A DNA stretch of 64,000 bases from Eledone cirrhosa (lineage: Eukaryota), in assembly GCA_964016885.1 (NCBI GenBank), contig OZ024751.1:11594001-11658000 (forward strand). Direction: 5' to 3'. The position numbers and the translations under genes are program-made. Positions 1-64,000 of this stretch are shown one piece after another (the stretch's first letter is position 1; every line of letters begins with the position of its first letter). The notes below the pieces were generated by a model. It did not search any database. It had not been told where the DNA came from and saw only the letters and a program-made list of their open reading frames with translations.

Positions 1-537
1 CTGAGTGTATGTTTGTTCATCTGTGTGAATGTATGTCTTTAAATGTTTTCAAATATATATATATATACATACATTCATACATATATACATACATATATAC
101 AAACATGAATACATTCATACATACAAGCATACATGTGTGCACATTTACAGACATACGTATATATATATATATATGCATACATTCATGTACATATATTCAT
201 ACATAAGTACATATATACATACATGCATACATACATATATACATGCATACATACTTACATAGACACGTACATACATAAAAGCATACTTACATTCATACAT
301 ACATATATACAGAAATACGTACGTGCATATATATACACATAAACCTGTATATGAAACAGAATAAATATGATATACTTTTGAAAATCAGGAACGTAATTTG
401 GCACTGATGAGGTACAATTTATACAAAATTGAATATAAAAAGTGCTGAGAAGGCAGAGGTATGCTTTAAAAGGGGTGGGGATATAAAGGTGATACAAGTA
501 TATATGTATATATGTATATATATATATACAAATATAA

Positions 538-624
<87 letters not shown>

Positions 625-817
625 TTTATATATATATGTATGTGTATATATATGTATATATATATACATATATATATGTATATATATGTATATATATATG
701 TATATATATATATGTATGTATATATTTATAAACACACACATATGTATATATATCTTTATATATGCATGTATGTATACAAATATACACAGACATATATACA
801 TATATACATATATACAT

Positions 818-990
<173 letters not shown>

Positions 991-991
991 G

Positions 992-1024
<33 letters not shown>

Positions 1025-1249
1025 GTATATATACATAAGCATTCATAATAGAAATTAGAGGTAAAATAAAAAAAGAAGAAAAATATCATATGAGGCGTAT
1101 AATAAAATAATTTTTGTGAAAAAGGAAGCAATTATTTTAGAAAGGAAAAAGGCGGGTGAAATAAATTATTTTATTCTGTTATAATAAATGTGCCTGCTTT
1201 TAGTGAACACATATATACTCGCATGTACACACATATTTATGGGCATATA

Positions 1250-1337
<88 letters not shown>

Positions 1338-1346
1338 GGGGAGAGC

Positions 1347-1386
<40 letters not shown>

Positions 1387-1791
1387 AAGAGAGTACGATA
1401 TATATATATATATACAAATTGCATACAAACAAGCAACCATACATACATTCATAGCGACGACTATACATTCATACATTCATACATACATTCATGCATTCAT
1501 ACATACATACATACATTAATACATTCATATATACATACATACATTAATACATTCATACATACATACATACATTAATGCATTCATACATACATACATTCAT
1601 ACATACATACATACATTCATACATACATAAATACATCCACACACTTTTGCTAGTTCAAGTTTTAAATACGTAAAGTCATTAGTTTTAAGACTTCATAAAT
1701 GCGTAACTGCAATATGTCACTCAAATGCGTAACTGCTATATTGTAATACACACACATATTTATGTATATATACACAAACACACACACACAC

Positions 1792-1882
<91 letters not shown>

Positions 1883-1947
1883 ACTATGTATCTTTCAAAC
1901 TATCTTTTACCTACAACTCTGTCTCCCCTCATAACTTTACCTCGATC

Positions 1948-2030
<83 letters not shown>

Positions 2031-2532
2031 TGTATGTGTATATATATATTATCGCCTACATTTCCACATGCACATTTGCATATACCTGCGTAATATGACA
2101 AATTTGTTTCCCTCAATTAAATTTGCGTACATACATACATATGTATCTGTGTGTGTACGTGATTGTGTTTGTCTGTAACTGTGGTTGATGTGTGCACATA
2201 ATATACATATTATATTGACAAATAACATGAACATACAGCACAGAATATATCTTTGTTATTTCTGTTCAATTCTACTCATAAAACACACGAATCTAAAGTT
2301 TTTATATATATATAAGTATAGATGTCACACCGTGGATATACCACTAGCTGAGGTGTTGTCCTCCATTGAAATTGATTTTCATATTATACTGACAAGTATA
2401 TGAACAAATTACAGAAGCTTAATATTTAGAAATATTCCTGTGTATACAGAATCAGAGATGAATTCATCTTCTGTTGACAAAGACAACCTAGTTTGAAATG
2501 AATAAAGATAGTCAATAACGAATTTGTATGTA

Positions 2533-2896
2533 CAAGGTTCGGCTGAAAAGTTCATAGTCTAAAAAGTTCATAGACTGACCAAGGCACTCTCATGGAATGA
2601 CCAAAAGAGGTTTATTTTTCAACATAGTTCCTTGAAAGTAACAATGATGTTATTAATAAGAAGAATTGAAATTAATGCATGCAAGATTTCACAGCATTTG
2701 CATCACTCATTCATAGGCTGACCAAGATACTCTCATGGAATAACCATGGAATATCCAAATGTGGTTTATTTTTCTACATAGACCCTAGAAAGGAACAATA
2801 AATAACAAGAGTTGAAATACATGTATATATGAAATATTTCACAGCTCTAGCATCATTCCTTCATATTCACTTTATGAAATTTTCAGTCTACCCTTG
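2533..2896. mobile_element. Mariner-type MITE with an internal ~140-bp duplication
   Basis: Imperfect TIRs caaggttcggctgaaaagttcata / tatgaaattttcagtctacccttg flanked by TA; internal block (ttcatagrctgaccaag..ctctcatggaat..ggtttatttt) occurs twice. Confidence 0.7.
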
Positions 2897-3919
2897 TACA
2901 GAGGAAATAAGTAAAATATGTTTGCACTCTACTCATTACAAAACTCTGTTGGTAATATTTAATTACTCTCGTTACCAAAACGTGTGCACGTCATACAAAT
3001 GTAACTGATATTATCATCATTCTGACTTCAGTCAGACATTCCTGACAAAGTTCCTCCAACATTCATGATATTCCATTGCTCCTGACAACTGTTCTCTACT
3101 GACGATTGTATTTTCTGAGAGTTGATCACTGAATGTTCGGGCAGGTCTTTCTCTACTGCGTCTGCTGTCACCTCGATTTCACAATAGCACCTTGTGCATA
3201 ACATCCTGTTGGGTTTTCCTGCAATGTCCTCAAAAACTTAACTGTCTTTGAGCAATTGTAGCAGCTATCTTGCGCAATTTTCTATATAGACTTTTATTTG
3301 CAATACTTTAACACCAGTTTATGCTTTGTACAGCCCAAAACTTTAAATGTTTGTTATATATTATATCTTACGAGGCATATGTATTTATGTTAAAGAGTTA
3401 TATTTCCTTGTATACAGAACCATAACAAGATTGGTCTACTGCAGACAATACTTTCCGAGATATATGAAGGCAATTAGTCAAGATCTAATGTTTTGTTGTA
3501 CAGCGATAGAAAAATGAATTCAAATTTAGGGACAAACCCACCAATTTGTGGAAAGGAGAATGTCGATTGTACCGACTCCAGCACTGTTCTCATATTTTAT
3601 CTACATCGAAACGATGAAAGGAAATGTCGACAACGCTGGATTTGAAACTGAAAACGTGAAAAACCAGAAGAATTACTGGGAAGCATTAGTCCGACATTTC
3701 ATCGACTCTGCCAATCTAACTTTTAGAGAAAATAGAACGGATTCCGAATTCACTATTTGTTGTTGTGGAGATAACTAAAGATTTAATTCCATGTTATGAA
3801 CATTCTGGTAATCTCTAGCATTTATATATTAATCCAGGAAATATTTCAGAGTTCATACAATTTAAACACTTAATCATGTTTTCCTCATGCAGCAACACTT
3901 AGACAAGAAATACGTATGT

Positions 3920-3982
<63 letters not shown>

Positions 3983-4008
3983 TGAGTAATGCACACACAC
4001 ACACACAC

Positions 4009-4075
<67 letters not shown>

Positions 4076-4304
4076 ACACAGTGTTCTTTTGTTATGTATA
4101 CCATCATATTAATAAACAAGGAGTCACAGACCGATACACATGTAGATACACATCCACATATATGTAAAGAGAGAGTGAGAGTAAACAGAGAGAGAGAGAG
4201 AGGGGGGGGGAGCGAGAGAGAGCGAGAGAGAGAGGAAGAGAGAAAGAATCTATATATGTATATACTTTCGTACATTTGTATATGTATGTATGCCAGAATA
4301 TATA

Positions 4305-4712
4305 TATGTGTGTGTTTATATGAATGTTTGTAAGTATGCGCGTGTGTCACTGCCTATATGTATGAGTATGTGAATGCTTGTAAGTATGCGTGTGTTGGTG
4401 TGTATATGTATGAGTATGTGAATGCTTGTAAGTATGTGCGTGTGTTGGTGTGTATATGTATGAGTATGTGAATGCCTGTAAGTATGTGCGTGTGTCAGTG
4501 TGTATATGTATGAGTATGTGAAATCTTGTAAGTATGTGCGTGTGTCAGTGTGTATATGTATGAGTATGTGAATGGCTGTAAGTATGTGCGTGTGTTGGTG
4601 TGTATATGTATGAGTATGTGAATGCTTGTAAGTATGTGCGTGTGTTGGTGTGTATATGTATGAGTATGTGAATGTTTGTAAGTATGTGAGTGTGTCAGTG
4701 TGTATATATATG
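4305..4712. repeat. 50-bp minisatellite, about 8 copies
   Basis: Unit tgtatatgtatgagtatgtgaatgcttgtaagtatgtgcgtgtgtyrgtg recurs at 4451, 4501, 4551, 4601, 4651. Confidence 0.9.
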
Positions 4713-5214
4713 CGTGTGTTTGACTGTGCGTCGAGAAGAGGCGCTGAGTGTATTACCCGTATGTAAATAAATTACATGCTAAATGACTAGTCACCTGAAA
4801 TACTAGTGAAAACTTTTGTCCGTGGAGTATTATAACGAGGCTATATTATCGTTGCCGAAAGCAATTATAGCTAGATGTTTCGTTAAAATTAAACAATACC
4901 ACATTGCTTAACTAACAATGAATGTCGGTACTTTTAACATGGGCTTATTAATATAATAACGCATCATTATTTCCACTAAAGCTATAGAAAATAGTGAAAT
5001 GAAAGAAAGAGTTTAACATATTCTATGGAATTCTTTGGAATATTATTACATCAACACGTCCCAGCATATCGAAAACATGCAGAACAACATTATATTGTTA
5101 TTGAACATTTCATTATTGCCATGAGAGAATTTGAACAAATATGCAGAGCAGTCTTAATGTAGTGTAAGAACAAGAGAGCGCTCCCTCATGTATGTATTTA
5201 CGTATGTGTGTGTG

Positions 5215-5246
<32 letters not shown>

Positions 5247-5302
5247 TGTATGTATGTATGTATGTATGTATGTATGTATGTATGTTAGTTATGCATGTAT
5301 GA

Positions 5303-5336
<34 letters not shown>

Positions 5337-5343
5337 TCTTATG

Positions 5344-5374
<31 letters not shown>

Positions 5375-5419
5375 TCAGACATATATTATATACATAGCTA
5401 AATTATGAATATATATATG

Positions 5420-5457
<38 letters not shown>

Positions 5458-5519
5458 AGTGTGCGTGTGTGTGTGTTTAATTTCAGACACATATTATATA
5501 CATAAATAGGGAAATTATT

Positions 5520-5550
<31 letters not shown>

Positions 5551-5701
5551 ATTTACCTATTTATGTATATAATATGTGTCTGAAATTAAACACACACACA
5601 CATATATATATATATATACATACATGCATACATAAATACATATATTCTTACATACATACATACATACTTAGATACAAACATTCATATATATATATATATA
5701 A

Positions 5702-5875
5702 GAAAATGTTTAATCCTGACGGCAGAGCTCAAGCCGTTTCGACGGCTATTTCTGGACTGAGTCCAGAAATAGCCGTCGAAACGGCTTGAGCTCTGCCGTC
5801 GGGATTAAACATTTTCCTATTACCCACTCTACCCTAAGTATTGAGTACTCTGGTGCAGTATGGTCCATCTTCATT
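5702..5875 (+). mobile_element. Family A palindromic element in (TA)n
   Basis: 56-bp arms 5702-5757 and 5761-5816 (1 mismatch), 3-nt loop, unpaired 3' tail shared with other family A copies, TA tracts on both sides. Confidence 0.85.
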
Positions 5876-5882
5876 ATATATA

Positions 5883-5920
<38 letters not shown>

Positions 5921-5981
5921 TATCTTAGATGTTAAACGATGATAATGATGGTGATGATATATAAATATATATTTACATATA

Positions 5982-6160
5982 TAATTGTTTCTACTTTTGG
6001 CACAAGGCCAGCAATCACCCAGTGCATTACTAGTACTTTATTTTATCGACCCCGAAAGGATGAAAGGCAAAGTCAACCTCGGCGGGATTTGAACTCAGAT
6101 CATAAAGGGACGTAACTATGCTGGAAAGCATGGCGTCCCACCCTCTACCGATACTGCCAA
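5982..6160 (-). mobile_element. tRNA-derived SINE, family 1
   Basis: Minus strand has A-box-like tggcagtatcggtaga, B-box gagttcaaatc and central gcctttcatcc..gggtcgataaaataaagtac. Confidence 0.85.
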
Positions 6161-6418
6161 TAGTCTCCTGTATGTTGTGAAGGTAGACTTTCTGTTTGAA
6201 ATTATATCACCCTTTCTGGAATATATTTTGCTTCATTTTATCTTTATATTTTTTTACTTTGTATTAGTGATGTAGTAGAGGAACATCAATGCAAATATGG
6301 AGGAATACCCTGTGTTGGGTAAACACAATGTTTTCGAATCTAACCAACATAAGGAGTAGCATAGACATAAATGTATATATATATAAATACACATAAACAT
6401 ATATAATATATGTAAACG

Positions 6419-6518
<100 letters not shown>

Positions 6519-6923
6519 TATATGTTTGTTTCGCCCGACATGCGTTCTATATTATTGTATTTGTATAATTCGTTTTGTATGTATGAGGAGTCTTAAACGA
6601 AAATAACATGTTGAAGCGAACCCACTGTAAATTATTCGCTACATAACATAAGCATATTTTTCTTCACTCCCCTCTCTCTCCCTAAGCCTGTATGTTGTAT
6701 ATGTTCACACACACTCACACACACATACACATACACACACACACAAATATATATATATATATACACTCTCACCCACATATATATACACACACACACATAT
6801 ATATATATATATATTTGTATATTTATATACATATATATATATAGTGATAGATAGATGGATGTGTATGAGTACGTGTTTTTTCCCTTCCTGATCACACGAA
6901 TTCTGACGATACGCATTTTCTTT

Positions 6924-6956
<33 letters not shown>

Positions 6957-7307
6957 GACACTATCAACATTGACATCATCAACACAATGTTGGTATTGTA
7001 GCAGTGTTATGTTATATATTTTAACTTCTAGAGTCTGGACGAGGAACAATAAACACAACACAAACACTTCAGTATATGGAATATTCATGAAAATGAAGAT
7101 ATGAGACACTTGCAAAAAAATCACATCTTCATATTCATATCGCAAACATTGTTTTCGACGTGAATAAATAGACCTATTTCTAATGATAACAATCATTGTT
7201 TTATTGGCCACAGGGGCTTATAAATTAGATGCCTAGCATGTCTTCAAAAAAGAAGTTATAAAATGTGTGGTCATATTTGTATGTATATAAAATATCCCAT
7301 ATATATA

Positions 7308-7680
<373 letters not shown>

Positions 7681-7794
7681 ATAAGTAATAATAATAAATT
7701 TGAAGACTAAAATCCAAAGAGGGCTCGATAAGGATAAATCTATATCAAATATATAAGAACCGTAGAGCAAATATTTATTAAAATAACAGATTAA

Positions 7795-7845
7795 AGTTTA
7801 AGCAAAGAATCGCTGCTTTCACCCTTAACGAGATCTTCTGAAACT
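7795..7845 (-). ncRNA. Hammerhead-like motif in the PLE 3' pLTR
   Basis: Minus strand AGTTT-CAGAAGA-tctcgttaagggt-GAAA-GCA gcgattctt TGC-TT-AAACT; core variant U4A; homologous copy at 30324-30373 has a perfect stem II TCCT/AGGA. Confidence 0.6.
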
Positions 7846-8159
7846 AACAAAGTCAATCTGTGAACGGAGAAGTGAATATTTCAAAAAATGGTGCAACCGG
7901 AGGAAGACAGGAAGGCGATACTTTGGTTCGTAGAAATGTTCCCTGGCAAAGAACGGGAAAAAACGAATATAATACGTCATTATTTGGAGCAGTGAAAAAC
8001 AATTACACGCAAAGACAAAACCACGTTTATGGTATAAAAGAAGTGGTAGACAAATATTTATTAGGTGGTTCATAGAGACGTTCTCTGGCAATGAATGGAA
8101 AACACGAAGATAATACGTCATATGTGGAGCGGGAGAACAATTGCACGGAAAGTCAAAAC

Positions 8160-9066
8160 CACGTAAAATGTATAAATAGAGTCGTCGAAATTAATCACCG
8201 ACTTACGGGCATTGAGGATGATATCAACTTCGAAATCCTTAACCACTGTGAGTGTTTTAGCGAAATTGATAGCTCTAAGAAGAAGTGGTAAAGTGATGGA
8301 GGAGTAGTAATTATTGATGTCGAATTGGATAAAACGGCAATGTTCTTTGTTGCCTATGCCGTTGAACCAATCAATCACCGCGAAAAAATTGTTCCACAGT
8401 GCAAAAGGGGCCAAACTTCTAATTTCAGGTATAATTCTATCAAGAATCCTTTTACTAAGTCTACCTAAATAGGACTTCGTAGGATTAATAATCCGAATAG
8501 AGGGGTTGTTCCCAAAATTGGATTTGTGATCATTCAGGGTAAAGTGGGGGAGAAATAGGGTCCAGAGGTTCATTCCGGTCCAGGATGTTGAGATCAGAGG
8601 TGATTTTAAACACAGCAACGTTGATTTCATTAATGACACTCCGATTAGTTTTACGGTAATCCTTAGTTACAGCATTATGTAGCAATTGATGGTAGGTACT
8701 GCGCTCCACTTGATATAGATTTCCAGTTTTGTCGGAATGGACGTGCACGGCATTAGAATCCTTAATAGAACGAATTCTATTCTTCAGGTCCTGCTGGAAG
8801 GAATTGCTCCTATTCCGAAATTTGATACTCCGTATGAGTTCCAAGACATCATTTTCGAAGGGTGGATTACTCGGAGGGTTATTATAGGTTTTAAAGCCAC
8901 CTTTATCCTGTTTGTTGTCTGCTTTTCCCTGATTATCGAAATAAAAGGCACGCCAACGCAACCTTTTAATGAACGCGTCTGTTTTCTGTATCAGGAGTTT
9001 TAGGTATGTTTTCCTGCTTGGTACGGGTATGCTCTTTGTAGAAATATTCAGATGTTGTTTCTGCAT
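8160..9066 (-). pseudogene. PLE reverse transcriptase, N-terminal half, frameshifted and truncated
   Basis: Motifs KSIPVPSRKTYLKLLIQKTDAFIKRLRWRAFYF, SDKTGNLY, HKSNFGNNPSIRIINPTKS, FIQFDINNYYSSI across ORFs 8530-9066 and 8118-8639; no YxDD or GIY-YIG region visible. Confidence 0.85.
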
Positions 9067-9233
9067 GATGGATATAAGTCAATAGAGTGCTTAACCGAGG
9101 GAGCCAAATAGTAATAATAATAAATTTGAAGACTAAAATCCAAAGAGGGCTCGATAAGGATAAATATATATTAAATATATAAGAACCGTAGAGCAAATAT
9201 TTATTAAAATAACAGAATCTGTTATTTTAATAA

Positions 9234-9267
<34 letters not shown>

Positions 9268-9276
9268 ATGTATATG

Positions 9277-9309
<33 letters not shown>

Positions 9310-9742
9310 ATGTGTGTATACACATATATATATACACCAATAAAGTTTGCCTTTATTATTTGGAGCGAGAGACTCCTAGTCTTCATTAAGACATCTCTCT
9401 AGGAGACGGTCACTCTGATATTAAACCTATGCCTTCGTTTGTATCCAATGATGTAGACCAGTTCTTCTTTTTTGTTTTGGGCATGTATTCGATGACATAC
9501 ATGTGCAGTAATATGTTAATATAATGTATTAAGATTGGTTAAACATTTGCTACATCAAACAAATACGTTAACTACATCAAACAGATACAAATAAAAGCTA
9601 TCCCCATTCATATGACCGAGAAATCATCGACTAGGCTAGATCATGGTTCCCTACCACTCTAACTACCTCCACTCTGATCGTAATCTGCGCACTGATTGAA
9701 CCAAAATCGCTTGCGAATGTTATTAACATGAGCGTTATTAAT

Positions 9743-9932
9743 TGGCGGTAGATTGGCAGTATCGGTAGAGGGTCGGACGCCATGCTTTCCCGCATAGTTA
9801 CGTCCCTTTACGATCTGAGTTCAAATCACGCCGAGGTTAACTTTGCCTTTCATCCCTACGGGATCGATAAAATAAAGTACTAGTAATGTACTGGGTAATT
9901 GCTGGCCTTGTGCCTAATATAGAAACAGTTAT
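9743..9932 (+). mobile_element. tRNA-derived SINE, family 1
   Basis: Full-length copy with A/B boxes, central domain and ttatta tail; flanked by repeated ttattaacatgagc. Confidence 0.9.
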
Positions 9933-10029
9933 TAACATGAGCAGAGTCACGGAGACTCCAATAGAGAATATCTCGATTATCATTTATCTCTAGTAGATAT
10001 ACGCTTCATTTGTTCTTAACTAGTACAAT

Positions 10030-10240
10030 CAGCATTAGACAGTATCGGTAGAGCGTCGGATACCCTGCAACGGGGCATAGAGCTAATGCCCTTTATCATC
10101 TGAGTTCAAATCGGGCCGAGGTTAACTTCGCCTTTCATCCATACGGGGTTGATAAAATGAAGTAGCAGTCACACACTGGATTAAAATTAATTTTTCCTCT
10201 CCCACAACATTGTTCGTCTTGTGCCCAAATCAGAAATCAT
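10030..10240 (+). mobile_element. tRNA-derived SINE, family 1 (diverged)
   Basis: cagtatcggtagagcgtcgga...ctgagttcaaatc...gcctttcatcc...gataaaatgaagtag. Confidence 0.8.
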
Positions 10241-11361
10241 TAGATTAAGTAGGCAAGTGTTTTCCATTTTGAAGATAATAACGTTAAGTCTTCGTCTTAT
10301 GAATGATCACTTATCCTTACCCATCAGATGCGCACTTATCATCTATTCATATTGCACAACAAAATTAGCAATCATCCAAGGATCAATATTAATACTAATG
10401 TCCCAGATTTTCATCCTTGTGTTGCACACATCAATGTACCAGCCTATGTGCCATATTATAACTTTCTATATCTGCTTACAGTGTTACCGTGACATTGGTA
10501 AAAAAAGCGGCAGAGGTTACTGTAAGCTCTGATACCGACTATGAACAAGATACTAGTCCACATATCATCATCTCCATTTTTAATATGTCCTTCAATAGCA
10601 TACAAAACACAGGCGATATCATCGTGAGGCAGATGTATCTCAAGTTTCACATTGCGCTTATTTGAGCTAATTGCTCAGACAAGGAGACTGATCCCATCCT
10701 ATGAGATGTCTGTCGCACATATCTATCTCACAAGACTATGTCTCTATCTAGAATATTTTATTAAACGAGATGCAAAGTAGTATGTAGATTTTTGCTGCTG
10801 AAGCTGTAACTATTTGCCAATTTAGAAAAATTCCACCCATTCTAATCATATTCGTACACAAAGTAAATTTAGTATCGACACTTTGTCTATTTTGTCTATT
10901 TCCCTATTTACATGAGGTGTTTGTGACAGTTCTATGCACATCTAACAAGGCTTTTATTCGAAGTGTTTCTCACAATCATATTGTTTTCAAAGTCAAATGA
11001 GGAAAATCTATGCTTTTTGTTACGGTTATTTACCAAAGAGAATTCATCAACACGAGGCTATGGTTTTATTAAAACACGCGAAGAATTTAACACAGAAGAG
11101 TGAAACAATTTGGAAATATTAAAAAAGCCTAATCGAACATTTAGAGCGTCCATCAATATGTCTTCTCATGAGGTAATACAACAAATTCAAATATCAGATT
11201 TCACATTACTTGTTGAAGTCGTGAGAGGTGGAATCACCGAAACACAGCCAACACACTATAATTGATAAATAGATTTCTATTTCAAGTAGAGCGTTCATAG
11301 CTTTGTAAAATACTTTCTATTTACGTTCAATGAAATATCCAATTAATATTAATATATATAT

Positions 11362-12493
<1,132 letters not shown>

Positions 12494-12496
12494 TAT

Positions 12497-12692
12497 ATAG
12501 GAACCAGTAAGACCCCGACAGCTGAGCTCAAGCCGTTTCGACGGCTAATTCTAGAATGAGAATTAGCCGTCGAAACGGCTTGAGCTCAGCTGTCGGGGTC
12601 TTACTGGTTCCTATTACCCACTCTACTACCTCAAGTATTGAGTAATTTGGTACGTTATGGTCCACCTGGTTCCTTACCACATTTCCTTCGTT
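12497..12692 (+). mobile_element. Family A palindromic element in (TA)n
   Basis: 56-bp arms 12497-12552 and 12559-12614, 6-nt loop, 3' tail ending catttccttcgtta. Confidence 0.9.
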
Positions 12693-12747
12693 ATATATAT
12701 ATATATATATATATATTTTATATATATATATATATATAAATGTATAT

Positions 12748-13020
12748 CTATCTATCTAAGGCGGGTAAAATTCCCGAGATCCATGGACGAGTTCTCTCCA
12801 GCGGTCTCTGTCCCTCATTATCGCTGCCATGTCCTGCGTCTCCAACAGACCAGTGTCTGTCCTTAGGGCATCAACATACGTTAACCTTGGTCTTCCTTTT
12901 CTAGTGCGTCCATGTAGGGGCTCCCAAAGGAGCACTGAGTGCAATGCCAACTCTGGATGTCGGTGAGCATGTCCAGCTAACCTCAGTCTCCTCTGTGTCA
13001 CTTTTGAGCTGACTTTTCGG
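12748..13020 (-). mobile_element. RTE-clade LINE 3' fragment
   Basis: RRLRLAGHAHRHPE..VLLWEPLHG..GRPRLTYVD..DRDRWR C-terminus; (taga)n tail; 14-bp TSD atataaatgtatat at 12734-12747 and 13021-13034. Confidence 0.9.
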
Positions 13021-13606
13021 ATATAAATGTATATATGTATGTATATATATATAAATACTTATATATAAATATATATATATACATATATATGCATATATAT
13101 ATGCATACATATATATATATGTGTATGTGTGTGTCTGTGTGTATATGTGTGTGTGTATATGTATGTATGTGTGTGTAGATTTGCGTATGTGATTGTATGT
13201 GCAATTGTGCGCCAGTGTGTTATAGCGCAAGTATAAGTGATCTGATGATATCCTTTACAAATTCTCATATTTACAAACATGTAAATAAATAGATAGGCTG
13301 ATAATGCAACGTAAAATTTCAGTGTGTATTTTCAATATTTCTTTCTGCATAAATATATATTGAATAAAAGAAAATCAGATTAGGTAAACAGATAATTCAA
13401 CATTAACATGATATTATCAACAATGTTGTTGGTTTATACTCATGCTGATAATTAGATATGATGACTAATATTTGACTAGTTATATATCTGGACAACTATC
13501 TTTTCATATAGATCATTATACAAAGGAATGTGAAGATTTCTCTTCCGTGTTTATATCTTTTCGATCGTACGCAATCCAAAATATACCGGCACATATACAT
13601 ACTTAT

Positions 13607-13667
<61 letters not shown>

Positions 13668-13773
13668 TATATATATATATATAGAGAGAGCGAGAGAGAG
13701 AGATGTGTGTGTATATATATATGTAGGTATATATATATATGCATGTATATATATATATGTTTATATTTATATA

Positions 13774-13815
<42 letters not shown>

Positions 13816-13876
13816 TAACATACATATATATGTGTATATCATATATATATATATATGCATATAGATATAAACATAT

Positions 13877-14057
<181 letters not shown>

Positions 14058-14391
14058 ATATATGTGTGTGCATATGTTTATATCTATATGCATATATATG
14101 ATATACACATATATATATATATATGAAAGTACAGATATATTCATATAAATCCTCGTACACTTTTCTTTCCAGGAATATAAGTCTTAAAAACATAATGATA
14201 CAAGCTTTAAAGGCGGGAGATTGAACGGTGATACTATAAATTAGGGATAGATTCTAAATACAATGTATATATATTTTTACCATATATATGTATATATATA
14301 CATATGTATGTATGTAAATATGTATGTATGCATGTATTTATGTATGTATGTATCTATCCATCTACCCATCTCTCTCTCTATACACACACAT

Positions 14392-14428
<37 letters not shown>

Positions 14429-14502
14429 AATATGTGTGTATGTGTGAGGTTATATATATAAATGTATTCATGCATATATTTGTATATGAATATATATATA
14501 TA

Positions 14503-14608
<106 letters not shown>

Positions 14609-14995
14609 AAACATATGTATATATATATTGATATATATATATATCAATTCATATATATATATATCAATAAGTCGGCATACATACCTATAAACGTATGCAT
14701 ATTTGAGTGTAAATATATATGGATGAGTGGATACATGTCCGTTATTTTTCTAATGTGTGTGGTGATATAATATATAAAATTGTCAGTTATAAGGGATAAA
14801 GAATTTTTTTTTTAAATAATCAATTCTATATCTCATCTCTAAATATATATGTATGCAAATAGCACAATCTATCTGAACCTAGCATACACCAACGCACATA
14901 CATTAGCAAACGCGTACAGACACACATATACGTGCCTATGAGTCTGCATATATTTATATATATATATATATATATATATGTACATTTATATATAA

Positions 14996-15099
<104 letters not shown>

Positions 15100-15241
15100 A
15101 AATATATATATATATATATATTTATATATACAGGCATGATGAATATAAATATATATACATATATATACATACACATACATACACACACTCACACACATAT
15201 ATACATATATATATATATATATGTGTGTGTGTGTATGTATG

Positions 15242-15307
<66 letters not shown>

Positions 15308-15788
15308 TATATTTCTATATACAAGTATATGTGAAAATATCTCATATATACATATATACTTAGAAGTATTTATGAAGAGATTAGATGTACAAACCAACAA
15401 ACCATTATTGAAATCTAATCTGGTGAGAGAAAATAACTGAATACTTACTTACGTACTATCCTTGTTATCATATAATCATACACTCCACCCTATCCTATTG
15501 TTATCACCCCCCCCCCCCCACACACACACGCCTCCTTGCAACAATATCCTCTCTCACGTATTTGCATCACTTCGACACAATGGGATACGTTATTTTTCCC
15601 CCTTTCTTTCATCTTCTTTCACTATTATCTTCATCTGCATAATTATTATTATTGTTGTTGTCGTTGTTGTTGTTGGTTGTGATGGTGGTGTAATATTGTT
15701 GTTATTGTTGATGTTGTGCTTGTGTTGTCTGTGAATGTTTTCCTATATATCTATAAACACATGTTGAATTTATTCACACAATCTTATA

Positions 15789-15821
<33 letters not shown>

Positions 15822-16125
15822 TGTATGTATGTATGTATGTATGTATGTATGTATGTATGATTGTATGTATGATTGTATGATTGTATGATTGTATGCATGT
15901 ATGTATGTATGTATGTATGTATGTATGTACTGCATGTATGTATGCATGTATGTATGAATATATATATATATATATGTTTATATATATTTGTTTTTATATA
16001 TATGTTTATATATATTTGTTTTTATATATATGTTTATATGTGAATATATGTATATGTTTATATACTTACGTATGTATGAACGTTTGTATGTATGTAAGAA
16101 TGTATGTATGTACATACATACGTAC

Positions 16126-16156
<31 letters not shown>

Positions 16157-16461
16157 TGTATGTATGTATGTATGTATGTATGTATGTATGCATGTACGTA
16201 TGTATGAAGGTTTGTAAGTAAGTATGAAGTTATATATGTATGTACGTATATAATAGTCTGGTGAGTGTATCCCAATTCATACATAGTAGATCATGATGCG
16301 AGAATATAAATCTAAACAAACATATATACAAAAACTCAAACATGGTCGCGGAAATAATTTCCTTGTTGATGATATTTAAAAAAATATTTGCTATCATACT
16401 TGTGTCCTTAAACATTCTTATGATTCTGATGCTCAATATATCTAAACACACACAGACGCAC

Positions 16462-16545
<84 letters not shown>

Positions 16546-16913
16546 CATATATATGTATATATATACATGTGTTTGTGTATGTATCTGTGTCTGTGTTTGG
16601 TTTTATTGAGAAAAAGACATGAGAACAAGCGGCATTAGATAGTATGTACTGATAAGTATATATCTCAGTATTTGATATCTCATCAGATCTCAAATATTTG
16701 CTGTTTATGTAGAGAATCTTCTCCAAACTACATTTCTGACTGTTGTTTCAAGTGTAAAATCAATTTTTATTGAGATATATTTATTTGTTTCTTGTATTTA
16801 GAATAGTCTTGAAGTTATTAATATTGACGTTAATGTCATGAAGTGGTGACTGTTGTGGTATAAATGTTTAAACTCATACATACATATATGTAGACATTCA
16901 TACATGCTTACAT

Positions 16914-17000
<87 letters not shown>

Positions 17001-17085
17001 CGTGTGTATATAGATATATATATATATGTATGCATATAATATATATATATATTTATATATATATAGAGGGAGAGATACTTACGTA

Positions 17086-17169
<84 letters not shown>

Positions 17170-18363
17170 GAGATTGATAGAATCGTATAATATTTTGTTG
17201 CTATAACTCATAATTTATTCAGCGGTACTGAGACCTCCTCAGGTCTCGAACAAAATCGACACTATTGCGGCCCACACTCCGGAATGTTCTTTTTGACATT
17301 ACCAAAATATCAAGAGTGTCAATGTAAGTTGCACTTTTCTAGACAATATTGCAACATCAAAAAGTACATTCACTTAATACATCACCAAACTTTTAAATCG
17401 CACTAGCAACGTAAAAAGTGACGATTTTGTTGTTTACTTGGCGACTCACATCGCGTTTGCTTTTCAAGTTACTGAATAGCTCTTCAAGGCATAGTTTATT
17501 TAATACATTTACTCCAGCTAGTATATCGTTATAGACATCTAGCTGACCGCTTTTGTCGGTAGATTTAGGTCGAAGACATTCATATTCCTCGAAAACCACA
17601 CCTGTCGTTGTGATTCTCTGAGAAACTGCACATAAGGTAACAGTCAAATATATACTTTAACAATAAAACTGAACTATCACTTTTCGTATAATAATGGGTA
17701 TTTCTGATAGTTTCTTCCAAATAAGTATTAGATGGTAATATTGAATACGTATGATAAGCAAATACTAAGGTATCCCATAACATAGAAAATGAACTTCTTC
17801 CTCACTATTACCAATATAAACAATATAAAAAGAATATAAAAAAAAACAAAAACAACATTAAGGGTTATTGAATGGAATTACAAACTAATGAATGCTTATC
17901 TTCCTAATGGGTCAATCTGATTTGAAAACGGAGAGAAACATTTGGATATCATAATCTATGATTTACAAACAAAACTGAATTCTCAAGTTCGTTGGGCCTT
18001 TGACCATTGGTCCGCTCCGTAAGAATTGAGATTGGAAGGGAGCTGCAAAACATCAAAAGCAATCACATATTCATCGTTTAGACCCATCCCTCACCACATA
18101 TATTGATTTTGCTTCGTTTGTTTCTCAATTATTTTTTGCTTTCGCTCAAATTGATCTTTACATAATTAATGTTCCTTGCCGGAGTGTCAAGGTGTCATTG
18201 ACGGAAATACGCGAAAATGATGAAAAGTCCAATTATAGCTTTGAAAATACGTTAGCAAATATATATTAGCATTTCATAAATAAGAAGGAAGCACATTGTT
18301 CAAAATTTATCTTTCTATGTACACGTTCGCACACACACTTACAGACGAGCATGCACACACATA

Positions 18364-18445
<82 letters not shown>

Positions 18446-18615
18446 TATATATATACACGCATATATATTATATATATATAGATATATATATTATATATGT
18501 ATGTGTGTGTGTATATACATATATATATGTATATATATATATTTATGTGTATATATATTTATGTGTATATATATTTATGTATATATATATATATATATTT
18601 ATGTGTATATATATT

Positions 18616-18662
<47 letters not shown>

Positions 18663-18663
18663 T

Positions 18664-18727
<64 letters not shown>

Positions 18728-18853
18728 ATATATATATAATATATATATATATACGCAGGCTTGCATATTTCTAGAAATCAACGTGAAGAATATACACTCG
18801 CACACACGGACATATCATATATATACATGTACAAATGTAAGTGTGTGTGTGTG

Positions 18854-18961
<108 letters not shown>

Positions 18962-19157
18962 TGTGTGTGAGCGTGTATGTCTCAGAGTGAAACGGTGTGT
19001 GGATTCTGACATGACGAGGAATTCATCCGAGCTTTATTACTTGTTGAAATTAATCCTAGAGGATATTTGCCCTCAGATGAATAACCTTTCAACCTGGTTG
19101 GCATCGATTATTTCCACAATTTTGACTTCTTCCTTTATATGTGTGTAGATGTAGGTT

Positions 19158-19190
<33 letters not shown>

Positions 19191-19244
19191 AATATATATA
19201 CATACTTACATATATACATACTTACATATATATACATACACAAA

Positions 19245-19335
<91 letters not shown>

Positions 19336-19367
19336 TATATATATGCTATATATATATGTATATATGC

Positions 19368-19408
<41 letters not shown>

Positions 19409-19715
19409 GTGTATGTGTGTGTGATATATTACTTACTCTACTGCATAACTCCTCATAGTTATTTTGTCTTTGTGAATAATAAAAATTATATAAAAACAAA
19501 CAAAAAAAGTGCCAACCAATCAGACTCTAACCTGAATTAATTAATTCGATTTCGACAGTTTCAAGGGTTCAACGAATTGTTCAATAGCTGTATTCTATAG
19601 TTAGATGATGATCGATCGTGATTTTGTCAGTAATCCTGGACTGCGTACACTTCTTTATTGCATGATTATCTTCCCTGACTCACACTCATTCTCTCCACTT
19701 ATGCTTGTCTTTTGG

Positions 19716-19793
<78 letters not shown>

Positions 19794-19886
19794 TCACTCA
19801 CTCACTCTCTCTCTCTCTATCTTTCTATCTATCTATCTATCTCTATCTCTCTCTTTCTCTCTCTCTCTCTCTCGTTATATGTATAT

Positions 19887-19929
<43 letters not shown>

Positions 19930-19965
19930 TATACATACACATACATATACACACACATATAGATA

Positions 19966-19999
<34 letters not shown>

Positions 20000-20006
20000 C
20001 ATACAT

Positions 20007-20037
<31 letters not shown>

Positions 20038-20124
20038 CATACATATACATACACATATATATATACATATACATATATATATATACATACACAAACATAT
20101 ACACATACGTATACATACATACAC

Positions 20125-20156
<32 letters not shown>

Positions 20157-20689
20157 ATACACACACATATATATATATCGTAATGATTTTTATAAATACT
20201 ATGAATATATATATGTCAGACTCCCACACACATACATAGATACAAACATTCATGCATACAAGTATATACATATATGTGTGTCTGTATGTATGTGTGTGTG
20301 TGTGTATGTATGTGTGTTTGTGCCTGTGTTTATGGGTGTGTGTAAGCATATGTATGTATGAGTGTGTGTTTATTTCTATGGAACGTTTATTGAGAGAAAC
20401 ATAAAAATGTGGTTCCAAATGAATTGGTTTTTCAGTTACTTTTCCAATATTTTAAAAGATTTTTACTTTTTTTAGTACTTTGTAAAGATAAACTAAGAGT
20501 AACCTCCCCTTCTATCGAGTCACAATATCTACATGGTTGAAAAAACTAAACAAAAACAAAAGATGTATGCAGTTGATGGGTCTAAATCTAAATGAATATA
20601 TTACCTTAAGGAATATTGAAAGCATGTTAACTTTGAAATGCAGTCGCGCCAGCGCAAAAGACTATAATACTAGTGGAATTACTATAAAT

Positions 20690-20880
20690 AATGGTTTCTG
20701 ATTTAGGCAAAGAACTAACAATTTTAGGGGAAGGGAGTGTCGACTAAATTGATTCTTGTGTGTTAGTGGTACTTTATTTCATCCATCCCGTAAGAGTGAA
20801 AGGCAAAGCTAAACGGGGTGTGAATTCGAAATATAAATGCACGTAACTCTATGCCAAAAAGCATGTTTTCCGAAGCTCTA
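20690..20880 (-). mobile_element. tRNA-derived SINE, family 1 (old)
   Basis: Degenerate match including ggtactttattt...gaaaggcaaag. Confidence 0.65.
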
Positions 20881-21204
20881 CCAGAAAATTGGTTAAAGTA
20901 TACGTGGAGACAGAAGTCACACGAGTAACGCAACTGCCCGGCATCAGAGAGAAGCGGAGTTGGATTTCTCTTAGATTCTCCTGTTCTCTTTCAAACGTTA
21001 TAGACATTCAGGACGGATGACTACATTACAAATGTAAATATGGTAACATACATCAGCAGGATTTGCCTTCAAACTAACACAAAACAGCTTCAATGCATTA
21101 CACATACACATTTAAACGTAGAATATATATAATTTATTTCAATCGAACCCCAACATCTGAAGTCCTGGTGTTTCGCAAAGCATTTGGTTAGAAAGTCAAT
21201 AGCA

Positions 21205-21303
<99 letters not shown>

Positions 21304-21350
21304 CGTACATACACGCAGGCACAAACACACACACATACATATATATACAT

Positions 21351-21535
21351 ATAGGAAAAGAGTCAGGACCCCGACGGCTGAGCTCCGGCCTGAACAGTTC
21401 GGAACTAGCTGTCGAAACGGCCGGGACTCAACCGTCGGGGCCCTGACTCTTTTCCTATTACCCACTCTACTACCCTAGGTATTGAGTACTCTGGTGCCTA
21501 TGGTCCGCCTCGTTTTTTACCACACTTCCTTTGTT
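21351..21535 (+). mobile_element. Family A variant with imperfect arms and a 28-nt spacer
   Basis: Arms ataggaaaagagtcaggaccccgacgg..ccggcc / ggccggg..ccgtcggggccctgactcttttcctat; spacer tgaacagttcggaactagctgtcgaaac; family A tail. Confidence 0.8.
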
Positions 21536-21550
21536 ATATATATATATATA

Positions 21551-21581
<31 letters not shown>

Positions 21582-21585
21582 CCCA

Positions 21586-21688
<103 letters not shown>

Positions 21689-22022
21689 CTACATATCTGT
21701 TGCTCTGAATATACACATACATAATACACACAAACACCCAGCCAGCCACAGACGCCCATGTGTATATATATATATACAGAGAGAGAGACGCACATTCACG
21801 TAAATACACAAGGTCACTTTAGCCAACCTTATATACAGTCCCAAAGTTGACGCCATGCTTATCGAAACATTTATCAATCAATGAGTCTTGTGAATTGGTC
21901 AATCATTTGAATATATATTGCTAAGACTGTTGAAATAGATCGTATGTTGGTGAATGTCATGACATAATGGAATTTTCACACACGCACACACATGTATGTA
22001 TATATATATATGTATATATATG

Positions 22023-22115
<93 letters not shown>

Positions 22116-22120
<5 letters not shown>

Positions 22121-22310
22121 AACGAGTAGGACCCCGACGGCTGAGCTCAAGCCGTTTCGACGGCTAATTCTGGAGTCCAGAATTAGCCGTCGAAACGGCT
22201 TGAGCTCAGCCGTCGGGGTCCTACTTGTTCCTATTACCCACTCTACTACCCTAAGTATTGAGTACTTTGGTGCGTTATGGTCCACCTGGTTCCTTACCAC
22301 ATTTCTTCCG

Positions 22311-22312
<2 letters not shown>
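22116..22312 (+). mobile_element. Family A palindromic element in (TA)n
   Basis: 59-bp arms 22116-22174 and 22176-22234 (1 mismatch), 1-nt centre, family A tail. Confidence 0.9.
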
Positions 22313-22392
<80 letters not shown>

Positions 22393-22395
<3 letters not shown>

Positions 22396-22872
22396 AAGTT
22401 ATATTTAAAATTGTTGGGTTACAACTAGTAAATATTTATAACTGATATAAAAGCACTCGACAAATACTTGGAGTATATTTACAATATTAAATAAATGGAA
22501 AACTATATTTATAAAACCATATTTATTTCATTATATATATTTCGGGGATATCATATTAACAATATGCTATGCCTTCATCAGACAAAATACAATATAAACA
22601 GTTTTATAGATAAATATATTCGACATACCGTAATAAACATCAACTTCATTTGAAGAGGTTCACTCTAGAGGTTCACTCTAGAGTGACTGCTAGAGTGAAC
22701 CTCTTCAAATGAAGTTGATGTTTATTACGGTATGTCGAATATATTTATCTATAAAACTGTTTATATTGTATTTTGTCTGATGAAGGCATAGCATATTGTT
22801 AATATGATATCCCCGAAATATATATAATGAAATAAATATGGTTTTATAAATATAGTTTTCCATTTATTTAAT

Positions 22873-22878
<6 letters not shown>
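22393..22878. mobile_element. Family B large palindrome in (TA)n
   Basis: 189-bp arms 22480-22668 and 22690-22878; 13-bp duplication aggttcactctag at the centre; unpaired family 3' end 22393-22479. Confidence 0.9.
22769..22834 (+). ncRNA. Type I hammerhead motif (family B; mirrored on minus strand near 22524-22589)
   Basis: CTGATGA 22777-22783, imperfect stem II, GAAA 22815-22818, palindromic stem III ATATATAT, stem I tattttgt/atgaaata. Confidence 0.65.
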
Positions 22879-22926
<48 letters not shown>

Positions 22927-23085
22927 TACACACTCACACATATATATGTATATTTATATCAAAGGTATATATTGAGTTAGAAACTCAAAATAGTCTCTTA
23001 CAACAAAATAGCTCTAAGAAAGAGATATTTCCGAGCCGTATATTATAATAGAATATAAAAGGAACACGAACAGAGACACATACAT

Positions 23086-23802
23086 CTATCTATCTATCTA
23101 AGGCGGGTAAAATTCCCGAGATCCATGGACGAGTTCTCTCCAGCGGTCTCTGTCCCTCATTATCGCTGCCATATCCTGCATCTCAAACAGACCAGTGTCT
23201 GTCCTTAGGGCATCAACATACGTTAACCTTGGTCTTCCTCTTCTAGTGTATCCATGTAGGGGCTCCCAAAGGAGCACTGAGTGCAATGTCAACTCTGGAA
23301 GTCGGTGAGCATGTCCAGCTAACCTCAGTCTCCTCTGTGTCACTTTTGAGCTGACTTTTGGGAGGCTCCCTTACGGCTCTGAGTTATTCATCCTCAGTGT
23401 ATACTGATTAATGTTCAGAGCCATCCTCAGCATTCTCGTGTAGCACGCATCCACCATATACAGTGAAGGAGGCAGAGGATTGATGCGGGAGGTTGAGACT
23501 GTGTCGATGAGTGTGGTTCTGAGAATGAATGAGACGAAAACAAAATATCTGGTAGAGAATGTTGAGAAGCCAGAGGGGATCACTAATGTAGGCGGGAAGC
23601 CGCTGGAATTGGTTGAGGACTTCCTGTATTTGGGAGCAAAGATTGGGAATACGGAAGATGATGTGGTTGAGAGGAAGAGCAAGGCCTGGGCGGCGTGCCA
23701 CAGCTTGAGATCGGTGTGGAAGTCGGACCTTCGTAGAGACCTGAAAATCCGCCTCTTCATTGCTGTAGTGGAGTCTGTGCTGTTGTATGGGTCTGAGACT
23801 TG
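23086..23802 (-). mobile_element. RTE-clade LINE with inverted 5' segment (twin-priming structure)
   Basis: Minus 23086-23459 encodes VDACYTRMLRMAL..RRLRLAGH with (taga)n tail; plus 23460-23806 encodes upstream RT region NETKTKY..FLYLG..LLYGSETWT; 11-bp TSD gacacatacat at 23075-23085 and 23803-23813. Confidence 0.9.
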
Positions 23803-24282
23803 GACACATACATATATGTGTTCAAATCGTAAGGGGCCAGATTCGCTAAGGTGAAAAGGATACTAACTATAGATAATACGGTTTACCTGACTCAAATTAA
23901 GAATAAATCAAGAAAATAAATACAAATCGGAATTGTGGTAACTGCCAATCACCCAGACAGCTTTTTGGTACTGCTGTTTCGTAAAATTAATTGTGGATAG
24001 GAATGCCAATTCTTGCTCATCAGTGGGTGAAGAATTAGTATCCTAGACACTTCTAAATATATTAAGTAACTGAATAGTGTGCCTATATATAACAACGCAC
24101 ATGGTATCTGAACTTAGCGCGTCTCACAAACTTACACCACTAAAATTAGCAGCCAGGTTTATTCAACATTTGAATTAGTTCAACAAATTAACGGAGCCGA
24201 ATATATCAAAGGTATATATATGGTCCCTTACGATTTGAACACATATATGTATATATCGGTGTTCGTATTTCTTTTATATTCA

Positions 24283-24630
<348 letters not shown>

Positions 24631-24810
24631 AGAACAAAAGATGGTTAAAAGAGTTCCATGTATTTTATTGTGAGCATTTCAAAAACAAATATCATCATGC
24701 AATAATATTTGTGTTTTCATCAGATAAAACATGAAGACATGATATGAAGGTTAAAAAACACTTGTGGATAGTTCAGTTTTAAATCATGTACTACAATAAA
24801 ACTCACCTCC

Positions 24811-25101
<291 letters not shown>

Positions 25102-25118
25102 CTTTGCCCCGTTATTTT

Positions 25119-25151
<33 letters not shown>

Positions 25152-25154
<3 letters not shown>

Positions 25155-25323
25155 TTAATATAGATGAGATTCTACAGGATTAGAACTGTTGATTCCTGAT
25201 GATTTCAAATGAATGAAACAGTTCTAGTCCTGTAGAATCTCATCTATATTAAAACTGTTATACTCTGCTATGTATTGAGTACCTTACTTACTGTGGTTAC
25301 CTCCGATTCAACCCGGAATAACG
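25152..25323 (+). mobile_element. Family D palindromic element; spacer holds CTGATGA...GAAA
   Basis: 39-bp arms 25152-25190 and 25217-25255; CTGATGA 25196-25202, GAAA 25215-25218. Confidence 0.85.
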
Positions 25324-25397
25324 TATATATATATATATATATATATTTGCATATATATATATATATATATATATTTGCATATATATATATATATATG

Positions 25398-25439
<42 letters not shown>

Positions 25440-25444
<5 letters not shown>

Positions 25445-25626
25445 GTTTCTTCTTTAGGCACAAGGCCAGCAATTACTCAGTGCATTACTGGTACTTTATT
25501 TTATCGACCCCGTAAGGATGAAAGGCAAAGTCAACCTCGGCGGGATTTGAACTCAGATCGTAAAGGGACGTCACTATGCTGGAAAGCATGGCGTCCGACC
25601 CTCTACAGATACTGCCAATCCACCGC
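25440..25626 (-). mobile_element. tRNA-derived SINE, family 1
   Basis: Near full-length reverse complement of 9743-9932. Confidence 0.9.
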
Positions 25627-25737
25627 ACATATATAGATACAGATATAATATAATGAGAGGTATACAGTGACCAGCGAAACTGTACAGTTGGGACTAAAGA
25701 AAAAGTAGGTATATTGTATCTATTATTCCTTTATATA

Positions 25738-25780
<43 letters not shown>

Positions 25781-26776
25781 ATACATCTCTCTTTCTCTCT
25801 CTATCTGTATATATATATACACACACACATATATAGATACAGATATAAATGTTTGTGTTTGAGTGCATATATACATCTGTATGCTTCCATGTACATATCC
25901 GCTAATATTGCGTACGTCTGTAGACGTATGTGTTTATATACCCATTTTTACAAAATAATAAATTAATAGAAATTCGACTCGTATCGCATAGATAGATAAA
26001 TAAATTGAAAGAAAGGGAAAAGTAGAGGAAAAAGAACAAAAGGAAAATGGAAAATAAATAAATAAATAAAGGAAGAAAGAGAGAAAGAAAAATGAAGGAG
26101 GCATTCAGGTAAATTTAATTTATTATCAGTGTATAAGAATTCTTCGTGTGATAAATAGATTGTAGCGCAGTTTGTATCTAACAGAAAATATATTAATCGA
26201 GCAATAGCAATAATTAATTTAAATAAATAATCACTAATGATAATATACGAAAACACATATGCATGTATAAAAGATGTTATTGACTTTATAGTGGGTATAT
26301 TTGATTAGCGTTGAATTCGTGAATATTCTACAATATACAATATTAAACAGGTTGGTGAATATCCAAGGAAAAAAAATGTATATGTCGTTATGATTTGTTT
26401 AGGTAAAGCCTGTACAATGCAATTTTGATCGAAATAAAGGAGTGAATGTATGAGAAAAATAGGAGAAATAATATAATAGTTTATACTTGTACTTTATATT
26501 TCAATATATTTCGATGTTAAGAATCCTTTAAAAAAGAAATAGAGAAAATAAAGAATATTTCTTTTATTATGAAAATAATCCCTAACACCGAAATATCATA
26601 TAATTGTTTCTACTTTAGGCACAAGCCAGCAATAACCCAGTGCATTACTGGTACTTTATTTTATCGACATGTAGAAATATATCTTGCAATTAAAATATCG
26701 TACTAAACTCTAGTTTTCACTTTATTTTGAACATTCATTCTACTGATTTTCAGAAAATTACACTACCTGAACGTAT

Positions 26777-27213
26777 GGATTGGCAGTATCGGTAGAAGGT
26801 CGGACGCCATGCTTTGCAGCATAGAGTTAGGGCTCTTTATGATCTGAGTTCAAATCCCACCGAGGTTAGATTTGCCTTTCATTCTTACGGGGTCGATAAA
26901 ATAAAGTACCACTCACGCACTGGAGTCGATTTAATCGACTTTCCCCACCCCCAAAATTGCTCGCCTTGTGCCTATATAACAAACCATTATTAAGAAGGGG
27001 TAGGGTGGTGGATTGGCAGAGTGAGTAGTGCGTCTGACAACATGCTTTACAGTATAGAGTTATGGCTCTTTACGTTCTGAGTTCAAATCCCACTGAGGTT
27101 ACCTTTGCCTTTCATCGATAGAATAATGTACCGGTCCCGCAGTGGGGTCGATTTACTTGACTTCCCCCTTCCTTAAAACTTCTGGCATTGTGCCTAAATC
27201 AGGAACCATTATT
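26777..27213 (+). mobile_element. Two tandem family 1 SINEs (26777-26990 and 27005-27213)
   Basis: Each has ggattggcag..., ctgagttcaaatccca, gcctttcat and accattatt tail; a partial minus-strand copy lies at ~26600-26668. Confidence 0.85.
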
Positions 27214-27229
27214 ATGAGTGGATCAATCT

Positions 27230-28620
27230 TGGTATAACTGAGCTTTGCAGCCTCCGTCTTGGACGTGCGGTCCATTCTCCGCTAGGTTCAGGTGACACCC
27301 AATGAGGATGTCCTCATCCACAGGTCACCGATCCACCCGCCGGCCATCCGCTCCACCATCAGGTCCAGGCTTCAACAGCACCAGACTCTCACGAGCCGAC
27401 TGGGCTTGATTGACGGCCAGCCAGCTCTCTTTCTGCTGAGGAACTGCTTCGCCATGCCGAAGCTCCTCTATACACTCCGGAAGGGCTCCGTGCTATACCC
27501 AGACATCTCTCCTCGCTGACGCGATACTTGTATCCGAGCAGCAGCGGAGGAGATATACAACGTCAAGTTTGACGACATAGGGTGGCAACAGGCCACTTTA
27601 CTTGTCAAGTATGGCGGCCTTGGCCTGCGGTCCCCGATCTCACTAGCTTTGCCGGCGTATCTTTCTCGGTAACCTCGTGCCGCGTCCTCGTCAGAGGGTT
27701 CTTCAAAACACAACGAACCCTCTGTGTTCAGAGGACGTGACGCCGCCTGTGAGTCGTGGGACCGACTGGGGCTTAGCCCAGTAGACGTTCCTCCTCCCGC
27801 TCCCCCTGTTGACATCAAGTCCCCACAACGCACGTGGGATGTCATCCAGTGCAGCTTGGCCTCAGAGAGGCTCAGGCGCCAGCTGGACCAGCACCGCCTT
27901 GCTTGTTTTCCTGCGGCCTCTAAACCCCACAGTGGTGCCTGGCTCCATGCCCTGCCCTCCTTCTCCACTGGCATGCAGCTAGACAACCATAGCCTGCGCA
28001 TCGGCGTTTCCCTGAGGCTCGGCCTCCGGATCTGCAAGCCACACCAATGTCGCTGCGGTTCCACCGTGGACTCTTTCAGACTCCACCCGCTTTCCTGTCG
28101 CCACAGTGCCGGCCGCATTCCGCGCCATGCTGCCCTCAATGAGGTCATTAAGCATGGCTTGGACGCTGCAGGCTTCCCTTCCCAGCTCGAGCCGGTGGGG
28201 CTGGATCGAGGGGACGGCAAAAGGCCAGACGGCAAAAGGCCAGACGACATGACCATCTTCCGTTCCGCGGTGGCAAACCCCTCGTCTGGGATGCGACTTG
28301 CACCGACACTTTCTGCAGCTGGAACCTGGTGCAGTCTGCGACTGACCCAGGTTCTGCTGCACGCCGGGCTGAGGGGGCCAAATTCCTCAAATACCGGTCG
28401 CTCTCCGACAGGTTTGCGGTCGTACCCCTGGCAGTGGAGACTTCTGGTGTCCTCGGCCCCATGGCTACCTCCTTACTCACCACCATGGTCGCTGAGCTGA
28501 CCAGCCGTAGGTGTGAGCCCCGCGAGCTGGAGTGGCTTTTCCAGCGCGTCTCCGAGGAAACACCTTCATTCTGTCCGCCGGGGCTGTGGGTGGGCCCCAT
28601 CGCGTACCGTTGTAGTTGCT
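27230..28620 (+). mobile_element. CRE-like non-LTR retrotransposon 3' portion with restriction-like endonuclease (pseudogene)
   Basis: LLRNCFAMPKLLYTLR; HSGAWLHALP..LRLGL; CRC..H..SC zinc knuckle; RHAALNEVI; KRPD; AEGAKFLKY..VPLAVETSG; stops and frameshifts; GC-rich. Confidence 0.85.
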
Positions 28621-28867
28621 GTAGAAGAAACAGGAAGACAACAACTGGAAAGTTTGATTTTCTACGTAATATGTAGTCTTCATCTTTCAGTTCCTCTCCT
28701 TTATCCTAAACTCTAATTACTCCAACAAAGTTATGTTTCTATGGAAGCAAACTATTACTAAAACATCTTAATGGCTTTAATTGACATTAAATGTCAAGTA
28801 TCGAAATATGGGAGGTGAATTAACAGAGTGCAAAATAAACTTTAACGTTAGCATTCACACTTTAGCG

Positions 28868-29155
28868 AAGTCATGGGCAACCTGTGGTCCCGTTAAGCTT
28901 CCTGATTGGCTCGCCTAAGTCACCTAAGTGAAATCTTTCTGATTTCTTTATCCCAACTTCTCAGTCTTAATTTATCTTTCTATTATTATTACGACCGAAG
29001 AAAACAAGGTGTACGAATTCTGAAGAAACAAATCAAAACAACCCGAGTTACCACCTTTTTTTATGTGGGCACTAATGTAAACTAGTGCTTGCGGCCTGCC
29101 GGATGATAAGCCATGCCTCATGCGGCCGCTTATCAAAAAAGGTTGCCCATGCCTG
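28868..29155. mobile_element. hAT (Charlie-like) MITE
   Basis: TIRs aagtcatgggcaacct / aggttgcccatgcctg, subterminal gcggcc motifs, gtctagat right flank. Confidence 0.7.
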
Positions 29156-30147
29156 GTCTAGATGAACGTAAAATAAGCTGCTACACATGCTACACATGGT
29201 AATTTAACGTAATGTTAGATCATTGGACAAAATTATTTGTTGTATCTCTTCTGGTATTTATAGCTCGACTGTCTTACAATCTGTGAGGAACTTGTCAGTA
29301 CCTAGTCGAGAATATGATGTTTTGAAAAAACAAAAACCCGAATGGAAAAAGCGGAAAGAAAATGTATATCTATCCACCAGCAAATGTTTCATCAGCCGTA
29401 TATAGAACTGATCAATAATGTTAGCAGGTGTGATTGAAATGAAAGGAGTATTAAGTAGCCAATTAGGTGTTGGATTAGGCAGAATCGATACAGCCATGGA
29501 AAAAATGTTTTCTTGTAACTCTTTACATGCTGACTGCAAATACTTCTGAGATTACCTAAGGTCTTCCATCTTTCCAGGGTCGATAAGTAAATTATGAAAC
29601 ATACACACACACATACACTGGAGTTGATTTAACCAAATTCGCTCTTCTCGAAAATGTTGTCTTATCCCCAAATTAAGAGTCAATATGTTGGAATGAACAA
29701 ACGAGAAATGAATTAATTCATTTTATGAAATAAATAAATTACGTTGGTTGTGACGGTAATATTGTTCTGGTGTTATGAAGACTGCAGTTTAAAGAAATGA
29801 TGACGTGAATGAAAACATTATTTGCTACATATAGTATGTTATTTTGCTATAATTCTTTGGTTAAATAGAAACCAGCGGAATTTGAAATTAGAATCCAAGT
29901 GACGTAACTAGATAGAATAAATGAGCTTGTCCGGTGATTTATCAATTCTGACAATTAACTAACACCAAACATCTCCCATCTACAGTCTTAGATAAAGAAA
30001 ACGTATATTATATGAAAATAATTCTACAAAAATGGGAAAGTGCAAAGCTAGGTTAAAACCTAACATATTTAACACAGATTTTAGAAAGGAAAAAAATTAA
30101 AGTACCCCAGCATAGTCTCAAACTGTTGGCTGGAACGTGTAATAGAG

Positions 30148-30310
30148 TAATGATTTCTACGATTGGCACAAGACCAATAATTTTTGGGGAGGGGAAAGTC
30201 GATTAAGTCGAAACCAGTGCTTGATTGGTAGTTTATTTTATCGACCCCGTACGGATGAACGGCAGAGCTAATCCCAGCGTGACTTGAACAGGGAACGTAA
30301 AGCGCCGAAG
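30148..30310 (-). mobile_element. tRNA-derived SINE, family 1 (5'-truncated)
   Basis: ggcacaag..gtcgattaagtcga..ttattttatcgaccccgtacggatgaa. Confidence 0.75.
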
Positions 30311-30321
30311 AGTTAACATAT

Positions 30322-30470
30322 GCTTTTCAGAAGATCCTGCTAAGGATGAAATCAGCGATTCTTTGCTTAAACTTTAAGGTGTTATTTTAATAAATATTTT
30401 CTCTACGGCTTTTATATATATTTTTATATATATAATCATTATCGAGCTCTCTTCGGATTTTAGTCTTCGC
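30322..30470 (+). mobile_element. Solo pLTR of the PLE family at 7677-9237, with HHR-like motif
   Basis: Reverse-complement homology to 7700-7845; CAGAAGA-TCCT gcta AGGA-T-GAAA at 30328-30351; ends in (TA)n. Confidence 0.8.
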
Positions 30471-30602
30471 ATATATATATATATATAATTATATATATCT
30501 CACTCACACACACACACACTCATACTTTCTCTGTGTGAATATATATATATATATAAATAAATAAATATTAATGTAAATAAATCTCCTTGTTTGTACTGTT
30601 GA

Positions 30603-30649
<47 letters not shown>

Positions 30650-30650
<1 letters not shown>

Positions 30651-31449
30651 GAGGTGTGTCAGAAAGATTACAGGACTGATGTCACAAAATATTTATTTCA
30701 AACCCAAACTTCACACTAAGAGTTTTCTCCTTCAAAGTAATCATCCAGGAGTCTAATGCACTTTTCCAGCCTTTTCTGCCACGCTTGCATGCACTCCTGG
30801 AAGAATTCTTCCGGGATCCTCCGCAGTTCCACCATCACGGTCTTTTTTATGTCGTCCACGTCTTCAAAACGGGTCTCCTCGGGTCGTACTCGAAGATCAA
30901 TGACTCATCACCGGCGATGACTGTCCCTAGCAAGTCTGGTTCGGCTTGAAGACGCTCGAGGATGTCCTGGTACACTTGTATTCTGTTCATCGTTCAGCAG
31001 TTTTGGCACCATCTTCGCGCAGACTTTCCAAATCTTCAGTGAGAATCTTCCAGACGCTGTGCCGATTCATGCCCAGGTCATTTGCTATGAGTCGAACAGT
31101 CAGCCGACGATCGCTACGCACCATCTGCCTGACGCGCTCAACCTTGACCTCAGTCCTGGTTGTTGAGGCCTACACTTGCAGCAGCAATCCCAGTTCCTCT
31201 GACGGAGTTGTCCCCAACGGTAACAGAAACTTCAAGTGTGTTCGTTGCTCTGTGCTCATTGCTTGACGACCTGAAACAGAGGACATGTATATAAAATTAT
31301 GAAAGAAAAGTTTGATCGCTGCAGAGAGCTAAGATTACAGTTACATATTCCAGGGAGATTACTTTGAAGGAGAAAACACTCAGTGTGAAGTTTGGGTTTG
31401 AAATAAATCTTTTGTGACATCAATCCTGGAACATTTCTGACACACCTCG
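30650..31449 (-). mobile_element. Non-autonomous mariner with ~100-bp inverted ends
   Basis: TIR cgaggtgtgtcagaaa / tttctgacacacctcg with TA flanks; minus-strand transposase remnants VRSDRRLTVR, VITGDES..YDP, WQKRLEKCI..DYFEG. Confidence 0.9.
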
Positions 31450-31720
31450 TATATATATATATATATATATATGAAAATAGAGAAATTAATGTGAGCAAGA
31501 AACCAACAGTATTTCATAATATATAAGTGACTATAACGTCAAGATGTAAAATATTTAACGTAAGATATGGGAAAATAATTCAAACTCAATTAAAAAAAAA
31601 AGTCAAGACAGAGATTTTATCCACAGATTTTGTGAAAACCAGGGAAAAAACCAATCGAGTCTTAACTCAGAATAAAATTAATATTAAATAGTCATCCTAC
31701 AATTTGAAAAAACTACAAAT

Positions 31721-31801
31721 GCTCTATATTGTCTTAAAAAGACTATTTCACGAAACTTTTCAGTGGGATTAGTTACGGTTGGAGTCGTTCATCAGTAGAG
31801 C
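31721..31801 (-). ncRNA. Type I hammerhead ribozyme with canonical core
   Basis: GCTCTA-CTGATGA-ACGA(31-nt loop)TCGT-GAAA-TAGTCTT ttt AAGACAA-TA-TAGAGC; predicted cleavage between 31727 and 31726. Confidence 0.85.
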
Positions 31802-32337
31802 TCAAAACACGATAACCAAAAAAGCACCACTAAAATATGCCAGAAAGGGAATTTAAAAGCAGGCTAGTGCACCTGGTGTGGAATTAAGAAAATAAATACA
31901 TATTGAGAACATAGCTAGTGACGTCAGAATGAGACGAATGTCTGTTTACAAGAAACAGCAGTCAAAACTTTCCGAAAAAATCTCAACAAAAATGTATGGA
32001 GTTCAGCATATAGCAATATTATCGAGGTTAAAAAAAAAACCGGGATTAGTCACAAATAATTTTAAGCACTCTAGGAAAAATTCTATGAAAATAGAGAAAT
32101 TAATGTGAGCAAGAAGCCAACAGTATTTCATAATATATAAGTGAATATAACGTCAAGATGGAAAATATTTAACGTAAGATATGGGAAAATAATTCAAACT
32201 CAATTAAAAAAATAGTCAAGACAGAAACAAATTTTATCCACAGATTTTGTGAAATCCAGGGAAAAAACCAATTGAGTCTTAACTCAGAATAAAATTAATA
32301 TTAAATAGTCATCCTTCAATTTGAAAAAACTACAAAT

Positions 32338-32418
32338 GCTCTATATAGTCTTAAAAAGACTATTTAACGAAACTTTTCAGTGGGATTATTCACGGTTGGA
32401 GTCGTTCATCAGTAGAGC
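32338..32418 (-). ncRNA. Type I hammerhead, second copy, G12 mutated
   Basis: Same fold with perfect stem III TAGTCTT/AAGACTA, but GAAA changed to TAAA at 32363-32366. Confidence 0.75.
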
Positions 32419-32644
32419 TCAAAACACGATAACCAAAAAAGTAAAAATAAACACACATGGAGAACATAGCTAGTGACGTCAGAATGAGACGAATGTCTGT
32501 TTACAAGAAACAGCAGTCAAAACATTCCGAAAAAAATTCAACGAAAATGTATGGAGTACAGCATATAGCAATATTATCGCGGTTTAAAAAAAAAAGACCA
32601 GGATTAGTCACACATAATTTTAAGCACTCTAGGAAAAATTCCGA

Positions 32645-32754
<110 letters not shown>

Positions 32755-32869
32755 TTATATATATTTAAAGTATAATGAACAATAGAGTATAATTACTTCA
32801 TTACCAGAGGTTTCCCGATTAAGTGGAATACAAGACACGTCCGCATTCGTTCAACAGACAAGGCAATTC

Positions 32870-32921
<52 letters not shown>

Positions 32922-32924
<3 letters not shown>

Positions 32925-33030
32925 GAAACGAGTAGGACCCCGACGGCTGAGCTCAAGCCGTTTCGACGGGTAATTCTGAGTACTTTGGTGCGTTATGGTC
33001 CAACTGGTTCCTTACCACATTTCCTTCGTT
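32922..33030 (+). mobile_element. Family A copy lacking the right arm
   Basis: Left arm atagaaacgagtaggaccccgacgg..aattct joined directly to tail gagtactttggtgcgttatgg. Confidence 0.8.
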
Positions 33031-33091
33031 ATATATATATATATATATATATGAATGCACGCATGTACGTTCGTATGTATGTATATATGTA

Positions 33092-33169
<78 letters not shown>

Positions 33170-33309
33170 GATGTATGTATGTATACATGTATGTATGTGT
33201 GTATACAATTATGTATATATATATGTATGTATATGTATGTATGTATACATGAATGTATGTATGTATACATATATGTATATAATTGTATGTATATATGTAT
33301 ACATACATA

Positions 33310-33602
33310 TTGGTTAAGAGAGTGGGACTGGCTTTTTGCAGTGCCTTTGCTCGCCATAAAAGCTTCGCGGCACAGGCATTGCTTTATATCTCGAGATCTC
33401 TGAGCTCTCTGCACTTGTCGTTACATGGTACCATGGGCCCAGCACTATGTGTCAATAATTGTCACACGTGTAGTGTTTGTACCAGAGTTTTCAAGTCGCT
33501 GGCTGGACTAAAATGTCACACTCGTTCAACGCATCGGTGGTGGTTCTCCTACATGGATATAAAGTAGTGGCCGTACTCGAAAACGAGTTGGCAGCCACCA
33601 TA
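33310..33602 (+). mobile_element. RTE-derived non-autonomous element ending in a C2H2 zinc-finger remnant
   Basis: CSVCTRVFKSLAGLKCHTRSTH motif, 3' hairpin actcg aaaa cgagt, (tatg)n tail; 5' part taagagagtgggactggcttt shared with 45714-45760. Confidence 0.65.
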
Positions 33603-34438
33603 TATATGTATGTATGTATATATGTATGTATGTATGTGTATGTATGTATGTATGTATCTATGTATATGTATGTAGAGTGGGCCAACGTGAGAATGGAAAG
33701 GATTATTTAAGTGTTATAGTCAATTAAGGAGTTGTGAGAATTTAAAGAAATAATGTTGTTATAAGCTAAGAACTCTAATGAAAGTCTTATGTATTATTTG
33801 CTCTAATGTTTTCTTGATACATATACATACATTGACACACACATACACCAATACATTCATACACTACACAAATATATATGTATATATATATATATATGTG
33901 TGTGTGTATATACATATAAGTATATATATATGTATATATAGATGAATATTTACATATATATACCCCAAAACACAGACACACACACACGTATATATATGGT
34001 GAGTGTGTGTGTGTGAGGATGTGTGAGTGTATGTGTGTTTCTCTGTATGAGAGTGCTGGCGTGTGTATTTATGGAAATATGTGTTTAAGTATTATATTAT
34101 TACAGATAGTGTCAGTCATCTTGAAGCAAATAGAGAAAAATTAATTTCATAAGAGAAGAGAGGTTTTAGTGTAAAGAAAGGCAACGCGAGTGGGATTTCC
34201 TGGAAGCAATTTAGCCGCAGCCATCTTGAAAATCAAACCTCATGTGTACAAGTTCACGTCAAACTAAAGAAGATATGTATTACCCATTGATATTTAGGTG
34301 TTAAACAGTTTCACACACTCCGCTTTCCGTATTAAAGATGAAAGCACACTCAGACACACTTAAACACGCAGATATATACACATATACACACATACACATA
34401 CATATATATATAGATGTGTATATATATATATGTATATA

Positions 34439-34655
<217 letters not shown>

Positions 34656-34675
34656 GAGAGAGAGATACATATATA

Positions 34676-34718
<43 letters not shown>

Positions 34719-34751
34719 GTATGTAAATATATGTATATACATATATATATA

Positions 34752-35428
<677 letters not shown>

Positions 35429-35479
35429 TATTATTTGGAAGATGCATTTCATTAGTATTATTATTCTCAGTAGCTTCAG

Positions 35480-35583
35480 TACCGTCACTACCACCACCTT
35501 TATTATCACCACCTCCACCACCATCACTATCCTCCCCATCATCATTATCGACGTTGTCACCGTCCTCCTCCTCCTCCTCCTCC

Positions 35584-35626
<43 letters not shown>

Positions 35627-36260
35627 TAACCTCATCATCATCATCATCATCATCATTAACCTCATCATCATCATCATTACCATGCTCGCCTTCATCAAAA
35701 TTTCCACCATCTTGCTCATCAACATCACATCATCATCACCATCACCATCATCATCCTCATTATCCTTCTCATCATCATCACCACCACCACCATCATCATC
35801 ACCACCATCTTCTTTGTCATAATCGTGGTCATCACCGCCATCATCCTCAATCCATTATCATCATATCATCATCATCATCATCATCTACATCACCATCACC
35901 ACCATCTTCTTTACCATAATCACGGTCATCGTCGCCATCATCCTCATGTCGATTATCATCAACATCATCGTCATCACCATCATCGACCTCATCATCATCA
36001 CCATCACCATCATCATCATCATCATCATCATTATCATCTGTTTAATGTATTCATCATCACCATCATCGCCATCGTCATCACCATCATCAACCTCATTATC
36101 CACATTGTCACCATCATCACCATCTTCGTCGCCATCATCATCATCATCATCATCATCATTATCATCTGTTTAATGTATTCATCATCGCCCTCATCACCAT
36201 CATCGTCATCACCATCATCGACCTCATTATCCACATCATCACCATCATCACCATCATCAC

Positions 36261-36323
<63 letters not shown>

Positions 36324-36345
36324 TATCATCTCTTTAATGTATTCA
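35480..36345. repeat. (CAT)n/(CAC)n low-complexity tract with a ~130-bp higher-order unit
   Basis: cattatcatctgtttaatgtattcat recurs near 36028, 36157 and 36321. Confidence 0.85.
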
Positions 36346-37490
36346 TTAGAGAATATTTTACAGAAAATTCTTTACAAAAGAAAAAAAAAAATGTACAGAT
36401 AACATAAAAACAATTAATCAAAAAATCAGATTTTCAAAAATTATTGTGAATATATTTTTTGTTCAAAGCAAAATATTGCATTCTTTTTTTCTTTTTATTA
36501 ATTTCACCTTTATTTTACTTTAAAATGTTCTCGTATTCTTAGTTTTCATTATACCGTATTGCTCGTTTATCATTTTAAAAAAAATTAGTTCAAATAATTT
36601 TCTTTCTTTCTCTTTTTGAAATAAAAAAAAAAAATCTTTCTATGCATTTTTGAAAACTTTTTCTTCTTCTACATAATTTAGATGGATCTCCTACAATAAT
36701 TACAGTTTCTGCTCTAAATCGTTTTCGAATTCATAATAGTAACTCCGAATAATCTGGATAATTATACAACAATAAAATAAGTCACTGAATATATGTAATA
36801 GAGAAAGATATTTTTTATCGTGCACTTGTGGCAGTGTAAAGATTCTTGACTAACACGTAAAACTATTAAGATCATAAACGTATCGTAAGGCCGTGATTTA
36901 GATTCTCAGTTGCGTGTTGTGTCTTTGAAGAACAAACAAACATGTATCGGTACTTCACAAGGCCAGTCATGTGCAGATGTGTATGTGGAATGCTCAGCCA
37001 ATTACATGTAAGTATTACGAGCAGACTATTCTGTTGATTAAACCATTAGCACACATGTCTTAATCGATGGAGGTCCAACAAAACAAGTGAATATTTGCTC
37101 CCTAATTTCACATCTATAGCAAAGCGGTGTCTTTGCCTATATTCATTTCTATAGTACAGAGTAGGGTTAATTGATAGTGTGCAGAACGTGGGTAGGAGGG
37201 AATTACTCCTGGTAAAGCTGTTAAGTATAAGGCACCACGGTCTTGTGGTTAGAATGTTTCAGAAAATAATCACCGAATAGATTTTACGGGCAAAACCAAC
37301 CGACATTACACCCAGATGTTGAGCTCGGGCAAGATGTTTTCATAACATTAATTGGTCAGTTGGTATCTGTTGAGGATCTCTCTTGATCATTTAGATAGGA
37401 ACCTCTGGAAAACGTGTCTGAGGACTTTGACTATACGACCCTCTCACGAATAAGTGGTTAAAGAAGAAGGCCAAGTATAAGACGATGACA

Positions 37491-37525
<35 letters not shown>

Positions 37526-37802
37526 TACGACGAAGAAGAAGAAGAAGAAGAAGAAGAAGAAGAAGAAGAAGAAGAAGAAGAAGAAGAAGAAGAAGAAGAA
37601 GAAGAAGAAGAAGAAGAAGAAGAAGACTTGTAGTTATCATTAATTTTTGCGGTTTCCAAATTCGCCAGTTCTTTTAAATTTAATCAAATATTAATTGTTT
37701 TGAAAATAAAAATCTAAAACAAAATCGAAGAATATTCCAAAGATTCCATTTTGTTTAAAAGTACTTTAGATATGAGAATATATATATATATATATATATA
37801 TA

Positions 37803-37924
37803 TTCCTGATGATTTCCTTCAAATGAAACAGTTCTAATACTGTAGAAGCCATTTCTATATTAAATATTTCTACTCTGCTATGTATTGAGCACCTTACTGT
37901 GGTTAACCTTGATTGAACCCGGTA

Positions 37925-37925
<1 letters not shown>
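37803..37925 (+). mobile_element. Family D element, non-palindromic copy starting at the HHR-like core
   Basis: (TA)n then ttc-CTGATGA(37806-37812)-tttccttcaaat-GAAAC; tail matches 25217-25320. Confidence 0.8.
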
Positions 37926-37969
<44 letters not shown>

Positions 37970-38037
37970 GTATACATATACCGCCTCTTCTTTCTGCCCT
38001 TAAACGTCTGCTCCATCTTTTTTTATATATATATATA

Positions 38038-38115
38038 TAGGATGTCACCAAAAAATGTATACACAGTTTGATTACATTGCTGTTGGAGTGTGTATACATT
38101 TTTTGTGACACCCTG
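38038..38115. mobile_element. Tiny Tc1/mariner-type MITE
   Basis: TIRs aggatgtcaccaaaaaatgtatacac / gtgtatacattttttgtgacaccctg. Confidence 0.7.
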
Positions 38116-38755
38116 CATATATATAAATTTATATAAAAGATTTATATATTAATGTATTTATTATATCGGAGCATGTAACGTGTCGGTGCAAACCTTACAA
38201 ACAAACTATTTTTAGTTTGTAATTATACATACTTTATTTTGTATTCACATTTAGAATAAAATAAATTTTATGTAAAAGTACATGCAAGGCTTTTTGCTAC
38301 AATTACGTTCGATTAATTTCTATTTCAAACAATAATGTGTGTGTATAATGTTGGTGTTTGTATGTGTTTATGTGTGGTTGTATGTGTGTGTACGTGTATA
38401 ACTCATTGTATAAATGAGCATCTACTCGCGTACAAAGATCTACAAATAGAGACACACTCTCCTATTGTAGAATTTGTCTTTTTTTGTATGTCCTACATAT
38501 ATCAGACTCTTTTACTTTACAAATGAAAAAAATAATACTTCACAGACGACAGACATACACTTTGTTCCCCACATGTCCCCCCCCCCCCTCACACACATAT
38601 CTATATTTATATATATATATATATGCGTGTGTGTGTGTGAGGTGTATATACATATATAATATATATATATATATACATGTGTGTGTGTGTACATATGTAT
38701 ATACATAATATCGTCAGACGATATCTAGATTATCTTCCTTGATATACATACATTC

Positions 38756-38830
<75 letters not shown>

Positions 38831-39655
38831 CGTGTATTTAAATTATATATATACATACACACACACATATATATATATATATGGTGTATTAACGTAGGGA
38901 TGATTTGATTTTCTAATCATAAGGGGCGTTGCAATATTTTTTTTCCTTTCATTTTGTCTCGTTATTGCGGTATAAAAACGCCAAATATATGACTTAAATG
39001 AAACAGACAAATTACGTGAAATACATAATATTTCAAGTCTGATTGTTTTTATCTGTAAGAAGCTGAAGGCCATTTTTTTTTTTTTTTGTATTTTCTTCCT
39101 TAGCTACAACAGTCTTGTATAATATTTATTTATTTAACCATTCTCTTTCAAGTTTTCTCTTGGGAAATAAGAAAGGAAACGTTTTATTTATAGTCCGATA
39201 TGTTTTGCTATCAGTTCTTGCATAGTTTCTTTTAGATTTTGAGAAATATGTTCTTTTCTTGTGGTTATGTTGTGAGGTTTATTTAGTTGTAGATGAGGGG
39301 GTTTTAATGGTAGTAAGGTTGTAGATGAGGGGGGTGTTAATGGTAGTAAAGTTGTTGATGAAGGTATGGGTGTTGATGGAGGTGGTTGGGTAGATGGAGC
39401 GGGTTTTGTTGATGGAGGTGGATGTGTTGGAGGAGTTGGGGGTGTTGATAAAGTCGTGTGGTTGACGATTATTTCTTGATGACAGTTAGGATAACATCGA
39501 TTTATTGTTCGAATTCATAAATGGTTTATATTATAATCCAGTCACATTTACCGATATATAAAGTTAAAACTTAAACATATTTCTATGTGTGTGTGAATAT
39601 ATAGCCGTATCTTCATATTTGTGTATGTGAACGTAAAAATATCTGTATATGTATA

Positions 39656-39961
39656 CGGTTGTCGCACGGTATTCGTAGGGGCTACGTTCCTAGAGCCACT
39701 GTGAATAGTGAAAAACCGTGAATATCGAACATCGACCGCAAACAACGTAAAATATAAACCGGCAAATACGGTATATTGTTATTAATAATTTAGCGCTAAA
39801 AAGAGTGAAAAATCATTTATTGTCACGAAAAGAGCCACGAAAACATCGTGGATGATATTTACTTTTCCGCGAATATGTGTTGGTTTCCACGAACAAGTAT
39901 TAGTTAGGTTCTAAGGAAAATTCCGCGAATAACCGGGACCATGAATGCCGGGGGTATACTG
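39656..39961. mobile_element. Tigger/pogo-like MITE
   Basis: Ends TA-cggttgtcgcacggtattcgt and gaatgccgggggtatactg-TA; repeated ccgcgaata subterminal motifs. Confidence 0.65.
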
Positions 39962-40477
39962 TATATGTGGACAAATATTTTCTTGTTCAAGGACAGGAAT
40001 ATTATTAATATATATATATATATATAGGAACGAAGTTTTCCTTTTCAACTTCTCGTCATTCAAACATGATTGGGTTTAACTTCGGACTTTGAATTTAAAA
40101 ATATTTCTTTTGTTCCGTTATTCAGAAGATACACAAGTGTATTATTATTGAAATGAAAATGACTGGTTTATCAGTGTCAGAAACCTAGAAAGGTACGTAG
40201 AAGTAAAGAGAAATATCTATAGAGGTATATATGTTTATTAGATTATTTCATAGGAAGGTATTAGGTAGGTATAAGATGAGTAGAATTGGGTGAAGCTGGA
40301 GATTATGACATTATATTTACCTTGAATACACAGAAAACGGAGCTAATATATACGCAGATAAACAGTCTTACACAAGCATACATATACATACACACACGCC
40401 ATATATATATATTCTTATGTGTATATATACATACATACTCATTTATATACACATGTACATGCGCGCATAAATACATA

Positions 40478-40562
<85 letters not shown>

Positions 40563-40571
40563 ATATATATA

Positions 40572-40608
<37 letters not shown>

Positions 40609-40614
<6 letters not shown>

Positions 40615-40960
40615 GATATTAAACAAATGGAAATTATATTTATAAAACCATATTTATTTATTACATTATACATATTTCAGGGATACCATATTAAAAATAT
40701 GGCATGCCTTCGTCAGATAAAATACAATATATAAACAGTTTTATAAATAATTTTGTTTATATATTGTATTTTATCTGACGAAGGCATGCCATATTTTTAA
40801 TATGGTATCCCTGAAATATGTATAATGAAATAAATATGGTTTTATAAATATAGTTTCCATTTGTTTAATATCGTATATCTACTCCAAAAACTTGTCGAGT
40901 GCTTTATATCAGTTATAAAATATTTACTTGTTGTAACCCAACAATTTTAAATAAAACTTT

Positions 40961-40963
<3 letters not shown>
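40609..40963 (+). mobile_element. Family B palindrome in (TA)n with HHR motifs on both strands
   Basis: Arms ~40609-40737 and 40754-40877, 16-nt spacer; CTGACGA 40775-40781, GAAA 40813-40816; tail to 40963. Confidence 0.9.
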
Positions 40964-41038
<75 letters not shown>

Positions 41039-41339
41039 AACATATATATGTACATAAACATATATCATTATACCTAAGTATATTCATACGTACATATATA
41101 TATATACACAAATATCTGTGTGAGTGTTTCATCTATACATTAGGTGTTTAATCATGTAGTATTTAAGGATAATTTGGGATGAAAATTATCTATATACGTG
41201 TTGTATTGAATACTTGTTTTAATTAATGTGGTCGGTACCTTGCAGATTGTAATTTGTAAAAGAAAAATTTGTTTAAATTCACCATGAACATTTTTAGGTT
41301 TTCTTAGATTCATCTTCACCTTCCCCGTTTAGACCTATA

Positions 41340-41373
<34 letters not shown>

Positions 41374-41540
41374 GTACACATACACACAGACACATATACA
41401 TATGTATATATACATACATATATATATATACACACATCCACATATACACGCACACAGACAGACACACGCGCAAAAACTGATACATATATATATACACATT
41501 TACACACACATATATTTGATATATATATATATATATATAC

Positions 41541-41610
41541 ATTTTCAACGATATAATTCATTGGATACAGAGTCAAAAATACAAAAATACACACTAAAAA
41601 TTGTATAAAA

Positions 41611-41648
<38 letters not shown>

Positions 41649-41815
41649 TATACAATTTGTATACAATTTGTATTATGTATTTTTGACTCTGTATCCAATG
41701 AATTTATATCGTTGAAAATTTTGTATTTTAAACTTTGCTTCACGACGTCTTCTACATACGGATTACAGTTCTTCATACGGTTTAGACCCTACCATTAATT
41801 GGAGTATTTATCTGT
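41541..41815 (+). mobile_element. Family F inverted pair with (TA)n at the centre
   Basis: 41541-41583 is the reverse complement of 41676-41719; tail shares agttcttcatacgg and tttatct with 43446-43590 (minus). Confidence 0.7.
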
Positions 41816-42414
41816 ATATATATATATATATATTTAATATATATATATTTAATATATATGTGTGTATGTCTGTGTGTGTATGTGTGTGCGTATGTGTCTC
41901 ACTGTGTATGAAAGGTACGATTTATTAAGAAAATCAAATTGGTAAATTAATACCAAGTATATTCAAGATCAACGTGATTAAAAAGATTCATCCAAGCTGT
42001 AGACTTCCGTAAACTTGCGGATACTTGATATTTTAACTCTAGTTAGATATTTTAACCTATCTAGGGAACAAATAAAGTAAATATGTTGGCTGTTGTTGGT
42101 ATTGGGATAAACATTTCAACCAGGCAGTAAGTCAGAATAAACCTCGGTCATTTGAAATATATTTGTATTTGAAATTGTACTCAAATATGAGGCTAGGAAT
42201 AGTCACTGAGCCTCACCAACTCCTAAAGAAAAATCAAACGCTTTCATATGTAAATACTAATATGGGGTTAGACAATTGTCCGTCGGTTGAATAACCTTTT
42301 TATGACATCTTGCTTTTATTTTAAACAATGACGTTGTAAACCAGATCCAGTAAAGGTAGAAGCTATTGTGAGAAAGTCAGTTCCATCAGATATCAACAGG
42401 TTCATGTCGTTGCA

Positions 42415-42660
42415 TGTAGAGGTGGGGGTCCTAGTGGTAACGTACAAGGTTCGATTCCTGTACTGGGTTGTATGTTGTGTCCTTGAGCAAAACACTTTGT
42501 TACACGTTGTTCAAGTATCCTCAGCTGAGGATAATTACTAGTTGTAGCTAGGTGTTTAAGCCTCCGATGAACAGGCGTGCTGTCCAGGGAGCAGTCTTCT
42601 GCTCTCAATCGCTAAACGCCACGGAAACCAGTGCGCGAGACAAACTTTAGACTTTAGATA
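42415..42660 (+). mobile_element. tRNA-derived SINE with CORE-like block (old)
   Basis: ggttcgattcc B-box followed by gtgtccttgagcaaaacactt; (ttagac) tail. Confidence 0.65.
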
Positions 42661-43344
42661 CATTCACCTGGCTCTTTTAGTTATTTTAATGTATTCCTAC
42701 CTTCCATGGATCACCTGAGTAAAATTTTAAACCAATTGTTTTAGAAAGACACCAAGTGAAACAGAGTGTGATCCATACAGCGTGTAGTTGGATAAATGAC
42801 TGAAACTTCAATCACGGGCGAACATACAATTGATTGATAGAATTGATTGATCGAAAAGATAATGCATTCATTTTGCAGATTTGTGAGCAGTTTAAGACTG
42901 ATATAATCAATTGAGTAAAGAAATCTAGGTTTTTATACGATTGCTAGTAGAGAGAACATTTAAATTATAAATCGAGAGAATTAAGACGTTTGCTTTCGTC
43001 TTACGCTCGTTTTTACAAATGTAATGCGAAGAATATAGCTAATGGACAATTTAAAGTAAAGCTGCAGTCTATCATATAAGAGTAAAGCCACATACTAAGA
43101 TCCAGACATAAAAACAGAAACTTATTTCAACACATAATTTCCACATCTTATTTGTATATTCAGATGCCTGAGTATCAGAATATCATTATAACTAAAAAAA
43201 TTTTCATAAGTATATAGTGATCCTCAATGATTTGTCCCAATGAATCTTGGTTCCTCCAAAATTAATGTATATCTACGTTAAACGTCTCTGAAGAAAGAAA
43301 TTAGATGCAGAATATGTATACACACACACACACATATACATATT

Positions 43345-43377
<33 letters not shown>

Positions 43378-43388
43378 TATATTTATAT

Positions 43389-43445
<57 letters not shown>

Positions 43446-43448
<3 letters not shown>

Positions 43449-43720
43449 GATAAATCTACCAAGAGTTTACGGTAGTGTCCAATCCGTATGAAGAACTCAA
43501 TGTATTCCGGATATCATGGAAAGAAGAGATGTAATGAAAAATCACTTTCGGTGAAAGATAAACGGTATACAGAGTCAAGATAAAATATTAAACAAATAAT
43601 GAATAAACAATGAGACAGTTCCTTATATTAAACAAAAAAAGTTCATTATTTAACGATCGTTTCTAGGATATATATGTGTTAGAATTGGCATGCATATTCA
43701 ACAGATCTATGTACAAAATT
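43446..43720 (-). mobile_element. Family F element with degenerate HHR-like motif
   Basis: Minus strand CTGTTGA...GAAACGATCGTTA near 43650-43705; tail related to 41650-41815; TA flank. Confidence 0.5.
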
Positions 43721-43809
43721 ATACAAAATTATACAAACTATCAAGATTAAATATACATACCAACACATATATACGCCGTCTTCAGATATATATATATATA
43801 TATATAAAT

Positions 43810-43914
<105 letters not shown>

Positions 43915-44587
43915 AAAGGTAAACAGAAATAACAATACAATCGATACAATATATGGAAGGGATATATTAGGTTAACGCTTGATATGGCAGGAAGAGGGTC
44001 TTAACGTTTCGGACGCTATTCCTTCACGAGAAGAAAGAATGAGAAATAAGATAGATTGAGGGGACTGCTAGGATGGAATTAAAAAAAATGTCTTTAGATA
44101 AAAATAAGAGGTCCATTCACGTTGACATTTCTTACACACACACACGCACACACACAGATATATATATATATGTATTTATTTATTCAAGTAGAGAAAGTTG
44201 GTTGATTGAAAATCTACGGACTTTTAAACAACAATTTTATCCGGAGTTTTATTATAATAACTAGACCACATGTGACCCGTTGGGTCACGTTCCCTGCAAA
44301 TTATTTGTCAAAAATCATGTTCACTTAAGAATAATTTTTCAATAATTAAAATATCACATTGTTGCAGCTCCAGATATATGTATGTATATATATATATATA
44401 CATATATATATATACAATAAATAAATAAATTTATTTAACTGCTCTGTAAAACAACTGATGTTCATACATTGAGCTATTTCTCTTACTGGTAATAAGGTAA
44501 TTAAGAAATTACTGACCTTCCTATTTATAGTTGTTTATACTATATACATAACTATAAATATTATTATTATTATTATATATATATATA

Positions 44588-45139
44588 TAAGTACAGCGAA
44601 CTTTTTAAAATTTATTTTAAATCTTTTTCTCTATTTGCTAAACCTTGATGTTATATGTTCTGGCTCGTTTATTTATTAACCTGCCATAGAACCACATTGG
44701 CATACGATTGGATAATACTTGTGTCCCTCTATGTATTTTTTACACGTAGGAACACATACTTTATTATTATTAATCTCCCTTGAGGTTGAGATAACATTAT
44801 GGTCGTTTGAACTGCTGCTATTTCTAGTGGGAGTACATTGACCTGCCCACCCTGCCTTCTGTCTTTACACACGGCACTAGACAAAATTGGTTCCTTCCTC
44901 ATTCACTCTCATCCGGTAGCAGTTTTGTATGGCGCCAGTTTGTGATTTGAACTCGGGAATTTTATATTCTCCGAGCGAGAAAAACCTTCTGACGAAAATC
45001 CCTTTCTCAATGGTGGTCCGCATGGGTTGTCCATTTATTTTGGGATTTGAAACCGCGCGCTAAGTGTTCATATAGTAAGTACAGCGAACTTTTAAAAATA
45101 TATATTAAATCTTTTTCTCTATTTGCTAAACCTTGATTT

Positions 45140-45143
<4 letters not shown>
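44588..45143 (+). mobile_element. Family C element: 488-bp unit with terminal redundancy, in (TA)n
   Basis: 44588-44656 is repeated at 45076-45143; one HHR immediately upstream of the second repeat. Confidence 0.85.
44983..45069 (+). ncRNA. Type I hammerhead motif (family C)
   Basis: aacctt-CTGACGA(44989-44995)-AAATCCC...GGGATTT-GAAA(45049-45052)-ccgcgcgc-TA(45061-45062)-agtgtt. Confidence 0.7.
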
Positions 45144-45225
<82 letters not shown>

Positions 45226-45364
45226 CGCTGTACTTAATATATGAACCCGTAGCGCGCGGTTTCAAATCCCAAAATAAATGGATAATCCAGGCGGACCACC
45301 ATATTTCAGTCCAGAAATAGCCGTCGAAACGGCTTGAGCTCTGCCGTCGGGGTCAAACATTTTC
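45226..45364. mobile_element. Head-to-head chimera of family C (minus, 45226-45302) and family A (plus, 45303-45364)
   Basis: Left part is the reverse complement of 7378-7453; right part matches 5761-5816; TA on both sides. Confidence 0.85.
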
Positions 45365-45383
45365 ATATATATGTATATATATT

Positions 45384-45760
45384 ATGTCAGGTCGCCAGTT
45401 GGTGCTACTGGTAACATGTATCCCAGTACAACCTGTCTCATGGTCGGACGGTTGGCGACTAAACTGGCAAGCCCACCAAAGTTTCTTGGTGAGGAGGGTG
45501 ACTTTGGACATCCTGCAGGACTAAAACAAAACCTGTCAAAGGGCAAAGGAGCTCTTAAGAGTCAATGACCATCCAAAATCACCGGGAGAGATGACCCCTT
45601 AGCCTTTGTCAAGGCAGAATTCTAGGAGAAGGAAAACTCTGATATAACACCTGCAACCCTGATGGTATCCAATGACGTTGACTTGTTCTTCTTTTTGGTA
45701 AATACAATCTTGGATAAGAGAGTGGGACTGGCTTTGTGCAATGCATTTGCTCACTATAAA
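45384..45760 (+). mobile_element. Probable RTE-type LINE 5' UTR fragment
   Basis: ggagaaggaaaactctg motif of the kind seen in RTE 5' regions; 3' part shared with 33313-33360. Confidence 0.45.
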
Positions 45761-45761
45761 A

Positions 45762-45963
45762 GCAGAGCTCAAGCCGTTTCGACGGCTATATCTGGACTGA
45801 AATACCGTCGAAATACTGAAATACCGTCCAGAAATACCCGTCGAAACGGCTTGAGCTCTGCCGACGGGGTCAAACATTTTTCTATTACCCACTCAACTAC
45901 CCTAAGTATTGAGTACTCTGGTGCGTTATGGTCCATCTGGTTCCTTACCATACCTCCTTCGTT
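45762..45963 (+). mobile_element. Family A palindromic element with rearranged centre
   Basis: gcagagctcaagccgtttcgacgg / ccgtcgaaacggcttgagctctgc; centre has duplicated actgaaataccgtc; family A tail. Confidence 0.85.
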
Positions 45964-46999
45964 ATATATATATATATGTTGAACAATGGAAACAAAAGGC
46001 GAAATTTAGTTAAAGAGAAGCTTATTTTTGTCTACATATCTATGGATTTGTCTTTTTGAGAGTGAGTTGGAGAGAGAGAGAGAGCGAGAGATTTAGAGAC
46101 CATTAAAAGACCTTAGATTATAAAAATAAAAGAATTTAAAGCATAAATTTGACGTAGATCTGACTCCAGAAATCTGGTCTTTAATAGGACTCAGAATTAA
46201 AAAAAAAAAAGGATATTATTCTTATAGTTTAAACAGAAAAGAAGATCGTATAAATTAAGCAGCGTAAAGCACAATTATTATTTTGAATACAAATATTTAA
46301 AAAATATATTGTATATTCACAATTTCATTCCATTAGCGTTGCTAATGGGGAGGTCTGTTAGTAACAAAAAATACTTTATATATATACTGACTGTCTTTAT
46401 TAAATTTTTTTCCCGAACAGCTTTTTAAAAGTCATTGTCAAAATGACGAATATATATGTCTTCTTCTTCTTCTTCTTCGTCTTCGTCTTCGTCTTCTTCT
46501 TCTTCTTCTTCTTTTAATATCTGAAATCTATTAATACCAGAAAGATTGTTGTTACGTTTTTTATTGCAAGTCACATTCTGATATGTTGCTTTAAATAATA
46601 TTTCTAGGATATCTGACCATAAAATATTTAACTTTCAGAACATTATTATTCTGTATCGGATGATATTCTTTAAATGATATTGTTACATACATAGAAAAAT
46701 ATAATGAATTCCAACATAAAGTTGATGTCATAGTGTTTAGTAAGAGGTGCATAATAGTCATTATGCACCTATATATTCACAATATATGAACATCCAAATG
46801 ACTTGTATTTAATGATGTCAAACTCTAGGTTAGTCAAGCCACAGCAAAGTTTAAACTCAGATTATAAGGAGACGCAACCCAATACACAGGAAATGTTGCC
46901 GATATAAAGAAGAAAATGTAAAAAGCTATGAAATAGGCAAATCAAGGTTTAAAAATAGAATAATTATAAAGGTAGTATATATTACACAATATGAATAAA

Positions 47000-47625
47000 T
47001 ACTGATTTCTGATTAAACCATTAGGCCAAATATTTTGAGGTGAGGGCCAAAGTCAACCCCATTGCGTTATTGGTATTTTATTTTGTTGAACATATAAGGA
47101 TGAAAGGCAAATCACGGTGTGATTTGAGCTCAGAACGTAAAAGGTCGTACTTATATGCTGCAAAACTTGTTGTTCGATGCTCTATAGGTACTGCCAACCC
47201 AAAACCAAAATATAAATAAATAATTGTTTCTACTTTTGGCACAAGGCCAGCAATTATCCAGTGTATTATTGGTTCTTTATTTTATCGAGCCGTAAGGATG
47301 AAAGGCAAAGTTAACCTCGGCAAATAAATAATTGTTTCTACTTTTGGCACAGGGCCAGCAAATACCCAGTGCATTACTGGTACTTTATTTTATCGACCCC
47401 GTAAGGATGAAAGGCAAAGTTAACCTCAGCGGGATTTAAACTCAAATCATAAAGGGCCGTAACTCTTTGATGCAAAGCATGGCGTCCGACTCTCTACCGA
47501 TACTGCCAATCCACCACCACCACCTCGGCAAATAAATAATGGTTTCTTATTTAAGCACAAGTCCAAAGATTTTGGGGTGAGGGGAAAATCGATTAAACTG
47601 ACCGCAGTGATTTACTGGTACTTAA
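47000..47625 (-). mobile_element. Cluster of four nested or tandem family 1 SINE copies
   Basis: Repeated aattgtttctacttttggcaca, aaggatgaaaggcaaa; cctcggcaaataaataat duplicated around the 47327-47523 copy. Confidence 0.8.
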
Positions 47626-47654
47626 TAATAATATTGAGTATATATATATATATA

Positions 47655-48053
47655 TTCGTAAGGTTGTGAGTTCGATTCCTGGACCAGGTGATGCGTTATG
47701 TCCTTGAGCAAGACACTTTATTTCACGTTGCTTCTTCTACCTGGAGTTGCGACCGATAGATAGTATTAGCAATTGGAAAGACCAACGGAAACATTGTTCC
47801 CTCGGTCCGATTTGACGAAAGTCGATCGTTCCTTTTTTGTGAAGGCGTGCGGCTGAGTGGTTAGAGAATTGGATTCACAATCTTGAGGTTCTGAGTTCGA
47901 TTCCTGGACCGGGCGTTGCGTTATGTCCTTGAGCAAGACACTTTATTTCACGTTGCTCCTTCTACCTGGAGTTGCGACCGATAGATAGTACTAGCAACTG
48001 GAAAGACCAACGGAAACATTGTTTCCTCGGTCCGATTTGACGAAAGTCGATCG
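47655..48053 (+). mobile_element. Two tandem tRNA-derived SINEs, family 2 (CORE-like); first is 5'-truncated
   Basis: A-box ggctgagtggttaga, B-box gagttcgattcc, gtccttgagcaagacactt; near identity to 62607-62823. Confidence 0.9.
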
Positions 48054-48080
48054 ATTAAAAAAAAATATATATATATATAT

Positions 48081-48521
48081 GCAAAAGTTCTATTTAAAAT
48101 TGTTGGGATACAAGTAAATATTTTTATAACTGATATAAAGCACTCGACAAGTATTTGGAGTAGATATACGATATTAATAAATGGAAACTATATTTATAAA
48201 ACCATATTTATTTCATTATACATATTTCAGGGATACCAAATTAAATTATGGTATGACTTCCAAAAACAATGGTTGCATTTTAATAGGGTACGTCAAAGCT
48301 TATTTGTAAAACTGTTATATATTGTATTTTGTCTGATGAAGGCATACCATAATTTAATTTGGTATCCCTGAAAAATGTATAATGAAATAAATATGGTTTT
48401 ATAAATATAGTTTCCATTTATTAATATCGTATATCTACTCCAAAAACTTGTCGAGTGCTTTATATCAGTTATAAAAATATTTACTTGTTGTATCCCAACC
48501 AATTTTAAATAGAACTTTTGC
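48081..48521. mobile_element. Family B head-to-head pair with both 3' ends complete
   Basis: 48081-48255 is the reverse complement of ~48343-48521; left arm stops in HHR stem II; CTGATGA 48333-48339, GAAA 48370-48373. Confidence 0.9.
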
Positions 48522-48586
<65 letters not shown>

Positions 48587-48636
48587 TGCTACTGTACGTA
48601 TGTATGCATATATGTATGTACGTATACATACATACT

Positions 48637-48711
<75 letters not shown>

Positions 48712-49110
48712 GTATATATATAATATTGTTTATTACATGTAAACAAACAATAGATTGGATGTTGAAAAGAAGGAAGTCACGGAGGTGATTTAACAATTCT
48801 TAGAATTAAATTGAAAATAACAAAACTAATATTTTCTGTTATTACTGCGTTGACCTCGAATCAATGACATGGGTGTCAAATCTCTGTTTATTTTGAAAAT
48901 ATCACAAACTGTGTACACATCTATTTATTTACACCTGTCAACAAAGTTTCTCACTTCACTCATTACCATAGTTTCACACTATACATACAAGTTCATATAG
49001 ATATACGTATATACATTTCATACATATGGTCGATTGTAACATCTATGTGTATATATATATATTTATATATATTTATATAAAAATGCGATATGTTTGTGTA
49101 TATGTTTATC

Positions 49111-49222
<112 letters not shown>

Positions 49223-49238
49223 CAAATAACTTAATTGT

Positions 49239-49274
<36 letters not shown>

Positions 49275-49440
49275 CATCGTATATACGTATGTATTTATGT
49301 ATATTTTGCTTTAAGGTGTTTCAGTAGATAGGTTTCGTGTTTGTAAGTTTTACGGTACAAACATTGAAAATATAATAAATTATTGTAGAAATACAAGGTG
49401 GCAAACTTATTTATTACCATATGTGTGTTTAACTCAGCTA

Positions 49441-49538
<98 letters not shown>

Positions 49539-49707
49539 ATATGCATACATGTGTATATATATATATAAAATATATATATATATATATTTATTTATATATA
49601 TATATATATAAAATATATAAATATACATTTATGTGAATTAGATTCTTTATTAAATACATATGTATGTATATATATATATACGTATATATATATATTATAT
49701 ATATATG

Positions 49708-49785
<78 letters not shown>

Positions 49786-49900
49786 AGAGAGAGAGAGACT
49801 TTTCTTTACCAAACAAATCAGAAACTTCACCAAACTAAACATTTACACACCTAGATGTTACGTAAAATTTGTCACCAGACATCTTAGTAGATAACACTAC

Positions 49901-49993
<93 letters not shown>

Positions 49994-50098
49994 TTTTGTT
50001 GTTGTCGCAGTCGTCTTTATTTATATAATTGTTTACATGTTTTCGTTTGTGAAGTTGCCGGTGATAACTTTGTTGATATACACACATACATACCTACA

Positions 50099-50248
<150 letters not shown>

Positions 50249-50256
50249 ATATCTCG

Positions 50257-50306
<50 letters not shown>

Positions 50307-50673
50307 AAGTATATATTGTTTTATTAAAAGTCTATGATGTACTTTGTGTTGCTAATTGGTTGTTGTTTATTTTTGTCATTACATTATCACGTCTCATGTT
50401 ATATTATTACATATGTTTCTGTTGCTGTTTTTACTGATGTTTTTGTTCCGCTTCTTCTCATTGTTTTGTTTACATTGCTAAATATGGCTGGCATTGTTAT
50501 AATATATATAATACATTCTTTGTTATTTCAAACAGTTGACGCCTGACTGTAAGCTGTTCTGTTATGTACACTTAATACGCGTATATGTATATATGCAGGG
50601 ATGTATATATCTATGTCTGTATTGTTGTATGTGCGTTTATATGTATAGATATACATATATGTGTATGCATGTG

Positions 50674-50741
<68 letters not shown>

Positions 50742-50816
50742 TACACTCATTTGATTGTGTTCGTTATTACACAAGAACAGATTTATATAAGTCTGGTGAC
50801 GAGTACAAACATGTTC

Positions 50817-50852
<36 letters not shown>

Positions 50853-50853
50853 G

Positions 50854-50895
<42 letters not shown>

Positions 50896-50920
50896 TATAT
50901 ATATATATATATAATATATA

Positions 50921-50983
<63 letters not shown>

Positions 50984-51739
50984 GTATGTATATATTAGTT
51001 TGCCAAAACAAAGGGATTAATTAATTATAGTCTATTGTCTTGAATGATTTAATGATTGCCTATTACATTTGTTTATATACACATACACATGTATGTATAA
51101 TGTTATAATTACTTTTTATTAAATACATTTATCTGTAAATCTGTTAATACTCTGTATGTACTTAATAGACGTCAAGTAAATTTTGGTTTCTTCGAAGAAT
51201 TGAGATTCACCACTTTGGTAAATACAAAATACCTTCATCACAACCACCCCGATCATCACAAACACCACTAACTTCACCACAATTATACATACACCCACTA
51301 TCGCACCCTTCACACCACCAAATATAATCACTGCAACCACCACTATCACCACAACTTCAAATACACCCACTGCCGCACCCTTCCCTCCACCAAATATAAT
51401 CACTGCAACCACCACTATCACCACAACCACAAGCCCCATTATGACAAACACCACCACCACCACCTCGAATAACTCAATCACTATCACAACCACCAGCATC
51501 TCCACTCCCCTTAGTTTTCTCTTTTCTTTTTTTTTATGGAATGAATAAGAATAAACTTGCGTCATATACCACCCAATATCATATTTTATCTTAAATTATA
51601 AAGAATTATATGCAGTCTTAGGAAATTATTTAAATCGAAATATTATTTGAGACGAAATATGAAAGTAGATTAAAAATACAAGTTGAATTAAACTTTAAAG
51701 TTTGTTTTAAACATACTCAAACTTCCAAGTCTTTTCTTT

Positions 51740-52040
51740 TCCTGGCACTCCGTCAGTTACGACAAGTGTTCCAGGTGATCCAATCAAGGGAACAGACTGC
51801 TCGATACATTAATTTGCAAATAGCTGAGCCTTCTACAGTTACCCGTACCATTAACTTAGTTCTCAGGGAGATTCAGCGTGACACAGAACATGACAAGGCT
51901 GGCCATTCTAATTACATGTACAACTCATATTTACCAGCTGAGTGGCATGCTCAAGGACAGGACTCGATGCTGGAATCGAACTCATGACCTTACGATTGTG
52001 AGCCGAATACCCCAATCTCAAAGCCACGTGCCTTCACAAC
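51740..52040 (-). mobile_element. tRNA-derived SINE related to family 2
   Basis: Minus strand gtgaaggcacgtggct..ggtattcggctcacaatcgtaaggtcatgagttcgattcc..tgtccttgagca. Confidence 0.75.
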
Positions 52041-55000
52041 TTTCAAGTAATATTGAACGAAATACTCAATTGGAGGAACGTAGCTGAAGCGTTACGTTGT
52101 TTATCCAACTGCTATAAGATCGCAGGTTCGATTTACAGTTCAGGCAGCGAGTTCTGCTGTCCTTGAAAAAGGCATTTTCTTAGGTCCATTCAGCTGAAAA
52201 TGTGAGCTAGCATCGTCAGTTGCAGTTGACAATGTGACAATGTGACTTGTACCATGCCCTCTCACTTACTTACATACATACGTATGGATCCTTAACGGCT
52301 TATGAAGTAATATGGGCACTTCAGCTATATAATGTGTGTCTCGGTCATTTTAAATTTGGTAAAACGCATCCTCTCTCCATGTCTGGACATATGATAAAGG
52401 AAATACAAATTATGAACACTTCGCCATATTTCCACGACTGATGATCATGTGTCGATTTCGATCACGAATAATCGGTTATGCAATCAATTGTATTAAACAC
52501 TCCTTAAATTGACACTTACTAAAACTATTCCATATACACGTGCATTCTAAACGAAATTTCAGAATCTGTATGACATGGTGGGAAGGTTTACTTGCTGGTA
52601 CATTTTATTTGACAGACATCCGCAGTTTCTGGTTAAATATTTTCTCTGACAAGGCCAGACTCAACCAATGTCTCGTAAAAAGTTGGTGGAATGATAAATA
52701 AAAGACAATGCCACAGTATGGCCTCAGTCGTCTAGTGAATGAAATCTGTCAATCGATTAAAACAAATAGAAAGATTGATTTGAAAATGAAAAATTGAAAA
52801 TGGCGTTTGATTGCGCGTTTGATTAGGTATGGCTAGACAAGAGATGAAGCCTAAAGAAACTGCAGAGGGAGGGGGGGGGGAATAACGAAAGAAGGAAAGA
52901 ACGAAGGAAAGAAATAAGGAAGGGATGAAGGCAAACAAAGTGCAATAAAGTGGTCAGTTTAAAGCATCGTCAGTTTCCCGGTTAAATCATTCACGGTTGA
53001 ATAAAACAGAAATTTCTCATGGTTTCACATCCCCGTTAAGTTATAATCTGCACAAATGCAGAAAACTGATTCTAAATCGGCATTGCCTTCTGAAAGAGGA
53101 AAATAGCTAACGGGCCGAAGTTATGTGTTAGACTGAGCAAAAGGATCAAATTGGCGAGTCGGCCACTTGTTGACCTAGGTCAAAAAGGGATCTGCACGCT
53201 AATCTGTCCACTTTGGCAAATCTGGTATACGTGTGTGTGTGTGTGTTTACGTCTAGGTGTGTGTACATTTTCTATATATGTGTGAGGTAGAGATGAATTA
53301 TATGTGAATCATAATGTTCGCGAGTTTGTGTCAGTATTCATACATATGGCTATGTGTATGCATGAGTATTCACATATATGTTTGTATGTTTATATGGCAG
53401 ATCGTGTATACGCGTGTGAAATTTGACAATTCGCACACGTATATGCTTGTGTGTTTGTATGACTCTTCGCTAAAATCCTTGTGTGTTTCTGTGGTAAGAC
53501 CTGAATATGGTTTCTGTCTGTGTGAGTATTTCTGTAAATGGAAGGATGTCTGTCTATCAACTAATGTGTGATGTGTTTGAGTAAGGGTTTACAGTTGCCT
53601 TCCTGATTTTTATTCCATTACACACAGCTATAAGTTTGTGTACGTGAGTATACATATGTGGGCGCATGTGTGCGTGTGTGGAGATGGATCAGTATATCGT
53701 TGTGTGTAGATATATATGTATGTATGCATGTGTGTGAATGTGTTTTTGTGTGTGTTAGGGGTCAGTGTATGGTTGAGTCCATCTTGCATATTTGCCAACA
53801 GACCTTTAGTTCAGCCAATAAAATTGCGTTTCCATTAAGTTATAGTTCTTTACTCTATCTAATCTGTGTTTATTCTCTACCTCTACCTCGCTATTTCCAG
53901 TTATTCTCTACCTCTACCTCGCTATTTCCAGTGATTCTTCTTCTTCTTCTTCTTCTTCTTCTTCTTCTTCTCTCAGACAAATACATTTTATCTGTCTCTC
54001 ATGTCCATTATCTCTCTCCTTCACAAATACCCCTCATTATCATTCTATTCTTCACGCATCACTTAGTTATCATGGTGAAGAACATTCAAGAAGACAACCA
54101 TCACCAGAATATACACGGAATCTACACGGAAATATGTGTTCTGCTTTGACAAATTCCATGTGACTCCATGTGAATGTGTTTTGGTTATTGTGTAGATATG
54201 GAAGATACACACAGATTCAACAACAGAAACTTCTAGCTGTTTTACAGCTTCCCTTCTTTCCTATTTTCCTTTTCCTTTTCTTAAGCATAATCTGCCTCTC
54301 ATTGGCTTCAATATTTGAAATTTTTAATCTATTTTAATATAATATATTTTTCCCTCTTTTAATTATTGTTTTCATTACTTGTCTCACTAGCTCTTTTTGA
54401 TTACCAACTTTAAGGAATACTCCATCCTTCCACTAGCCTGTCATGGCTTACTAGCTCTATACATACTTTTAATCTGATTAATAATTAAATAAATAGGTCT
54501 GATGCACATTCGAGCGTATTTGTATGTACTCATATAGGTGTGGATATATGAATGTCACTGCATATCTGTTCGTGTGCATGTATGCATGTAAGTATGTGTG
54601 TATAAGTGTTAGTGTGTACGTGTATTAGTAAGTGTTAGTGTGTACGTGTATTAGTCTGAATGAATATGAAAAGATAGAAATATAAAATCGATTTCAAATA
54701 TCAATTTCTAATTCAGAAACATCGGCCCCAGTAGTAAATTGGTACTTTATTTCATCGGTACTGGAAGTAGGAAAGACAAAATTGACGTCGGTGGTATTTG
54801 AACCCTGCATTGGAATAAATGTTGACTTTTAATTCATACACCAGGGTAAACAATCTCTTTGACGGGTAAGAGAGAGAGGGAGAGAGAGAGAGAGAGAGGG
54901 AGCGAGAGAGAGAGAGAGATAGAGAGAGAGAAAGAGAGAGAGAAAGAGAGAGATTTAATTCCACAATAAATCAACAAACCATACTTGAGCATATATATTT

Positions 55001-55755
55001 ATGTAAGTATGTATGTATGTGTGTCCGTGTTTGTATTTAATTATACACAGTTTAACAACAGATGCAGTTTATTTAAGTCCTGTAGCAATTATGCGACGGT
55101 TTTAAAAATGACGGAAAATAATAAAACCGTTATCTAGAGGAAGATATTATTCTAAATGGAACCCTTCGAAATTCCTGTTTTTTGTTTTTTTCTCGTGGAA
55201 ACTGTAGTATAATAGAAAAAAACTGTAGTATAATAGAAAAAAAAATTACTTCGTCAACACACGAAGCTCACCCTATGGTTCATTATGCGGTCTACTAAAC
55301 CTTCCGAAGGTTTATTCTACTGCTGATTTCATTATACAACCCATGGAACTCTAAGAACACTTGAACATTTTAGAGGTAAGTTCCCAATGTAATATGTCGA
55401 AGCTTTTCTCAAGGCTCAGCTATGTCAAGGACACGAGCTTTGGAAAAGATTTCCCCACAAACGAATGCCATAAAGGCATAGCGAGACTCCGATGGAGTTT
55501 TGGGCTGGTGACAGCGCACAGAGCAGATAGACCTTCTGACAACAGTAAGGAAAATCTTTATTGAAATATCAAGTAGGAATGGAAGAACAAAGAGACAAGA
55601 ATGAGTTGCAGAGTTTTATTGTTGCGGAGAGCAACTATAAAACAAAGACCAAAGAAACAAAAAAAATTTAGAAACAATCGCAACAACAACAACAATAACG
55701 ACAACAAGAAAGACCACAAATCGGTATTATTCTATTCCGGAAAGGAATAATCCTT

Positions 55756-55868
<113 letters not shown>

Positions 55869-55941
55869 GATATTTGTGTGCGACTATGTGAGTATTTGTG
55901 TCTGTGATTATGCATAACTATATGTGCATGTATACTGCAGT

Positions 55942-55993
<52 letters not shown>

Positions 55994-56549
55994 CATGCAT
56001 ATATACATATATACACATAATTGCATATATACATATATACTTAAACACATACATAGATATATACATATATGCATACATACATACATACATACATACATAC
56101 ATACATACATACATACATACATACATACATACATACCTGCTTCCATACATACATACATACATACATACATACATACATACATACATACATACATACATAC
56201 ATACATACATACATACATACATACATACATACATACATACCTGCTTCCATACATACTTATTCCTATTTCTCTGATCTATTCTCTATATATGTATTTCGAT
56301 TCAGTCATCATCGATGTTTCTTTCTATTGATGTGCAACACCCAACCCAACGAATTATTGGTAAAGTCTTAACTGGTGACCTTTCTAGAACACAACCAGAG
56401 CTTTAAACTTTCTTCTTTCTCGCACAAACCCGTTTGATCTTATTTCAGTCAGAAGAAATCTTTCAGATCAATAAACTGGAATATTCCATTCTACAGAATT
56501 CGTTTCGAAAAGAGACGTCGGAATGTCACCAAGCAATCAATCTATATAT

Positions 56550-57180
56550 ATCTATACGTATATACATATATATATTCATATATACATACATAGACACATA
56601 CGTACATACATACATACATACATACATACATACATACATACATACATACATACATACATAGATACATACATACATATATACATACATGCATATAGACATA
56701 CATATGGACATACGTATGTACATACATACGTATATACATATATATATTCATATATACATACATAGACACATACGTACATACATACATACATACATGCATA
56801 CATACATACATACATACATACATACATACATACATACATGCATATAGACATACATATGGAAATACGTATGTACATACATACGTATATACATATATATATT
56901 CATATATACATACATAGACACATACGTACATACATACATACATACATACATACATACATACATACATACATACATGCATATAGACATACATATGGACATA
57001 CGTATGTACATACATACGTATATTCATATATACATACATAGACACATACGTACATACATACATACATACATACATACATACATACATACATACATACATA
57101 CATACATACATACATACATGCATATAGACATACATATGGACATACGTATGTACATACATACGTATATTCATATATACATA
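56550..57180. repeat. Compound minisatellite, about 4 units of 120-170 bp with variable (TACA)n
   Basis: catgcatatagacatacatatggacatacgtatgtac recurs near 56685, 56837, 56973 and 57117. Confidence 0.85.
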
Positions 57181-57476
57181 CATGCATACATATATGCTCA
57201 CATGCATACTTACATATATACATGCATTTAAACATTCATGGTTTCATGAACATATTTGTACATGTGTATGTGTGTGTGTGTGTATGTGTTTGTGTGTTTG
57301 TGTGTGTGTGTGTGAGTATGTGCGCATGTGTGGGCGTGTGTATATATGTATGTACATATTTCAGATATTAATGTATATTTTTACACATATAAAATATGTA
57401 TATACAAGTAAGTATATATATATACACACACACATATATATATATATATACATATATATATACATATACACACACA

Positions 57477-57518
<42 letters not shown>

Positions 57519-57601
57519 CGCACAATGCGCACCCACGCTTATACACACACCCTCATCAGGCCACACACACATACGTAGATAAATATATATATATATACAT
57601 G

Positions 57602-57645
<44 letters not shown>

Positions 57646-58878
57646 TGCATATATATATATATGAATATATCCATATATATATATCCATATATATATATAT
57701 TTATATATATATACATACACATGTATGTATACATGAAAGCACGCATACAAATGGAGAAATGTTGAAGTATACATAAATATAGAAATACATTGAAGGTAGA
57801 TAGATATTGAGATATTTGATGCCTTTATAGATATTTCATCTTTCTTGTCTTACATACTTTCACCATTTTAAGATTAATGTTACAGGGTCAACATCCCTGG
57901 CTTATGATGCACAGAAACATAAGGTCATATTTAAAATATGTAGCAGTGACATGCAAAATGAAAATCATTTAAGTAAGTCATTTACGGCTTATAACAAATT
58001 ACTTGGGAAATAATAGAAATTTACAACTCTGTATAACTTTCCTCGTTTTCTCGTTTGCTGATTGATAAATGAAAACGTGAAAAAAAAAAATATTAATTAT
58101 TTTTTTTTTGTTTTATTTTTTCGTATATTAACTTAAAGTATATTTTAAATAAATTGAAAAAAAAAAAATTTTAACTTTTAAGAAAATTAAGAATATTTTA
58201 TCATTTAAACGTTCATTGTATGTATGGACACATATCTCCTGATGGACACGGAAGGACACATTAGTAACAGCGAGTCATGAGTATATTAAACCTGGCAGGG
58301 CCCATCACCTCTCTATGTATAAACGCAGCCAATTTATTCCAGAAAGTAAGAGAGTGAAATTAACGAGATGAAAAAGAGATATATATAAAGAGTCCACCCT
58401 AGTTCTCGACTGGTACGTTTTTATTGGTTTCGAAATGATAAAAGTCAATGTTGACCTGGGCGTGATTTGAACTCAGGGATCGTATTAAGCTTTAAAGTAC
58501 ATACAACTCGTCTGAAAGAAACACTCTATTTTTACTTCTAACAGAACCGACACCATCCCTTCTCAATCATTAATCTAAAATAGTCAAGTTGTACTTGAAA
58601 ATAGCAAACGACTGCCTGGAATCGAATACCACAACAGTATAGTGGTGCGCCAAAGACCTAAATTCATGTTTGCTTCCACAACATACATGAAGAATCTATT
58701 GTTTTCTGTCAGGTCTTCTCTGCTCTACATTATAAACAGAGTAAACATGAACAGAATTAAGGACGTTTGTATAGCCTATTGTGTCAATAAGCTTTTCTTA
58801 TTGAGTGGCTCTTTTCCGGCTTCCCAATACAGATTTTTCGAAGTAAACGTTATCTTAATGACAAAATTATATATACTG

Positions 58879-59033
<155 letters not shown>

Positions 59034-59477
59034 GCATCTGTGTGTAATTACAAAATACAAGGGTTTCGTACATCGACAGATTTCAAAGTTTCTCGTATGC
59101 TCTTGTATACGACTGCGCTTCTAACCATTTTTTCTCCTACCTCAATTCTATATACATCTCTTATGGAGTCATTACACCTCTATCGTCTTTTTGCTTTATT
59201 GTTCTCGATATATTCTGCCAGTTGGTTAATCCCTGCTACATTATTTTGGCAATAATTAGATGAATTCTTTCTTTATTTTGAGAAATAAATCTAAGTAGTA
59301 AGAATCAACAAACCTTTGTTAAAATCTTCACAACATAATCTGATTTGTTTGATCCGAACTAGCTTTCGATTTCGTATATCACCTGAGATAATATATAGAT
59401 ACACGCATAATTATACATCTACTATCATATAAAAGTACACTCACAAACATACAGGCACGTATGTATATACATGTATG

Positions 59478-59508
<31 letters not shown>

Positions 59509-59866
59509 TTATATATATATATATATATATATAAATATATATATATATGTATATATATATATTTATAAAAGTATGTATGTATCTATGTATGTATGTATCT
59601 ATGTATGTATGTATGTGTGTCTGTCTATTTGTGTGAGAGAGAAAATTCAACAACAAATAACAACACGAGAAGACATTATAGTACTACATATGATATATAT
59701 CATTTTAATGTTTGTGAATACACACTCAAATATATATATATATATGTATGTATAAATATAGCTATATCTATCTATCTATCGATCTCTCTATCTATCTCTC
59801 TATCTATCTATCTATCTATCTAACTATCTATCTATCTATATATAATGCCTTTATGGTAAATAAAGA

Positions 59867-59897
<31 letters not shown>

Positions 59898-59910
59898 ATG
59901 TGTGTGTGTG

Positions 59911-59968
<58 letters not shown>

Positions 59969-60025
59969 TACATGTTTAAATACATGTTTAAGTACATACA
60001 TATCTCTACCTATATATATATAAAC

Positions 60026-60059
<34 letters not shown>

Positions 60060-60899
60060 TACTTACAGACAGATATCGAAATCTCCCATTCTTCAAGAGG
60101 TAAGTACATTAAAGGAAATGAAAGAATTGGCGCTAAATAACTTTGTAGTAGAGAGTAGATAAGACCGAACAGAAGACATATGAGAAAGAGAATTAGACAG
60201 TAAATTAACAAAACAGAGACAAACACAAAATATATAGAGGAAATAATTATACATGTTCATACAGTTATATATATCACATACAGACACATACATACAAACA
60301 CGCATTAGATAACCATACACTCACATTCATACACGAACATTGATACACACACATAAACACACACACATAAACACAAACTCACAAACACACACACACACAT
60401 GTAATCATAGACATGCGAACCAAAAGTAAAAGGACAGATCGTAATCTACTTTTCACTATTCTTGTAACAACAAACAGCGCATTTGAACAAAAATGATTAA
60501 AGCTGTTTTACCTAAATTCTTGTCAGAAAATTTACTGTAGACAAACTATGCTATAATTACACACATATAACTGCATACATACACACAGATAGATATATAA
60601 ATATATATATATATGTATATGTATATATATATAAATATATATACATATGTATATGTATATATTTGTATATACATATATAGATATATATTTGAATATAAGT
60701 ATATATACGTACATACATATATGTATACAGACGTACAGTAGTATGTATATATATACATACGTGCACACATATACATATGTACGTATGGGTTTACCGAACA
60801 TTTATTATAATGTTCGGTTTGTTTGTTATATTTGTATATACTTATATATGTATACAGATAGATATGGATATATATGTGGTATATGGATATATAAATGTC

Positions 60900-60957
<58 letters not shown>

Positions 60958-60963
60958 CGTAAA

Positions 60964-61016
<53 letters not shown>

Positions 61017-61058
61017 ATATTCAAATATATATTTATATTTATATATATATATACATAC

Positions 61059-61142
<84 letters not shown>

Positions 61143-61645
61143 AATGCATGCGTGCGACATGAACACTACACAAACAACAGCCTTCAACTAATTGTAAAAT
61201 TGTAAACCTATAAAACCAAAAGAGGATTTAAATACCCCCACCTCACAATCCCCACCCCCTCCCACCCCACGCACACACCACCACCACCACCACCACCACC
61301 ACCACCACCACCACCACCACCACCACCAAGAGACCACAGTACTGGAGATGACTACCAGAAAAGAATACAAAAAAAACGATCATGAAAAGTAAAACGTTTT
61401 AAAGAATTTCTACTCCGAAATAAATATAATAATAAAATATAAAAAGAAAAAACCGACTCAAGATACAAAAAAATGAACACAATGAAAACCAAATACACTT
61501 GTAATGCGATTTTGACACCTGAATACTTTAACTATGTGCATGGTTTTAAACAATGTAAAGAAATCTTAGCAATACTGATTAATAATAATGAAAATACTTC
61601 GTCGAGTAAATTGTCTTATGTAAAAATTTAAAAGATAAAACATAC

Positions 61646-61704
<59 letters not shown>

Positions 61705-62028
61705 TCATATGTATATATATATATATAAATATATATATATACATGTAATTATATATACATATATATATGTACATGTAAATATATACATGTATATATATAT
61801 ATATATGTATGTATATATGTATGTATGTGTGTATGTGTGTGTGTGTGTGTATGTGTATGTATGTGTGTTGATAGTGAATAAAAGAAGTAGATAAACGTTA
61901 AATTACGTAAGTAACTTTATGTCTGATATTCCCGAAGAAACCTACTCATGTTCATATGATTATCTTCGCCCCTCACTTTCTCTTGCATGTACTTCTCTCT
62001 CTCACACACACACACATACACACACACG

Positions 62029-62171
<143 letters not shown>

Positions 62172-62456
62172 GTGTGTAAAGTGTATTCGAATCTCATACA
62201 TTTGTTACAAATTATACAAATAAAATATAAATTGCACACAAACAATAGATGAACGTTGTTTAAAATAAATATTTATTCATCGTATATAGTTTTAAGGCTG
62301 CGTTAATATATCTATTGTAATTTTATGTCGTTGTTGAATTTAATTTCTAAAGCTGAAACAGTATTTAGTTTACAATCACTCTTTATTTCAGTATTGTCAT
62401 ATTTCTCATCTAATGTTTGCCAACAGTAAATCTCTTACTTATCTATATATTGTGCC

Positions 62457-63150
62457 ATCTATGTTTTCATTATAGAACCTATATAGCACTATATTTTTAG
62501 TACTTTTTTATGTAACTTAATAAGGACTTGGGAGTTGTGACTATTGGTATTTTTGCATGTTCCAAGAGCAGCGAGAATGTTGCTGTTTTACACGGTTTAC
62601 TATCTAGTGAAGGCGTGTGGCTGAGTGGTTAGAGAATTGGATTCTCAATCGTAAGGTTGTGAGTTCGATTCCTGGACCAGCGATGCGTTATGTCCTTGGG
62701 CAAGACACTTTATTTCACGTTGCTCCTTCTACCTGGAGTTGCGACCGATAGATAGTATTAGCAATTGGAAAGACCAACGGAAACATTGTTCCCTCGGTCC
62801 GATTTGACGAAAGTCGATCGTTTCTAATAAAATACTATCTAACAATTCTTTTACATCCGTGTTTTCAACATAACACCTGTCGTACTATCATTTTAGTACT
62901 TTTTATGTACTCTATTAAGGGGTTGTAAATTCTGACACTGGGTTTTTCTACGTGTTCCAGGATCAGCGGGGATGATGCTGTATTATTCAGTTCAATCTGG
63001 AGCAATATATTTTCATCTATGTTTTCATTATAGTACCTGTCGTACTCTATGTTATTACTTTATTTTATGTAATTTAGTAAAGGGTTGTGAATTGTGACCA
63101 TTGGTGTTTTTATATGTTCTAAGAATAGCGAGAATGATGCTGTTCTATTC
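62457..63150. repeat. Degenerate 160-bp tandem repeat, 3 units, first interrupted by a SINE
   Basis: atctatgttttcattatag-like starts near 62457, 62855 and 63015. Confidence 0.75.
62607..62832 (+). mobile_element. tRNA-derived SINE, family 2, full length
   Basis: A/B boxes, CORE-like block, 9-bp TSD tactatcta at 62598-62606 and 62833-62841. Confidence 0.9.
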
Positions 63151-64000
63151 AGCTCAATCTTTTATTCAGCTCAATCTTTTATTCAGCTCAATCTTTAGCA
63201 TTTTGATGTCTATAGGAAAAATTGTGCAGGGGTTATGTGAATTGAATGGAGCTGAAAGGATTGGGTGTTGTTGCTGTGATGTTTGCGTTGGACACTTTAT
63301 AAGAGGAAATGCGACGAATGATTGAGAATGCACACGTGTTTGTGGCAAGACACCAGCCAGGTTCAAAGTACTAAGGTTTTGTAATAGAGAATATATAACA
63401 CGTCTGTATTTGAGAAGCTGCAGTGGCCTCATACCATTGTAGCAGGTAGCCTTTATTTCTGATGAGAACTAGAATACGTGTGTGTGTGTTCAGTAGCAAC
63501 TGCAGCAGTGTCCCATATTTGGGAGGAAGTACTTCATTGTTTATCTCATGTGAGCATTGTAGTTGGTTAGAAGTTGTGGGTGACTCAAATATATACTGTC
63601 TCTGAAAAAAAAGACTAGGTTTTTACAGTCCATTTATTTCTATAAGATATGTTCAGTTACATTAGGGCCTAGAATATGGAACGATTGTCAGAAATTCGGT
63701 TACCCGCGTTTGATTCGTTTGAAAATCAACTGAGTATTCAATGATAAGTGAAAACCAAATCTATTACCGAACGACTGACTCAGTTCATTTGGAGGATTGC
63801 TTCGTTTTCATTCACCCAATTGCTTTCACAAAGTTTGTGCTGACGCAGAACTATCATTAAAACACATTCTAACATATGTTATACAATGAGAACGATTGCA
63901 GAAACATTCAAGCATTAAAATAATGACTTGAAACGCAATGACACTTCTTACAGAAAAACAATATACATTGCTAACTAGCTTTAATTCTTTTTTGCTGACA

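What the first reader, a model, noticed from the sequence alone, without database searches (positions are those of the whole stretch)
44588..45143. Circularly permuted 488-bp monomer-plus whose 5' end lies 13 nt after the predicted HHR cut
Seen: the insert begins with taagtacagcg..., which recurs at 45076, only 13 nt downstream of the predicted cleavage after 45062. No ORF is present. Across three copies stem I reads GAACCTT/AGGGTTC as consensus, and stem II is AAATCCC/GGGATTT around a ~39-nt loop. Inference: the template RNA started at an HHR cut and was longer than one unit, as expected for reverse transcription of a tandem or circular self-cleaving RNA.
Basis: partly seen in the sequence, partly recalled or inferred. 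Interest (0 to 1): 0.75.

Follow-up and report, generated by a model that had tools for sequence, protein, structure and literature searches.

The report
Penelope-inserted hammerhead retrozyme copy
This is one cut-short copy of a non-coding, ribozyme-bearing 489-base repeat present at well over a hundred places in this animal genome; its copies start at random points rather than at the predicted ribozyme cut, end at two fixed sites and read cleanly across the cut, so a Penelope-type jumping-gene enzyme likely copied them from a circular or multi-unit RNA.

Summary
The sequence observation holds: a 69-nt terminal repeat, a 488-nt period and a type I hammerhead motif whose predicted cut lies 13 nt before the repeat. 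The interpretation half fails. Across all 117 arms found by two exact 3'-end patterns, 5' ends ignore the cut (1 within ±3 nt, 1.7 expected). The 3' ends are what is fixed, at cut+75 and cut+188, running into (TA)n. Copies often form head-to-head pairs (32 of 38 pair one end type with the other). They cross the cut without scars (6 of 197, 7.3 expected). Repeats and arms of one insertion share rare variants. A younger 483-nt sister family forms arrays of up to 10 near-identical units with the same ends. This is a metazoan non-LTR retrozyme with a Penelope-element insertion footprint; the template was longer than one unit, most likely a circle. The window copy has one mutated hammerhead and cannot release a monomer itself. 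No autonomous partner was found; expression and cleavage are untested. The scan has noted other retrozyme families of this kind in this genome. New member of a known kind.

The parts
44588..45144 (+). Main retrozyme arm, 1.14 units; 5' end at cut+14 abutting (TA)n, 3' end at site 1
44588..44656 (+). Upstream copy of the 69-nt overlap; shares the rare A>T at cut+48 (6 of 237) with the downstream copy
44753..44762 (+). Site 2 (cut+188, CACATACTTT), the family's second fixed 3' end; read through in this copy
44984..45067 (+). Type I hammerhead motif: stem I 44984-44988/45063-45067, core 44989-44995, stem II 44996-45002/45042-45048 with hairpin extension, GAAA 45049-45052, palindromic stem III 45052-45061 (G>C at 45060), predicted cut after 45062
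45076..45144 (+). Downstream copy of the overlap, holding site 1 (cut+75, about 45137), the inferred reverse-transcription start
45145..45224 (.). (TA)n target tract between the two arms
45225..45302 (-). Short inverted arm (cut+437 to cut+25), tail-to-tail with the main arm; shares two rare variants with it (G487C, A6T)
45303..45365 (+). Arm of another abundant (TA)n-embedded two-armed repeat ('family A'), joined head-to-head to the short arm
7308..7508 (+). Independent family copy, 5' end at cut+368, 3' end at site 1 into (TA)n; lacks the rare variants of the 44.6-45.3 kb arms

Best explanation
This is a 5'-truncated genomic copy of a non-coding 489-nt hammerhead-bearing repeat (a metazoan non-LTR retrozyme), likely inserted by the reverse transcriptase and GIY-YIG endonuclease of a Penelope-like element (PLE) copying an RNA longer than one unit, most likely a circle. 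Steps: (1) Inferred: a copy with two hammerheads is transcribed, self-cleaves as a dimer through the palindromic stem III, and the monomer is ligated. (2) Shown as a footprint, enzyme inferred: (TA)n is nicked and cDNA starts at one of two internal sites, cut+75 or cut+188. (3) Shown: cDNA runs through the cut site without a scar and stops at random. (4) Shown: many insertions have two arms joined head-to-head, usually one from each site, and the arms share rare variants; inferred: both were primed on one template. Here an arm from site 1 ran about 550 nt and stopped at cut+14, which creates the 69-nt overlap. The hammerhead sets the unit, not the insertion ends.
For: Fixed 3' ends: 26 of 29 distinct insertions picked by a hammerhead-only query end at site 1 (22) or site 2 (4); 202 of 229 pooled unique arms do (that pool includes sets chosen by their 3' end). 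Random 5' ends. Of 53 head-to-head pairs, 38 have both ends at fixed sites: 32 site1+site2, 5 site1+site1, 1 site2+site2. Partners of site-2 arms are 16 site 1 and 1 site 2; partners of site-1 arms are 7 site 1 and 13 site 2 (p=4e-4). Repeats within an arm diverge 7.5% vs 9.8% between arms (lower in 40 of 48) and share 54 of 400 rare-variant observations vs 9.4 expected. Paired arms share 96 of 349 vs 8.6. No upstream/downstream bias of variants (39 vs 35). No scar at the cut (6 of 197 vs 7.3). Sister family: 465 exact two-cut matches; in 20 loci chosen mostly for long arrays, up to 10.1 units, 0.13% within vs 6.3% between arrays, same two ends, 12 of 13 pairs site1+site2. Hammerhead: core 85-100% conserved per base; stem I A-U 111 / G-C 32; stem III palindrome ACCGCGCGGT becomes ACCGATCGGT in the sister. 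Circular fold z=-4.6, reverse strand -3.9. Autonomous RT+GIY-YIG PLEs of this genome also end at two fixed sites in (TA)n. Literature: two internal RT starts, AT-rich targets, both strands cut and extended, HHR cleavage dispensable in vitro (PMC11167929); retrozyme circRNAs with PLEs proposed as mobilisers (PMC7229834).
Against: No autonomous PLE sharing this unit's sequence was found in 80 PLE-bearing loci or by a profile search of 1.44 Mb of held loci. Two apparent PLE-retrozyme chimeras are later insertions. In family C itself no array with three cut sites turned up (4 and 13 two-hammerhead matches, none consecutive), and the longest arm is 857 nt. Several sister arrays have units identical to those of other arrays, so a homogeneous linear multimer explains within-array identity as well as a circle does. 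Gene conversion between nearby repeats could add to shared variants. Rfam does not recognise the hammerhead, the covariation reflects few lineage events, and the stem II extension pairs only 83% of cells on one shared structure.
Confidence: 0.68

Rival explanations
1. Same PLE-driven insertion, but the template is an uncleaved linear multimer transcribed from a homogeneous tandem copy; no circle is copied.
For: HHR cleavage was not needed for insertion by an Anolis PLE in vitro, and unprocessed RNA was the main substrate (PMC11167929). Sister arrays share identical units across loci. The two neighbouring window arms share a stem III-breaking variant, so an impaired hammerhead may have been mobilised.
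Against: A purely linear lineage can only shorten, and family C shows no array beyond two cut sites (exact patterns, lower bounds). No variant is specific to upstream or downstream repeats. Rare variants sit in both repeats of one arm.
Confidence: 0.24
2. One reading: the RNA's 5' end is made by hammerhead cleavage, as in R2 elements, and reverse transcription ran to or near that end.
For: The window copy starts 13 nt after the cut. Site-1 arms show a slight excess within ±20 nt of the cut (12 vs 7.1, p=0.05).
Against: 1 of 117 ends lies within ±3 nt of the cut; the stop rate after the cut equals background; 77 of 85 site-1 arms read through it.
Confidence: 0.03
3. Linear cut-to-cut monomers are copied, with the RT jumping from the 5' end of one monomer to the 3' end of another.
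For: It would also give more-than-unit copies from fixed internal starts.
Against: Jumps should leave indels or stops at the cut (inference); neither is enriched. Repeats of one arm share rare variants.
Confidence: 0.03
4. A DNA-level satellite or local duplication with no RNA step.
For: Tandem units and nearby repeats can be made and homogenised by recombination; no RNA evidence was available here.
Against: The copies are dispersed over many contigs with fixed 3' and random 5' ends in (TA)n, the polarity of target-primed reverse transcription. RNA structure is conserved with compensatory changes.
Confidence: 0.02

Closest known systems
Metazoan non-LTR retrozymes (Cervera and de la Pena 2020, PMC7229834: passages and Discussion read; Li, Clavereau and Pollet 2026, 10.64898/2026.07.22.740005: parts 1-3 of 5 read)
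   Same: Non-coding unit, low GC (39%), one type I hammerhead per unit, monomer-to-multimer copies, co-occurring with PLEs. Both papers propose PLE mobilisation; the first proposes a circular template.
   Different: The unit (489 nt) is longer than the roughly 300 nt typical in the first paper but within the 51-972 nt of the second. Stem II carries a long hairpin extension and Rfam misses the motif. In the parts read, neither paper maps insertion ends, paired arms or shared variants. No pLTR homology to an autonomous PLE was found here, whereas 24 of 57 Xenopus families match known TEs, nearly all PLEs.
EN+ Penelope-like elements: Poseidon of Anolis (PMC11167929, parts 1-2 of 4 read); PLE structure in PMC8557442, PMC3846280 and PMC4209133 (passages read)
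   Same: Two internal RT start sites giving a 'tail' at one end, 5' truncation, an inverted 5'-truncated copy joined head-to-head, partial tandems, AT-rich or (TA)n targets, and a hammerhead with palindromic helix III.
   Different: No ORF. The tail is 113 nt rather than 30-40. The whole unit, not just a pLTR, is repeated.
Plant LTR retrozymes (as summarised in PMC7229834 and the 2026 preprint)
   Same: Non-autonomous, hammerhead-bearing, circular RNA intermediate proposed.
   Different: They have type III hammerheads in fixed LTRs with 4-bp target duplications; here the hammerhead is type I and the terminal repeat has no fixed length.
R2-type elements with a 5' self-cleaving ribozyme (recalled, not read here)
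   Same: A ribozyme within a TPRT-mobilised RNA.
   Different: There the cut defines the 5' end of full copies; here it does not.

Membership tests
Metazoan non-LTR retrozyme | Type I hammerhead motif in each unit | tested here: met
   Core, stems I-III and compensatory changes; 67 of 155 complete motifs intact; no Rfam hit
Metazoan non-LTR retrozyme | No protein-coding capacity | tested here: met
   Longest Met-to-stop 58 aa in six frames of the circular unit
Metazoan non-LTR retrozyme | Tandem copies with two or more hammerheads | tested here: met
   Family level only: 5 of 85 site-1 arms span two complete motifs, 13 two-cut matches, sister arrays to 10 units. The window copy has one.
Metazoan non-LTR retrozyme | Low GC and no fixed LTRs | tested here: met
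   39% GC; the overlap length varies with the random 5' end. PBS and PPT were not searched.
Metazoan non-LTR retrozyme | Self-cleavage of the RNA | not testable with these tools
   Needs an in vitro assay
Metazoan non-LTR retrozyme | Expressed as circular RNA | not testable with these tools
   Needs RNA reads or a northern blot
PLE-type insertion (non-autonomous) | Two fixed 3' ends with a tail at one end | tested here: met
   cut+75 and cut+188
PLE-type insertion (non-autonomous) | 5' truncation and inverted head-to-head copies | tested here: met
PLE-type insertion (non-autonomous) | AT-rich or microsatellite target | tested here: met
   TA-rich flank after 115 of 144 site-1 and 43 of 58 site-2 ends, 4 of 27 others (pool partly chosen by TA patterns); also seen in the hammerhead-only set
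PLE-type insertion (non-autonomous) | Sequence shared with the pLTR of an autonomous PLE | tested here: inconclusive
   None in 80 PLE loci from three protein queries; the genome's PLEs were not surveyed fully
Autonomous Penelope-like element | ORF with RT and GIY-YIG domains | tested here: not met
Plant LTR retrozyme | Type III hammerhead in fixed LTRs | tested here: not met
   Type I topology; variable 5' end
Elements with a ribozyme-defined 5' end (R2-like) | 5' ends of copies pile up at the cleavage site | tested here: not met
   1 of 117 within ±3 nt

The most novel reading that the evidence does not exclude
A dimeric Penelope protein loads onto one circular hammerhead RNA at two sites 113 nt apart, primes both sides of a break in (TA)n, and rolls round the circle from both. 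The conserved cut+31 to cut+150 module is the loading signal of a clan of 478-489 nt retrozymes that have no pLTR-sharing autonomous partner.
Probability: 0.4. Interest if true: 0.7.

Novelty: new member of a known kind. Interest (0 to 1): 0.45.

Why it matters
How animal retrozymes get back into genomes is proposed (PLE enzymes, circular template) but not shown in the papers read. This family and its very young sister give genomic footprints that fit the proposal. They also give exact coordinates for a bench test: two start sites, a conserved module, and intact hammerheads. The site1+site2 pairing with shared variants offers a concrete explanation for the PLE 'tail at one end'. The specific claim given to this stage, a ribozyme-defined 5' end, is a coincidence.

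Tried and rejected
(1) 5' ends set by the hammerhead cut: rejected. Ends altered by later insertions (for example L013, L062, L070, L217) were not removed from the 117. (2) PLE-retrozyme chimeras at L052/L275 and L013 as proof of a partner: rejected. The PLE parts are 0.5% and 1.1% from their family majority, whereas the retrozyme repeats differ by 6.2% and 5.4% within the arm. (3) A-to-I editing scars: pooled A>G exceeded T>C 1.39-fold, but among rare variants the rates were equal (0.0083 vs 0.0089, p=0.49), and shared template variants were 15 vs 14; not supported. (4) Search for an autonomous partner: negative within the loci held. (5) Rfam: no hit at gathering score in the window and no hammerhead family up to E 5 on L002 and L339. 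(6) No RNA holder listed. (7) Logan contigs (one sample, kind not on record) confirmed majority bases at 45060, 45065 and 45068; their depth was not used as copy number. (8) 120 kb of arbitrary genome held 0 copies. (9) repeat finder was swamped by microsatellites. (10) No pile-up of arm lengths at 113 nt and no correlation between paired arm lengths (rho -0.09). (11) Five answered paper searches listed no paper whose title or abstract start maps retrozyme insertion ends; PMC13282606 has no main-text mention of ribozyme or retrozyme. No supplements were read; those of the 2026 preprint and of PMC7229834 may bear on novelty.

Full report
Observation. The window is G000:C11:11594001-11658000 of a 3.0-Gb animal genome. 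The insert 44588-45144 lies between (TA)n tracts. Its first 69 nt recur 488 nt later at 94% identity. A type I hammerhead motif has its core at 44989 and GAAA at 45049, with a predicted cut after 45062, 13 nt before the repeat. There is no ORF. The window copy has G>C at 45060 and G>T at 45065 and only one hammerhead, so it cannot release a monomer.

Family. DNA searches returned dispersed copies on many contigs. The majority unit is 489 nt and 39% GC, with 34 aligned rows 89-98% identical to it. Two exact patterns for the 3' junctions gave whole-genome counts of 85 and 32, with 0 for the reversed controls. All 117 were fetched and traced. Of 16 site-1 partners of site-2 arms, 3 carry the exact site-1 pattern, and 3 of 13 in the reverse comparison; this suggests roughly 450 site-1 and 140 site-2 arms, a rough estimate.

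Ends. The 3' ends are fixed at cut+75 (site 1) and cut+188 (site 2). With a hammerhead-only query, 26 of 29 distinct insertions end there. The 5' ends are scattered: 1 of 117 within ±3 nt of the cut (1.7 expected), 7 in +1..+20 (4.8 expected), and a stop rate of 0.0031 per base after the cut against 0.0034 elsewhere. The 13-nt offset is therefore chance.

Template longer than one unit. 77 of 85 site-1 arms read more than 10 nt past the cut, 19 exceed one unit and 13 cross a second cut. A cut-to-cut linear monomer would cap them at 75 nt. Crossings carry no indel scar (6 of 197 vs 7.3 expected). Duplicated stretches within an arm are closer than stretches between arms (7.5% vs 9.8%; 40 of 48 arms) and share rare variants (54 of 400 observations vs 9.4). 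The window copy shares one such variant in both repeats. Variants show no upstream or downstream bias (39 vs 35). Family C itself showed no three-cut array, and its longest arm is 857 nt.

Two arms. Among 229 unique arms there are 53 head-to-head pairs, mostly joined with 0-3 nt overlap. Of the 38 with both outer ends at fixed sites, 32 pair site 1 with site 2, and the pairing is non-random (p=4e-4). Paired arms share 96 of 349 rare-variant observations against 8.6 expected. At the finding itself, the inverted arm 45225-45302 lies tail-to-tail with the main arm across 81 nt of TA and shares two rare variants with it (3 of 202 and 5 of 203). The same event with outward-facing nicks is the likely reading; later gene conversion is not excluded.

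Sister family. Loci fetched for other reasons held a 483-485 nt relative, 80% identical overall but 26-29 of 30 per 30-nt block over cut+31 to cut+150. It has 465 exact two-cut matches. Twenty loci, chosen mostly for long arrays, show up to 10.1 units, 0.13% divergence within and 6.3% between arrays, the same two ends, and 12 of 13 pairs site1+site2. Some arrays share identical units, so this does not separate a circle from a homogeneous multimer. Its stem III palindrome changes on both sides, and 90.4% of cells pair on the hammerhead structure across 40 sequences, above all slid controls; relatedness inflates such counts. Rfam finds no hammerhead here.

Partner. Young autonomous PLEs with RT and GIY-YIG domains end at their own two fixed sites in (TA)n, about 40-50 nt apart, which serves as a positive control for the footprint. 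Two fusions of such PLEs to family arms are younger than the arms and were rejected as co-insertions. No pLTR homology was found in 80 PLE loci or by profile search. The partner is unidentified.

Mechanism. Shown: fixed 3' ends in (TA)n, random 5' ends, scar-free reading through the cut, paired arms with shared variants, a conserved hammerhead. Inferred: PLE enzyme, dimer cleavage, ligation to a circle, both arms primed on one molecule. An Anolis PLE starts cDNA at two internal sites, cuts and extends both strands of AT-rich DNA, is predicted to be a dimer and does not need hammerhead cleavage in vitro (PMC11167929). Tails at one end and inverted 5'-truncated copies are known PLE features (PMC8557442; PMC3846280). 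Circular templates were proposed in PMC4209133 and PMC7229834, and a PLE origin of retrozymes in 10.64898/2026.07.22.740005. I put the circle at about 0.68 and an uncleaved linear multimer at about 0.24.

Negative results. An RNA-editing signature did not survive removal of shared variants. Expression and cleavage could not be tested.

Prior scan notes. Nothing lay near this place or matched this sequence, but the scan has described other retrozyme families of 310-601 nt in this genome with the same model. These are unchecked notes and are not counted as evidence.

Verdict. A real feature: a new member of the non-LTR retrozymes with a clear Penelope footprint. The headline claim about the 5' end is refuted; the longer-than-unit template is supported. 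Interest 0.45.

Noticed in passing
L282:41-690, L276:13-264, L339-L358 (e.g. G000:C1:149205027-149210846): Very young 483-485 nt sister retrozyme family with two-armed arrays of up to 10 identical units; the best material for bench tests.
   Followed up: yes
L208:1338-1518; L354:3663-4282; L277:6713-6789, L169, L241, L099: More distant relatives sharing the post-cut module (one with about 478-nt period), suggesting a clan of families.
   Followed up: partly
window 5743-5775, 12542-12569, 22161-22189, 32967, 45303-45365, 45740-45840: 'Family A': a very abundant short two-armed repeat with two fixed ends in (TA)n; joined head-to-head to a family C arm at window 45303 and in L228.
   Followed up: partly
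L275:4480-6665, L277:2454-5222, L091-L120, L285-L308: Young autonomous PLE families (frames of about 887-923 aa, copies 0.5-1% from majority) with a variant hammerhead core (TTGATGG) and two fixed ends in (TA)n.
   Followed up: partly
L276:1480-6830 (G000:C4:204.13 Mb): Tandem copies, 3017 nt apart, of a PLE-like element with intact 778-aa frames; clade not assigned.
   Followed up: no
L060, L062, L070, L186, L217: The same SINE-like element repeatedly inserted in family C arms, mostly at the ATT tract near cut+190.
   Followed up: no
window 31795 (-) and about 44005-44035 (-); L280 (5' of the L231 arm): Other hammerhead-like motifs of unrelated repeat families; in L231 one lies directly upstream of a family C arm in the same orientation.
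   Followed up: no
window 23444-23851, 27673-28673, 30931-31263: Open frames that look like LINE reverse-transcriptase and mariner-type transposase fragments (by recall, not scanned).
   Followed up: no
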